Under the pieces are notes generated by a model, which was not told the DNA's origin, did no database searches, and saw only the letters and a list, made by a program, of their open reading frames with translations. A DNA stretch of 64,000 nucleotides from NCBI RefSeq assembly GCF_046105845.1, contig NZ_CP151004.1; one strand, 5' to 3'. How positions within the stretch are numbered: position 1 is the stretch's first letter; every line of letters begins with the position of its first letter. This document shows positions 1-64,000 of this stretch, one piece after another. Both the position numbers and the translations under genes were made by a program. This stretch comes from Escherichia coli. GTDB lineage: Bacteria > Pseudomonadota > Gammaproteobacteria > Enterobacterales > Enterobacteriaceae.

Positions 1-11464: not shown

Positions 11465-11808
11465 TGTGTGAGTCAGTGCAGAATCGGATTAGCCCGTTTT
11501 TAGCCATCGGTAGGGTAAAGTTTGATGGAAAATATGGGTTATGTGCCGATGTATCCCACAATGAAATAACCCTCGAGGGAAAGGAATCAGCGCGATGAAC
11601 AAATTCACGGTGTTTTGCTGCTAGGTGTGGTATTTCTCGGCTTTATTATTGTACCGTTCTTGATATGGCCGACGGTGGTTGCGCTGGCTGCTTGTATTAT
11701 TACGCTGAGTTTTCTGGGGAGATACTGTTCTCTATCCCGCTCATGATCAGGCGTATTTCACTTCTGGAATTACAACTTTGGTTATCGGTTGTATATGCGC
11801 TTTGTCCA

Positions 11809-11907
11809 TGCCGGATGCGACGTGAACGTCTTATTGGCCTACAAAATCATGCAAATTCAATACATTGCATAAGCCACGTAGGCCTGATAAGCGTAGCGCA
11901 TCAGGCA
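11809..11907. repeat. REP (repetitive extragenic palindromic) elements, two copies in opposite orientation (BIME-like)
   Basis: gccggatgcgacgtgaacgtcttattggcctac and taggcctgataagcgtagcgcatcaggca match the canonical E. coli REP consensus; located just downstream of the glpD stop. Confidence 0.8.
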
Positions 11908-11969
11908 ATTTTGTATTTGTCATCAGTCTCAGACCAGATCGAAATCTGACCTGACCACCTTACGTTAAA

Positions 11970-13475
11970 TCACGAAGCCAGCGACAACTTCTGCTGCGTA
12001 TACTCCACCAGCCACTGACTCACACGAGATTGTTGATCCGCATTCAGCCACATGCCTTGTTTTGTGCGACGCCACAGGGCATCGTCGGCGCGGCGGACCC
12101 ATTCGTGATCCACCAGGTATTTCAGTTCCGCTTCGTAGAACTCATGACCGAAATCCTCCCCGAGGTCGCTTATCGCCACCGCATTGCAGAGCAGCAGCTC
12201 GCTGTTGCTGCCGTAAGTGCGCGCGTAGTGACGTGCCAGCGATTCGGTCAGGAATGGGTAACGACGGCGCAGACGAGCTGCGTAATCGTCGCGGTCGCCT
12301 TCAATGGCACCACCCGGCAGCACGCTCTCTTTTGTCCATGCCGGGCCAATGCCCTGATAATACGGCGTCAGTTTTTCCAGCGCATGTTCCGCCAGTTTGC
12401 GGTAGGTGGTCAACTTACCGCCGAATACCGACAGCAGCGGCGCTTTGCCGTTTTCATCATGGATATCAAGCGTGTAATCACGAGTAATAGCCTGCGGCGA
12501 GTCGGACTCATCATCACATAGCGGACGCACGCCGGAGTAGGTCCAGACGATATCGTCCCGGCTTAACTGCTTTTTAAAGTGCGTGTTATACACTTTCAGC
12601 AGGTAATTGATTTCACTCTCTTCAATTTTTACTGCTTTTGGATCACCTTTGTATTCCACATCGGTGGTGCCGATGATGGAAAACTCGTCCATCCACGGGA
12701 TCACGAAGACAATACGTTTATCTTCGTTTTGCAGAATGTAGGCCTGCTTTTGTGTATGCACACGCGGCACCACAATATGGCTGCCTTTGATCAGGCGAAT
12801 GCCATAAGGTGAGGGTAGATGCATCCCGTCGTCGAAGAACTGCTTCACCCACGGGCCGGTGGCGTTCACGAGGCCGCGCGCTTGCCAGCTATATTTTTTG
12901 CCGGTATCGATATCTTCTGCTTCCACAATCCACAGGCCGTTTTCGCGGCGAGCAGAAGTGGCACGAGTACGAGTAAGCACTTCACCGCCTTTACGTACCA
13001 CCATCTGGGCGTTGGCGAGCACCAGACGGGCGTCATCTACCCAACAGTCGGAATATTCGAATCCGCGCTTAATTTCCGGTTTTAACACTGAATTTGCGCC
13101 AAAACGCAAACCGGTTGATCCCGGCAGGCTGGTGCGTTTACCCAGATGATCGTACATAAACAGACCAATGCGAATCATCCACGCCGGGCGCAGATGCGGA
13201 CGATGCGGCAGGCGAAAACGCATCGGGAAGGCGATATGCGGGGCCATTTTCAGTAGCACTTCACGTTCAGCCAGCGCCTCGCTGACCAGGCGGAATTCAT
13301 AGTGCTCAAGGTAGCGCAGGCCACCGTGAATGAGTTTTGAACTGGCGGAAGAGGTCGCGCAAGCGAGATCCTGCGCCTCCAGCATCAGCACGGATAAACC
13401 GCGTCCAGCGGCGTCTGCCGCGATACCAGCACCATTGATGCCGCCACCTATCACAATCAGATCTTTGGTTTCCAT
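11970..13475 (-). CDS. glpD: aerobic glycerol-3-phosphate dehydrogenase GlpD
   Basis: ORF contains METKDLIVIGGGINGAGIAADAAGRGLSVLMLEAQDLA (FAD-binding GGG-x-G-x-G); 501 aa from the METKD start. Confidence 0.95.
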   Translation of the reverse strand: METKDLIVIGGGINGAGIAADAAGRGLSVLMLEAQDLACATSSASSKLIHGGLRYLEHYEFRLVSEALAEREVLLKMAPHIAFPMRFRLPHRPHLRPAWMIRIGLFMYDHLGKRTSLPGSTGLRFGANSVLKPEIKRGFEYSDCWVDDARLVLANAQMVVRKGGEVLTRTRATSARRENGLWIVEAEDIDTGKKYSWQARGLVNATGPWVKQFFDDGMHLPSPYGIRLIKGSHIVVPRVHTQKQAYILQNEDKRIVFVIPWMDEFSIIGTTDVEYKGDPKAVKIEESEINYLLKVYNTHFKKQLSRDDIVWTYSGVRPLCDDESDSPQAITRDYTLDIHDENGKAPLLSVFGGKLTTYRKLAEHALEKLTPYYQGIGPAWTKESVLPGGAIEGDRDDYAARLRRRYPFLTESLARHYARTYGSNSELLLCNAVAISDLGEDFGHEFYEAELKYLVDHEWVRRADDALWRRTKQGMWLNADQQSRVSQWLVEYTQQKLSLAS

Positions 13476-13508
13476 GCTGCCCTCATTCACTTTCGTTAAA
13501 GCTCATAA

Positions 13509-13526
13509 ATGTTCGTTATCGAACAT
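13509..13526. promoter_or_regulatory. GlpR operator-like palindrome in the glpD / glpEGR divergent control region
   Basis: Perfect palindrome ATGTTCG-TTAT-CGAACAT about 35 bp upstream of the glpD start codon; matches my recollection of the glp operator half-site TGTTCGA. Confidence 0.6.
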
Positions 13527-13586
13527 ATTAGCAAAGAATCGCGCTTTAGGTAACATTGAAAAAACATTTTTGAGTGATATGTATAA

Positions 13587-13991
<405 letters not shown>

Positions 13992-14023
13992 CGCTTTATA
14001 CTGTCCCCTTTTGTGTGGAATAA

Positions 14024-14866
<843 letters not shown>

Positions 14867-14882
14867 TTCCAGGGATTTATAA

Positions 14883-15641
14883 ATGAAACAAACACAACGT
14901 CACAACGGTATTATCGAACTGGTTAAACAGCAAGGTTATGTCAGTACCGAGGAACTGGTGGAGCACTTCTCCGTCAGCCCGCAGACTATTCGCCGCGACC
15001 TCAACGAACTGGCAGAGCAAAACCTGATCCTGCGCCATCATGGCGGCGCGGCGCTGCCTTCCAGTTCGGTTAACACGCCATGGCACGATCGTAAAGCCAC
15101 CCAGACCGAAGAAAAAGAGCGCATCGCCCGCAAAGTGGCGGAGCAAATTCCTAATGGCTCAACGCTGTTTATCGATATCGGCACCACGCCGGAAGCGGTG
15201 GCGCACGCGCTGCTTAATCACAGCAATTTGCGCATTGTCACCAACAATCTCAACGTCGCTAACACGTTGATGGTAAAAGAAGATTTTCGCATTATTCTCG
15301 CCGGTGGCGAATTACGTAGCCGCGATGGTGGGATCATAGGCGAAGCGACGCTCGATTTTATCTCCCAGTTCCGCCTTGATTTCGGCATTCTGGGGATTAG
15401 TGGCATCGATAGCGACGGCTCGCTGCTGGAGTTCGATTACCACGAAGTTCGCACCAAACGCGCCATTATTGAGAACTCGCGCCACGTTATGCTGGTTGTC
15501 GATCACTCGAAATTTGGCCGTAACGCGATGGTCAATATGGGCAGTATCAGCATGGTAGATGCCGTCTACACCGACGCCCCGCCGCCAGTAAGCGTGATGC
15601 AGGTGCTGACGGACCACCATATTCAACTGGAGCTGTGCTGA
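14883..15641 (+). CDS. glpR: DeoR-family glycerol-3-phosphate regulon repressor GlpR
   Basis: 252-aa ORF MKQTQRHNGIIELVKQQGYVSTEELVEHFSVSPQTIRRDLNELA (DeoR HTH). Confidence 0.95.
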   Translation: MKQTQRHNGIIELVKQQGYVSTEELVEHFSVSPQTIRRDLNELAEQNLILRHHGGAALPSSSVNTPWHDRKATQTEEKERIARKVAEQIPNGSTLFIDIGTTPEAVAHALLNHSNLRIVTNNLNVANTLMVKEDFRIILAGGELRSRDGGIIGEATLDFISQFRLDFGILGISGIDSDGSLLEFDYHEVRTKRAIIENSRHVMLVVDHSKFGRNAMVNMGSISMVDAVYTDAPPPVSVMQVLTDHHIQLELC

Positions 15642-17221
15642 TCCTGCACGGCTTCCCACGTCAGACCAAAACGCGCCAGGTATTTGCGTAGCCGATCCGC
15701 GTCATTGACGCTGGCTTTGCCCTGGCGCGAAACATCAAAAAGCTGTCGTCCGGCAGCAGAAAGCGACTTTGCCTGGCGGCAGATAGCGATAACGTGTTCC
15801 AGTTGCATACGGTCGAAGAGGTCGATGTTTTCTGCCTCAGCGCCCAGCAACGCCGGAAGCGCGGAGGGGCGACTCTCCTGCCAGTTATAGCGCAGACGGT
15901 TTATCTCATCTTCCACCACTTCCCGAGTGATGCGTCCGCTAGTGGCAAAGGTTGCCATCCGCGTGACGCTGGCAGAAAGTTCGCGAAAGTTACCGCGCCA
16001 TGTTGCCTGGGGAGAGGTCGCAAAAGCCAGCCAGGCGCGCCGCGCTTCGGTGTTAAAACGCACGCTGTCGCCAGTGAGTGAGGCGTGGCGCTCCACTTCA
16101 TAATCCAGGTTCGGTTCAATATCTTCCTGGCGCTGGAGTAGACCCGGCAGGGTGAAGGTCCAGAGATTGATCCGCGCGTACAGATCTTCGCGGAATTTGC
16201 CTTCGGCAACCAGCTGACGCAAATCGCGCACCGTTCCGGCGATAAGCTGAAAGTCGCTACTCACCTGGCGATCGCTGCCAAACGGATAAAAGGTTTTCTC
16301 TTCAATGGCTTTCAGCAACATCGCCTGTTCGTCTGCGCCCAGTTCGCCAATCTCATCAAGAAACAACATGCCACCGTTGGCGCTGCGTAATAATCCTTCA
16401 CGAGATTCCCGCGCCCCGGTGAACGCGCCTTTCACATGACCAAACAGCGTCGACATGGCGGTATCGCCGCGCAGGGTGGCGCAGTTCACTTCCACAAACG
16501 CGCCGCTAAACTGATGCCGTGCCTGTTTTAATTCAAAGATGCGTCGCGCCAGAAATGACTTACCCGCACCGGTCGGGCCGTTAAGCAGGATCGGTGCGCG
16601 GGATTTGATCGCCACTTTTTCGATCTGCTCAATCATGCGGTTGAAGTGGGGGTTACGTGTGGCAATGCCGGATTTGAGGAAGTCGAGGGTTTGCTGGCGT
16701 TCCTCGGCAAAGCGGCTGGCGATGGCGTTATAACGGCTTAAATCGAGATCGATAATCGTCACTTCACCTGCGCCGCGCGGTTGTTCTTTTTTGCGCGGTG
16801 GTGAAGATTGTATCAGCCGGGCGGGCAGGTAACGCGCTTCTGCCAGCAGAAACCAGCAAATCTGCGCGACGTGGGTACCGGTGGTGATGTGAATTAAATA
16901 GTCTTCTTTTTCTGGCTGGAACGCGTAACCACGGGCGAAATCATGCAGGCAGGCGTAAACCTCTTCGAAATCCCACGGGTTATGCAGTTCTATCTCAACG
17001 CCCACCACTTCTGTTTCTGGCGAAACGCTGGCGATATCGCGTTTAAGCGTTTCGAATAGCGAGCGCGAGCGGGCGTCGTGCAATAATTCCAGCCGATCGA
17101 TAACTAACGATTCTTGCTGGCATAGACAGAGTGTCGGACGCCATTTTGACCAGCGCTGACTGCCGCGCCCGGCATAATCCAGCACCGTTCCGACAAAACC
17201 AAAAGCCACTGTTTTACGCAT
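15623..17221 (-). CDS. rtcR: sigma54-dependent transcriptional activator RtcR
   Basis: 532-aa ORF MRKTVAFGFVGTVLDYAGRGSQRWSKWRPT...; AAA+ sigma54-activation domain (GPTGAGKS, GAFTGA); its 3' end overlaps the glpR 3' end by 19 bp (convergent). Confidence 0.94.
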   Translation of the reverse strand: MRKTVAFGFVGTVLDYAGRGSQRWSKWRPTLCLCQQESLVIDRLELLHDARSRSLFETLKRDIASVSPETEVVGVEIELHNPWDFEEVYACLHDFARGYAFQPEKEDYLIHITTGTHVAQICWFLLAEARYLPARLIQSSPPRKKEQPRGAGEVTIIDLDLSRYNAIASRFAEERQQTLDFLKSGIATRNPHFNRMIEQIEKVAIKSRAPILLNGPTGAGKSFLARRIFELKQARHQFSGAFVEVNCATLRGDTAMSTLFGHVKGAFTGARESREGLLRSANGGMLFLDEIGELGADEQAMLLKAIEEKTFYPFGSDRQVSSDFQLIAGTVRDLRQLVAEGKFREDLYARINLWTFTLPGLLQRQEDIEPNLDYEVERHASLTGDSVRFNTEARRAWLAFATSPQATWRGNFRELSASVTRMATFATSGRITREVVEDEINRLRYNWQESRPSALPALLGAEAENIDLFDRMQLEHVIAICRQAKSLSAAGRQLFDVSRQGKASVNDADRLRKYLARFGLTWEAVQDQHSSS

Positions 17222-17354
17222 CTTAGATATCCTTATAAAAGACGATATTTCATTATCGGTAAATTGGCTTTGCGGGAAATCTCCGTTTACGGACGTAAAA
17301 ATTTAATCTATTAAAAACAATGAATTAAAAAATTAAGCTGCTTAATTAATTTTC

Positions 17355-17370
17355 TGGCACGACGGTTGCA
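17355..17370 (+). promoter_or_regulatory. sigma54 (RpoN) -24/-12 promoter of rtcBA
   Basis: TGGCAC-gacgg-TTGCA, a perfect match to the sigma54 consensus TGGCAC-N5-TTGCA, about 40 bp upstream of the rtcB ATG and downstream of divergent rtcR. Confidence 0.85.
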
Positions 17371-17408
17371 ATTATCAGGACAGCAAACAACGAAAAGAGA
17401 AAAACAAA

Positions 17409-18635
17409 ATGAATTACGAATTACTGACCACTGAAAATGCCCCGGTAAAAATGTGGACCAAAGGCGTGCCGGTAGAGGCCGATGCGCGTCAGCAACTTAT
17501 TAATACGGCGAAGATGCCGTTTATTTTCAAACATATTGCGGTAATGCCGGATGTACACCTGGGTAAAGGTTCCACCATTGGTAGCGTGATCCCAACCAAA
17601 GGGGCGATTATTCCGGCGGCGGTGGGCGTGGATATCGGTTGTGGAATGAACGCGCTGCGTACCGCGTTAACGGCGGCAGACCTGCCGGAAAACCTGGCGG
17701 AACTGCGTCAGGCGATTGAAACAGCCGTGCCGCACGGGCGTACTACCGGACGTTGTAAACGTGATAAAGGCGCATGGGAAAATCCGCCTGTTAGCGTCGA
17801 TGCGAAATGGGCTGAGCTGGAAGCCGGTTATCAGTGGTTAACGCAAAAATATCCGCGTTTCCTTAACACTAACAACTATAAACACCTGGGAACGCTGGGA
17901 ACGGGTAACCACTTTATTGAAATCTGCCTTGATGAGTCGGACCAGGTGTGGATTATGCTGCACTCCGGTTCACGCGGAATCGGTAACGCCATCGGGACTT
18001 ACTTTATCGATCTGGCGCAAAAAGAGATGCAGGACCAGCTTGAAACCTTGCCGTCGCGTGATCTGGCGTACTTTATGGAAGGTACGGAATACTTTGATGA
18101 TTACCTAAGAGCCGTGGCCTGGGCGCAGCTTTTCGCCAGCCTTAACCGCGATGCGATGATGGAAAACGTGGTAACGGCGTTGCAGAGCATTACGCAGAAA
18201 ACGGTCAGACAGCCACAAACGCTGGCGATGGAAGAGATCAACTGTCACCACAACTATGTGCAAAAAGAACAGCACTTTGGTGAAGAGATCTACGTGACGC
18301 GTAAAGGCGCGGTGTCTGCGCGTGCTGGTCAATATGGAATTATTCCAGGGTCGATGGGGGCGAAGAGCTTTATCGTCCGTGGGCTGGGAAATGAAGAGTC
18401 GTTCTGTTCGTGCAGCCACGGTGCCGGGCGGGTAATGAGCCGTACCAAAGCGAAAAAACTGTTCAGCGTGGAAGATCAAATTCGTGCCACCGCGCATGTG
18501 GAATGCCGTAAAGATGCCGAAGTGATCGACGAAATCCCGATGGCGTATAAAGATATTGATGCGGTGATGGCTGCACAAAGCGATCTGGTGGAAGTTATCT
18601 ATACCCTGCGTCAGGTGGTGTGCGTAAAAGGATAA
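17409..18635 (+). CDS. rtcB: RNA-splicing ligase RtcB
   Basis: 408-aa ORF MNYELLTTENAPVKMWTKGVPVEADARQQLINTAKMPFIFKHIAVMPDVHLGKGSTIG. Confidence 0.95.
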   Translation: MNYELLTTENAPVKMWTKGVPVEADARQQLINTAKMPFIFKHIAVMPDVHLGKGSTIGSVIPTKGAIIPAAVGVDIGCGMNALRTALTAADLPENLAELRQAIETAVPHGRTTGRCKRDKGAWENPPVSVDAKWAELEAGYQWLTQKYPRFLNTNNYKHLGTLGTGNHFIEICLDESDQVWIMLHSGSRGIGNAIGTYFIDLAQKEMQDQLETLPSRDLAYFMEGTEYFDDYLRAVAWAQLFASLNRDAMMENVVTALQSITQKTVRQPQTLAMEEINCHHNYVQKEQHFGEEIYVTRKGAVSARAGQYGIIPGSMGAKSFIVRGLGNEESFCSCSHGAGRVMSRTKAKKLFSVEDQIRATAHVECRKDAEVIDEIPMAYKDIDAVMAAQSDLVEVIYTLRQVVCVKG

Positions 18636-19655
<1,020 letters not shown>

Positions 19656-19668
19656 TACAGAGATGTAA

Positions 19669-19692
19669 GCCGGATCCGACGTATTATCCGGC
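19669..19692. terminator. REP-like hairpin between convergent rtcA and malT
   Basis: gccggat / atccggc 7-bp inverted repeat with 10-nt loop in the 42-bp gap between the two stop codons; no clear T-run. Confidence 0.35.
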
Positions 19693-19697
19693 TAAAC

Positions 19698-22409
<2,712 letters not shown>

Positions 22410-22904
22410 TCACTTCACTGTGGAAAATGAGGAAATATTATTTTTTTTGCGCTTCGTAATTAATGGTTATAAGGTCGGCCAGAAACCTTTCTAATGCAAG
22501 CGATGACGTTTTTTTATGTGTCTGAATTTGCACTCTGTCACAATTCCAAATCTTTATTAATGACTCACCTAAAACGACGCTGATCCAGCGTGAATACTGG
22601 TTTCCCTTATGTTCATCAGATTCATTTAAGCAAGGGTTTCTTCTTCATTCCTGATGAAAGTGCTATCTAAAAAGATGATCTTAATAAATCTATTAAGAAT
22701 GAGATGGAGCACACTGGATATTTTACTTGTGAAACTGTTTCACTCCTTTACTTAATTTATAGAGTTACCTTCCGCTTTTTGAAAATACGCAACGGCCATT
22801 TTTTGCACTTAGATACAGATTTTCTGCGCTGTATGGCATTGATTTGCTGCTAATCCTGTGGTTTGCACTAGCTTTAAGTGGTCGAGATCACATTTCCTTG
22901 CTCA

Positions 22905-22950
22905 TCCCCGCAACTCCTCCCTGCCTAATCCCCCGCAGGATGAGGAAGGT
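22905..22950 (+). promoter_or_regulatory. malPQ promoter region with MalT-box-like hexamers
   Basis: GGATGA at 22938-22943 and an inverted GGAGGA-like hexamer about 22912-22922, 65-100 bp upstream of the malP ATG; consistent with the MalT box consensus GGA(T/G)GA. Confidence 0.45.
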
Positions 22951-22990
22951 CAACATCGAGCCTGGCAAACTAGCGATAACGTTGTGTTGA

Positions 22991-25408
<2,418 letters not shown>

Positions 25409-25417
25409 GGAAGCTCG

Positions 25418-27499
25418 ATGGAAAGCAAACGTCTGGATAATGCCGCGCTGGCGGCGGGGATTAGCCCCAATTACATCAATGCCCACGGTAAACCGCAGTC
25501 GATTAGCGCCGAAACCAAACGGCGTTTGCTTGACGCGATGCATCAACGTACCGCCACGAAAGTGGCGGTAACGCCAGTCCCGAATGTCATGGTTTATACC
25601 AGCGGCAAAAAAATGCCGATGGTGGTGGAGGGCAGCGGCGAATATAGCTGGCTGCTGACCACCGAAGAAGGAACGCAGTACAAAGGCCATGTAACGGGGG
25701 GCAAAGCGTTCAATCTACCGACGAAGCTGCCGGAAGGTTATCACACGCTGACACTCACCCAGGACGACCAGCGCGCGCATTGCCGGGTGATTGTGGCACC
25801 GAAACGCTGTTACGAACCGCAGGCGTTGCTGAATAAACAAAAGCTGTGGGGTGCCTGCGTTCAGCTTTATACGCTGCGATCGGAAAAAAACTGGGGTATT
25901 GGGGATTTTGGCGATCTCAAAGCGATGCTTGAGGATGTGGCAAAACGTGGCGGGTCGTTCATCGGTCTGAACCCGATTCATGCGCTCTATCCGGCAAATC
26001 CGGAAAGTGCCAGCCCGTATAGCCCGTCTTCTCGCCGTTGGCTGAATGTGATTTATATCGACGTTAACGCCGTCGAAGATTTCCATCTTAGCGAAGAGGC
26101 TCAGGCCTGGTGGAAGTTGCCGACCACGCAACAGACGCTGCAACAGGCGCGGGATGCCGACTGGGTTGATTACTCCACGGTTACCGCCCTAAAAATGACA
26201 GCATTACGAATGGCGTGGAAAGGTTTCGCGCAACGTGATGATGAACAGATGACCGCGTTTCGCCAGTTTGTTGCCGAGCAAGGCGACAGCCTGTTCTGGC
26301 AGGCGGCGTTTGACGCACTACATGCCCAGCAAGTGAAAGAGGACGAAATGCGCTGGGGCTGGCCTGCATGGCCAGAGATGTATCAGAACGTGGATTCACC
26401 AGAAGTGCGCCAGTTCTGCGAAGAACATCGTGATGACGTCGATTTTTATCTCTGGTTGCAGTGGCTGGCTTACAGCCAGTTTGCCGACTGCTGGGAGATA
26501 AGCCAGGGCTATGAAATGCCGATTGGCTTGTATCGTGATCTGGCGGTTGGCGTAGCGGAAGGTGGGGCGGAAACCTGGTGCGACCGTGAACTGTATTGCC
26601 TGAAAGCGTCGGTAGGCGCACCGCCGGATATCCTCGGCCCGTTGGGGCAGAACTGGGGATTGCCGCCAATGGACCCGCATATCATCACCGCGCGTGCCTA
26701 TGAACCGTTTATCGAGCTGTTGCGTGCCAATATGCAAAACTGCGGCGCATTACGAATTGACCATGTGATGTCGATGCTGCGTTTGTGGTGGATACCGTAT
26801 GGCGAGACGGCGGATCAGGGCGCGTATGTACACTATCCGGTGGATGATCTGCTCTCGATTCTGGCACTCGAAAGTAAACGTCATCGCTGCATGGTGATTG
26901 GTGAAGATCTCGGTACCGTACCGGTAGAGATTGTCGGTAAGCTGCGCAGCAGCGGTGTGTACTCCTACAAAGTGCTCTATTTCGAAAACGACCACGAGAA
27001 GACATTCCGCTCACCGAAAGCGTACCCAGAGCAGTCGATGGCGGTTGCGGCGACACACGACCTGCCTACGCTACGCGGCTACTGGGAGAGCGGGGATCTA
27101 ACGCTGGGCAAAACGCTGGGGTTGTATCCGGATGAAGTGGTACTGCGCGGTCTGTATCAGGATCGCGAACTGGCGAAGCAAGGACTGCTGGATGCTCTGC
27201 ATAAATATGGTTGCCTGCCAAAACGTGCCGGGCATAAGGCATCGTTGATGTCGATGACGCCGACGCTGAATCGTGGTTTGCAACGTTATATCGCTGACAG
27301 TAACAGTGCCCTGTTAGGGCTACAGCCAGAAGACTGGCTGGATATGGCGGAACCGGTAAATATTCCCGGCACCAGTTACCAGTATAAAAACTGGCGGCGC
27401 AAGCTCTCTGCAACGCTTGAGGCGATGTTTGCCGATGATGGCGTGAACAAGTTGCTGAAGGATTTGGACAGACGGCGCAGAGCGGCAGCGAAGAAGTAG
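25418..27499 (+). CDS. malQ: 4-alpha-glucanotransferase (amylomaltase) MalQ
   Basis: 693-aa ORF MESKRLDNAALAAGISPNYINAHGKPQSISAETKRRLLDAM; immediately downstream of malP. Confidence 0.95.
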   Translation: MESKRLDNAALAAGISPNYINAHGKPQSISAETKRRLLDAMHQRTATKVAVTPVPNVMVYTSGKKMPMVVEGSGEYSWLLTTEEGTQYKGHVTGGKAFNLPTKLPEGYHTLTLTQDDQRAHCRVIVAPKRCYEPQALLNKQKLWGACVQLYTLRSEKNWGIGDFGDLKAMLEDVAKRGGSFIGLNPIHALYPANPESASPYSPSSRRWLNVIYIDVNAVEDFHLSEEAQAWWKLPTTQQTLQQARDADWVDYSTVTALKMTALRMAWKGFAQRDDEQMTAFRQFVAEQGDSLFWQAAFDALHAQQVKEDEMRWGWPAWPEMYQNVDSPEVRQFCEEHRDDVDFYLWLQWLAYSQFADCWEISQGYEMPIGLYRDLAVGVAEGGAETWCDRELYCLKASVGAPPDILGPLGQNWGLPPMDPHIITARAYEPFIELLRANMQNCGALRIDHVMSMLRLWWIPYGETADQGAYVHYPVDDLLSILALESKRHRCMVIGEDLGTVPVEIVGKLRSSGVYSYKVLYFENDHEKTFRSPKAYPEQSMAVAATHDLPTLRGYWESGDLTLGKTLGLYPDEVVLRGLYQDRELAKQGLLDALHKYGCLPKRAGHKASLMSMTPTLNRGLQRYIADSNSALLGLQPEDWLDMAEPVNIPGTSYQYKNWRRKLSATLEAMFADDGVNKLLKDLDRRRRAAAKK

Positions 27500-27514
27500 T
27501 AGGGTGCGGTTGAT

Positions 27515-27535
27515 GCCGGATGCGATGCATCCGGC
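27515..27535. terminator. bidirectional hairpin between convergent malQ and gntT
   Basis: Perfect inverted repeat gccggatgc-gat-gcatccggc (9-bp stem, 3-nt loop) in the 47-bp gap between the stops. Confidence 0.6.
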
Positions 27536-27546
27536 AGTCGGTGTTA

Positions 27547-28863
27547 TCAAATCACCATATTCAGCAGCAGACAGCCTACCAGACCGCACACCGAGATAAT
27601 GGTTTCCAGCATCGACCAGGACTTGATGGTCTCGCCGATAGTCAGGTTAAAGTACTCTTTGAACAGCCAGAAGCCCGGATCGTTCACGTGAGAGAAAATC
27701 ACACTACCGGAACCAACCGCAATAACCATCAGCTCCGGGCTAACACCCGTCGTTGCAATCAGCGGTGCCGCGATACCACCCGCAGTGATTGCCGCAACGG
27801 TTGCGGAACCCAGCGCGATACGCAGTACGGCAGCAATCGACCAGGCCATCAGCAGCGGAGAAATGTTGGTTTCGTGCATCATGGAAGCAATGTATTTGTC
27901 CACGCCGCTGTCTACCAGCACCTGCTTGAACGCACCGCCACCACCGATAATCAACAGCATCATCGCAATGATTTTGATGGAAGAAACCAGCGTGTCGTTA
28001 ATCTGATCCATTGAACGACCACGGTTCAGACCAAAGGTGAACATCGCAATCAGTACGGCAATCAGCGTAGCCATTACTGGGTCACCGAGGAACTCCGCTA
28101 CCGGCAGGAAAGCGTGACCTTTCGGCAGGATCATTTCGGCAATCGCACGCATCGCCATCAGCACTACCGGCACCAGAGAGGTCCAGACGCTGACGCCAAA
28201 GCTCGGCATCTCTTCTTCGCTGAAGGTTTTCGCGCTGTACAGACCTTCCGGGATCGGCTTATCGATACCTTTCAGCACGCGAGCGTAAACCGGACCGGCG
28301 AGAATCACGGTCGGGATTGCCAGAATAGTACCGTACAGCAGGGTTTTACCCATATCGGCATTGAAAATGGTGGCAATCGCAGTCGGACCCGGATGCGGTG
28401 GCAGGAAGCCGTGGGTCACAGACAGTGCAGCCGCCATCGGTACACCAACATACAGCAGTGGAATGTTAGCTGCCGCTGCGATGGTAAACACCAGCGGCAG
28501 CATCAGCACGAAGCCCACTTCATAGAACAGGGCAAAACCAACGGTAAAACCGGTTAACACCACCGCCCACTGGATGTGCTTTTTACCAAATTTGGCAATC
28601 AGCGTGGTGGCGATACGTTGTGCGCCACCGCAGTCTGCCAGCATTTTGCCCAGCATTGCGCCAAAACCCATGATCAGGGCAAGGCTACCGAGCGTCCCGC
28701 CGACACCGGCTTTGATGGAGCCAATAACTTTATCCAGCGGCATTCCTTGCATTAATCCAACAGCAAGCGCCACGAGGACGAGAGCGATGAAGCCGTTCAT
28801 TTTGAAACGGATCATCAGGAGCAACAACAAGATTACACCGATAGCAACAATGACTAATGGCAT
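27547..28863 (-). CDS. gntT: high-affinity gluconate:H+ symporter GntT
   Basis: 438-aa ORF MPLVIVAIGVILLLLLMIRFKMNGFIALVLVALAVGLMQGMPLDKVIGSIKAGVGG (GntP-family permease). Confidence 0.95.
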   Translation of the reverse strand: MPLVIVAIGVILLLLLMIRFKMNGFIALVLVALAVGLMQGMPLDKVIGSIKAGVGGTLGSLALIMGFGAMLGKMLADCGGAQRIATTLIAKFGKKHIQWAVVLTGFTVGFALFYEVGFVLMLPLVFTIAAAANIPLLYVGVPMAAALSVTHGFLPPHPGPTAIATIFNADMGKTLLYGTILAIPTVILAGPVYARVLKGIDKPIPEGLYSAKTFSEEEMPSFGVSVWTSLVPVVLMAMRAIAEMILPKGHAFLPVAEFLGDPVMATLIAVLIAMFTFGLNRGRSMDQINDTLVSSIKIIAMMLLIIGGGGAFKQVLVDSGVDKYIASMMHETNISPLLMAWSIAAVLRIALGSATVAAITAGGIAAPLIATTGVSPELMVIAVGSGSVIFSHVNDPGFWLFKEYFNLTIGETIKSWSMLETIISVCGLVGCLLLNMVI

Positions 28864-28883
28864 GATTTACCTGGCCTTTCATT

Positions 28884-28896
28884 TGTTATGGGTAAC
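28884..28896. promoter_or_regulatory. GntR operator-like palindrome (proximal) upstream of gntT
   Basis: TGTTA-TGGG-TAAC about 20-35 bp upstream of the gntT start codon; resembles the GntR operator form ATGTTA-N4-TAACAT (recalled, not checked). Confidence 0.4.
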
Positions 28897-29023
28897 GTCA
28901 ATTTTCTGACGACAAACTCTAATTATCCCAATCGGGAACAGAGATATTGCGGCACCACGACTGATACCCACTAAAACTAATTATTGTAGTCAGATGTCAG
29001 GAGTATGTTTGGTACCCACGTGA

Positions 29024-29039
29024 ATGATACGGGTAACAT
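29024..29039. promoter_or_regulatory. GntR operator-like palindrome (distal) in the gntT promoter
   Basis: atgatacgggtaacat, i.e. ATGTTA-CCCG-TATCAT on the gntT strand, about 160 bp upstream of the start codon. Confidence 0.45.
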
Positions 29040-29168
29040 CCGGCGTTTGAGAATCACCAGAGCGGGGTAAATTTAAATTATGAGAGGTTGGTCATATTAT
29101 CGCGGGGAAACGAAGGGAGGGGGGTTGCCAAAGCAATGCTGCGCCAACGTCTGGCTCATGTTCAACGT

Positions 29169-29224
<56 letters not shown>

Positions 29225-29800
29225 TTAGTAGTAGGAGTGCTCGCCGCGCTGGTGTTCGGTGAGATCGCGCACACCTTTCAGCTCCGGGAATTCGTTCAGC
29301 AGCTGCTTCTCGATCCCTTCTTTCAGCGTCACATCTACCATAGAACAACCGTTACAGCCGCCGCCAAATTGCAGAATGGCGTAACCGTCTTCGGTGATTT
29401 CCATCAGCGAAACGCGACCACCGTGACCAGCAAGCTGTGGGTTGATCTGCGACTGCAGCATATACTCCACGCGCTCCATCAGCGGTGCATCGTCTGCGAC
29501 TTTACGCATTTTGGCGTTAGGCGCTTTCAGCGTTAGCTGGGAACCCAACTGGTCTGTAACAAAGTCGATCTCTGCATCTTCCAGGTAAGGAGCGCTTAAC
29601 TCATCAACATACGCGGTCAGCAGGTCAAATTTCAGGGCAGTGTCGGTGGCTTCTACAGCGTCCGGCGGACAATAAGAAACGCCACATTCAGCGTTAGGCG
29701 TGCCAGGGTTAATCACAAATACGCGGATTTGTGTCCCTTCTTCCTGATTTGCCAGCAGTTTGGCAAAGTGCGCTTGTGCAGCATCGGAAATACGGATCAT
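29225..29800 (-). CDS. nfuA: Fe/S cluster biogenesis carrier protein NfuA
   Basis: 191-aa [50 protein letters not shown]...; C-terminal Nfu domain with CxxC (GGGCNGCSM). Confidence 0.95.
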
Positions 29801-29858
29801 AGTAATGGCCTAATAGTTGACTATTTTAGTTGGTTATAATACGCCCATCATCGAGGCT

Positions 29859-31350
<1,492 letters not shown>

Positions 31351-31394
31351 GCAGCTTTTGAAATGGCGAGACAGAATTTTACTGACTCGCCGCA

Positions 31395-31545
31395 GCCAAC
31401 TCTTCTTCTGACACCCCGGTAAAACGCATGATGTCCGCAAGAGGGACTCCGGATTACAGCATTCTTTTGGCGATATCCGGGGCTTCCAGGCGTCGATCCA
31501 ATAAATAACCAATCAGGTAACTAATAAGATATTCTCTTTCTGCAT
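31395..31545 (-). pseudogene. degenerate fragment duplicating the C-terminal coding segment of rpnA
   Basis: DNA at about 31400-31530 aligns, with substitutions and small deletions, to rpnA 3' coding DNA at about 31596-31700; minus-strand translation gives ...PDIAKRML*SGVPLADIMRFTGVSEE, compared with rpnA ...[27 protein letters not shown], interrupted by a stop. Confidence 0.55.
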
Positions 31546-31569
31546 CTGTCATTAAAACCATCCTTTACG

Positions 31570-32463
31570 TTATTGATGATTTATTTCAGCAAGGTCTTCA
31601 ACCGTCAGGCTGGTAAATCGCAGAACGTCCTCAAGAGAGACTCCGGCATCCAGCATGGTTTTGGCAATATTTAGGGCGTTGGTACGTATACCTTTCTGAA
31701 ACCCTTCCTGCCGCAATCTTTCCGCAATAGTCATTAAACTCTCCTTGTGTTTGGGTGAACGTTCGGCAACGCCGTCGATAAAATCGTTAAAACGTACCGC
31801 ATCGCCGGTTTGCAAGATGTAATTAAACAGCCCTTTGATTTGTCTGTCATTAGCGTATCCACTACTTAATAAGCAGGCCATTTGCTCTACCAGCCCCATC
31901 AGATCGCGTTGACGGATATGTTTTTGAATTAACTCCAACAGCGCCATGCGTCGGTGCTGCATGATTTCATCATCAGGCATGACAGTGACATCAATCAGCG
32001 GAAATGCAGAGGCATAAAGCTGCCTTGCCAGGTTGGGATCGGTAAAACAATCCAGCCAACACAGCGAATAGGGATAGGGGCTTTCAATACCGTGGTAAAA
32101 CAACAATGGCACCACCATCGGCAACGTTTTGTATCCGGCATCAAGGTGATTTTGCATTGCGGCAATGGCGTAACGCATCATGCGAAATGCGATCAGTTTG
32201 TTTGAGGTGCTTTGATGTTCAATCAGACAATAGATATATCCTGGTCCTTGTTCCGTTTTCACCGACCACAGCACGTCGGAATAGCTTTCACGCAGATCGT
32301 CATCAATAAAGCTGCTCGACTCCAGCTTGAGGGTTTTCATATCACAGAGCGCGTGAATGGGTGCCGGTAAATGAAACGCAAGAAAATCGCGTGCCGTCTC
32401 CGGTTGGCGTAAAAAGAGTTTGAACAGCGCATCGTGTGGGGTGGAACTCTGCTTTTTGCTCAT
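31570..32463 (-). CDS. rpnA: Rpn-family recombination-promoting nuclease (YhgA-like, PD-(D/E)xK transposase_31 fold)
   Basis: 297-aa [71 protein letters not shown]...; recognised as YhgA/RpnA; sits between bioH and feoC. Confidence 0.9.
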
Positions 32464-32665
32464 GGCGTTCCTTCACCTGTTATTTGAATGCCGCGACTCT
32501 ACGCGCCACTCCACACCTGTGCATTAGCCAGTTTTCATCCCTGCGAGACGCTTTCAGAGGAACTTGCGCCGTGCTGCAAGGGTTACATTTTTATGGAAAG
32601 TCGCACGCAAAAAAGCCCGGATGCAAACGCATACCGGGCTTTTCAAAACTGGTGATGGAGTATGG

Positions 32666-32902
32666 TTAACGCAGCGCCCACCACTCGCGCAGGCAGGCTT
32701 TGCCTTCCGGGCAGCTTTTACAACTGCCAGAGAGGCAGCCGTCAGGTTCTTCCTGAATCCGCACGGCTTTGCCCATGCTTTCCAGCTGTTGCAGCATGGC
32801 GTTAATCATTGGCTGCGGCGTATTCAATGCCTGGCTTATCTGGGCCGCTTCCATACGGCCCCGTAACGCCAGCAAATCACGTACCTGAATAAGTGAAGCC
32901 AT
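32666..32902 (-). CDS. feoC: ferrous iron transport protein FeoC (winged-helix, Cys-rich)
   Basis: [70 protein letters not shown]; the start overlaps the feoB stop. Confidence 0.92.
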
Positions 32903-35223
32903 TAATGGCAATCACCGGTGGTGCTGGCTGCGCAGCAACTGCTTACCGATTTGCGCGTTGCCAGCAGTTCGATATTCACCCGGCTACGCGCGCGGCGCAG
33001 CAGACCGATAACCACGATGTTAAACAGGATAACCGCCAGAATGCACACCAGGCTGTAAGTTGGATGCTGGCTGTAGCTGGCGACTTGATAGAACAATGTT
33101 GCCAGTGAGTAAGCGATATTCAGCCCCCACAGGATGGAGAAGCCCATCCAGCCACGGCTTGATTCACGGGCGATAGCCCCCATCACCGAGATGCACGGTA
33201 CATACAGCAGGACGAAAATCAGGTAGCTGTATGCGGCAGCTGCGCTACCGAATTTCTGATCCATCACGCCCATCGCCCCGGTACCCATTTCGCCATCGCC
33301 TTTGCTTGCTTCAATGGGGTTCATCAGTACGCTAAGGCTGAAGGTGTCTTTCAGGCTCTGCCAGGTTTCATCTACCGCGCTGAAAAGCTCTTCACCGAGG
33401 TTAAATTCCGCCGGATTGAACTCTTCGTCCTGAATATTTTCTGCGGTGTAGAGGGTGTTGAGCGTACCCACCACCACTTCTTTCGCCATTGCGCCTGTAA
33501 ACAGGCCAACCGTTGCCTGCCAGTTATCTTCATGCACGCCAATCGGCTTGAAGACTGGGGTGATCACCCGGCTGACGGAAGCCAGCGCCGAGTCGTTGAT
33601 GTTATCGACGATTTTCCCGCTCAGAGAGAAGCTGTTGAAAGCACTCAGGAAAATGCTGACGATGATAATCACTTTACCAGCGCGCAGAACAAAACCTTTC
33701 AGACGCTGCCAGGTCTGGATAATCAGGCTTTTAACGTGTGGTACATGGTAGACCGGCAGCTCCATGACAAACGGCGTCGCTTCACCGCGCATGATGGTGT
33801 ACTTGAGCATCAGGCCAGTCAGCACCGCCATCACAATACCGAGCATATACAGCGAGAAGACCGCCAGCGCACCGTTCTGCCCGAAGAAGGCAGCCGCGAA
33901 TACTGCGAAGATAGCCAGACGCGCGCCGCAGGACATAAACGGTGCCATCATGATGGTCATCAGACGTTCACGCGGTGCATCAAGCGTACGTGCGCCCATT
34001 ACCGACGGTACGTTACAACCGAAACCAACGATCAGCGGTACAAAGGATTTCCCGGGCAAGCCCAGCGCCTGCATCAGACGGTCCATCACAAACGCCGCAC
34101 GCGCCATATAGCCGGAGTCCTCGAGGAAGGAGAGGAACAGGTACATCATGCCGATCTGTGGCACCAGTGGCAGAACGGTGTTAATACCGCCACCCAAGCC
34201 TTGGGCGAGGAAGATAGTCAGCCAGTCCGGGAAGTGGAGCGTGTAGCCAATCCACTGAATACCATGCACAAATAGCGCCACGGAGCCGACGTCAAACAGC
34301 GGCTGTAACGCCCCGCCGATGTTGATAGCCAGCAGGAACATCAGGTACATCACAAAGAGGAAAATCGGCAGACCGAGGAAACGGTTGAGCACGATTTTAT
34401 CTACCGCAGTGGTGAAACGGCTGGGTTCTGCCGTCAGGGTGTTGCTTACCACATCACAGATGGCAGCAATGCACTGGTAACGCGCATCGGCAATGTGCAG
34501 CGCCGGATCGTCCATCTCATTACGCAGACGGGCGAGGGCGGCATCAAGATGCTGCGACGCTTCACCGGCGTAGGCGCGGCTGTAGATATCGCCTTCCAGC
34601 ATTTGCAGGCCCAGCCAGCGACGTTGTTTCAGCGGGATGTCGGAAGGCATCACTTTTGCCAGTGAATCTGCTTCGTTGAGTAGCGGCTGTGCGTAATGCA
34701 CCAGTTCTACATTCTCGTTAGCTTTATAGCGATCAATCGCCAGCTTGAGCGCTTCAATACCGCGACCACGGGTTGAAACCAGCGGGATCACCGGGCAGCC
34801 AAGACGCGCCGACAGCGCATCAATTTCAATACGAATATTTTGCTTCTCGGCAATGTCGAGCATGTTCAGCGCCACGATGCAGGGAATGCCGAGTTCCAGC
34901 AGTTGCAGAGTCAGGTACAGGTTACGCTCAAGGTTAGACGCATCCACCACGTTAATCAGCAGGTCAGCGTCGCCACTCAAAATGTAGTGACAGGCGATTT
35001 GCTCATCGAGCGAGGTCTGCGATGAGATGGTGGTCAGAGAATAGGTGCCGGGGAGGTCCACCAGCGTGACCTGATGATCGGTGGTGGAGAATTGCCCTTC
35101 TTTACGTTCGACGGTAACGCCAGCCCAGTTACCTACACGCTGACGTGCGCCAGTGAGCTGGTTAAATAAGGTTGTCTTGCCAGAATTTGGATTACCAATT
35201 AAGCCAATGGTTAATTTTTTCAT
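32902..35223 (-). CDS. feoB: ferrous iron transporter FeoB (GTPase plus permease)
   Basis: ORF contains [25 protein letters not shown] (G1 motif) followed by a large polytopic membrane domain; 773 aa from MKKLTIG. Confidence 0.96.
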
Positions 35224-35239
35224 TGTTGTTATCACCGTA

Positions 35240-35467
35240 TTAACAGGAAACCGCTTCCACTTCTAATAAGGCCAGATCTTTTTTGCGTAATACCAGGCTT
35301 ACACGACGGGTTTCGATATGAATGGGGTCGCCAAGTGGAGCGACGCGCACCACATTAAAAGAGGAGCCAGGTAACATGCCAAGAGAAAGCAGTTTTTGGC
35401 GATATGCCGGGCTGATTTCACGGGAAAAGCCAGTGATTTTCCACGCAGTATCTGGAGTGTATTGCAT
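35240..35467 (-). CDS. feoA: ferrous iron transport protein FeoA
   Basis: 75-aa [78 protein letters not shown]. Confidence 0.95.
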
Positions 35468-35575
35468 AGGTGCCTACTTGTTTCTCATTAACTGGATAAC
35501 TACCTCATGGGGCGTTTGACAGCGACATGAGACCAGATGATTTGCCAACAAAGGAGAGATTAAATAATCAACAAC

Positions 35576-35596
35576 ACAATGATAATGAGAATGGTT
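35576..35596. promoter_or_regulatory. Fur-box-like sequence in the feoABC promoter region
   Basis: acaatgataatgagaatggtt partially matches the Fur consensus GATAATGATAATCATTATC (about 11 of 15 core positions), about 110 bp upstream of the feoA start. Confidence 0.4.
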
Positions 35597-35656
35597 TCTA
35601 TCAGCAATACTTAAAATGTGTGCGAATGTTGGTTTGAATAATAATCTGACTCAATG

Positions 35657-35670
35657 TTGATGTGGCTCAA
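35657..35670. promoter_or_regulatory. FNR-site-like sequence upstream of feoA
   Basis: TTGAT-gtgg-CTCAA is a 9/10 match to the FNR consensus TTGAT-N4-ATCAA, about 190 bp upstream of the feoA start. Confidence 0.4.
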
Positions 35671-35906
35671 GGTTATATCGCAGCGAAAATATAATTCGAA
35701 TAGTGAATTACCAGGACTGGTTAATGTTTAATTAAGGTTTCATTTGTTAATGAAGTGATAAATATTAACGGGATATATTGTGAGTTTGGCTGTGGAATAA
35801 ATATGCCGGAGATATTCTCCGGCACTTTTATGTCAGGCAAGGCGTTCGTTGCCAGATGCGGCGTGAACGCTTTATCTGGCAGGTTTACGTTTGTCTATCA
35901 GGGCGT

Positions 35907-38228
35907 TTAACGTTTTTTGCCCATTGCCGCCGCCAGCGCATCCATCATCGCGCTGTTACCGGCAGGCTGCGCTTCACGCCCACGCGGTTTGGCTGCCGGG
36001 CGGTTGTTTTGCGGGCGTTCATTACCGCCGCCGCGACGGGCGTTGGTTTCGCCAGGTTGCTCGTCCAGACGCATAGTCAGGGCGATACGTTTACGCTGAA
36101 GATCCACTTCCAGCACTTTCACCTTCACAATGTCGCCCGCTTTCACCACGGTATGCGGATCTTCCACAAACTTGTTCGACAATGAAGAGATGTGAACCAG
36201 GCCGTCCTGATGCACGCCAATATCGACAAACGCGCCAAAGTTGGTGACGTTGGTCACCGCGCCTTCGAGGATCATACCCGGTTGCAGGTCGTTCATTGTC
36301 TCGACGCCATCAGCAAACTGAGCGGTTTTAAATTCCGGACGCGGATCGCGACCCGGTTTTTCCAGCTCTTTGATGATGTCAGTTACTGTCGGCACACCGA
36401 ATTTCTCATCAGTAAAGTCAGACGCTTTCAGGTTACGCAGCTCGCTGCTGTTACCCATCAGATCTTTCAGTGCCTGCTGTGTTGCTGCCAGAATGCGTTC
36501 CACCACCGGATAGGCTTCCGGGTGAACGGTAGAGGCATCCAGCGGGTTATCGCCGTGGTTAATCCGCAGGAAGCCCGCGCACTGCTCGAAGGCTTTCGGC
36601 CCCAGACGGCTCACTTTCAGCAGTTGCTGACGGTTCTGGAACTGACCGTTCTCATCGCGCCAGGCCACGATGTTTTGCGCCATCATGCGCGTCAGGCCCG
36701 CCACGCGAGTTAACAGCGGAACAGAAGCGGTGTTGAGATCGACGCCAACAGCGTTTACGCAGTCTTCTACTACTGCATCCAGTTTGCGGGCCAGCTGCGT
36801 CTGGCTGACGTCATGCTGATACTGACCTACGCCGATAGATTTCGGATCGATTTTCACCAGCTCCGCCAGCGGATCTTGCAAACGACGGGCGATAGATACC
36901 GCGCCACGCAGCGAAACGTCGAGATCCGGGAACTCCTGCGCTGCCAGCTCGGAAGCCGAGTAAACCGACGCGCCTGCTTCGCTGACGATCACTTTCTGCG
37001 CGGTCACTTTCGGGAACTGCTTCTGCACGTCGAGATAGAAACGCTCAGTTTCGCGGGAAGCTGTACCGTTGCCGATCGCCACCAGTTCAACATTATGCTT
37101 TTCACACAGGGCAGCAACGGTCATCGCTGCTTTTGCGGCTTGTCCGGTGTGCGGGTAAATGGTATCGGTCGCCACCAGTTTGCCAGTTGCATCGACCACC
37201 GCTACTTTTACCCCGGTACGCAGACCCGGATCGAGGCCCATCGTTGCACGCAGTCCGGCTGGGGCCGCCATCAGCAGATCGTGCAGGTTACGGGCAAAGA
37301 CGTTGATTGCTTCATCTTCCGCGCGTTCGCGCACGGTGCCCATCAGTTCGGTTTCCAGATGCATCAGCACCTTGATGCGCCACGTCCAGCTCACCACGCC
37401 TTTGCGCCAGCTATCCGCCGGGGCATTGTTCAGGCGCAGGCCGAGATGATCCATAATGATTTGCTCGCAATAGCTCTCTTTTGGCGGCTCATCGAACTGC
37501 GGATCGGCATTCAGCGAAAGCTGGAGTACGCCTTCGTTACGCCCACGGAACATCGCCAGCGCGCGGTGAGAAGGCACCGTTGACAGCGGTTCGTGATGAT
37601 CGAAATAGTCGCGGAATTTCGCCCCTTCCTCTTCTTTACCACTCACCACCGTAGAAACTAAATGCGCATTCTTCCACAGATAATCACGTACTTTTGCCAG
37701 CAGCGCGGCATCTTCGGCAAACCGTTCCATCAGGATATAGCGCGCGCCGTCCAGCGCGGCTTTGGTATCTGCCACGCCTTTATCGGCATCAACATATTGT
37801 GCAGCCGCGACTTCTGGCGTGTGTGACGGATCGCTCCACAGCAGGTCAGCCAACGGCTCAAGCCCTGCTTCAATGGCGATTTGCCCGCGGGTGCGGCGTT
37901 TAGGTTTGTAGGGCAGGTAGAGGTCTTCGAGTTCGGTTTTGCTTAAGGTGGCGTTGATGGCATTCGCCAGATCATCAGTGAGTTTGCCTTGCTCGGAAAT
38001 GGATTTGAGGATCGCCTGACGTCTCTCTTCCAGCTCGCGCAGATAGCTCAGACGCGTTTCCAGATTACGCAGCTGCGTGTCATCCAGACCGCCGGTAATT
38101 TCCTTACGATAACGTGCGATAAACGGCACGGTATTCCCTTCGTCAAGCAGGCGAACGGCAGCGTCAACCTGTTCCGGGCGCGCCTGAATTTCACCCGCAA
38201 TAATGCGGCAGAACGAATCATTCATCAT
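35907..38228 (-). CDS. tex: transcription accessory protein Tex (S1 RNA-binding, YqgF/HhH domains)
   Basis: 773-aa [61 protein letters not shown]-terminal S1 domain and basic tail. Confidence 0.95.
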
Positions 38229-38324
38229 GGTTTGAGTTCATCTTTTCGGATCAAAAATCAGGGGATAGTTATACGGACTGGCTGGCAAAAATGCCAGCCA
38301 TCGGCAGGAGGTTAAGACTCTTCC

Positions 38325-38801
38325 TTACGGTTTCACGTACTCGATAGCATTCACATACCAGCTCGCTTCCCCGGCAGGGGTATTGACCACCGCCAGGTCG
38401 CCCACCTCTTTTTTCAACAATGCGCGAGCCATCGGGGAATCGATAGAGATGTAATCTTTACGACCAAAAATTTCATCGTAGCCGACAATACGGAAACGGT
38501 GAGTCACGCCATCGTCGTTTTCAATCTCCACCCACGCGCCAAAAAAGACTTTGCCTTCCTGCTGCGGGGAGTAATCGACGATTTTGAGATTTTCCATGCA
38601 TTTAGTGAGATAGCGCACGCGACGATCGATTTCACGCAGGCGCTTTTTATTATACTGATAGTCAGCATTTTCGCTGCGGTCGCCCAGACTTGCGGCCCAG
38701 GTCACCTTTTTTGTGACCTCCGGGCGTTCTTCACGCCAGAGATAATTAAGCTCTTGTTTGAGTTTTTCATACCCTTCCCGGGTAACCAGGGGCGTTTTCA
38801 T
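38325..38801 (-). CDS. greB: transcript cleavage factor GreB
   Basis: MKTPLVTREGYEKLKQELNYLWREERPEVTKKVTWAASLGDRSENADYQYNKKRLREIDRR...; 158 aa from the MKTPL start (the ORF track extends 12 codons further upstream). Confidence 0.94.
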   Translation of the reverse strand: MKTPLVTREGYEKLKQELNYLWREERPEVTKKVTWAASLGDRSENADYQYNKKRLREIDRRVRYLTKCMENLKIVDYSPQQEGKVFFGAWVEIENDDGVTHRFRIVGYDEIFGRKDYISIDSPMARALLKKEVGDLAVVNTPAGEASWYVNAIEYVKP

Positions 38802-39028
38802 CTCGTTGATTCCCTTTGTCTGTTTGATAATGCGCACATTGGGTATAACGTGATCATATCAACAGAATCAATAATGTTTCGCCGAATAAATTGTATACTT
38901 AAGCTGCTGTTTAATATGCTTTGTAACAATTTAGGCTGAAATTCATACCAGATTTAGCTGGTGACGAACGTGAGCTTTTTTAAGAATACACGCTTACAAA
39001 TTGTTGCGAACCTTTGGGAGTACAAACA

Positions 39029-41097
<2,069 letters not shown>

Positions 41098-41104
41098 ATA
41101 AAAC

Positions 41105-41130
41105 GGGAGGCGAAGGTGCCTCCTGTTTTT
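41105..41130 (+). terminator. rho-independent terminator of envZ
   Basis: ggaggc-gaaggt-gcctcc hairpin followed by tgttttt, 8 bp after the envZ stop. Confidence 0.7.
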
Positions 41131-41425
41131 AGATTGTTTTCAATTGATTGATAATGAAAGGATTCGCTTGCAAAAGCAGGAGCAATTTGCGGGGTGCTCC
41201 GGTAGGTTGACGGCGTTTGGTTTCCCAGCTTTTGACCAGGTCATAACTTACCCCTACGGCGACAGCAAAATCTTGCTGACGTAAACCCGTTGCTTCACGG
41301 ATCGCTTTTACATCGATTTCGCTAAAAGTATGGACGTGCTCTGGTTCAGGCGTTTCTTCACCCTTTTCGATGCGTACCATTTCTTCTGCGCTGGCAAGAA
41401 GATCAGCAAATAATTCGTCTTTCAT
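41129..41425 (-). CDS. type II antitoxin, Xre-family HTH (HigA-2-like), 98 aa
   Basis: HTH_XRE-like segment IREATGLRQQDFAVAVGVSYDLVKSWETKRRQPTGAPRKLL; acidic N-terminus; located 58 bp downstream of the toxin gene on the same strand. Confidence 0.75.
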   Translation of the reverse strand: MKDELFADLLASAEEMVRIEKGEETPEPEHVHTFSEIDVKAIREATGLRQQDFAVAVGVSYDLVKSWETKRRQPTGAPRKLLLLLQANPFIINQLKTI

Positions 41426-41483
41426 CTGTTTTCAATGCCTCCGTTGGCATTTCGGCCATGGTGGAATTTGTGGAGCTTCAACA

Positions 41484-41801
41484 TTAAAGCAGCTTCTCGG
41501 ACAATAGTTTCAATGCCTTTCTTTGTTCTTCTGTTAAATCATCCTGTTCATTTTTAGGATAAATCAACGCCAGATAAATTCGGCCATTGCGTGTTACGTT
41601 GTAATAAATTATCCGAATGCCACCCCGTTTCCCCATTCCAGAACGGTTCCAGCGAATTTTTCTAAAACTGCCTGTGCCTGCGATAATGTCACCGGCAGTG
41701 GGATCTTGAATGAGTAGTTCCTGAAAAGCCCGGAACTCATCATCAGGTAACAATAACTGGCGGCGTTTGCTAAATCCTTGTAGTTCAATAAACGTGAACA
41801 T
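41484..41801 (-). CDS. type II toxin, RelE/ParE superfamily (HigB-2-like mRNA interferase), 105 aa
   Basis: Motif block GTGSFRKIRWNRSGMGKRGGIRIIYYNVTRNGRIYLALIYPKNEQDDLTEEQRKALKLL closely resembles what I recall of HigB-2-type toxins (GG-x-R-x-IYY ... Y-x-KNE-x-DL); toxin-first gene order as in higBA modules. Confidence 0.75.
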   Translation of the reverse strand: MFTFIELQGFSKRRQLLLPDDEFRAFQELLIQDPTAGDIIAGTGSFRKIRWNRSGMGKRGGIRIIYYNVTRNGRIYLALIYPKNEQDDLTEEQRKALKLLSEKLL

Positions 41802-41870
41802 AATGCATCCTGCGGTCTATTGATAATTATAAGTGTACCGTGTACATATTGGTAGCTAATTAGATATAAA

Positions 41871-41898
41871 AAAACCCCTTATCCGTTTGGATAAGGGG
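41871..41898 (-). terminator. rho-independent terminator of pckA
   Basis: Perfect hairpin ccccttatcc-gttt-ggataagggg, preceded on the plus strand by an A-run (a T-run on the pckA strand), about 20 bp after the pckA stop. Confidence 0.75.
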
Positions 41899-41917
41899 TC
41901 AATGAGATTTCAGCTGA

Positions 41918-43540
41918 TTACAGCTTCGGACCAGCCGCTACCAGCGCGGCACCCGCTGGGGTGTCGGTGTATTTATCGAAGTTGTCGATAAACAGTTTCG
42001 CCAGGGTTTCAGCTTTTTCCTGCCACTGTTCCGGAGAAGCGTAGGTATTACGCGGATCGAGGATCTTAGTGTCAACACCCGGCAGCTCGGTCGGGATCGC
42101 CAGGTTAAACATCGGCAGAGTGAAGGTTTCTGCGTTATCCAGCGAACCGTTGAGGATGGCGTCGATAATGGCGCGGGTATCTTTAATCGAGATACGTTTG
42201 CCAGTGCCGTTCCAGCCAGTGTTAACTAGATAAGCCTGCGCGCCCGCCGCCTGCATACGTTTCACCAGCACTTCTGCGTACTGAGTCGGGTGCAGCGACA
42301 GGAATGCCGCGCCGAAGCAGGCGGAGAAAGTTGGCGTCGGTTCGGTGATGCCGCGCTCTGTACCAGCCAGTTTGGCGGTGAAGCCAGAGAGGAAGTGGTA
42401 CTGGGTTTGATCGGCAGTCAGACGAGAAACCGGTGGCAGCACACCAAAGGCGTCTGCGGTCAGGAAGATAACTTTCGTTGCGTGGCCCGCTTTGGACACC
42501 GGCTTAACGATGTTTTCGATGTGATAGATCGGATAAGAAACGCGGGTGTTCTCGGTTTTTGAACCATCATCAAAGTCGATAGTGCCATCTTCACGCACGG
42601 TGACGTTTTCCAGCAGCGCATCACGACGGATAGCGTTGTAGATTTCAGGTTCCGCTTCTTTCGACAGCTTGATAGTTTTTGCGTAGCAGCCGCCTTCGAA
42701 GTTAAATACGCCGTCATCGTCCCAGCCGTGCTCGTCATCGCCAATCAGGCGACGTTTCGGGTCGGTGGAAAGGGTGGTTTTACCGGTGCCGGAAAGGCCG
42801 AAGAACACCGCAACATCGCCTTTCTCGCCAACGTTGGCGGAGCAGTGCATAGAAGCGATACCTTTCAGCGGTAGCAGGTAGTTCATCATTGAGAACATCC
42901 CTTTCTTCATTTCGCCGCCGTACCAGGTGCCGCCAATCAGCTGCATGCGCTCGGTCAGGTTAAACGCCACGAAGTTTTCGGAGTTCAGACCCTGTTCTTT
43001 CCACTGCGGGTTAGTGCACTTCGCGCCGTTCATAACGATAAAGTCTGGTTTGAAACCTGCCAGCTCTTCATCGCTCGGGCGAATAAACATGTTTTTGACG
43101 AAATGCGCCTGCCAGGCCACTTCGGTGATGAAACGGACGGAAAGACGAGTATCCGGGTTCGCACCACAGAAAGCGTCGACAACGAACAGACGTTTGCCGG
43201 AAAGCTGTTTGGTCACCAGGCCTTTAAGATGCTGCCAGGTTTCCGGAGAGAGAGGTTTGTTGTCGTTCTTACCTTTGCCTTTGTCTGCCCACCAGAAAGT
43301 ATCGCGAGTGGTATCGTCACGGACGATATACTTATCTTTTGGTGAACGACCGGTGAAGATCCCGGTATCGACGGCAACGGCACCCAGATTAGTTAACACC
43401 CCGCGCTCATAACCTGTCAGGCTCGGATCGAGCTCTTCCTGATACAGCAGGTCGTAGCTTGGGTTGTAAACGATATCATGTACGTCACTGATACCATAAG
43501 CCTCGAGTTCTTGCGGGGTCAAACCATTGTTAACGCGCAT
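41918..43540 (-). CDS. pckA: phosphoenolpyruvate carboxykinase (ATP) PckA
   Basis: ORF contains [37 protein letters not shown] and the kinase P-loop [11 protein letters not shown]; 540 aa from MRVNN (the ORF track extends 23 codons further upstream). Confidence 0.96.
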
Positions 43541-43918
43541 TTCACTGCTCCTTAGCCAATATGTATTGCCTGAATAGTAAAGTCTTTTTGGGGGTGTTAA
43601 CCGCGACAAGGCTCATAGATTTACGTATCTGGAGAAATTCATATTTGACAAAAAACTCCGTGATTCCTGTCACGAAACGGTTGCTATTATCGCAGAAATA
43701 GCATTTTAGGTGTGGAAAATGTTCTCAAAAGGTTAAATCTTGGTTTATATGGCGGGAATATTGTGAGTGGAATCGCATTCCTGAATGAAATTGATGCAAA
43801 TTCAATCGGTAAAGTATCGATTCACCACGCTAACTTTTTTTGATTATTTTCTGAAAAAAACAAAATACTACGGCCCGGATGCGATAATTAACCCACTTTT
43901 TGATTCTGGATAACTAAC

Positions 43919-45643
43919 GTGGATAACGTTGAACTTTCACCCGCAACACGCTGGGGGATGATTGCTACCGGATTACTTCAGGGGCTGGTTTGCTACCTGC
44001 TGATCGCCTGGCTTGCCGGAAAAAATCTCAGTTGGATTGTTTATGGCGTGCCTGCGACCGTCGCGTTTTCATCCGTTTTACTCTTCTCCGTGATCTCCTT
44101 TAAACAGAAGCGCCTTTGGGGATGGCTGGCGCTGGTGTTTATTGCCACGCTAGGGATGAGCGGTTGGCTAAAGTGGCAAATTGATGGCATGAACCCCTGG
44201 AGAGCAGAAAAGGCGCTTTGGGATTTTGGCTGCTATCTGCTGCTGATGGCAATGTTGTTGCTACCGTGGATACAACAAAGCCTTCGCATCCGCAATGACA
44301 GTAACCGCTATCGCAATTTTTACCAGTCAGTATGGCATAACGTACTTATATTACTGGTGATTTTTCTCGCCAATGGCCTGACGTGGCTGGTGCTTTTACT
44401 GTGGGGTGAGTTGTTTAAACTTGTTGGCATCACGTTTTTCAAAACGCTCTTTTTTGCAACCGACTGGTTTATTTATCTCACGTTAGGTCTGGTTACCGCA
44501 CTGGCGGTGATCCTCGCGCGTACACAGTCACGTTTGATCGACTCTATTCAAAAGTTGTTCACGTTAATCGCCACGGGGTTGCTGCCGTTAGTATCATTGC
44601 TAACCCTGATGTTTATCATCACCCTGCCGTTTACGGGCCTGAGCGCGATTTCTCGCCACATTTCCGCCGCCGGGTTGCTGTTGACGCTGGCCTTTTTGCA
44701 ATTGATCTTAATGGCTATTGTCCGCGATCCGCAAAAATCGTCACTTCCCTGGACGGGGCCGTTGCGTTGCCTGATTAAAACCGCTCTGCTGGTTGCTCCG
44801 CTATATGTGTTCGTCGCCGCCTGGGCGTTATGGCTGCGGGTCGCTCAGTACGGCTGGACTGTCGACCGCTTGCAGGGCGCGCTGGCGGTGCTGGTGTTAC
44901 TGGTATGGTCGCTGGGGTATTTTGTCAGTATCGTCTGGCGTAAAGGGCAAAACCCCCTTGTTCTTCAGAGCAAAGTGAACCTTGCGGTTTCGTTATTGGT
45001 GTTGGTAATACTGGTGCTTCTTAATTCGCCAGTGCTGGATAGTATGCGCATTAGTGTGAACAGTCATATGGCACGTTATCAGAGCGGCAAGAACATGCCA
45101 GATCAGGTAAGTCTCTACATGCTCGAACAGAACGGTCGCTATGGACGTGCGGCGCTTGAGTCGCTGAAAAGCGATGCCGAGTATATGAAAGACCCGAAAC
45201 GTGCGCGGGATCTGCTGATGGCGTTAGATGCAGAGCAACATCTTCATGAACAGGTATCGGAAAAAGTATTAGCCGAAAATGTGTTAATTGCCCCAGGCTC
45301 TGGCAAACCGGATACGGCATTCTGGTCGGCCTTAATCCAGGATCGCTATAACGTGATGACCTGTATTGAAAAAGACGCCTGCGTACTGGTCGAGCAAGAT
45401 CTGAATAGTGATGGCAGGGCAGAGCGGATCCTCTTTGCCTTTGATGATGAAAGATACATTGTCTATGGCTTTGATCCTGACAAGAAAGAATGGCAAGAGC
45501 TTACGATGAGTTTACTTCCGCGTGATATAACGAAAGAAAAATTACTCACAGCTGCGAAGGATGGAAAACTGGGAACGAAGCCTAAAGCGTGGCGCGATCT
45601 TGTAGTGGATGGTGAAAGGCTGGATGTGAATCTGAATGAGTGA
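43919..45643 (+). CDS. yhgE: polytopic inner-membrane protein YhgE
   Basis: 574-aa ORF with multiple hydrophobic helices, [35 protein letters not shown]...; position between pckA and hslO matches K-12 yhgE. Confidence 0.85.
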
Positions 45644-45673
45644 CAAAGCGCATCAGGTGTATTAGTCGTAAAA

Positions 45674-45697
45674 TCCGGCAGAGCCCTCTCTGCCGGA
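45674..45697. terminator. bidirectional hairpin between convergent yhgE and hslO
   Basis: Perfect 10-bp inverted repeat tccggcagag-ccct-ctctgccgga in the 62-bp gap between the stops. Confidence 0.55.
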
Positions 45698-45705
45698 TAT
45701 ACTCA

Positions 45706-46584
45706 TTAATGAACTTGCGGATCTGCCGGAGAGGCGTTATTGCGGATTTCAGCAATATCCATCGCATTGAACAGATAGTGGTTACCGCAGTAATCGCAAT
45801 GCATGTCAATTTCGCCATCTTCCGCCAGGATACTATCGACTTCTTCATCCGGCAGCGTTTTTAGCGCGTCGGCGCAACGTTCACGCGAACAGGTGCATTT
45901 GAACTCCACATCCTGCGGATCGTAAACCGTCACCTCTTCTTCGTGATACAAACGCCACAACACTTCGTTTGCCGGTAAGGTCAGCAGTTCTTCGGTTTTG
46001 ATGGTTTCGGTTAGCGTTGCCAGGTGGTCAAAGTCGTCCTGCTGGGCATTTTGCGCAGGCATTACCTGCAACAACATACCGCCTGCAGCCGGTTTGCCGT
46101 CTACGTCGCCGGTGCGAATAAACAGGCGCGTCGGCAGCTGTTCAGAACGCATAAAGTAATCTTCCAGGCAGGCCGCCAGGGTATCACCTTCCAGACCCAC
46201 CACGCCCTGATAGCGTTCGCCTTCGCTCGGGGTGATGGTGATCACCACGTAACCATTGCCGACCAGCGTTTTCAGGTCGGCATTTTCTGGAATTTCGCCC
46301 TGCACGCGCGCCACACCGCGCATCTGCTGGTTGTTGTTACCGTTAATAACCGCCAGATTCATCGGACCGTCGCCTTGCAGCTGTACGGTGATATCACCAT
46401 CAAACTTCAGCGTAGCGGTTAACAGGCTGGTCGCAACCAGCAGTTCTGCCAGCACGTTTTTAACGGGCTGTGGATAATCGTGATTCTCAAGGATCTGTTG
46501 CAGGGTTTCCGAAACGGTTACCAGCTCGCCGCGAACGGCAAAGTTTTCAAACAGATAGCGATGTAATTGGTCATGTTGCGGCAT
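45706..46584 (-). CDS. hslO: redox-regulated chaperone Hsp33 (HslO)
   Basis: [30 protein letters not shown]...; C-terminal zinc centre CTCSRERC ... CDYCGNHY. Confidence 0.95.
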
Positions 46585-46608
46585 AATCATCTCTCTTGCA
46601 GGTGACAG

Positions 46609-47010
46609 TTATTCACTGTCGCCGTGTTTAAATCGTAACAGGTCGCGGCGCTCTTTTTTGTCCGGGCGTCGGTCCGGGTGCGGCATGGTTAAGGCATTAA
46701 GTTTACGTGCCAGCGCCATTTTTTCGCGTTTCTCTACACTTTCCGCAGTCTCTTCATACAGCAAGGCTGCCTCGCTGGCGGGGCGACGCTGTTCAGTAAT
46801 CGCCTTTACAATCACCGTGCGTTCGTCATTTCCCTGGCGCAGAGTGAGCGTGGCATTCAGCTCGACGATTTTGCTCGGCTTGCTGCGCTGCCCGTTGTAA
46901 TGCACCTTACCGCCTTCAATCATTTCACGGGCCAGCGCGCGGGTTTTATAAAAACGGGCAGCCCATAGCCATTTATCCAGTCGAACCTCAACAGCAGGTT
47001 TTTCTTTCAT
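46609..47010 (-). CDS. hslR: ribosome-associated heat shock protein Hsp15 (HslR), S4-like RNA-binding
   Basis: 133-aa ORF MKEKPAVEVRLDKWLWAARFYKTRALAREMIEGGKVHYNGQRSKPSKIV. Confidence 0.94.
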   Translation of the reverse strand: MKEKPAVEVRLDKWLWAARFYKTRALAREMIEGGKVHYNGQRSKPSKIVELNATLTLRQGNDERTVIVKAITEQRRPASEAALLYEETAESVEKREKMALARKLNALTMPHPDRRPDKKERRDLLRFKHGDSE

Positions 47011-47020
47011 GGCGTCTCCT

Positions 47021-47689
47021 TCACATTAGCGAGGGGATCAGGCGGCGGTAGTCATTCAGTGACGGATGGCGTTGATACTGTTTCTCGGCAATCCCGGAAT
47101 CAGGATTAGTCACGCCGAGGCAGTAACGAATACCAAATTGCGCGGCAGCATCGAGAATCGCTTCGCTGTCATCAATAAACAGCGTTCTTTCAGCTTTCAG
47201 ACCCGTAGCTTCGGCCACCGCATGCCATAACCGCTGATCCTCTTTCGGATAACCAAATGTGTGGGTGGAAAGTAATAAATCAAGGTGTGCGTCCAGACCG
47301 GTATGCTCAAGTTTTACCGCCAGGTTGTGCGGATGAGCATTGGTGAGCAAAATTCGCTGCTTACCGCTGGCTTTCAGTGCCTCAAGAAACGGAATGGTAT
47401 CTTCACGCAGTACGGCGCGCGGTCCCATCTCGGTGGTCATCGCACAGATATCCAGACCCAGTTGCTCACTCCAGTAATCAAGACAGTACCAGTTTAGCGT
47501 ATGCTGTACGTCGTGATATTGCTGGCGCATATATTCCATCGCTTCCTGTGGCGTAACCCCGTTTTTCGCGCCCCATGTTTCAGGCACCAGCTTTTGCCAG
47601 AAATAGTTATCGAAGGCGAGGTCGAGCAACGTGCCGTCCATATCCAGCAGAACGGTATCTACGTCCTGCCAGGCAATGTTGATATGCAT
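47021..47689 (-). CDS. yrfG: HAD-family GMP/IMP nucleotidase YrfG
   Basis: MHINIAWQDVDTVLLDMDGTLLDLAFDNYFW (HAD motif I DxDGT); 222 aa from MHINIAW (the ORF track extends 15 codons further upstream). Confidence 0.9.
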   Translation of the reverse strand: MHINIAWQDVDTVLLDMDGTLLDLAFDNYFWQKLVPETWGAKNGVTPQEAMEYMRQQYHDVQHTLNWYCLDYWSEQLGLDICAMTTEMGPRAVLREDTIPFLEALKASGKQRILLTNAHPHNLAVKLEHTGLDAHLDLLLSTHTFGYPKEDQRLWHAVAEATGLKAERTLFIDDSEAILDAAAQFGIRYCLGVTNPDSGIAEKQYQRHPSLNDYRRLIPSLM

Positions 47690-47753
47690 GAGGGAAATCT
47701 CCAGAGTGAAGCAATTTGCGCGACAGGGTAGCATAACCTGCCGCGCAAACGTG

Positions 47754-49889
47754 TTATTCGATAAGGCTTTCTGAAGGGGTGATCAGTTGCGGGTTCAGGC
47801 AGCTTTCATAATAGGCCTGAATCTTCATCATGCGAGTGCGGTGACGCTGGTAACGCCGCCAGGCCTGTACGCCATTATAAATGGCGCTACCCAGCATCGT
47901 CAGTAGCAGCAGTGTGGTGCTGAGATAGCGCCACAGGCCGGAACGATCCGGGATCGGATGAAGGCCTATATGCTGCGTACCATTGGCGTCAGTGAAGATT
48001 TTTGTGACGATACCTTCGGCGTTAAACGGCGTATGCATCAGCATTTGTGCCAGTTTCTGGAAAGCGTTCCACTGTTCTTGCGGCGGGTAGTCGTAAAGTG
48101 ATGCCGAAGGCCAGGGCTGATCAACAAAATCGCTGCCTTCGTCGCTGACAATCAGGAATCCACCGGGAGCCGGACTGTTTAGTGATTGTGCCGCTCGCGC
48201 CGTTTCATGCGTGATAAACGGCGCGGTGGAGGTTGCCACCAGGTTATCCAGTGATTCCGCACTCACCGGGCGTAATAACACATTCACGCCATCGAGTTTC
48301 CCGGCGTTGGCGCGTTTTACCAGCGCGTCCCAGTCTTTACTGTTGCCGAGATTGACCAGCGCATTTTTCAGTCGCACACAGTCATCTTTGGCAGAACATA
48401 GATCCGCTGTCTTCAGTACTATGTCGCCAAAATCATCAAGCAATACCATGCCGGATTTTTGAATTGCTGAACGTAATGAGGCGCTGACGCGAGATTCATC
48501 TTCCGGTTTAGGGTGCAGCTGGCGATTAACTGCTTCGGTCAATGCCGTCGCTTTGTTGACCAGTTCAGATTCTGGTAATGGCAATGAGCGGGCGTCATTC
48601 CAGATGATCTGCGAGCAGTCAAACGGTAAAAAAGGTGAGTTGGTTTTCGCGCTCCAGGTACCGGAAGTGCGAATATTACACATTCCCGTACCGCTAATAC
48701 GCAATGTATCGCCAACCCGCACGCCAGCGTCAGCCAGTTGTTTCACGCTGGTGGCTTCAATGGTCTGCGCGCCTTTCATCCACGAGAGGGTGAATTTCAG
48801 CGGCATATCCAGCGGGATCCAGAATAACAGCATAAACAGCACCAGTAGCGAGCCCGCAGCGATAATCGTACTGCGCAGCCAGTGCTGTAACGGAAAGTTT
48901 TTTACTTCATCATGGAGCGAAAGATATCGCCCCTGACGCACTACGTGGCGGTCGAGATAGATATCGATATCGGTTTGTTGACCGAGATCCTGAGCAATGT
49001 ATGGCTGCCAGTGTGCGGGGTAGACCAGGTCGATAATACCGAGTGAAATATTGTTGATCTGTTCCTGATCGTTTTCGCCAAACAATCCCCAACGACGGGG
49101 TGTACCGCGCAGACAATGAATTTCCCGCAGGGAGGATTTTGCCGGGGGCGCGAATAGCCCCCACAGACCTGCGCCCAGCAGCAGTAACGCGCCGCCTGCC
49201 AGCCACGGAACAAATACATCCGGGGTAATCAGGCAGAAAAAGAACATCAGGAATGAGGCGACAATCAGCAACGCTTCACGCAGCCCGCGCGGACGACTTA
49301 GCGCATACTCTTCGTGCGTTTCTTTGCGAATATTGAGTAGCTCGATTTGCTCACTCTCTTCCCCGCGAATCGACGCCTGTGTTGACGGAACAGGTTGCAA
49401 GGCATAGCCGCGAGTTTCCTGCATGTACTCCTGCAGCGTATGACCGTTGAGTGAAATAACCAGCGGCAGCGAATCGGTATGAATCAGTTCAACGGTATTC
49501 TCATCGTTGATGTACTGTTCCCAGAAGGGGGGCAGGTGGACTTCTACCGAATCGAGGTAGTAACGCCATTTATTCGGATCGTCGGTAGAGATGCCGTAAC
49601 GCGTGATAGCGTGTGTCAGCATCATGACGTTGTTGCTTTCGGCATTCAGCGCCAGAGAGATCGGTGCCGCGCTGGCTCCTGTTGGGCCAGGCACCTGTAA
49701 TACCTGCGTCAGGCTCTCAAGATAATTTTCAACGGCGCTATGTTCTTCAGGTGTGAGTTTACGCGTTTGCGCATCCGCGAAGGCGTTGGTCCAGGGCAGC
49801 TGACGCCGTCTGGATCGCACTTTTATCAGCCATCCCGCAAGTAGTGAGCAGGCCAGCAAAGCAGCTAAAAAAATCACAATGGTGCTCAT
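47754..49889 (-). CDS. igaA: inner-membrane Rcs phosphorelay attenuator IgaA (YrfF)
   Basis: 711-aa ORF MSTIVIFLAALLACSLLAGWLIKVRSRRRQLPWTNAFADAQTRKLTPEEHSAVENYLESL. Confidence 0.94.
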   Translation of the reverse strand: MSTIVIFLAALLACSLLAGWLIKVRSRRRQLPWTNAFADAQTRKLTPEEHSAVENYLESLTQVLQVPGPTGASAAPISLALNAESNNVMMLTHAITRYGISTDDPNKWRYYLDSVEVHLPPFWEQYINDENTVELIHTDSLPLVISLNGHTLQEYMQETRGYALQPVPSTQASIRGEESEQIELLNIRKETHEEYALSRPRGLREALLIVASFLMFFFCLITPDVFVPWLAGGALLLLGAGLWGLFAPPAKSSLREIHCLRGTPRRWGLFGENDQEQINNISLGIIDLVYPAHWQPYIAQDLGQQTDIDIYLDRHVVRQGRYLSLHDEVKNFPLQHWLRSTIIAAGSLLVLFMLLFWIPLDMPLKFTLSWMKGAQTIEATSVKQLADAGVRVGDTLRISGTGMCNIRTSGTWSAKTNSPFLPFDCSQIIWNDARSLPLPESELVNKATALTEAVNRQLHPKPEDESRVSASLRSAIQKSGMVLLDDFGDIVLKTADLCSAKDDCVRLKNALVNLGNSKDWDALVKRANAGKLDGVNVLLRPVSAESLDNLVATSTAPFITHETARAAQSLNSPAPGGFLIVSDEGSDFVDQPWPSASLYDYPPQEQWNAFQKLAQMLMHTPFNAEGIVTKIFTDANGTQHIGLHPIPDRSGLWRYLSTTLLLLTMLGSAIYNGVQAWRRYQRHRTRMMKIQAYYESCLNPQLITPSESLIE

Positions 49890-50208
49890 GCTTTCCCCAT
49901 CTTACTTAGTCTGTCAGGCGTGGTCAGTCGCACCGGACACAATACATGATTCTGCGGTTGGCTATCGGCAAGCGTGGAGTTTAACTTGAGCATCATTAAG
50001 CACATCACAGTAACCGCTGATCATAGCAAACCCTCTGAAGGCGGAATATCAGCAAATTCCTGGAGTTATTTCAACCTATTGACTTTTAATTTGATTTGAG
50101 GACGATTATTTATTAAGTTACATAAATGTAAATAACATGCAATTCACATTGCCGAAAGCGTGTCCTATATCGCACAATAACCGCTGATTTCACAGCATAG
50201 ATCCCACG

Positions 50209-50769
50209 ATGAGCAAATCATTACAAAAACCCACCATTCTGAATGTTGAAACTGTAGCCCGTTCCCGACTGTTTACCGTCGAAAGCGTGGATCTGGAGTT
50301 CAGCAATGGCGTGCGGCGTGTTTATGAACGAATGCGTCCAACTAACCGGGAAGCAGTGATGATTGTGCCGATTGTGGACGATCACCTGATCCTGATCCGC
50401 GAATACGCAGTGGGAACTGAATCCTACGAATTAGGTTTTTCGAAAGGATTAATTGATCCGGGTGAAAGCGTCTTCGAAGCCGCGAACCGCGAGCTAAAAG
50501 AAGAGGTGGGATTTGGTGCGAACGATCTGACTTTTTTGAAGAAGCTCAGCATGGCACCGTCTTACTTTTCCAGCAAAATGAATATCGTGGTAGCGCAAGA
50601 TCTCTACCCGGAATCGCTGGAAGGCGATGAGCCAGAGCCGCTACCACAGGTGCGCTGGCCGCTGGCGCATATGATGGATTTGCTGGAAGACCCTGACTTC
50701 AACGAAGCGCGTAATGTCAGCGCGCTGTTCCTCGTGCGCGAATGGTTGAAGGGGCAGGGGCGAGTGTAA
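50209..50769 (+). CDS. nudE: ADP-sugar / ADP-compounds Nudix hydrolase NudE
   Basis: 186-aa ORF MSKSLQKPTILNVETVARSRLFTVESVDLEFSNG...; Nudix box GLIDPGESVFEAANRELKEEVGF. Confidence 0.94.
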   Translation: MSKSLQKPTILNVETVARSRLFTVESVDLEFSNGVRRVYERMRPTNREAVMIVPIVDDHLILIREYAVGTESYELGFSKGLIDPGESVFEAANRELKEEVGFGANDLTFLKKLSMAPSYFSSKMNIVVAQDLYPESLEGDEPEPLPQVRWPLAHMMDLLEDPDFNEARNVSALFLVREWLKGQGRV

Positions 50770-50910
50770 ATGCGTGAAGTTTGCCTGATGCACAACGCTT
50801 ACCAGGCCTGTGCGGCTCCTGCAATATATTGATTTTTCTAGATGTTGCTAGACGGGTAAAGTGTTCACGCCGTATCCGGTATAAACAAAGTGCACTTTGT
50901 CAGCAAACTG

Positions 50911-50934
50911 AAAAAGGCGCTGAAGCGCCTTTTT
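50911..50934. terminator. bidirectional rho-independent terminator between nudE and mrcA
   Basis: aaaa-aggcgc-tgaa-gcgcct-tttt: hairpin flanked by an A-run and a T-run, immediately adjacent to the mrcA stop. Confidence 0.7.
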
Positions 50935-50936
50935 AA

Positions 50937-53489
50937 TCAGAACAATTCCTGTGCCTCGCCATTATCGATAATGGTCGTTCCCACCTCGTGCACCGCTTGT
51001 TGTGTCGGCTGCGTACCTTCGATGAAATACTCTTCGCGGCTGTTGCCACCATTAGCTAACTGCCCGGTGCTGCGATCGATATTCACCGTCACAATACCCG
51101 GCGGCGGCGTCAGCGGCTGCTCCGGCACACCTTCAAGAACGGCTTTCATATAAGCGTCCCATGCAGGCTGGGCACTCTTGGCACCGCCTTCGTAACCTGA
51201 GATCTGATCTTTAATCGCTCCGGAAGCCGTTGTATGACCGAGATTACGACGGTGATCATCAAAGCCAATCCAGACCGAGGTCACAACGCCCGGACCGTAA
51301 CCCGAAAACCACGCATCTTTCGAACTGTTAGTGGTACCGGTTTTCCCGCCGATATCGCGACGCTGCAAATCACGACCTGCACGCCAGCCGGTACCCTGCC
51401 AGCCTGGTTCACCAAAGATATTGGTGTTCAAAGCACTCTTAATCAGGAATGCCAGCGGAGTGTTGATGACGTGCGGTGCGTACTCCTGCGCGCCAGTCTT
51501 CGCCACTAACGCCTGATTTGCCTGCTCCAGCTGCGGCATTGGTACAGAAACATTCTGCTGCTCGCGGGAGATAGCGACATCTTCAACATCGTTATTTTCC
51601 AGCACGTTCGATTTCTGCGTATCACCGTAAATCACTGGAATATCGCATTCCGGGCAGGCTACTTTCGGTTTCGCTTCGAAAATCACGCCGCCCTGATCGT
51701 TTTCAATTTTGCTGATAAACCACGGGTCCACCAGGAAGCCGCCGTTCGCCATGACCGCGTAGCCGCGCGCCACCTGCATTGGGGTGAAGGACGCTGAACC
51801 CAGCGCCAGCGATTCGGTGTGGACAATGTTTTGTGCCGGGAAGCCGAAGCGTTGCAGATATTCTGCAGCGTAGTCGACGCCCATCGCCCGCATTGCGCGT
51901 ACCATCACCACGTTTTTCGACTGACCCAGACCCTGACGTAAGCGAATTGGACCAGCATATTGTGGCGGCGAGTTTTTCGGCTGCCAGTCAGAACCGGCAC
52001 CTGCGTCCCAGCGAGAAATTGGCACATCGTTCAACATACTTGCCAGCGTCAGACCTTTATCCATCGCCGCGGTGTAGAGGAACGGTTTGATGTTGGAACC
52101 CACCTGACGCAGTGCCTGGGTGGCGCGGTTAAACTTGCTCTGATTGAAATCAAAGCCACCGACCAGCGCCATAACGGCACCGTTTTGCGGATTGATCGAC
52201 ACCAGCGCCGAGTTCACTTCCGGCACTTGCGCCAGCCACCATGCATCGCCAACCTGACGAACCCAGATTTGCTGACCCGTTTGCAGAACATCGGTCACTT
52301 TACGCGGCGTCGGTCCCTGCTGAGTATCCGAACGGTAAGGACGCGCCCAGCGAACGCCTTCCATACTCAATGCGACGGTCGACCCGTCCGCCAGCATCGC
52401 CGTCGCTTCCTGAGGATTGGCGCTGGTGACTGCGGCAGGCAGCAGCGGACCATAGGTCGGCAGCGCCTTCAGCGTATCGGTAATTTTGTTGTTGTCCCAC
52501 GCCGATTCGCCCACTTTCCACAGCACATTTGCCGGGCCGCGATAGCCGTGGCGCATGTCGTAGTCCAGCACGTTATTACGTACTGCCTGCTGTGCGGCCT
52601 GCTGTACTTTGCGGGTGATGGTGGTGTAAATGCGATAACCGTCTTCATAGGCACTTTCGCCATAACGGTTATACATCTCCTGGCGCACCATTTCGCTCAG
52701 GTACGGCGCAGAGAAAGCAATCTCCGGCGCGTGATAGTTAGCGTTAATCGCCTCAGTGCGTGTCTGATCGAACTGTTGTTGGGTGATATACCCTTCATCC
52801 AGCATTCGCGACAGCACGACGTTACGCCGCGCGACGGCACGATCCATTGAGTAGAGCGGGTTGAAGGTGGAAGGCGCTTTCGGCAGCCCGGCTATCACCG
52901 CCATTTCGTTCAGCGTCAGTTGGTCGACCGTTTTTCCGAAATAGACTTGTGCCGCAGCACCGACACCATAGGCGCGGTAACCGAGGTAAATCTTGTTCAG
53001 ATAAAGCTCGAGGATCTCGTCTTTCGTCAGCAACTGTTCAATGCGAATCGCGAGGAAGACTTCCTTAATCTTACGCATCAGCGTGCGTTCTGGACTGAGG
53101 AAGAAGTTTCTCGCCAGCTGCTGGGTAATGGTACTCGCCCCTTGTGACGCGTGGCCGGAGAACAGCGCCACACTTGCCGCACGGAAGATCCCCACCGGGT
53201 CAACGCCGTGATGCTCGTAGAAGCGGCTGTCTTCTGTCGCGATAAAGGCTTTCACCATCTCCGGCGGGATTTGATCCAACGTAACCGGAATACGACGTTT
53301 CTCACCGTATTGAGCAATCAGCTCGCCATCGGCGCTGTAAATCTGCATCGGAATTTGCAGGCGAACATCTTTTAATGTCGCCACATCCGGCAGTTGTGGC
53401 TCGATGTAGCGGTATAGGCCATAAATCGAGCCTGCTCCCAACAGAATGCAACAGACTGCAAGGATCAAAAAATACTTTACGAACTTCAC
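50937..53489 (-). CDS. mrcA: penicillin-binding protein 1A (bifunctional glycosyltransferase / transpeptidase) MrcA
   Basis: ORF contains FVKYFLILAVCCILLGAGSIYGLYRYIEPQ..., glycosyltransferase motif EDSRFYEHHG and transpeptidase SxxK (GSNIKP); a GTG start at 53489 gives about 850 aa, an upstream ATG at 53513 gives 858 aa. Confidence 0.95.
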   Translation of the reverse strand: MKFVKYFLILAVCCILLGAGSIYGLYRYIEPQLPDVATLKDVRLQIPMQIYSADGELIAQYGEKRRIPVTLDQIPPEMVKAFIATEDSRFYEHHGVDPVGIFRAASVALFSGHASQGASTITQQLARNFFLSPERTLMRKIKEVFLAIRIEQLLTKDEILELYLNKIYLGYRAYGVGAAAQVYFGKTVDQLTLNEMAVIAGLPKAPSTFNPLYSMDRAVARRNVVLSRMLDEGYITQQQFDQTRTEAINANYHAPEIAFSAPYLSEMVRQEMYNRYGESAYEDGYRIYTTITRKVQQAAQQAVRNNVLDYDMRHGYRGPANVLWKVGESAWDNNKITDTLKALPTYGPLLPAAVTSANPQEATAMLADGSTVALSMEGVRWARPYRSDTQQGPTPRKVTDVLQTGQQIWVRQVGDAWWLAQVPEVNSALVSINPQNGAVMALVGGFDFNQSKFNRATQALRQVGSNIKPFLYTAAMDKGLTLASMLNDVPISRWDAGAGSDWQPKNSPPQYAGPIRLRQGLGQSKNVVMVRAMRAMGVDYAAEYLQRFGFPAQNIVHTESLALGSASFTPMQVARGYAVMANGGFLVDPWFISKIENDQGGVIFEAKPKVACPECDIPVIYGDTQKSNVLENNDVEDVAISREQQNVSVPMPQLEQANQALVAKTGAQEYAPHVINTPLAFLIKSALNTNIFGEPGWQGTGWRAGRDLQRRDIGGKTGTTNSSKDAWFSGYGPGVVTSVWIGFDDHRRNLGHTTASGAIKDQISGYEGGAKSAQPAWDAYMKAVLEGVPEQPLTPPPGIVTVNIDRSTGQLANGGNSREEYFIEGTQPTQQAVHEVGTTIIDNGEAQELF

Positions 53490-53608
53490 TGGAAATTTCC
53501 CATTTAGTTTCATTTGGGCAGTTTATAAACAAACGCGCGGTAGTATAAAGGCAAGCCAGACGCATTGATATACCCGTCAGAGTGACGGGTGATAAGGAGA
53601 TCATCACA

Positions 53609-64000: not shown

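Follow-up and report, generated by a model that had tools for sequence, protein, structure and literature searches.

The sequence at positions 11498-11803 of the window (the whole stretch of 64,000 nucleotides of Escherichia coli DNA analyzed here) is almost certainly a non-functional mosaic pseudogene, the leftover of an ancestral PstS1-PstS2-H3 gene cluster. Homology to intact genes, the lesions themselves and the fact that they are fixed among carriers of this locus are all shown below; together they amount to ordinary gene decay, which is already known in so far as RefSeq flags a pseudogene here. The original prediction had drawn attention to short overlapping hydrophobic ORFs within 11580-11770, and these are real: MNKFTVFCC-stop and the frame containing LIWPTVVALAACIITLSFLGRYCSLSRS can both be read in the sequence, between the stop codon of an adhesin gene (11464) and a REP pair (∼11806-11905), beside the glpD stop at 11970. 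Our result on their coding capacity is a negative one: these ORFs merit neither annotation nor follow-up as small proteins, signal peptides or toxins.

Elsewhere in E. coli, for example in O157:H7, the gap between glgP and glpD holds three genes. PstS1 is a membrane-anchored PstS-family protein of 502 amino acids with a hydrophobic N-terminal region and a PBP_like_2 domain, PstS2 is a PstS-family lipoprotein of 330 amino acids, and H3 is a hydrophobic protein of ∼200 amino acids (the family of WP_000981056.1) with several hydrophobic segments. Pfam, NCBIfam and PADLOC assign H3 to no family. Within the reach of our search, full-length homologues were confined to the genus Escherichia (E. coli, E. 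albertii, E. marmotae and others). Intact H3 alleles show dN/dS values of 0.19-0.39 in spite of very high synonymous divergence (dS up to 0.83); the parent behaves as a real gene. Within E. coli, dS between H3 alleles reaches 0.65-0.83 (dN/dS ∼0.2-0.4), an unusually deep divergence for a chromosomal gene. Insertion sequences also break the cluster, with an IS2 inside PstS1 of strain 2017-03-3CC (107-1335 of that locus, L004) and an IS1 in strain 3908; such disruptions add to the evidence that many lineages can do without the cluster.

Composition of the remnant

We mapped the remnant by local pairwise alignments, since a MAFFT alignment of four locus types misaligned the remnants. On the plus strand, DNA alignments and conceptual translation place the last ∼24 codons of PstS1 at 11498-11569. 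This tail carries in-frame stop codons at 11501-11503 and 11516-11518 ahead of the native stop at 11567-11569, and its translation reads F*PSVG*SLMENMGYVPMYPTMK* (asterisks denote stops) compared with FLTPQGQSLVEDVGYVPLYPTMK* in the intact gene. It is followed by the PstS1-PstS2 spacer (11570-11594, plus strand), which is near-identical in three comparison loci (L003, L004 and L005) and retains the ribosome-binding site of PstS2 (AAGGA at 11581-11585).

The next segment, 11595-11626 on the plus strand, matches the first 33 nucleotides of PstS2, that is, its first 11 codons (MNKFTGVLLLG), apart from one 1-nt gap. The gap reflects the loss of a C between 11608 and 11609, and MNKFTGVLLLG thereby becomes MNKFTVFCC-stop. 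The intact PstS2 protein starts with MNKFTGVLLLGTALLAGC; in the window only codons 1-11 of this lipoprotein signal peptide are left, they are frameshifted past codon 5, and the lipobox (L-A-G-C) is deleted. Four nucleotides of ambiguous origin (GTGG, 11627-11630, plus strand) lie between the aligned blocks at the PstS2::H3 deletion joint.

Codons 12-69 of H3 follow at 11631-11803 (plus strand). This piece is 92.5% identical over 173 nt to positions 2501-2674 of the 2017-03-3CC locus, which contains an intact, annotated gene (protein WP_000981056.1, 200 amino acids), and the similarity reaches a megablast E-value of 1e-60. The alignment again contains a single 1-nt gap, corresponding to one G lost from the run at 11716-11719, and the piece is therefore read in two frames, as LLGVVFLGF...SFLG and as EILFSIPLMIRR...YAL. 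If the two missing bases are restored, one continuous frame results: MNKFTGVLLLGVVFLGFIIVPFLIWPTVVALAACIITLSFLGEILFSIPLMIRRISLLELQLWLSVVYAL. Residues 1-11 of this repaired peptide are residues 1-11 of PstS2, and 49 of its 58 residues 13-70 are identical to H3 residues 12-69. The suggestion that the ORFs derive from a broken gene for a membrane protein is right. The parent is not the small gene that had been supposed; it is H3, of ∼200 amino acids, preceded in the fusion by the first 11 codons of the gene for a PstS-family lipoprotein.

The H3 alignment closes with the octamer TGCGCTTT (11796-11803), which also opens the downstream alignment to K-12 and to the REP-proximal spacer of strain NMBU_W05E18 (L003). 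Of a 7-8-bp direct repeat only this copy is left, whereas intact loci keep both, one inside H3 and one ∼40 nt past the H3 stop (at 2667, with GCGCTTT at 3110, in 2017-03-3CC; at 3609 in NMBU_W05E18). One copy in place of two implies that ∼440 bp were lost between the repeats, and this deletion removed H3 codons 70-200 together with ∼40 nt past the stop codon.

Beyond the octamer, the REP pair and its spacer (11804-11969) are collinear with positions 3001-3174 of the K-12 locus, occur in other strains as well and are not part of the dead gene. They are followed by the conserved right flank, glpD (11970-13490, minus strand), an ORF to which the matching RefSeq records give the same name. In the search of complete E. 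coli genomes, the median number of places matched by the REP part was 19 per genome. The Rfam model ES036 (CssrF) matches 11843-11885, on the REP/BIME repeat, with 46.8 bits (gathering score 37.6). Because the same stretch matches ∼19 places per genome, this hit probably reflects the repeat and not a specific sRNA gene.

Coding potential of the short frames

Two single-base losses shift the reading frame twice and so create three overlapping short hydrophobic ORFs. The first, MNKFTVFCC-stop, occupies 11595-11624 on the plus strand (ATG at 11595, TAG at 11622-11624), the second, with LIWPTVVALAACIITLSFLGRYCSLSRS, spans 11615-11746 and reads MLLGVVFLGFIIVPFLIWPTVVALAACIITLSFLGRYCSLSRS, and the third covers 11665-11949, reads ...GEILFSIPLMIRRISLLELQLWLSVVYAL... 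and then enters the REP elements. Their successive frames are 0, 2 and 1 (coordinates modulo 3), as predicted for two single-base deletions. The fragments owe their hydrophobicity to descent from a signal peptide and transmembrane segments and not to chance, as the homology to intact H3 and to the PstS2 start shows; an origin as chance ORFs in REP sequence was considered and rejected.

Could the frames nevertheless encode one or several genuine small hydrophobic proteins, a membrane protein or a type I toxin-like peptide that arose de novo out of the wrecked gene? In favor of this are the strong hydrophobicity of the peptides, the PstS2 ribosome-binding site that is still in place ahead of the ATG at 11595, and a sequence that hardly varies among eight carriers. 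However, the only frame preceded by this ribosome-binding site ends after nine codons, the 43-aa frame starts at a TTG without a Shine-Dalgarno sequence, and the 94-aa frame crosses the REP elements. We detected neither a σ70-like promoter (both strands) nor an intrinsic terminator in 11400-12000, and a collection of 15 billion proteins contains neither the 43-aa nor the 94-aa product. Moreover, the NCBI annotation pipeline PGAP calls the stretch a pseudogene, and the H3 similarity continues from one frame into the next, as decay predicts and unlike what is expected of a new gene. We consider a new protein very improbable. The idea of a toxic peptide in particular found no support: MNKFTVFCC is the frameshifted, lipobox-less start of a lipoprotein signal peptide, and as a type I toxin or small toxic peptide the locus fails on the nine-codon length of its ribosome-binding-site-bearing ORF, on the longer frames without Shine-Dalgarno sequence and on the promoter scan, which found no site on either strand.

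Equally slim are the chances that the PstS2 ribosome-binding site and start codon drive translation of MNKFTVFCC, or that the remnant and the REP pair together serve the fimbrial transcript as a stabilizing or regulatory 3′ UTR. Given read-through from the fimbrial operon upstream, the orphan ribosome-binding site could direct the synthesis of a 9-residue peptide at most. A role as 3′ UTR, if true, would account for the near-invariance of the remnant among its carriers. This near-invariance is most simply read as recent common ancestry, and less so as constraint.

Even less credible is continued production of a full-length protein by two programmed –1 ribosomal frameshifts. Both lesions are indeed single-base losses, one of them in a run of G residues. 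But a slippery heptamer of the type X XXY YYZ is absent at both sites, the 11 N-terminal codons belong to a different gene, and the H3 identity ends at codon 70, at the ∼440-bp deletion, after which REP sequence would be read.

The piece at 11631-11803 is significantly similar to members of the H3 family and takes the position of H3 as the last gene before the convergent glpD, which is the same in L003-L005, L007 and L009-L011. In place of a full-length ORF of about 196-201 codons, it retains only codons 12-69, split by a 1-nt deletion. Truncated and frameshifted, it is a pseudogene of the H3 family and not a functional member. Compared with the nearest H3 allele, the remnant shows a dN/dS of 0.70 over only 58 codons, which hints weakly at relaxed constraint. 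No protein function is to be expected of the remnant. Some gene finders call a 45-aa frame over the PstS1 tail, as "hypothetical" only. An Rfam scan of 10500-13000 returned no family inside 11580-11770 and only the ES036 match described above, and a repeat search yielded weak chance pairs only.

The fimbrial island and the proposed order of events

In the window, glgP ends at 3790 and is followed by a seven-gene chaperone-usher fimbrial operon (4273-11464) and then by glpD on the minus strand. The operon contains genes for a major subunit, a chaperone, an usher, two minor subunits, a second chaperone and an adhesin, and the RefSeq annotation of the carriers names usher, fimbrial proteins and chaperone. 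Its last gene (10313-11464, plus strand) encodes a tip adhesin of 383 amino acids (Pfam Fimbrial PF00419, E-value 3e-19). The adhesin and the second chaperone share 78% and 68% amino acid identity, respectively, with fimbrial proteins encoded at the same site in APEC 16-1068. An auf operon has been reported in the glpD..glgP region of ExPEC (PMC12928451). Based on site, gene content and homology to APEC 16-1068, the island appears to be an auf-like operon. A very AT-rich region of ∼470 bp (3800-4272) separates the glgP stop from the first fimbrial gene, with an inverted repeat just past glgP (GGTAACTGCCGTGTG...CACACGGCA); it presumably comprises the glgP terminator followed by the regulatory region of the island.

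The ORFs do lie at the right edge of this island in the glgP-glpD gap, as had been proposed, but they do not mark its insertion scar. The first ∼25-45 nt past the adhesin stop are common to the APEC 16-1068 allele and not to PstS1; within the island-derived tail at 11465-11497, positions 11465-11487 align with what follows the adhesin stop in the divergent auf allele (L011) and not with PstS1, whose homology starts at ∼11498-11513. The right joint lies at about 11488-11515, inside the 3′ end of PstS1, with a positional uncertainty of ∼15 nt. At the left joint (∼3799), homology to island-free strains stops ∼9 nt past the glgP stop. The scar therefore lies ∼80-100 nt upstream of the lesions in 11580-11770, which are separate events. 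The APEC allele is instructive here: its PstS1 tail reads GYVPMNKMLH* (GYVPMDKTLH* in ST131), and its downstream genes are intact. An island joint next to intact genes argues that the replacement of PstS1 is an older event, distinct from the three lesions to which the ORFs are due.

We propose the following sequence of events. In a first step, an auf-type island would have replaced the glgP-proximal spacer and all of PstS1 except its last ∼24 codons. A deletion of ∼1 kb would then have joined PstS2 codon 11, in frame, to H3 codon ∼12. One C at 11608/11609 and one G from the run at 11716-11719 would have been lost in a third step, and a deletion of ∼440 bp between the two copies of (T)GCGCTTT would finally have taken the last two thirds of H3. 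That the first step preceded the other three is supported by the APEC allele, because it carries the island and yet has intact downstream genes. The order among the later steps we only infer, since no intermediate combining the island with an intact PstS2-H3 of the window allele type was found.

We searched window positions 11440-11990 against 5,426 complete E. coli genomes. The whole stretch, and with it the island, is present in only 227 of them, and every one of these 227 carriers of the adhesin allele spans both the PstS2::H3 joint and the 3′ deletion joint. In a sample of eight carriers from across the ranking, the indels are identical and only four SNPs occur over 11440-11803. Shared joints and identical indels indicate that the decay had run its course before the known carriers diverged from their common ancestor. 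The dead remnant is ∼99% identical among the eight sampled carriers, compared with a more variable adjacent adhesin: over 10700-11640, mostly the C-terminal half of the adhesin gene, the 227 carriers share only 95-98% identity with the window. The operon itself is decaying in some carriers, with a frameshifted adhesin gene in PKF11, and a shortened adhesin and a frameshifted chaperone gene in ST2747.

Comparison with K-12 yzgL and other layouts of the gap

Judged by the annotated records, the glgP-glpD gap is a hotspot of recombination and deletion with at least six layouts. PstS1, PstS2 and H3 are found in O157:H7, CE-O153H30, NMBU_W05E18 and 2017-03-3CC; ST131 has PstS1, a 255-aa hypothetical protein and H3, and O26:H11 has PstS1, a 236-aa and a 255-aa hypothetical protein, and H3. 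K-12 and MLI121 contain the pseudogene yzgL alone. In APEC 16-1068 the fimbrial operon is followed by intact genes for the 236-aa and 255-aa proteins and H3, whereas in the window type it is followed by a PGAP pseudogene. H3 is kept in every layout that is not deleted down to a remnant. The 255-aa protein that replaces PstS2 in ST131 and O26 (2838-3605 in L010) ends with YDASSESPGK*, and PstS2 (1975-2967 in NMBU_W05E18) ends with YDASSESSGQ*; these shared C-termini place a boundary of cassette exchange inside the last ∼10 codons. The 255-aa and 236-aa proteins match no Pfam or PADLOC family, and NCBIfam returned only one weak sub-threshold match (236-aa protein). Knowledge of these layouts is useful for strain typing and pan-genome annotation.

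The leading guess of the original prediction was that the fragments are the small ORF annotated in K-12 between glgP and glpD, yzgL (b3427), broken by insertion of the island. This pseudogene, which RefSeq marks as incomplete and which a literature search recovered in incidental mentions only, occupies the same gap, is also hydrophobic and stems from the same ancestral cluster. Its composition decides against identity. yzgL starts as PstS1 (codons 1 to ∼75) and ends as H3 (its last ∼20 codons): positions 2561-2911 of the K-12 locus (L002) align with the glgP-PstS1 spacer and the first ∼226 nt of PstS1 (816-1166 in L005), and positions 2903-2962 are the last ∼20 codons (∼60 nt) of H3. None of this sequence, neither the glgP-proximal spacer nor the PstS1 start nor the H3 end, is present in the window. 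An alignment to the K-12 glgP-glpD region had been suggested as a check; it is collinear with the window only from 11796 onwards, in the REP region, and thus finds no homology to the yzgL reading frame. As stated, the proposal is refuted, and we give it virtually no probability. What survives of it is the historical connection: yzgL and the window fragments are complementary, non-overlapping leftovers of one ancestral cluster.

The mosaic pseudogene can be set beside several known loci. Intact H3 proteins (WP_000981056.1 and WP_000981061.1, 200 amino acids; WP_061092826.1, 201 amino acids) are annotated as "hypothetical protein" directly upstream of the glpD stop in O157:H7 and other strains; compared with them, the window copy is frameshifted and has lost codons 1-11 and 70-200, with 84% amino acid identity once repaired. 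Like the window remnant, yzgL is a decay product of PstS1-PstS2-H3 at the same locus; unlike it, yzgL keeps the 5′ end of PstS1 and the 3′ end of H3, shares no sequence with it and resides in a strain without the fimbrial island. The reconstruction explains yzgL as a PstS-family gene head attached to an H3 tail.

The window island shares its chromosomal site with the auf island of ExPEC (aufABCDEFG). The operon of APEC 16-1068 matches it in its last two genes and, on the right, is likewise bordered by the last ∼25 codons of PstS1. The reconstruction places the right boundary of the auf-type island within the 3′ end of this PstS-family gene. In comparison with APEC, the window carries a divergent allele of the island, followed by decayed PstS2 and H3 instead of intact genes for the 236-aa and 255-aa hypothetical proteins and H3.

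The closest counterparts are pseudogenes called by PGAP, which describes the stretch in seven carriers as "frameshifted; incomplete; missing C-terminus". J0G23_RS12660 of MEI003 and V9Z38_RS01665 of MS 69-1 are the same sequence at the same position between adhesin gene and glpD, and the window is 99.6% identical to MEI003 over 551 nt. The PGAP annotation covers only the H3-derived part, corresponding to window positions 11603-11817, and leaves the PstS1 tail, the PstS2 head and the deletion joints unrecognized.

Follow-up and report, generated by a model that had tools for sequence, protein, structure and literature searches.

The convergent genes glpR and rtcR meet tail to tail in the 64,000-nucleotide stretch of Escherichia coli DNA analysed here (hereafter the window), in a region that reads glpD / glpEGR / rtcR / rtcBA / malT. 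The glpR coding sequence occupies positions 14883-15641 of the + strand and encodes 252 amino acids up to a TGA stop codon at 15639-15641, in both the open reading frame (ORF) list and the RefSeq annotation; rtcR occupies 15623-17221 of the − strand and encodes 532 amino acids, and its TGA stop codon appears as TCA on the + strand at 15623-15625. GlpR, encoded by the last gene of glpEGR, is the repressor of the glycerol-3-phosphate regulon, and RtcR is the sigma-54-dependent activator of rtcBA. GlpR matches the NCBIfam equivalog model PRK10906 from end to end (residues 1-252 of 252; 553 bits against a cut-off of 331) and contains the Pfam domains HTH_DeoR (residues 6-61) and DeoRC (74-231), and RtcR matches NF038308 (RNA_repair_RtcR) over residues 1-527 of 532 (849 bits against a cut-off of 650) and contains the CARF-like RtcR domain (2-185) and Sigma54_activat (187-354). 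Both are genuine protein-coding genes, and their identities are secure. At the other end of the rtc locus, which spans 15623-19655, rtcA ends at 19655 and malT at 19698, leaving 42 bp between them that contain an 8-bp hairpin.

The stretch shared by glpR and rtcR runs from 15623 to 15641 and is exactly 19 bp long, by the ORF listing as well as by direct reading of the sequence, just as the initial annotation had stated. The genes lie on opposite strands and each stop codon falls within the coding sequence of the other, which makes them a convergent overlapping pair by definition. On the glpR side, the 19 bp comprise the last base of Ile247, the codons Gln248-Leu-Glu-Leu-Cys252 and the stop codon; on the rtcR side, they comprise one base of Asp527, the codons Gln528-His-Ser-Ser-Ser532 and the stop codon. 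The rtcR stop codon is thus made up of the wobble base of glpR Ile247 (ATT) and the CA of Gln248 (CAA). Frame arithmetic on the ORF coordinates shows that glpR and rtcR have their third codon positions in common (15626, 15629, 15632, 15635 and 15638), which is the least constraining antisense phase, and the substitutions CAA>CAG and GAG>GAA found in relatives are synonymous in both frames.

The same overlap is present far beyond the window. In the RefSeq annotation of MG1655, rtcR (3558268..3559866, + strand) and glpR (3559848..3560605, − strand) share an identical 19 bp, which settles the comparison with K-12 coordinates that the initial annotation had proposed as a check, and the PGAP/RefSeq annotations give the same overlap in E. 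coli 7/2 (the closest genome, with 99.2% identity over 15300-15950), in an O16:H48 K-12-like strain and in the divergent strains A33 and AHB2. Of 5426 complete E. coli genomes, 5421 match a 66-nt probe that spans the junction. A test against chance is hardly applicable to such a feature, as stop codons are deterministic, and conservation is the relevant test. The overlap is already known, since the K-12 reference annotation records it and its class has been well described; in the literature searched, no published discussion of it, and no functional link between glpR and rtcR, was found.

How the junction varies between lineages was followed in one genome per species carrying RtcR, by tblastn and subsequent reading of the frames. 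The overlap is 19 bp long in Escherichia species, E. albertii and Klebsiella oxytoca, 35 bp in Intestinirhabdus alba and 4 bp in Superficieibacter electus, in which RtcR ends in ...KEMAN; an overlap of 139 bp in the last species was rejected, because the tblastn alignment had run through the stop codon and reading of the frame gave 4 bp. In Salmonella carrying the common 527-aa RtcR, the overlap is also 4 bp, and both stop codons are TAA within a shared TTAA, whereas with the 536-aa type of RtcR it is 38 bp, the Ile codon being ATA and a small indel shifting the frame of the tail. In the Salmonella locus with the 4-bp overlap, a Ro60/TROVE (rsr-like) gene separates rtcR from rtcB (locus L033, 1258-2811), which the E. 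coli window lacks, and in the Salmonella loci with the 536-aa type malT and rtcA overlap tail to tail as well, by 4 bp (locus L034, 573-576; also locus L035). The non-enteric rtcR genes of Pseudomonas, Iodobacter, Verrucomicrobia and Desulfobacterota have no glpR neighbour.

The two protein ends differ in how strongly they are conserved. GlpR is a protein of 252 amino acids ending in (Q/H)LELC across the Enterobacterales, including taxa in which rtcR does not adjoin it (Rouxiella, Shimwellia and an Enterobacter ludwigii-type genome). Across 78 homologues, conservation of RtcR extends no further than the motif RLRKYLARFGLxWxx[LVI], whose last residue is Val526 in E. coli, and beyond it both sequence and length vary. 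Because the GlpR end is conserved and the RtcR tail is variable, the shared bases evolve under the constraint of GlpR. The GlpR C-terminus (...QLELC) is the ancestral end, and the RtcR tail takes what the antisense strand offers. With coinciding wobble positions and an unconstrained RtcR tail, the overlap costs almost nothing.

Enteric genomes without rtc genes have a different arrangement. In Shimwellia blattae and in the Enterobacter ludwigii-type contig, glpR faces malT over a spacer of 80-89 bp (locus L037, 3760-3839, and locus L038, 3760-3848, respectively); the Shimwellia spacer contains a canonical terminator, in which a run of seven T residues comes after a 12-bp stem, and the Enterobacter ludwigii-type spacer contains two G+C-rich hairpins and no T-run. 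The simplest reading of these arrangements is that the rtcR-rtcBA cassette abuts glpR without a spacer and that this arrangement predates the splits between Escherichia, Salmonella and Klebsiella. With the cassette directly abutting it, glpR would have lost any intergenic terminator.

The cassette is incomplete or missing in some E. coli genomes. rtcB is present in 4857 of the 5426 complete genomes, as against 5421 for the junction, which puts the share of strains with an rtc deletion at approximately 10%. Strain 1442 lacks the rtcR promoter together with the 5′ portion of rtcR; what is left is a 399-bp piece from the 3′ end of rtcR, joined to 420 bp from the 3′ end of rtcA (locus L041, 2524-3310), and both remnants are annotated as pseudogenes. 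Since the junction is retained where rtcB is gone, convergent transcription of rtcR is dispensable in many natural strains. In the genome titled E. coli SCPM-O-B-8794, the whole rtcR-rtcBA cassette is missing and malT faces glpR; all that remains of rtcR is approximately 100 nt at its 3′ end, which cover residues 497-532 and still overlap glpR by 19 bp (locus L031, 2844-3111). The malT-to-glpR stretch of this strain (locus L031, 1500-3200) is only about 90% identical to complete E. coli genomes.

No canonical terminator with a hairpin and a U-tract was found by a consensus scan near the junction on either strand. Over positions 14700-17500, the scan returned six weak sites, compared with 4.2 ± 2.1 in shuffled sequences, and none of them lies at the junction; the weak sites with stems of 5-7 bp at 15810-15824 (+ strand) and 15270-15250 (− strand) were rejected as terminators, their numbers lying within those of the shuffles. 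No Rfam family matched positions 14500-17600 at E ≤ 1. The tables of curated Term-seq 3′ ends from MG1655 contain none within 3559500-3560699 on either strand (Adams et al., 2021; PMC7815308), and the SMRT-Cappable-seq supplement contains no 3′ end and no interference data for glpR or rtcR.

In MG1655, termination of the glpR transcript takes place inside rtcR. A Rho termination region classed as 'antisense rtcR' peaks at MG1655 position 3559514 on the minus strand, with a Rho score of 8.9 (p = 2.7e-27); reads upstream and downstream of it numbered 154 and 29 without bicyclomycin, and 153 and 256 with bicyclomycin (Adams et al., 2021; PMC7815308, supplementary file 2). Rho thus removes approximately 80% of the coverage when bicyclomycin is absent, and read-through downstream rises about ninefold when it is present. 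By way of the MG1655 annotation, the peak lies 334 nt past the glpR stop codon, inside rtcR, at approximately position 15975 of the window, and because rtcR has the same length in MG1655 and in the window, the transfer of coordinates involves no indel. The stretch of rtcR that is read in antisense accordingly extends on the + strand from 15642 to 15975, at the coarse resolution of a Rho score computed from 800-nt windows. Enrichment of C over G past either stop codon is mild; the C/G ratio of 1.2-1.47 from the glpR stop codon to +270, a proxy for a rut site, reaches only the 75th-90th percentile of the window background and is a weak indicator.

By way of bicyclomycin sensitivity in MG1655, these data establish that transcription of glpR reads antisense into rtcR, as the initial annotation had foreseen, and that Rho terminates it there efficiently. 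The further statement of the initial annotation that the overlap leaves no room for independent terminators holds insofar as there is no intergenic DNA and no canonical terminator at the junction, but Rho terminates inside the coding sequence of the neighbour and does so without intergenic space. The glpR gene of the MG1655 reference is a pseudogene with a 1-nt deletion at nucleotide 151 (locus L032, 3349-4106), whereas glpR of the window is intact. The untranslated 3′ part of the MG1655 gene could itself promote the loading of Rho, and because of the frameshift the position and efficiency of Rho termination may differ in glpR-intact strains such as that of the window.

In the glpR-sense RNA, a stem-loop at 15629-15655 (+ strand) spans the glpR stop codon. 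Its 10-bp stem pairs 15629-15638 with 15646-15655, and its loop, UGAUCCU, contains the stop codon. With a minimum free energy of −16.4 kcal/mol, it ranks among the most stable 0.16% of 31-nt windows across the 64 kb. Its counterpart on the − (rtcR) strand has C-A mismatches in place of two G-U pairs and a value of −11.5 kcal/mol. Directly after the hairpin, the + strand reads CACGUCAGACC and the − strand AGUUGAAUAUGG; neither is a U-tract, and the hairpin does not qualify as an intrinsic terminator. It occurs in most of the Escherichia sampled, and the MG1655 sequence is identical; it is weaker in the cryptic Escherichia clades and in some E. coli strains, gives way to another hairpin in K. 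oxytoca, and is absent from Intestinirhabdus and Superficieibacter. Among 10 Escherichia and Klebsiella sequences, a single compensatory change was found, with a covariation score no better than that of shuffled sequences (187 of 500 shuffles), and the idea of a conserved element was dropped because covariation did not exceed that of the shuffles. Rho-terminated mRNAs end just past stable stem-loops without U-tracts (Dar and Sorek, 2018; PMC6061677). The hairpin at the glpR stop codon fits this description and is proposed on that basis as a possible 3′ protective structure, at which 3′ exonucleases may halt.

Very probably, the overlap is an ordinary, old, tail-to-tail overlap of two genuine genes, produced by genome compaction and stop-codon drift and serving as no regulatory device. 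Misannotation accounts for many long overlaps (Pallejà et al., 2008; PMC2478687), and the true stop codons might leave a gap that the calling or annotation of the ORFs obscures. Such an artefact is hardly conceivable here: stop codons, unlike start codons, are unambiguous, those of glpR and rtcR were read directly and agree with RefSeq, the matches of both proteins to their family models extend to the end, and the overlap measures just 19 bp and recurs in thousands of genomes and several genera. Frameshifted RtcR proteins of 636 amino acids are rare, with 1 and 14 members in their clusters (P0002 and P0007, respectively) against 9811 and 1606 in the two main clusters of 532-aa proteins. In the 636-aa form, a frameshift near the rtcR 3′ end joins a 115-aa ORF antisense to glpR (15312-15659, − strand), giving an overlap of approximately 330 bp, and such variants are probably pseudogenes or assembly errors. 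A different role for the shared stretch would be that of a dedicated terminator within the coding sequence, possibly bidirectional, with the hairpin giving each gene a defined 3′ end. The position of the stem-loop exactly at the glpR stop codon, its rank among the most stable 31-nt windows of the 64 kb and its occurrence in most Escherichia are what such an element would display. It is nevertheless very unlikely to act in this way, because neither a U-tract on the + strand nor a T run on the − strand follows it and the terminator scan passed it over, because it is weaker on the rtcR strand (−11.5 kcal/mol), because Term-seq of MG1655 records no 3′ end at the identical site and coverage falls further downstream in a Rho-dependent manner, and because it is missing from Intestinirhabdus and Superficieibacter and lacks covariation.

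The remaining alternative to ordinary overlap is that the two genes influence each other. In an excludon-like arrangement, polymerase collisions or RNA duplexes cleaved by RNase III would tune glpR and rtcR reciprocally, and Rho would set the reach of the antisense RNA. Transcripts of the glpR strand do extend over approximately 330 nt of rtcR, a reach greatly lengthened by inhibition of Rho (29 as against 256 downstream reads); the tail-to-tail arrangement is kept across genera; and convergent excludons are common in E. coli, 165 having been listed for MG1655 from 58 transcriptomes (PMC12288877). In addition, p19 capture in K-12 recovered a perfect sense/antisense RNase III duplex of approximately 22 bp in glpR, at 1.1-1.5 RPM (Huang et al., 2020; PMC7373196, Table S3). 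The captured sequence maps uniquely to positions 15174-15195 of the window, approximately 430-450 nt past the rtcR stop codon on the rtcR strand, and its abundance is near the 1-RPM floor of reporting. Some antisense RNA therefore crosses glpR, and read-through from rtcR or an internal promoter may be its source. In vivo, the glpR-to-rtcR direction of transcript overlap is documented, and the rtcR-to-glpR direction is suggested by this one low-abundance dsRNA only.

Reciprocal tuning of the pair is nonetheless very improbable. glpR/rtcR is not one of the 165 convergent excludons listed for MG1655, a weak negative given that glpR is annotated there as a pseudogene, and the supplements of a genome-wide study of collisions (PMC10349824) do not mention the pair either. 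The dsRNA signal lies close to the reporting floor, the junction persists in the approximately 10% of E. coli strains from which rtcB and the rtcR promoter are gone, overlap length and RtcR tail drift freely, and the literature searched offers no functional link between glpR and rtcR. GlpR and RtcR are low-abundance regulators, for which collisions of polymerases and RNA duplexes are expected to be rare and of little consequence. The initial annotation had anticipated transcriptional interference between glycerol-3-phosphate regulation and RNA repair; this is unsupported, in view of the absence of the pair from the excludon list, the drifting length of the overlap and the loss of the rtcR promoter in approximately 10% of strains. 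A small regulatory effect of sense/antisense pairing is possible. The Rtc system is induced when translation or RNA metabolism is disturbed, and in a more specific form of cross-talk the junction would operate as a Rho-gated antisense switch: weakening of Rho would lead to read-through from glpEGR over rtcR, and the synthesis of RtcR would be altered by collision or by RNase III. The approximately ninefold increase in read-through with bicyclomycin and the conservation of the arrangement make the switch compatible with the data, and it is judged highly improbable.

In the favoured explanation, that of an ordinary overlap, the rtcR-rtcBA cassette separates glpEGR from malT and directly adjoins glpR. 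GlpR stops at its ancestral, strongly conserved ...QLELC. The conserved core of RtcR reaches to approximately Val526, and the rtcR frame then continues through glpR antisense up to a stop codon, which in Escherichia is the TCA provided by the codons of Ile247 and Gln248. Such an overlap is nearly free of cost, and its length drifts by lineage to 4, 19, 35 or 38 bp. RNA polymerase leaving glpR proceeds antisense into rtcR and is released by Rho within a few hundred nucleotides, as bicyclomycin sensitivity shows in MG1655, and the hairpin at the glpR stop codon may be a halting point for 3′ exonucleases. Transcripts of rtcR probably end likewise, inside glpR.

Overlaps of this kind are well represented among prokaryotic genes. 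In E. coli, 75 of 663 overlapping gene pairs are convergent (Huvet and Stumpf, 2014; PMC4161906), and the convergent class makes up 7% of the well-characterised overlaps in prokaryotes and suffers least from errors of annotation (Pallejà et al., 2008; PMC2478687). glpR and rtcR resemble the convergent pairs described previously (Rogozin, 2002; Johnson and Chisholm, 2004; PMC2478687; PMC4161906) in that a short 3′ stretch is shared through movement of stop codons, the overlap is conserved in related species and the wobble positions face each other; no essential difference from these pairs is apparent, and glpR/rtcR shows the drift unusually clearly, with the same partners throughout. The bicyclomycin-sensitive drop in coverage antisense to a neighbouring gene is shared with other cases of antisense read-through terminated by Rho (PMC7815308), whereas the rut-like C-richness of Rho terminators is weak at glpR/rtcR, where the data moreover come from a strain with a frameshifted glpR. 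The stable stem-loop without a U-tract at the end of glpR likewise recalls those of Rho-terminated mRNAs (PMC6061677), but differs from them in that the MG1655 Term-seq tables show no steady-state 3′ end at the glpR hairpin. With convergent excludons such as mscL-arfA (PMC10070815) and those of the excludome (PMC12288877), the pair has in common that neighbouring transcripts necessarily overlap at their 3′ ends; it differs from them in standing outside the 165-pair list, in showing a single near-threshold RNase III duplex, and in that no reciprocal expression of glpR and rtcR is reported in the literature searched.

By itself, the overlap matters little, and no sign of a special regulatory role was detected. 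It calls for caution in genetic work, because the last 19 bp are common to glpR and rtcR, and a C-terminal tag on RtcR or a clean deletion of rtcR can damage glpR, and vice versa. The pseudogene status of glpR in MG1655 also matters when transcript data from K-12 are carried over to the strain of the window. If Rho-gated cross-talk were true, it would constitute a new link between carbon regulation and RNA repair. The locus illustrates how stop codons drift within the constrained C-terminal codons of a neighbouring gene, with overlaps of 4, 19, 35 and 38 bp depending on the genus, and how a gene that loses its intergenic terminator to an abutting cassette can rely on Rho.

Follow-up and report, generated by a model that had tools for sequence, protein, structure and literature searches.

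The 64,000-nt stretch of Escherichia coli DNA analysed here (hereafter the window) carries rtcR and, divergent from it, a full-length rtcB with rtcA behind it, which is the arrangement of the RNA-repair operon and its regulator. On the minus strand, rtcR (15623–17221) encodes the cognate enhancer-binding protein of 532 aa. On the plus strand, rtcB (17409–18635) encodes the RNA ligase of 408 aa and is the first gene behind the promoter considered below; the second gene of the operon, rtcA (18639–19655), encodes the RNA 3'-phosphate cyclase, with 338 aa when counted from the RefSeq start. The rtcR and rtcB genes are intact by open reading frame, Pfam and alignment to K-12, and rtcA was placed from its open reading frame, Pfam and the RefSeq annotation. 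Between rtcR and rtcB lies an intergenic region of 187 nt. Strain ETEC1738 is 100% identical to the window over a 271-bp query from this region (17180–17450), and its RefSeq annotation gives matching gene names. The gene order of ETEC1738, glpD-glpE-glpG-glpR-rtcR-rtcB-rtcA-malT-malP, is like that of K-12 MG1655, including the stretch glpR-rtcR-rtcBA-malT.

The neighbouring genes show some features of their own. The glpR gene (14883–15641, plus strand) is an intact 252-aa reading frame that shares 19 nt with the 3' end of rtcR, whereas it is annotated as a pseudogene in MG1655. The rtcB stop codon TAA is followed directly by ATG ATG (18633–18641); RefSeq places the rtcA start at the second ATG (18639), and the first ATG of the tandem, at 18636, gives an alternative product of 339 aa. 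This junction suggests that translation of rtcA may be coupled to that of rtcB. In the convergent gap between rtcA and malT, a hairpin GCCGGAT-N10-ATCCGGC (19669–19692) has a 7-bp stem and lacks a T-run, and it received no call in the terminator scan.

At the protein level, RtcR combines an N-terminal CARF-type domain (PF06956, RtcR/CARF; residues 2–185, 1.4e-85) with a fused sigma-54 activation domain (PF00158, Sigma54_activat; residues 187–354, 6.3e-51). RtcB matches PF01139 (3.5e-133), and RtcA matches PF01137 (3.9e-80) in addition to PF05189. The three proteins are 97–99% identical to their K-12 counterparts (RtcR 524/532, RtcB 403/408, RtcA 328/338), and internal stops are absent. Alignment shows that RtcR carries Walker A (GPTGAGKS), Walker B and GAFTGA. 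Among its 8 substitutions relative to K-12 are L229F, within the AAA+ domain, and R362L, shortly beyond this domain. The earlier note had described the rtcBA promoter as retained intact, and this is correct, since all three reading frames are stop-free and K-12-like and the Walker A, Walker B and GAFTGA motifs are present; the promoter core and the 5' UTR are likewise those of K-12.

The intergenic region holds a sigma-54 −24/−12 core, TGGCAC-GACGG-TTGCA (TGGCACGACGGTTGCA), at 17355–17370 on the plus strand, which was assigned from the sequence, a position-specific scoring matrix (PSSM), K-12 identity and published promoter and ChIP-seq data. Read directly from the window, it consists of TGGCAC (17355–17360), the spacer GACGG (17361–17365) and TTGCA (17366–17370), with ttttc on its 5' side and attatc on its 3' side. 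The GG and GC dinucleotides lie at 17356–17357 and 17368–17369, respectively, and the extended match CTGGCACGACGGTTGCAAT covers 17354–17372. There are 0 mismatches to TGGCAC-N5-TTGCW, and GG and GC have the spacing of a sigma-54 promoter. The core lies 54 nt upstream of the rtcB ATG (17409), on the same strand, and the start codon of the divergent rtcR begins at a distance of 134 nt. The coordinates and letters given in the earlier note are therefore exact, and its placement of the element between divergent rtcR and rtcBA agrees with Pfam and with the strands of the reading frames.

Taken alone, the motif is of moderate significance only, because its form with up to two mismatches shows no enrichment in the window (44 matches against 43.5 expected). 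The exact pattern TGGCAC-N5-TTGCA, searched on both strands of the 64 kb, occurs once against 0.07 expected, and at least one exact match arises in 7 of 100 dinucleotide shuffles of the window. For scoring, the PSSM was built from the 41 other intergenic-sense ChIP-seq sites in Table 1 of Bonocora 2015, with the rtcB site left out (leave-one-out). The check with a sigma-54 position weight matrix that had been proposed beforehand came out in favour of the site: at 17.36 bits it is the top position in the window on both strands, with the runner-up at 13.59 bits. Its score lies above the median of the training sites (15.93) and within their range (8.0–21.6); under the same leave-one-out matrix, 12 of the 41 verified E. 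coli sites score higher, and 16 of 100 whole-window shuffles reach the score of the rtcB site somewhere. A reverse-strand match, CTGTCCTGATAATTGCA (17383–17367, 13.35 bits), lacks the GG and was dismissed; it is a by-product of the palindromic nature of TTGCAA.

The mid-range overall score results from the G+C-rich spacer GACGG, and it fits the reported behaviour of the native promoter, which was found to be "very weak in vitro"; for this reason, the nifH −24/−12 element was substituted for it in that study (PMC9650030). The description of the site as a textbook promoter with a perfect consensus thus holds for the 11 specified core bases, but it is less apt for the G+C-rich spacer, the mid-range score and the weak activity in vitro.

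These modest statistics, with an exact match in 7 and a matching PSSM score in 16 of the 100 shuffles, favour an alternative in which the core matches the motif by chance or binds sigma-54 unproductively and rtcBA is driven by another promoter, for example one of sigma-70 type. In addition, many intragenic sigma-54 sites are non-productive, and sigma-54 binding alone does not prove a promoter (Bonocora 2015, PMC4591121). Against this alternative, no sigma-70-like promoter was found in 17100–19800, where 2.1 were expected, and none was placed for rtcB or rtcR; moreover, the cognate activator RtcR is encoded alongside the site. The weight for calling 17355–17370 a promoter comes from its context, that is, from position, strand, K-12 identity and cross-phylum conservation, and not from the motif alone.

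In the alignment with MG1655, no base differs from 17346 up to and including the rtcB ATG. Nucleotide differences are confined to about 7 positions and one 1-nt indel (17287–17345) and to the rtcR coding region. The two strains thus have in common the extended element, the predicted transcription start, the 28-nt UTR, the distance to the ATG and the divergent rtcR. They differ in the few SNPs and the indel upstream, in 5–10 amino acid changes per protein and in the intact glpR of the window.

In K-12, the same sequence is a published promoter. Zhao 2010 listed tttcTGGCACGACGGTTGCAATtatc (26 nt) among known sigma-54 promoters and assigned it to rtcB at −54 to −37 from the start (PMC2831329), and the offset from the rtcB ATG in the window equals that entry. 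In another genome-scale study, Bonocora 2015 reported CTGGCACGACGGTTGCA as the sigma-54 ChIP-seq site OS35, with a FAT score of 17, a mid-range PSSM score of 11.161 and a predicted start 28 nt from rtcB (PMC4591121). OS35 also carries the flag 'C', denoting experimental confirmation in EcoCyc (PMC4591121). The 16-mer core is found verbatim in both studies (PMC2831329, PMC4591121). At the functional level, Engl 2016 showed that the 175 nt preceding the rtcB ATG, corresponding to 17234–17408 of the window, confer RtcR-dependent reporter activity (PMC5175333). Both the EcoCyc flag on the identical K-12 sequence and the RtcR dependence of this fragment argue against a chance match, as does the sigma-54 dependence of the Salmonella orthologue in reporters (PMC3844500). 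On the other side stand the residual RtcB in a delta-rtcR strain (PMC5175333) and some RtcR-independent induction (PMC9650030), which point to the possibility of additional minor promoters. Sigma-54 occupancy, RtcR dependence and repression by the CARF domain would apply to the window by analogy, through published work on the K-12 sequence, which is identical, and on the Salmonella orthologue. In the 1998 work of Genschik, as relayed by later papers, rtcBA is said to depend on sigma-54 and RtcR, and N-terminally truncated RtcR is said to be constitutively active.

The predicted transcription start (+1) is C17381 on the plus strand, with A17380 at −1. This position follows from the rule of Bonocora, which places the start 19 nt downstream of the centre of the 17-mer (17362), and the 28 nt from 17381 to the rtcB ATG equal the distance in the Bonocora table. 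An ApC primer was used at −1/+1 of the native rtcBA promoter (PMC9650030), and it matches a17380–c17381 in the window. The 28-nt 5' UTR of rtcB that would result (17381–17408, plus strand) is purine-rich, contains a Shine-Dalgarno-like GAGA stretch and is identical to that of K-12. No Rfam RNA family matched in the promoter or the rtcB UTR.

Conservation at orthologous positions provides a further line of evidence. A search of genome contigs for RtcR yielded 29 loci, of which 25 had a full-length RtcR with upstream sequence and were used for counting. The loci come from Escherichia species, Klebsiella, Intestinirhabdus, Superficieibacter, Iodobacter, Accumulibacter and Pseudomonas, and further from Verrucomicrobia, Calditrichia, Desulfobulbales and Desulfovibrionaceae. 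The −24/−12 element was required to have GG and GC fixed, at most 2 mismatches in 12 positions, the strand divergent from rtcR and a distance of 100–200 nt from the rtcR start. Such an element is present in 20 of the 25 loci, spanning Proteobacteria, Desulfobacterota and Verrucomicrobia, at observed distances of 128–177 nt. With 0.016 expected per locus from the background rate, the binomial P is ~5e-32 when related loci are treated as independent, a value that is overstated because some of the RtcR loci are related. In 3 further Verrucomicrobia loci, the same element lies farther from rtcR. The form common to the loci is TGGCACG-N4-T(T/C/A)GC(A/T).

The position and strand of the site beside rtcR are therefore kept across phyla, in intergenic DNA that is otherwise too divergent to form conserved blocks, which again speaks against a chance match. 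Considering both sides, the idea that the core is fortuitous or non-productive and that another promoter drives rtcBA is scarcely credible. No sequence evidence against a sigma-54 promoter of rtcBA was met in the analysis, and it can be stated with near certainty that the E. coli rtcBA RNA-repair operon has its sigma-54 (RpoN) dependent promoter at 17355–17370.

Farther upstream, a candidate for the RtcR enhancer (upstream activating sequence, UAS) can be proposed from conservation. In an intergenic alignment of seven Enterobacteriaceae taxa, conservation is concentrated at the −24/−12 element and in an rtcR-proximal block, with little elsewhere. The rtcR-proximal block holds the rtcR ribosome-binding site together with the palindrome CGATA-tttcat-TATCG (17243–17258; −138 to −123), which lies 22–37 nt upstream of the rtcR start codon and within the functional 175-nt reporter fragment (PMC5175333). 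The Superficieibacter counterpart of this palindrome forms a perfect 8-2-8 repeat. GATAW motifs occur at about −125 to −165 in the majority of RtcR loci, which belong to several phyla. They are found at this distance even in Verrucomicrobia in which rtcR lies 0.8–1.7 kb away; thus, the motif tracks the promoter and not rtcR.

On these grounds, the palindrome at 17243–17258 is probably the RtcR enhancer, and its closeness to the rtcR start suggests autoregulation of rtcR. A fuller proposal holds that RtcR bound to this enhancer would also regulate its own gene, and that the consensus core and the conserved G+C-rich spacer are perhaps tuned for a tight off state; such tuning may agree with the weak activity in vitro. 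We regard this proposal as tentative, with a likelihood a little below even. A UAS and an IHF site have been stated to exist at rtc, with no sequences given (PMC9650030). In the searchable literature, no sequence-level definition or footprint of an RtcR site was found; Genschik 1998 may contain one.

Between the putative enhancer and the core, AAACAATGAATTA (17315–17327, plus strand), centred at about −60, resembles an IHF site, with one mismatch to the consensus WATCAANNNNTTR. The sequence is invariant in the sampled E. coli strains. Perfect IHF consensus sequences occur at −61/−62 in five beta/gamma-proteobacterial loci (one each of Iodobacter and Accumulibacter, three of Pseudomonas), and Superficieibacter has one at −50. 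In the Verrucomicrobia and Desulfobulbus/Desulfogranum loci, no IHF match was obtained near −60 with the cut-off used. The AT-rich spacer DNA contains two further palindromes, AATTAAGC-T-GCTTAATT (17331–17347) and TTTACG-GA-CGTAAA (17286–17299), which were rejected as operator or UAS because they are imperfect in K-12 and variable among Escherichia. Both are perfect only through the allele of this strain, and they probably arose by chance from SNPs in AT-rich DNA.

Within E. coli, the region is widespread and its core is stable. The rtcR–rtcB intergenic region was found in 4855 of 5426 complete genomes, and about 570 of the 5426 had no match to it. At least 4352 of the 4855 genomes carrying the region have an exact match of at least 28 nt to 17350–17379, across the core. 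Over 17346–17390, 2543 genomes are identical to the window and 2301 show 1–2 differences. TGGCAC-N5-TTGCA is kept in all variants sampled, among them O157:H7, an APEC strain and E. coli B; their SNPs are 17361 G>A, at the first base of the spacer, 17378 G>C and 17383 A>C.

Disrupted loci were also encountered. In E. coli Res13-Sevr-PER06-05-b-A (NZ_CP062815.1), homology to the window stops at about 17375/17376, 5–6 nt past TTGCA, and an IS5 transposase gene lies nearby; in this strain, rtcB is cut off from the sigma-54 promoter by the IS5 insertion, which falls between the −12 element and the predicted start. In E. coli LB858871 (NZ_CM142823.1), an IS1-associated rearrangement has its breakpoint at window position 17357, inside the −24 element; copies of IS1A flank rtcB, which is broken into two partial pseudogenes, and no rtcR lies nearby. 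In APEC E18006, rtcR is annotated as frameshifted and the promoter core is intact. Given this frameshift and the roughly 570 genomes that lack the region, the Rtc module is dispensable and has repeatedly been lost or disabled in E. coli, and intact retention is not trivial at the level of the species.

It may be asked, then, whether the core could be intact and the system nonetheless silent in this strain, the upstream SNPs and indel (17286–17347) and the RtcR substitutions impairing RtcR or IHF. The roughly 7 differences from K-12 between 17287 and 17345, the presence of L229F and R362L among the 8 changes in RtcR, and the precedent of other E. coli with a frameshifted rtcR or with IS5 or IS1 at the promoter would be in line with such a loss. 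However, the palindrome at 17243–17258, the IHF-like sequence at 17315–17327, the core and the UTR all equal K-12, the positions that differ lie in stretches that are freely variable among E. coli and Escherichia species, and the GAFTGA and Walker motifs are unchanged. Since the conserved blocks are those of K-12 and the changes lie in variable segments, a silent system is very unlikely, and the reading of the site as a working sigma-54 promoter of rtcBA is preferred.

For this promoter, the following mechanism can be envisaged. Sigma-54 RNA polymerase would bind GG at −24 and GC at −12 and form a stable closed complex that does not open the DNA unaided. The divergently encoded RtcR would be kept inactive by its N-terminal CARF domain as long as stress is absent. 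Upon damage to RNA or the translation apparatus, RtcR would oligomerise on the upstream enhancer, which is probably the palindrome at 17243–17258. Through DNA looping, probably aided by IHF near −60, its GAFTGA loop would contact sigma-54, and ATP hydrolysis would open the promoter. Transcription would then proceed from near C17381 through rtcB and rtcA. The promoter sequence and its surroundings, the K-12 identity, the integrity of the genes and the conservation are direct observations; the precise start and the positions of the UAS and the IHF site are predictions from the sequence.

The E. coli pspA promoter and its activator PspF offer a model for such an arrangement: the activator gene is divergent, the enhancer lies more than 100 nt upstream near the activator start, and an IHF-type site is located between enhancer and promoter. 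The analogy between rtc and psp has been drawn before (PMC9650030). The window shares the divergent activator gene, and the putative UAS and IHF-like sites would be the counterparts of those at pspA. The two activators differ in their control, which for RtcR is exerted in cis by a CARF domain sensing RNA damage and for PspF in trans by PspA; the sequence of the putative UAS is unrelated to that of pspA.

A closer relative is the Salmonella Typhimurium rsr promoter, TGGCACGCTGGTTGCAAT, which binds sigma-54 and shows sigma-54-dependent activity (PMC3844500). This promoter, which serves the RtcR-dependent rsr-yrlBA-rtcBA operon, resembles that of the window in its core, its G+C-rich spacer and the divergent rtcR (PMC3844500, PMC9879122). 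By contrast, 3 of the 5 spacer positions differ, and the Salmonella promoter drives rsr (Ro60) and Y RNAs before rtcBA, whereas rtcB follows directly in the window.

The promoter is already known, the locus is an ordinary one for E. coli, and the analysis adds nothing new on sigma-54 promoters. Its value is that of a control. The earlier note had offered the region as a positive control with the architecture expected of the RNA-repair operon, and rtcR, the sigma-54 promoter and rtcBA were all identified, so the first identification of this region was reliable. The Rtc RNA-repair module, which other E. coli have lost or disrupted, is complete in this strain and presumably inducible. In the literature, Rtc has been linked to tolerance of ribosome-targeting antibiotics and ribotoxins.

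Other RtcR loci place additional genes behind the sigma-54 promoter. In Intestinirhabdus and Superficieibacter (L008, 433–674, and L025, 343–716, both on the minus strand), the order is of the Salmonella type, with about 1.6 kb following the promoter, then YrlA-like genes and rtcB. The stretch of about 1.6 kb is presumably rsr/Ro60, and the YrlA Y-RNA-like genes number 2 or 3 (RF02553, 69–102 bits). In Pseudomonas sp. GD03944 (L011, 2330–2345 to 2065, minus strand), the promoter is followed about 120 nt downstream by tRNA-like genes, an SPFH/Band-7 gene and rtcB. In Ca. Accumulibacter (L010, 2026–2041 to 1781, minus strand), tRNA-like genes about 170 nt downstream of the promoter precede a gene for an SPFH/Band-7 protein. 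These tRNA-like genes match the Rfam tRNA family at 60 and 51 bits; ARAGORN calls a tRNA-Met(CAT) in the Accumulibacter locus and two tandem tRNA-like units in the Pseudomonas locus, one of which has an abnormal anticodon loop. These genes may encode tRNA mimics that resemble Y RNAs, or spare tRNAs induced by damage. Elsewhere in the window, just outside glpD, 11843–11885 on the plus strand matches the sRNA family ES036 (CssrF) of Rfam at 46.8 bits, above its gathering-level threshold of 37.6.

Follow-up and report, generated by a model that had tools for sequence, protein, structure and literature searches.

Does the 15-bp perfect palindrome GTGAAAC-T-GTTTCAC in the malT upstream region of E. 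coli bind CRP or another dimeric regulator, or does it merely lie between two promoters? The palindrome occupies positions 22729-22743 of a 64-kb stretch of E. coli DNA (hereafter the window). The original prediction placed this sequence about 330 bp from the malT start, and both the sequence and the distance held: with the strand considered, we measured 326 bp to the malT ATG from the palindrome edge and 333 bp from its centre. The palindrome has a 7+1+7 architecture, belongs to neither strand and is centred on T22736. The surrounding positions 22727-22745 read TTGTGAAACTGTTTCACTC; because T22728 and T22744 are unpaired, the symmetry extends no further than 22729-22743. The minus strand encodes malT (coding sequence 19698-22403, ATG at 22403; NCBIfam MalT equivalog, 1646 bits), so that 'upstream' of malT means higher coordinates. 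On the plus strand follow malP (23015-25408, ATG at 23015) and malQ (25418-27499), the second gene of malPQ. The divergent malT/malP spacer comprises 611 bp (22404-23014), and the palindrome lies inside it, 272 bp from the malP ATG.

An 801-bp query spanning the site matched 5423 of 5426 complete E. coli genomes with 97-100% identity, and the spacer is single-copy in each genome, for which reason a repeated or mobile element was rejected. The K-12 counterpart of the palindrome is located at NC_000913.3 3552745-3552759. RefSeq annotates nothing in K-12 MG1655 between malP (end 3552473) and malT (start 3553085), and a literature search for any account of the central malT-malP spacer returned none. 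An IS5 insertion in malP-malT was recorded in a W3110 stock, with no phenotype given (PMC2072959). As the reference W3110 genome carries an intact 611-bp malP-malT spacer, and for want of a phenotype, this insertion says nothing on whether the upstream region is dispensable.

The promoters at either end of the spacer are well described. CRP binds PmalT at a class I site at -70.5 (PMC10882989). In the window this site, which hardly varies among 78 Enterobacteriaceae, is AATTGTGACAGAGTGCAAATTC, read on the minus strand from 22545 to 22524; its centre at 22534.5 corresponds to -70.5, from which we infer the malT transcription start at 22464 (minus strand). The hexamer GACCTT (22476 to 22471, minus strand), followed by TATAAC, agrees with the published description of a -10 box that matches the consensus at 2 of 6 positions, with A-11 and T-7 present, and of an alternative TATAAC 5 bp downstream (PMC10882989). 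At the other end, the CRP-like site AGTGG-TCGAGA-TCACA (22877-22892, plus strand; conservation 0.9-1.0) lies upstream of the malP promoter, next to the MalT boxes of the malPQ promoter, GCTCATCCCC, ACTCCTCCC and GGATGAGG (22896-22949, plus strand), which form nearly invariant inverted and direct repeats. The consensus of such boxes is GGGGA(T/G)GAGG. The block ATTTTTTTTGCGCTTCGTAATTAAT (22441-22464, minus strand), covering approximately +1 to +24 of malT, is likewise nearly invariant, and its position matches that of the Mlc operator, which Decker et al. reportedly mapped in 1998. From deletion analyses by Débarbouillé et al. in 1982 and Raibaud et al. in 1983, the far-upstream sequences of either promoter are believed to be dispensable. 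Relative to these elements, the palindrome centre (22736) lies at about -272 if counted from the malT start inferred above and at roughly -240 from malPQp, the latter being an estimate that uses the position of a MalT box. The literature that we searched names CRP and Mlc, the latter a repressor, as regulators of malT transcription (PMC3161199); RegulonDB adds Lrp, for which malT is listed as a target on expression data only (PMC2374795), and no others were named.

How unusual is a perfect palindrome of this size at this place? Palindromes with 7-nt arms separated by one nucleotide occur eight times in the window, where uniform composition would predict 3.9; with gaps of 0-10 allowed, the count rises to 101. 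We also shuffled the 611-bp spacer 2000 times with dinucleotides preserved. At least one 7+1+7 palindrome was present in 6.4% of the shuffled spacers, a figure that rose to 18% for gaps of 0-3 and to 37% for gaps of 0-10. The same spacer harbours a longer perfect palindrome that had not been flagged, TCTTAATA-aatc-TATTAAGA at 22679-22698. With a GC content of 30-39%, the spacer is AT-rich, and the palindrome is not statistically unusual in it.

To describe variation within E. coli, we counted exact 35-mers centred on the palindrome in approximately 5420 records. The window allele, with G at 22729 and the perfect form, accounted for 1845 records (34% of complete genomes), and the K-12 allele (ATGAAAC, with A at 22729) for 3509 (65%); K-12 MG1655 reads ATGAAACTGTTTCAC, and the outer G-C pair is absent from it. 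The perfect 15-bp form is a minority allele of E. coli. Common to all three aligned strains (window, K-12 and strain 16843) is a 13-bp palindrome, TGAAAC-T-GTTTCA (22730-22742, no strand), which is the sole match to TGAAAYNRTTTCA in the window; with one mismatch allowed, 0.86 would be expected by chance. Among these strains, one of the 15 palindrome positions is polymorphic, close to the SNP density of the surrounding spacer. In other Escherichia species, the left arm reads CCGAAAC or CTGAAAC and the right arm ATTTCGC, and the aligned core of E. albertii is CCGAAAC-G-GTTTCAC. Given A or C at 22729 in these relatives, the G of the window allele is probably derived.

We then looked beyond the genus. 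Searching species-representative genomes with the N-terminus of MalT, we obtained 80 loci, 78 of which have malP divergently upstream, mostly with spacers of 570-640 bp. The malT promoter block (approximately 22441-22545) and the malP promoter block (approximately 22875-22985) are nearly fully conserved, and the sequence between them poorly. In a weighted profile of 68 species (approximately 53 effective sequences), the palindrome reached 0.59 bit per position, compared with 1.64 for the malT CRP site and a median of 0.35 for central 11-bp windows. Of the palindrome positions, G22731 and TTTC (22738-22741) alone rose above background, at 0.7-1.3 bit, the outer positions remaining at background level. 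The only part of the palindrome conserved across genera is the core GAAA-N3-TTTC (22732-22741, with G22731; no strand), with approximately 0.6-1.3 bit per position in a surrounding spacer near 0.1-0.4 bit; by conservation, the core window ranked 40th among 267 spacer windows. The aligned core reads AGAAAC-T-ATTTC in Citrobacter and Salmonella, and GTAAT-C-ATTTC in Enterobacter and relatives. Just beside the palindrome, in the direction of malT, a TATT island (22719-22722, no strand) scored 1.2-1.5 bit, above the palindrome itself; it is aligned in 58 of the 68 species and in many other genera stands within (G)AAATATTATTTC. Judged by these alignments, the conserved unit is a short, asymmetric, A/T-rich stretch overlapped by the E. 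coli palindrome, not the palindrome itself.

A different palindrome of the same spacer shows what constraint on such a sequence can look like. In 14 species from the clade of Enterobacter, Lelliottia and Pseudenterobacter, CTGAAAC-NN-GTTTCAG is present 99-101 bp upstream of the centre of the malT CRP site. Both arms of this palindrome are invariant, the centre varies (TG, AG, GG or GC) and the flanks have diverged. At the corresponding position (approximately 22633-22640), all that is left in E. coli is a decayed right arm, GGGTTTCT. The pattern of substitutions in the Enterobacter-clade palindrome is that expected of a constrained dimer site, a pattern absent from the flagged palindrome of E. 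coli.

The core and the TATT island keep a nearly regular distance from the malT promoter. Allowing at most one mismatch, we located the core between +208 and +214, counted from the centre of the malT CRP site, in Citrobacter, Enterobacter, Lelliottia, Pluralibacter and Escherichia other than E. coli; in E. coli and Salmonella it lies at +198/199, and in one Escherichia species at +225. The different spacing in E. coli results from an 11-bp indel at 22600/22601 for which E. coli itself is polymorphic, strain 16843 having kept the extra 11 bp; Salmonella shows a corresponding indel of 10-11 bp, and together these are the sole common length change, of about one helical turn. The TATT island lies on average 196 bp (SD 5.8) from the malT CRP-site centre, with 193-200 bp in 54 of 58 species, and 103-208 bp (SD 25) from the malP-side conserved block. 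The sequence between the island and the malT CRP site is barely alignable. These distances suggest a constraint on the length of the malT-side spacer. Strict helical phasing is not kept: the 193-200 bp spread is wider than half a turn of the helix, and the core of one Escherichia species stands at +225.

Taken together, we put it at little better than an even chance that the palindrome is incidental to the AT-rich malTp/malPQp spacer and lacks a specific regulatory role. We read it so because palindromes of this kind are not rare, be it in the window or in shuffled spacers (6-37%), because the outer G-C pair has not been kept, the SNP density resembles that of the spacer and no other signal accompanies the site, and because of the contrast to the invariant arms of the Enterobacter-clade palindrome. 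The mapped malT CRP site being elsewhere, the 7-bp spacer required for a CRP-like match, and a literature that names only CRP, Mlc and Lrp for malT transcription point the same way. Absence of function is what we infer from this. The core and the TATT island, being above background at a nearly fixed malT-side but variable malP-side distance, weaken the argument, and it is mainly the apparent malT-side length constraint that keeps our confidence in an absence of function just above even. On this reading, CRP control of malT is exerted from the mapped class I site at -70.5 (22524-22545), approximately 200 bp nearer the gene, and the palindrome lies in the spacer between malTp and malPQp, two independently controlled divergent promoters. 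Its perfect 15-bp symmetry would be recent, the product of one A/C-to-G substitution at 22729 that some of the E. coli population carries. This new symmetry would sit on an older A/T-rich quasi-palindrome of 11-13 bp, whose core overlaps the modestly conserved TATT ... GAAA-N3-TTTC stretch.

The strongest competitor, which we nevertheless regard as unlikely, is that the core and the TATT island serve as a far-upstream operator of some uncharacterised dimeric factor that modulates malT, possibly by looping to the CRP/Mlc region approximately 200 bp away. The cross-genus footprint on GAAA-N3-TTTC and TATT would be accounted for, as would a distance to the malT CRP site that hardly changes alongside a variable one to malP, and the 11-bp indel roughly preserves helical phase. 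The footprint is, however, weak (the 0.59 bit per position given above) and asymmetric, with a left arm that is largely GTAAT in Enterobacter; its outer positions vary within E. coli, and with the spread in spacing, including the Escherichia species at +225, strict phasing is not kept. TGAAAC-T-GTTTCA fits the LysR-type T-N11-A pattern and the MetR pattern TGAA-N5-TTCA, and its odd-centred 7-1-7 arrangement places GAAA/TTTC in register with the IclR box (8 of 14 positions), although these odd-centred dyad patterns are permissive and not diagnostic. A site at about -272 (malT) or -240 (malPQp) is far from the usual positions of LysR-type and IclR-type regulators, the outer pair of its arms is polymorphic and no cognate regulator was identified, the recorded regulators of malT transcription being CRP, Mlc and, by expression only, Lrp. 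A second copy of the motif is absent from the window; the constrained Enterobacter-clade palindrome, which shares the TGAAAC arms but occupies another place in the spacer, does speak for such a factor.

A bolder version of this idea seems to us less probable still. It holds that the core and TATT constitute an undescribed distal malT element, kept in at least ten enterobacterial genera at approximately 195-210 bp, or 19-20 helical turns, from the site of CRP binding, which would be bound by a dimeric or architectural protein and act through looping; the E. coli and Enterobacter-clade palindromes would then be lineage-specific sites of a factor recognising TGAAAC.

Alternatively, nucleoid proteins might organize the DNA upstream of malT, as an Lrp array or through H-NS/StpA or Fis, such that length and AT-richness outweigh sequence and the palindrome is one degenerate site within this architecture. 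A malT-side spacer that is kept in length and not in sequence, with 30-37% GC and small conserved islands about every 30 bp, would fit such an architecture, and the RegulonDB listing of malT names Lrp as a candidate (PMC2374795). The stretch CTGGATATTTTACTT at 22714-22728 matches the Lrp SELEX consensus YAGHAWATTWTDCTR at 12 of 15 positions, but such matches are not enriched in the spacer: one reached at least 12/15 compared with 1.5 in shuffles, and two reached at least 11/15 compared with 8.4. Neither malT nor malP has an entry among the 314 sites of the Lrp genomic-SELEX list (main text and supplement), in which the neighbouring glpD and glgP are present. For H-NS and StpA, the reported effect on MalT is translational (PMC3161199). 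An Lrp array was rejected on these grounds as an identity of the site, and we retain the broader nucleoid-protein reading as improbable.

The palindrome's resemblance to a CRP half-site pair with the spacing off by one was borne out. In a scan for TGTGA/TCACA half-sites at N6, N7 and N8 spacers, it reads TGTGA-AACTGTT-TCACT (22728-22744) and matches 9 of 10 half-site positions with the 7-bp spacer only; two N7 matches of that quality exist in the 64 kb. At N6 or N8 it does not rank with the best hits of the spacer. The best N6 matches, tied at 8 of 10, are the mapped malT site (22527-22542) and the malP-side site at 22877-22892. In the K-12 (majority) allele the left half-site becomes TATGA, the G of TGTGA is missing and the match drops to 8 of 10. 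Known CRP sites, as reportedly described by Barber et al. in 1993, have 6-bp or, rarely, 8-bp spacers.

The suggestion that the palindrome might be a CRP site with atypical geometry was not supported by comparison with the mapped malT promoter elements: the CRP site lies at 22524-22545, and the palindrome centre approximately 200 bp further upstream. CRP activates from -41.5, -61.5, -71.5, -81.5 and -91.5, all less than 100 bp from the start site (PMC10882989); about -272 and roughly -240 are no such positions. Spacing, position, polymorphism and weak conservation (0.59 vs 1.64 bit at the true site, with TGTGA confined to part of E. coli) led us to reject a CRP site here, and the palindrome is not the CRP site that switches on malT. 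We give very little credence to the remaining variant, a second CRP site with a 7-bp spacer that aids the -70.5 site or acts on malP. The two good half-sites of the window allele, at a spacing matched twice in 64 kb, would be its basis. Against it, one added base turns the half-sites by approximately 36 degrees, the left half-site is TATGA in 65% of E. coli genomes, other genera have TAGAAAC or AAGTAAT without TGTGA, the distances from malT and malP fall outside all classes of CRP activation, and the spacer already contains two conserved N6 sites.

Least credible of all is a transcribed palindrome, be it RNA hairpin, terminator or small gene: two short ORFs (22654-22755, 33 aa; 22704-22853, 49 aa) do span it, but both are broken by stops in E. 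albertii and no positionally conserved ORF was found in 64 species; a 1-nt loop is sterically impossible; the RNA fold around the site, with no stable stem-loop, is no better than shuffles (z = -0.93); Rfam covariance models and promoter and terminator consensus searches gave no match there, nor is there a T-run; and the K-12 annotation is empty at this place.

The palindrome is most likely an ordinary finding. A plausible 'extra CRP site' can be struck from a regulatory region that is among the best studied in E. coli, and the case illustrates that perfect symmetry by itself is a poor guide in AT-rich spacers. Should a distal element exist after all, malT control by CRP at -70.5, Mlc at +1 and an unmapped Lrp effect would gain a distal input, and the conserved length of the malT-side spacer would have a mechanism.

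How does the palindrome compare with known operators? The original prediction had also allowed for a site of another dimeric regulator. Three candidates, Cra, MalI and Lrp, fell away, while the modest cross-genus footprint of the core leaves room for some factor. The Cra (FruR) motif is ctgaAtCGaTtcag / gcTGAAtCGaTTCAgc, with the highest information in its central CG (PMC5888115). The half-sites TGAAAC/GTTTCA of the palindrome are essentially Cra half-sites; the Cra operator gcTGAAtCGaTTCAgc is, however, even-centred, whereas the palindrome is odd-centred (C-T-G) without a CpG at the dyad, and the extra base puts its half-sites 1 bp out of register. Cra was rejected for this reason. MalI, a repressor of the maltose system, has operators that we read in K-12 malI-malX as GATAAAACGTTTTACC and GATAAAACGTTTTATC. 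They share AAAC/GTTT with the palindrome, and MalI was rejected because they are even-centred around a central CG with ATAAAAC arms, compared with an odd centre and GTGAAAC arms. As to Lrp, the far-upstream arrays of gltBDF and ilvIH resemble the malT spacer in having a distal AT-rich region of constrained length, and malT is a listed Lrp target; the malT spacer differs in its lack of motif enrichment and of a genomic-SELEX peak.

The remaining comparisons are with consensus sequences. The IclR box, TGGAAAT-N-ATTTCCA, has GAAA/TTTC in the same register, the palindrome matching just 8 of its 14 positions. In the KdgR box, TGAAACA-N-TGTTTCA, GAAAC and GTTTC are 3 bp apart, as opposed to 1 bp in the palindrome. 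LysR-type sites usually lie at about -65 from the promoter; the palindrome fits both T-N11-A and the MetR pattern, and is not near -65 of any promoter. Comparisons by eye with the consensus sequences of OmpR, CpxR, PhoP, TyrR, Fis, FadR-type regulators, KdgR and NagC/Mlc, to which we give no weight in the verdict, gave a wrong spacing or at most half a site. Another close counterpart is the malT class I CRP site at -70.5, located in the same spacer and likewise composed of inverted TGTGA/TCACA-like half-sites. In that site 6 bp separate the half-sites and the sequence hardly varies in Enterobacteriaceae, whereas the palindrome, approximately 200 bp further upstream, has a 7-bp spacer and a half-site G that most E. 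coli lack.

The spacer, the 611-bp intergenic region between the divergent malT and malP genes, is organized differently on its two sides of the TATT island (22719-22722). On the malT side (22546-22722), length is conserved but sequence is not: the TATT island lies 196 ± 5.8 bp from the centre of the malT CRP site (22524-22545), a distance that falls within 193-200 bp in 54 of 58 species. The malP-side spacer (22745-22875) varies in length from 103 to 208 bp. We sought an explanation for the conserved malT-side length in the form of an ORF, an RNA or a motif array, and found none of these.

The centre of the spacer is otherwise unconserved, its strongest conserved island being GCGTGAATACTGG at 22588-22602 (consensus GCGTGGATACTGG), within which CTGG is nearly invariant. 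Measured from the centre of the malT CRP site, this island is ∼55-67 bp upstream, which places it at roughly -125 to -138 from the malT start point; we recognized no known motif in it. An 11-bp indel, GTTGTACGGTA, at 22600/22601 is polymorphic within E. coli; the 11 bp are absent from the window strain and K-12 and present (e.g. at 804-814 in locus L002) in E. coli strain 16843 and in other Escherichia species. Salmonella carries an independent deletion of ∼10 bp in the same region, and each of the two events corresponds to approximately one helical turn.

Several inverted repeats in the spacer centre appear to be Escherichia-specific among the species examined, namely a perfect 8+4+8 palindrome, TCTTAATA-aatc-TATTAAGA (22679-22698), an inverted repeat TTCATCAG/CTGATGAA with 31 nt separating its arms (22612-22658), and an 11-nt inverted-repeat pair with 82% complementarity (22645-22702). 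A terminator-like hairpin, ACGCTG-gat-CAGCGT, on the minus strand at 22577-22591 is followed by CGTTTTAGG and directed toward malT; its stem persists in E. albertii and Escherichia sp. E1V33, where the loop has changed, and is not retained beyond the genus.

The malT CRP site itself varies at position 22535 within its spacer, where the window strain has C (GCACTCTGTCACA) and K-12 has G (GCACTGTGTCACA); both variants occur in other genera. The weak half of this site is the octamer TTTGCACT, which is present in three copies in the intergenic region (22527-22534, 22802-22809 and 22862-22869). The copy at 22802 extends as TTTGCACTTAGATACAGA and shares 12 of 16 positions with the CRP site (TTTGCACTCTGTCACAAT). 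On the malP side, a CRP-like site, AGTGG-TCGAGA-TCACA (22877-22892; 22-mer 22874-22895), has half-sites matching at 8 of 10 positions with N6 spacing. It is nearly invariant and is situated upstream of the malPQ promoter's MalT boxes (22896-22949), whose conservation across 78 species it equals. With the proximal malPQ MalT box placed at -37.5, the CRP-like site would be centred at about -93.5.

A resequencing study of a K-12 W3110 stock described as 'new' an IS5 element inserted between malP and malT (PMC2072959); by our own coordinate estimate the insertion lies ∼164 bp upstream of malT. In the reference W3110 genome (NC_007779.1, 4087332-4087942; locus L083, 22333-22943), the 611-bp spacer is intact.

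Finally, a palindrome that E. coli does not possess, CTGAAAC-NN-GTTTCAG, is found in the clade of Enterobacter, Lelliottia and Pseudenterobacter, where it lies 99-101 bp upstream of the centre of the malT CRP site (loci L007, L010-L013, L015, L019, L020, L022-L024 and L027-L029; e.g. 1266-1279 in L011). Invariant arms enclose a variable centre, and the flanking sequence is divergent; the palindrome looks like a real operator of a dimeric factor. The arms resemble those of the Cra motif, but the palindrome differs from that motif in having two extra central bases and in lacking the central CG.

What the first reader, a model, noticed from the sequence alone, without database searches (positions are those of the whole stretch)
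31380..31560. Degenerate duplicate of the rpnA C-terminal coding segment directly downstream of rpnA
The DNA between bioH and rpnA contains a second, decayed copy of the last roughly 40 codons of rpnA (compare ctgacaccccggtaaaacgcatgatgtccgcaagagggactccgg with gtcaggctggtaaatcgcagaacgtcctcaagagagactccgg). Rpn (YhgA-like) proteins are recombination-promoting nucleases, and I recall reports that their C-terminal segment can be expressed separately as a small inhibitory protein. A nearby remnant of exactly this segment could be a footprint of Rpn-mediated local rearrangement or a decayed extra copy of such a C-terminal ORF.
Basis: partly seen in the sequence, partly recalled or inferred. Interest (0 to 1): 0.45.

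Follow-up and report, generated by a model that had tools for sequence, protein, structure and literature searches.

The report
Broken second antitoxin gene after rpnA
The DNA between bioH and rpnA holds a second stand-alone copy of the small RpnS antitoxin module of the RpnA nuclease, cut short here by a stop codon. This kind of downstream copy is already described for two sister genes, so the finding is real but adds only a new example.

Summary
Window 31379-31565 (minus strand) is a complete second copy of the rpnA C-terminal RpnS unit, not just about 40 codons. It has a ribosome-binding site (AAGGA), an ATG, an N-terminus MTDAER and 57 codons. A TAA at codon 33 (31454-31456) interrupts it, leaving a 32-codon ORF that covers only the first helical half.

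Intact 57-aa versions sit at the same feoC-rpnA-[ORF]-bioH position in other Escherichia. The data source tags them Pfam HTH_Rpn_C.

Among 5,426 complete E. coli genomes:
- 853 carry this two-module layout.
- At least 826 of those share the same TAA.
- None has the intact CAA form.

Most E. coli, K-12 included, lack a 206-nt block (window 31496-31701). Their single rpnA tail is therefore an S1/S2 chimera. The window's "remnant" is the orthologue of the C-terminal 35 residues of K-12 RpnAS (PDB 7TH0). At least two further S1/S2 fusion junctions exist in nature.

Zhong et al. 2023 described such downstream "rpnSs" genes, and their loss by fusion, for rpnC and rpnE (ypaA). I found no description for rpnA.

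Verdict: a real feature and a new member of a known kind. It is most likely a pseudogene in this strain. Interest is moderate to low.

The parts
31570..32463 (-). rpnA (RpnA-L), 297 aa, PD-(D/E)XK nuclease with Transposase_31 domain. Residues D63, E82 and Q84 are present.
   Evidence: ORF list. Pfam PF04754 E=2e-91. RefSeq annotation of the identical strain VCSW5.
31741..31746 (-). Ribosome-binding site AAGGAG of the internal rpnA-S (module S1). These are the K240/E241 codons mutated by Zhong et al. to abolish RpnAS.
   Evidence: Sequence check. Paper text.
31570..31734 (-). Module S1: internal RpnA-S ORF of 54 aa ([54 protein letters not shown]), starting at M244 of rpnA.
   Evidence: Start position taken from Zhong et al.. 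No nonsynonymous differences among 7 alleles.
31553..31569 (-). 17-nt spacer between the rpnA stop and the S2 start. It contains the S2 ribosome-binding site AAGGA (31561-31565), 8 nt before the ATG.
   Evidence: Same layout as rpnE-ypaA in K-12: stop, AAGGAG, ATG.
31454..31552 (-). Module S2, truncated ORF of 32 codons (MTDAEREYLISYLIGYLLDRRLEAPDIAKRML) plus the TAA nonsense codon at 31454-31456. The mechanical ORF list starts it 9 nt earlier (ATG 31559-31561, 35 aa).
   Evidence: Identical or near-identical 32-aa products were called in many public contigs.
31379..31453 (-). Module S2 after the nonsense codon: codons 34-57 (SGVPLADIMRFTGVSEEELAAASQ) plus the original stop at 31379-31381. This is the helix-turn-helix part and the orthologue of the K-12 RpnA C-terminus.
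   Evidence: Residues 23-57 of the repaired S2 match PDB 7TH0 (RpnA-S), E=2.2e-12.
31496..31531 (-). Three imperfect 12-nt units encoding YLIS-YLIG-YLLD in the first helix of S2. They lie where RpnS proteins carry their variable four-residue repeats.
   Evidence: Read from the sequence and alignment A2. E. albertii alleles vary by 1-3 copies of YLISYLLDR. Tandem Repeats Finder reports nothing here.
31496..31701 (.). 206-nt block absent from K-12-type rpnA alleles: the S1 tail, the spacer and the first 19 codons of S2. Its ends can slide by 2-3 nt within the G-run microhomology.
   Evidence: Alignments. Removing it in silico gives a gap-free 238-nt sequence that is 215/238 identical to K-12.
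30580..31350 (+). bioH, convergent neighbour. Its stop lies 28 nt from the original S2 stop, the same distance as from the rpnA stop in K-12.

Best explanation
The segment is an 'rpnA-Ss' gene: a free-standing second copy of the RpnS antitoxin module, immediately downstream of rpnA on the same strand. It arose by tandem duplication of the unit [RBS, internal start, C-terminal three-helix domain].

In an intact system RpnS binds the matching C-terminal domain of the full-length nuclease RpnL and blocks its DNA cleavage (shown by others for RpnA, RpnB, RpnC and RpnP2). A second copy would supply a further, diverged antitoxin-type protein.

In this strain a C-to-T change turned codon 33 (CAA in E. 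albertii and E. ruysiae-type alleles) into TAA. That removes the helix-turn-helix half and leaves at most a 32-residue peptide covering the first helical half. rpnA keeps its own internal antitoxin (S1), which is under tight constraint. The downstream copy is therefore most likely a dispensable pseudogene here.

The two modules have also recombined with each other several times. The commonest product, a 206-nt deletion, is the rpnA allele of K-12. K-12 RpnA-S therefore has an S1 head and an S2 tail.

What is shown: the homology, the anatomy, the nonsense codon, its population frequency, the intact orthologues, the chimeric alleles and the relaxed constraint. What is inferred: the direction of evolution, the lack of function of the truncated ORF, and co-transcription with rpnA-S.
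For: - **Similarity:** S1/S2 similarity is far above chance and includes the RBS and start.
- **Intact orthologues:** ten clusters of 57 aa (P0001-P0010). The six whose contigs were read lie between rpnA and bioH, and the source tags them PF27070 HTH_Rpn_C.
- **Solved relative:** residues 23-57 of the repaired S2 match the RpnA-S structure 7TH0, E=2.2e-12.
- **Fold:** 7TH0 is its top PDB match (probability 1.00, TM 0.51/0.63).
- **Frequencies in complete E. coli genomes:** 853 of 5,426 have the two-module layout. 826 hold an exact 28-mer spanning the TAA, and none holds the CAA version.
- **Ancestral codon:** codon 33 is CAA in E. albertii and E. ruysiae-type loci and GAA in K-12-type tails.
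- **Closest paralogue:** S2 scores higher against the rpnA S1 (85) than against the S modules of RpnB, C, D, E or YpaA (33-65).
- **Constraint (pN/pS):** 0.04 for the nuclease domain, 0.00 for S1, about 0.5 for S2.
- **Further decay:** frameshifted S2 variants occur in other contigs (P0011, P0015, P0039, P0045).
- **Chimeric alleles:** the K-12 junction occurs in at least 3,551 genomes and a junction after RFT in 42. A junction after IAK appears in P0018.
- **Plausible precursor:** L085 carries both modules with the K-12-specific EQSKALH segment in S2, so a single 206-nt deletion gives the K-12 allele.
- **Precedent:** rpnC-Ss and rpnE-Ss (ypaA), and their loss by fusion, in Zhong et al. 2023.
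Against: - No expression data exist for this allele, so 'pseudogene' is an inference.
- The RBS, ATG and 32-codon frame are unbroken in all five TAA-bearing alleles read (the window and four other genomes). The same TAA is nearly fixed in the lineage. Both fit a recent neutral mutation, but also a retained short peptide.
- The first helix of S2 (YLIS/YLIG/YLLD) is hydrophobic, unlike the charged/glycine four-residue repeats described for RpnS.
- S1 and S2 share only 46% identity, far less than RpnE-S and YpaA. A local duplication is therefore the simplest origin, not a proven one.
- The local Pfam copy lacks PF27070, so the domain call rests on precomputed labels and on the 7TH0 match.
- E. 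whittamii has the K-12-type tail, so the ancestral state cannot be read from species order alone.
- The pN/pS values come from 7-10 non-independent alleles.
Confidence: 0.8

Rival explanations
1. The truncated 32-residue ORF is itself a working small protein. It would be a first-helix-only peptide, translated just after rpnA-S, that pairs with or competes for the dimerisation helix of RpnA-L or RpnA-S and so tunes the toxin-antitoxin balance.
For: - RBS AAGGA lies 8 nt before the ATG and 17 nt after the rpnA stop, a layout that favours coupled translation.
- The frame up to the TAA is open in all five TAA-bearing alleles read (the window and four other genomes), and the same TAA is present in at least 826 genomes.
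- In the RpnA-S crystal the first helix forms the dimer interface.
Against: - pN/pS for S2 codons 1-32 is about 0.66, close to neutral, against 0.00 for S1.
- The S2 first helix differs strongly from that of S1. Zhong et al. show that even one extra four-residue repeat abolishes RpnS-RpnL matching.
- High identity among E. coli alleles does not by itself indicate constraint.
- No expression evidence is available.
Confidence: 0.1
2. The K-12-type single-module allele is ancestral. The window's layout then arose by insertion or gene conversion of a foreign 206-nt cassette (another Rpn tail plus the start of a small ORF) into rpnA, displacing the original tail downstream.
For: - The single-module form is the majority in E. 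coli (at least 3,551 genomes) and occurs in E. whittamii.
- S1 and S2 are only 46% identical, which would fit different sources.
- rpn genes move horizontally.
Against: - No donor was found. The block occurs once per genome, always at this locus, and never on plasmids or phages.
- The S2-specific N-terminus (YLIG/YLIS/YLLD) is present at this locus in E. albertii and E. ruysiae-type genomes.
- Several different S1/S2 junctions exist, and each needs both modules to have been present first.
- A single deletion at a G-run converts an L085-type allele into the K-12 allele. The reverse needs an exact insertion.
Confidence: 0.1
3. The similarity is chance, or the segment is only the conserved rpnA terminator or 3' UTR, or a small RNA.
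For: The segment lies in a 219-nt gap between convergent genes, where terminators are expected.
Against: - Alignment scores lie 15-19 standard deviations above shuffles.
- The similarity is in frame and protein-like.
- No terminator-like or promoter-like site lies in 31351-31569.
- No Rfam match comes near a gathering score.
- K-12 has only 28 nt between rpnA and bioH.
Confidence: 0.01

Closest known systems
ypaA (rpnE-Ss) and rpnC-Ss: free-standing RpnS homologues downstream of rpnE and rpnC in E. coli (Zhong et al., PNAS 2023, PMC10400941)
   Same: - Same strand, immediately after the rpn stop: 12 nt for ypaA and 17 nt here.
- Own AAGGA(G) ribosome-binding site, and a start with MT-AER.
- Present in some strains and absent in others.
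- Lost by deletion or by fusion to the rpn gene body.
- Closest to the S module of its own upstream gene.
   Different: - It is attached to rpnA, for which I found no description in the paper's main text or the preprint. The supplement was not readable.
- It is much more diverged from its upstream partner: 46% identity, against a local score of 218 for RpnE-S versus YpaA.
- Its first helix is hydrophobic.
- It is broken by a nonsense codon in nearly all complete E. coli genomes that have it.
RpnA-S of E. coli K-12, the intragenic antitoxin (crystal structure PDB 7TH0)
   Same: Residues 23-57 of the repaired S2 are 30/35 identical to RpnA-S residues 15-49. The DNA after the junction is 85% identical to K-12, against 69% for the window's own S1 tail.
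   Different: K-12 RpnA-S is translated from inside rpnA and has the S1-type head [11 protein letters not shown]. The window's S2 is a separate ORF with a different head and is truncated. On my reading K-12 RpnA-S is a fusion of the two modules.
Displaced 'orphan' C-terminal modules downstream of cdiA and rhs toxin genes (from general knowledge, not tested here)
   Same: It works in a similar way as an arrangement. An alternative C-terminal coding module lies just downstream of the main gene, shares a stretch of homology with it, and can be joined to the gene body by recombination to give a protein with a new C-terminus.
   Different: Those modules encode toxins with paired immunity genes and usually lack their own start. 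Here the module is the antitoxin/oligomerisation domain itself and has its own RBS and ATG. This is an analogy only, not family membership.

Membership tests
RpnS / HTH_Rpn_C (PF27070) small antitoxin module | Sequence homology to the C-terminal helical domain of Rpn proteins | tested here: met
   The repaired S2 matches PDB 7TH0 (RpnA-S) with E=2.2e-12. The intact orthologues P0001-P0010 carry the precomputed label PF27070 HTH_Rpn_C. The local Pfam copy gave no hit because it seems to lack this model.
RpnS / HTH_Rpn_C (PF27070) small antitoxin module | Own ribosome-binding site and start codon giving a product that begins MT-AE/D-R | tested here: met
   AAGGA at 31561-65, ATG at 31550-52, MTDAER. 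Compare AAGGAG-ATG-MTIAER in rpnA and ypaA.
RpnS / HTH_Rpn_C (PF27070) small antitoxin module | Uninterrupted ORF encoding all three helices | tested here: not met
   The TAA at codon 33 (31454-56) removes model helices 38-45 and 49-55. The ORF is uninterrupted in L003, L085-L090 and other loci.
RpnS / HTH_Rpn_C (PF27070) small antitoxin module | Compact helical bundle with a long first helix | tested here: inconclusive
7TH0 is the top Foldseek match, but with rmsd 9.5 and E=0.016. This applies to the repaired protein, not the truncated one.
RpnS / HTH_Rpn_C (PF27070) small antitoxin module | Variable four-residue repeats starting 8-20 residues after the start methionine | tested here: inconclusive
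   YLIS/YLIG/YLLD occupy residues 8-19. E. albertii alleles vary by 1-3 copies of a 9-residue unit. The composition is hydrophobic, not charged/glycine as described. TRF finds no array.
RpnS / HTH_Rpn_C (PF27070) small antitoxin module | Protein is made and blocks the cognate RpnL nuclease | not testable with these tools
   Needs tagging or ribosome profiling, plus toxicity or SOS assays.
rpnSs (downstream free-standing RpnS copy, as ypaA) | Lies directly downstream of an rpn gene on the same strand | tested here: met
   17 nt after the rpnA stop. The intact form has the same layout in L003, L004 and L085-L090.
rpnSs (downstream free-standing RpnS copy, as ypaA) | Groups with the S module of its own upstream gene rather than with other paralogues | tested here: met
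   Local scores are 85 against S1 and 33-65 against the RpnB, C, D, E S modules and YpaA. The margin is modest.
rpnSs (downstream free-standing RpnS copy, as ypaA) | Strain-to-strain presence/absence, with loss by deletion or by fusion to the rpn gene | tested here: met
   853 of 5,426 genomes have two modules. At least 3,551 carry the K-12-type fusion and 42 a second fusion type. E. albertii carries a fusion to rpnA codon ~69.
Intrinsic terminator / 3' UTR element / known RNA family | Stem-loop with U-tract, or a match to a curated RNA family | tested here: not met
   No terminator-like site in 31351-31569. Rfam gave only sub-threshold noise.

The most novel reading that the evidence does not exclude
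The downstream module may not be mere debris. It could act as a recombination partner that lets rpnA swap its C-terminal lock-and-key domain. Because RpnL and RpnS share that domain, one S1/S2 crossover re-tunes toxin and antitoxin together. The three or more natural junctions (after QEG, after IAK, after RFT) would then be products of this switching. The K-12 form now present in about two thirds of E. coli would be one such product, possibly driven by phage counter-defence and possibly promoted by the RpnA nuclease itself. A weaker variant is that the 32-residue first-helix peptide is still made and modulates RpnA.
Probability: 0.15. Interest if true: 0.6.

Novelty: new member of a known kind. 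Interest (0 to 1): 0.33.

Why it matters
The finding adds rpnA to the rpn genes known to carry a downstream stand-alone RpnS copy. It also shows that the reference K-12 RpnA-S, the protein that was crystallised and assayed, is probably a fusion of two diverged antitoxin modules. B2-type E. coli keep the unfused arrangement with a silenced second copy.

This gives Rpn researchers natural allele series for testing how the C-terminal domain sets toxin-antitoxin specificity: two modules, three fusion junctions, and nonsense or repaired forms.

For genome annotation, this 219-nt 'intergenic' gap is unannotated in every RefSeq record I inspected. It should carry a pseudogene or small-ORF feature.

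It does not reveal a new kind of system.

Tried and rejected
- **Promoter/terminator scan of 31250-32600:** nothing in the gap.
- **Rfam at a permissive E-value:** only sub-threshold noise.
- **Tandem Repeats Finder on 31300-31800:** no array. The 12-nt periodicity in the S2 first helix is my reading only.
- **Local Pfam scan of S1, S2 and P0008:** no HTH_Rpn_C hit, apparently because PF27070 is not in that copy.
- **tblastn of repaired S2 against phages:** no match, so no sign of a phage-borne mimic.
- **tblastn against plasmids:** three hits, all chromosome-sized records of 4.8-4.9 Mb filed as plasmids.
- **Species-level genome scan with RpnA:** returned mostly 40-55% identical paralogues from Photorhabdus, Xenorhabdus and others. 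Only E. whittamii was a close relative (98% identity); its feoC and bioH flanks confirm the same locus. It did not settle the ancestral state.
- **Protein search with the S1 tail:** only 7 short hits. These did reveal extra chimeric tails.
- **Direct counting of GAA-type intact S2 in complete genomes:** not attempted. A short query would not distinguish it from the K-12 fused tail, so 27 of the 853 two-module genomes remain unclassified.
- **First pN/pS run:** used a wrong S2 frame. It was discarded and redone.

Full report
**Setting**

The window is E. coli. The local gene order is gntX, bioH (+, 30580-31350), rpnA (-, 31570-32463, 297 aa), feoC, feoB. The 219-nt bioH-rpnA gap is 100% identical to strain VCSW5, where RefSeq annotates nothing in it. 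In K-12 MG1655 the same two genes are 28 nt apart and rpnA encodes 292 aa.

Yes. Both quoted strings are present.
- The best local DNA alignment between the rpnA 3' unit and the downstream stretch is 59 nt with 47 matches. It scores 58, against 16.2 +/- 2.2 for shuffles.
- At protein level the score is 82, against 20.7 +/- 4.0 for shuffles, with 18 of 39 residues identical.
- One minus-strand frame of the gap reads MTDAEREYLISYLIGYLLDRRLEAPDIAKRML*SGVPLADIMRFTGVSEEELAAASQ*.

It covers the ribosome-binding site and start (AAGGAGAGTTTAATGAC in rpnA, AAGGATGGTTTTAATGAC in the gap) and the first residues (MTIAER versus MTDAER).

**What the unit corresponds to**

Zhong et al. (PNAS 2023, PMC10400941) showed that each E. 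coli rpn gene contains an internal promoter, ribosome-binding site and start. These produce a small protein, RpnS, identical to the C-terminal tail of the full-length nuclease RpnL. RpnS is the antitoxin of the toxic RpnL.

For RpnA the start is M244, and the ribosome-binding site is the AAGGAG of codons 240-241. In the window these are 31732-31734 and 31741-31746. The duplicated unit therefore begins exactly at the RpnS ribosome-binding site and ends at the stop codon. I call the internal copy S1 (31570-31734) and the downstream one S2 (31379-31565).

The same paper describes free-standing second copies, 'rpnSs', downstream of rpnE (ypaA) and of rpnC in some strains. [quoted passage not shown] In K-12 the rpnE stop is followed by AAGGAGAGATTAATGACTATT, the same layout as here. 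Neither the paper's main text nor the preprint mentions such a copy for rpnA. The supplement could not be read. A literature search found nothing later on this.

**Is S2 a gene elsewhere?**

A search with the repaired 57-aa sequence found ten clusters of intact 57-aa proteins from E. coli and E. ruysiae. The source tags them PF27070 HTH_Rpn_C. The search also found many 32-aa products ending at the same stop as in the window, and several frameshifted variants.

The six intact clusters whose contigs were read sit at the same place, feoC-rpnA-[57 aa]-bioH. Codon 33 differs by lineage:

| Codon 33 | Where found |
|---|---|
| CAA (Gln) | E. ruysiae-type loci (L003), L087, E. albertii |
| GAA (Glu) | L085, L086, K-12-type tails |
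| TAT (Tyr) | one metagenomic allele on a window-like background (L090) |
| TAA (stop) | the window and the four other two-module complete E. coli genomes in which I read the codon |

A 34-nt query in which every 28-nt seed spans the codon found the TAA form in 826 complete genomes. The CAA form was found in none. Since 853 genomes carry the two-module layout, at least 97% of them share this nonsense codon.

**Family evidence**

- Residues 23-57 of the repaired S2 match the RpnA-S crystal structure 7TH0 at E=2.2e-12.
- An AlphaFold model of the repaired protein (pLDDT 84) has helices at 3-19, 24-33, 38-45 and 49-55. 7TH0 is its best PDB match, though with a loose superposition.
- The stop at codon 33 therefore removes the two C-terminal helices and leaves only the first helical half. 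In RpnA-S that part forms the dimer interface.
- Among the K-12 S modules, S2 is closest to the rpnA S1 (score 85, against 33-65 for the others). This fits a local duplication, though an old one.
- Residues 8-19 (YLIS-YLIG-YLLD) lie where RpnS proteins carry variable four-residue repeats. E. albertii alleles vary by one to three YLISYLLDR units. The hydrophobic composition is atypical.

**The unexpected part**

In 5,373 of 5,426 complete E. coli genomes something matches the gap. In all but 853, only the bioH-proximal ~135 nt match, and they match the 3' end of rpnA itself.

Aligned with K-12, the window has an extra 206 nt directly after the codons for AERLRQEG. Deleting 31496-31701 in silico gives a gap-free sequence that is 215/238 identical to K-12. 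The K-12 tail after the junction is 85% identical to S2 and 69% identical to S1. The 'remnant' is therefore the orthologue of the canonical K-12 tail, and K-12 RpnA-S has an S1 head and an S2 body.

A metagenomic E. coli allele (L085) has both modules. Its S2 reads ...YLLG-EQSKALHIAK..., the exact K-12 sequence after the junction. One deletion between two G-runs would produce the K-12 allele from it.

Counts of each layout among the 5,426 complete genomes:

| Layout | Genomes |
|---|---|
| Two modules (S1 + S2) | 853 |
| K-12-type fusion (junction after QEG) | at least 3,551 |
| Fusion after RFT (O145 strains) | 42 |

- A further fusion, after IAK, appears in protein P0018.
- In E. albertii most of rpnA is deleted, and codon ~69 is fused to the S2 repeats.

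**Direction of change**

I infer that the two-module state is older and the fused forms are derived.
- Every fused form can arise from the two-module state by one deletion.
- No donor for the 206-nt block exists elsewhere in E. coli chromosomes, plasmids or phages.
- The S2-specific head occurs in E. albertii and E. ruysiae-type genomes.

This remains an inference. E. whittamii has the K-12-type tail, and I could not build a species-wide tree.

**Constraint**

Across 7-10 alleles, summed over pairs, pN/pS is 0.04 for the nuclease domain and 0.00 for S1 (36 synonymous and 0 nonsynonymous differences). For S2 it is about 0.5, at 0.66 before and 0.33 after the stop position. S2 evolves under much weaker constraint than S1, in intact alleles too. 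The sample is small and the pairs are not independent.

**Other readings tested**

No terminator-like or promoter-like site lies in the gap. No RNA family matches. The 'UTR/terminator' and 'chance' readings are rejected.

**How it most likely works**

- In an intact two-module locus, transcripts from the internal rpnA promoter would carry S1 and then S2, whose start lies 17 nt after the S1 stop. Both small proteins would be made (inferred from the layout and from the ypaA precedent).
- In this strain S1, identical to the tail of RpnA-L, remains the cognate antitoxin.
- S2 can yield at most a 32-residue peptide lacking the helix-turn-helix half. It is most likely non-functional.
- Whether that peptide is made or does anything cannot be decided here.

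**Verdict**

The feature is an rpnSs-type gene of rpnA that has become a pseudogene in this lineage. It is a new member of a known kind. The useful side result is that the reference K-12 RpnA tail is a fusion product of the two modules.

Noticed in passing
L093 159-790 (E. coli O145 RM9467-C1, between rpnA and bioH): A PemK/MazF-family toxin and AbrB/MazE-family antitoxin pair occupies the position that S2 holds in the window. The rpnA of this strain has a different S1/S2 chimeric tail, with the junction after RFT. The same junction occurs in 42 complete genomes. The rpnA-bioH gap seems to be a small hotspot for toxin-antitoxin cargo.
   Followed up: partly
L096 985-2015 (E. coli 118UI): An IS5 element is inserted in rpnA. 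The leftover rpnA 3' fragment is annotated as an 'ISNCY family transposase' pseudogene, which looks like a mis-naming of an Rpn fragment.
   Followed up: no
L007 3160-4500 (Escherichia whittamii): rpnA is interrupted after about codon 215 by roughly 1.4 kb. The insert carries a 376-aa ORF (MKRAYKYRFYPTPDQVELL...) that resembles IS200/IS605-family TnpB/OrfB proteins. That resemblance is from my own knowledge and was not tested. The K-12-type tail follows the insertion.
   Followed up: no
L098 5817-6002 (K-12 ypaA, b4543): RefSeq marks ypaA (rpnE-Ss) as a pseudogene, although Zhong et al. 2023 detected the tagged protein. Annotation of these small downstream RpnS genes is inconsistent. S2 is not annotated at all in the six RefSeq records with the two-module layout that I inspected.
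   Followed up: partly
L090 2001-2174 (metagenome contig): On a window-like S2 background, codon 33 is TAT (Tyr) instead of TAA, restoring a 57-aa ORF. This may be a reversion of the nonsense codon. It was seen in two protein clusters (P0001, P0002), each on a single contig; only P0001's contig (L090) was read.
   Followed up: partly
window 31684-31695 region (S1 codons ~257-260): S1 alleles differ by a 12-nt (four-residue) insertion or deletion: [14 protein letters not shown] in the window, FQKGIRAIAK in L086 and L092. This is the four-residue length variation reported for RpnS proteins, here within rpnA itself.
   Followed up: partly
window 32535-32644 (-): A weak, sub-threshold Rfam match (Bp2_287, 26.5 bits against a gathering score of 70) lies in the feoC-rpnA intergenic region. 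That region contains a GC-rich hairpin followed by a T-run (aaaaaagcccgg...ccgggctttt), most simply the feoC terminator.
   Followed up: no
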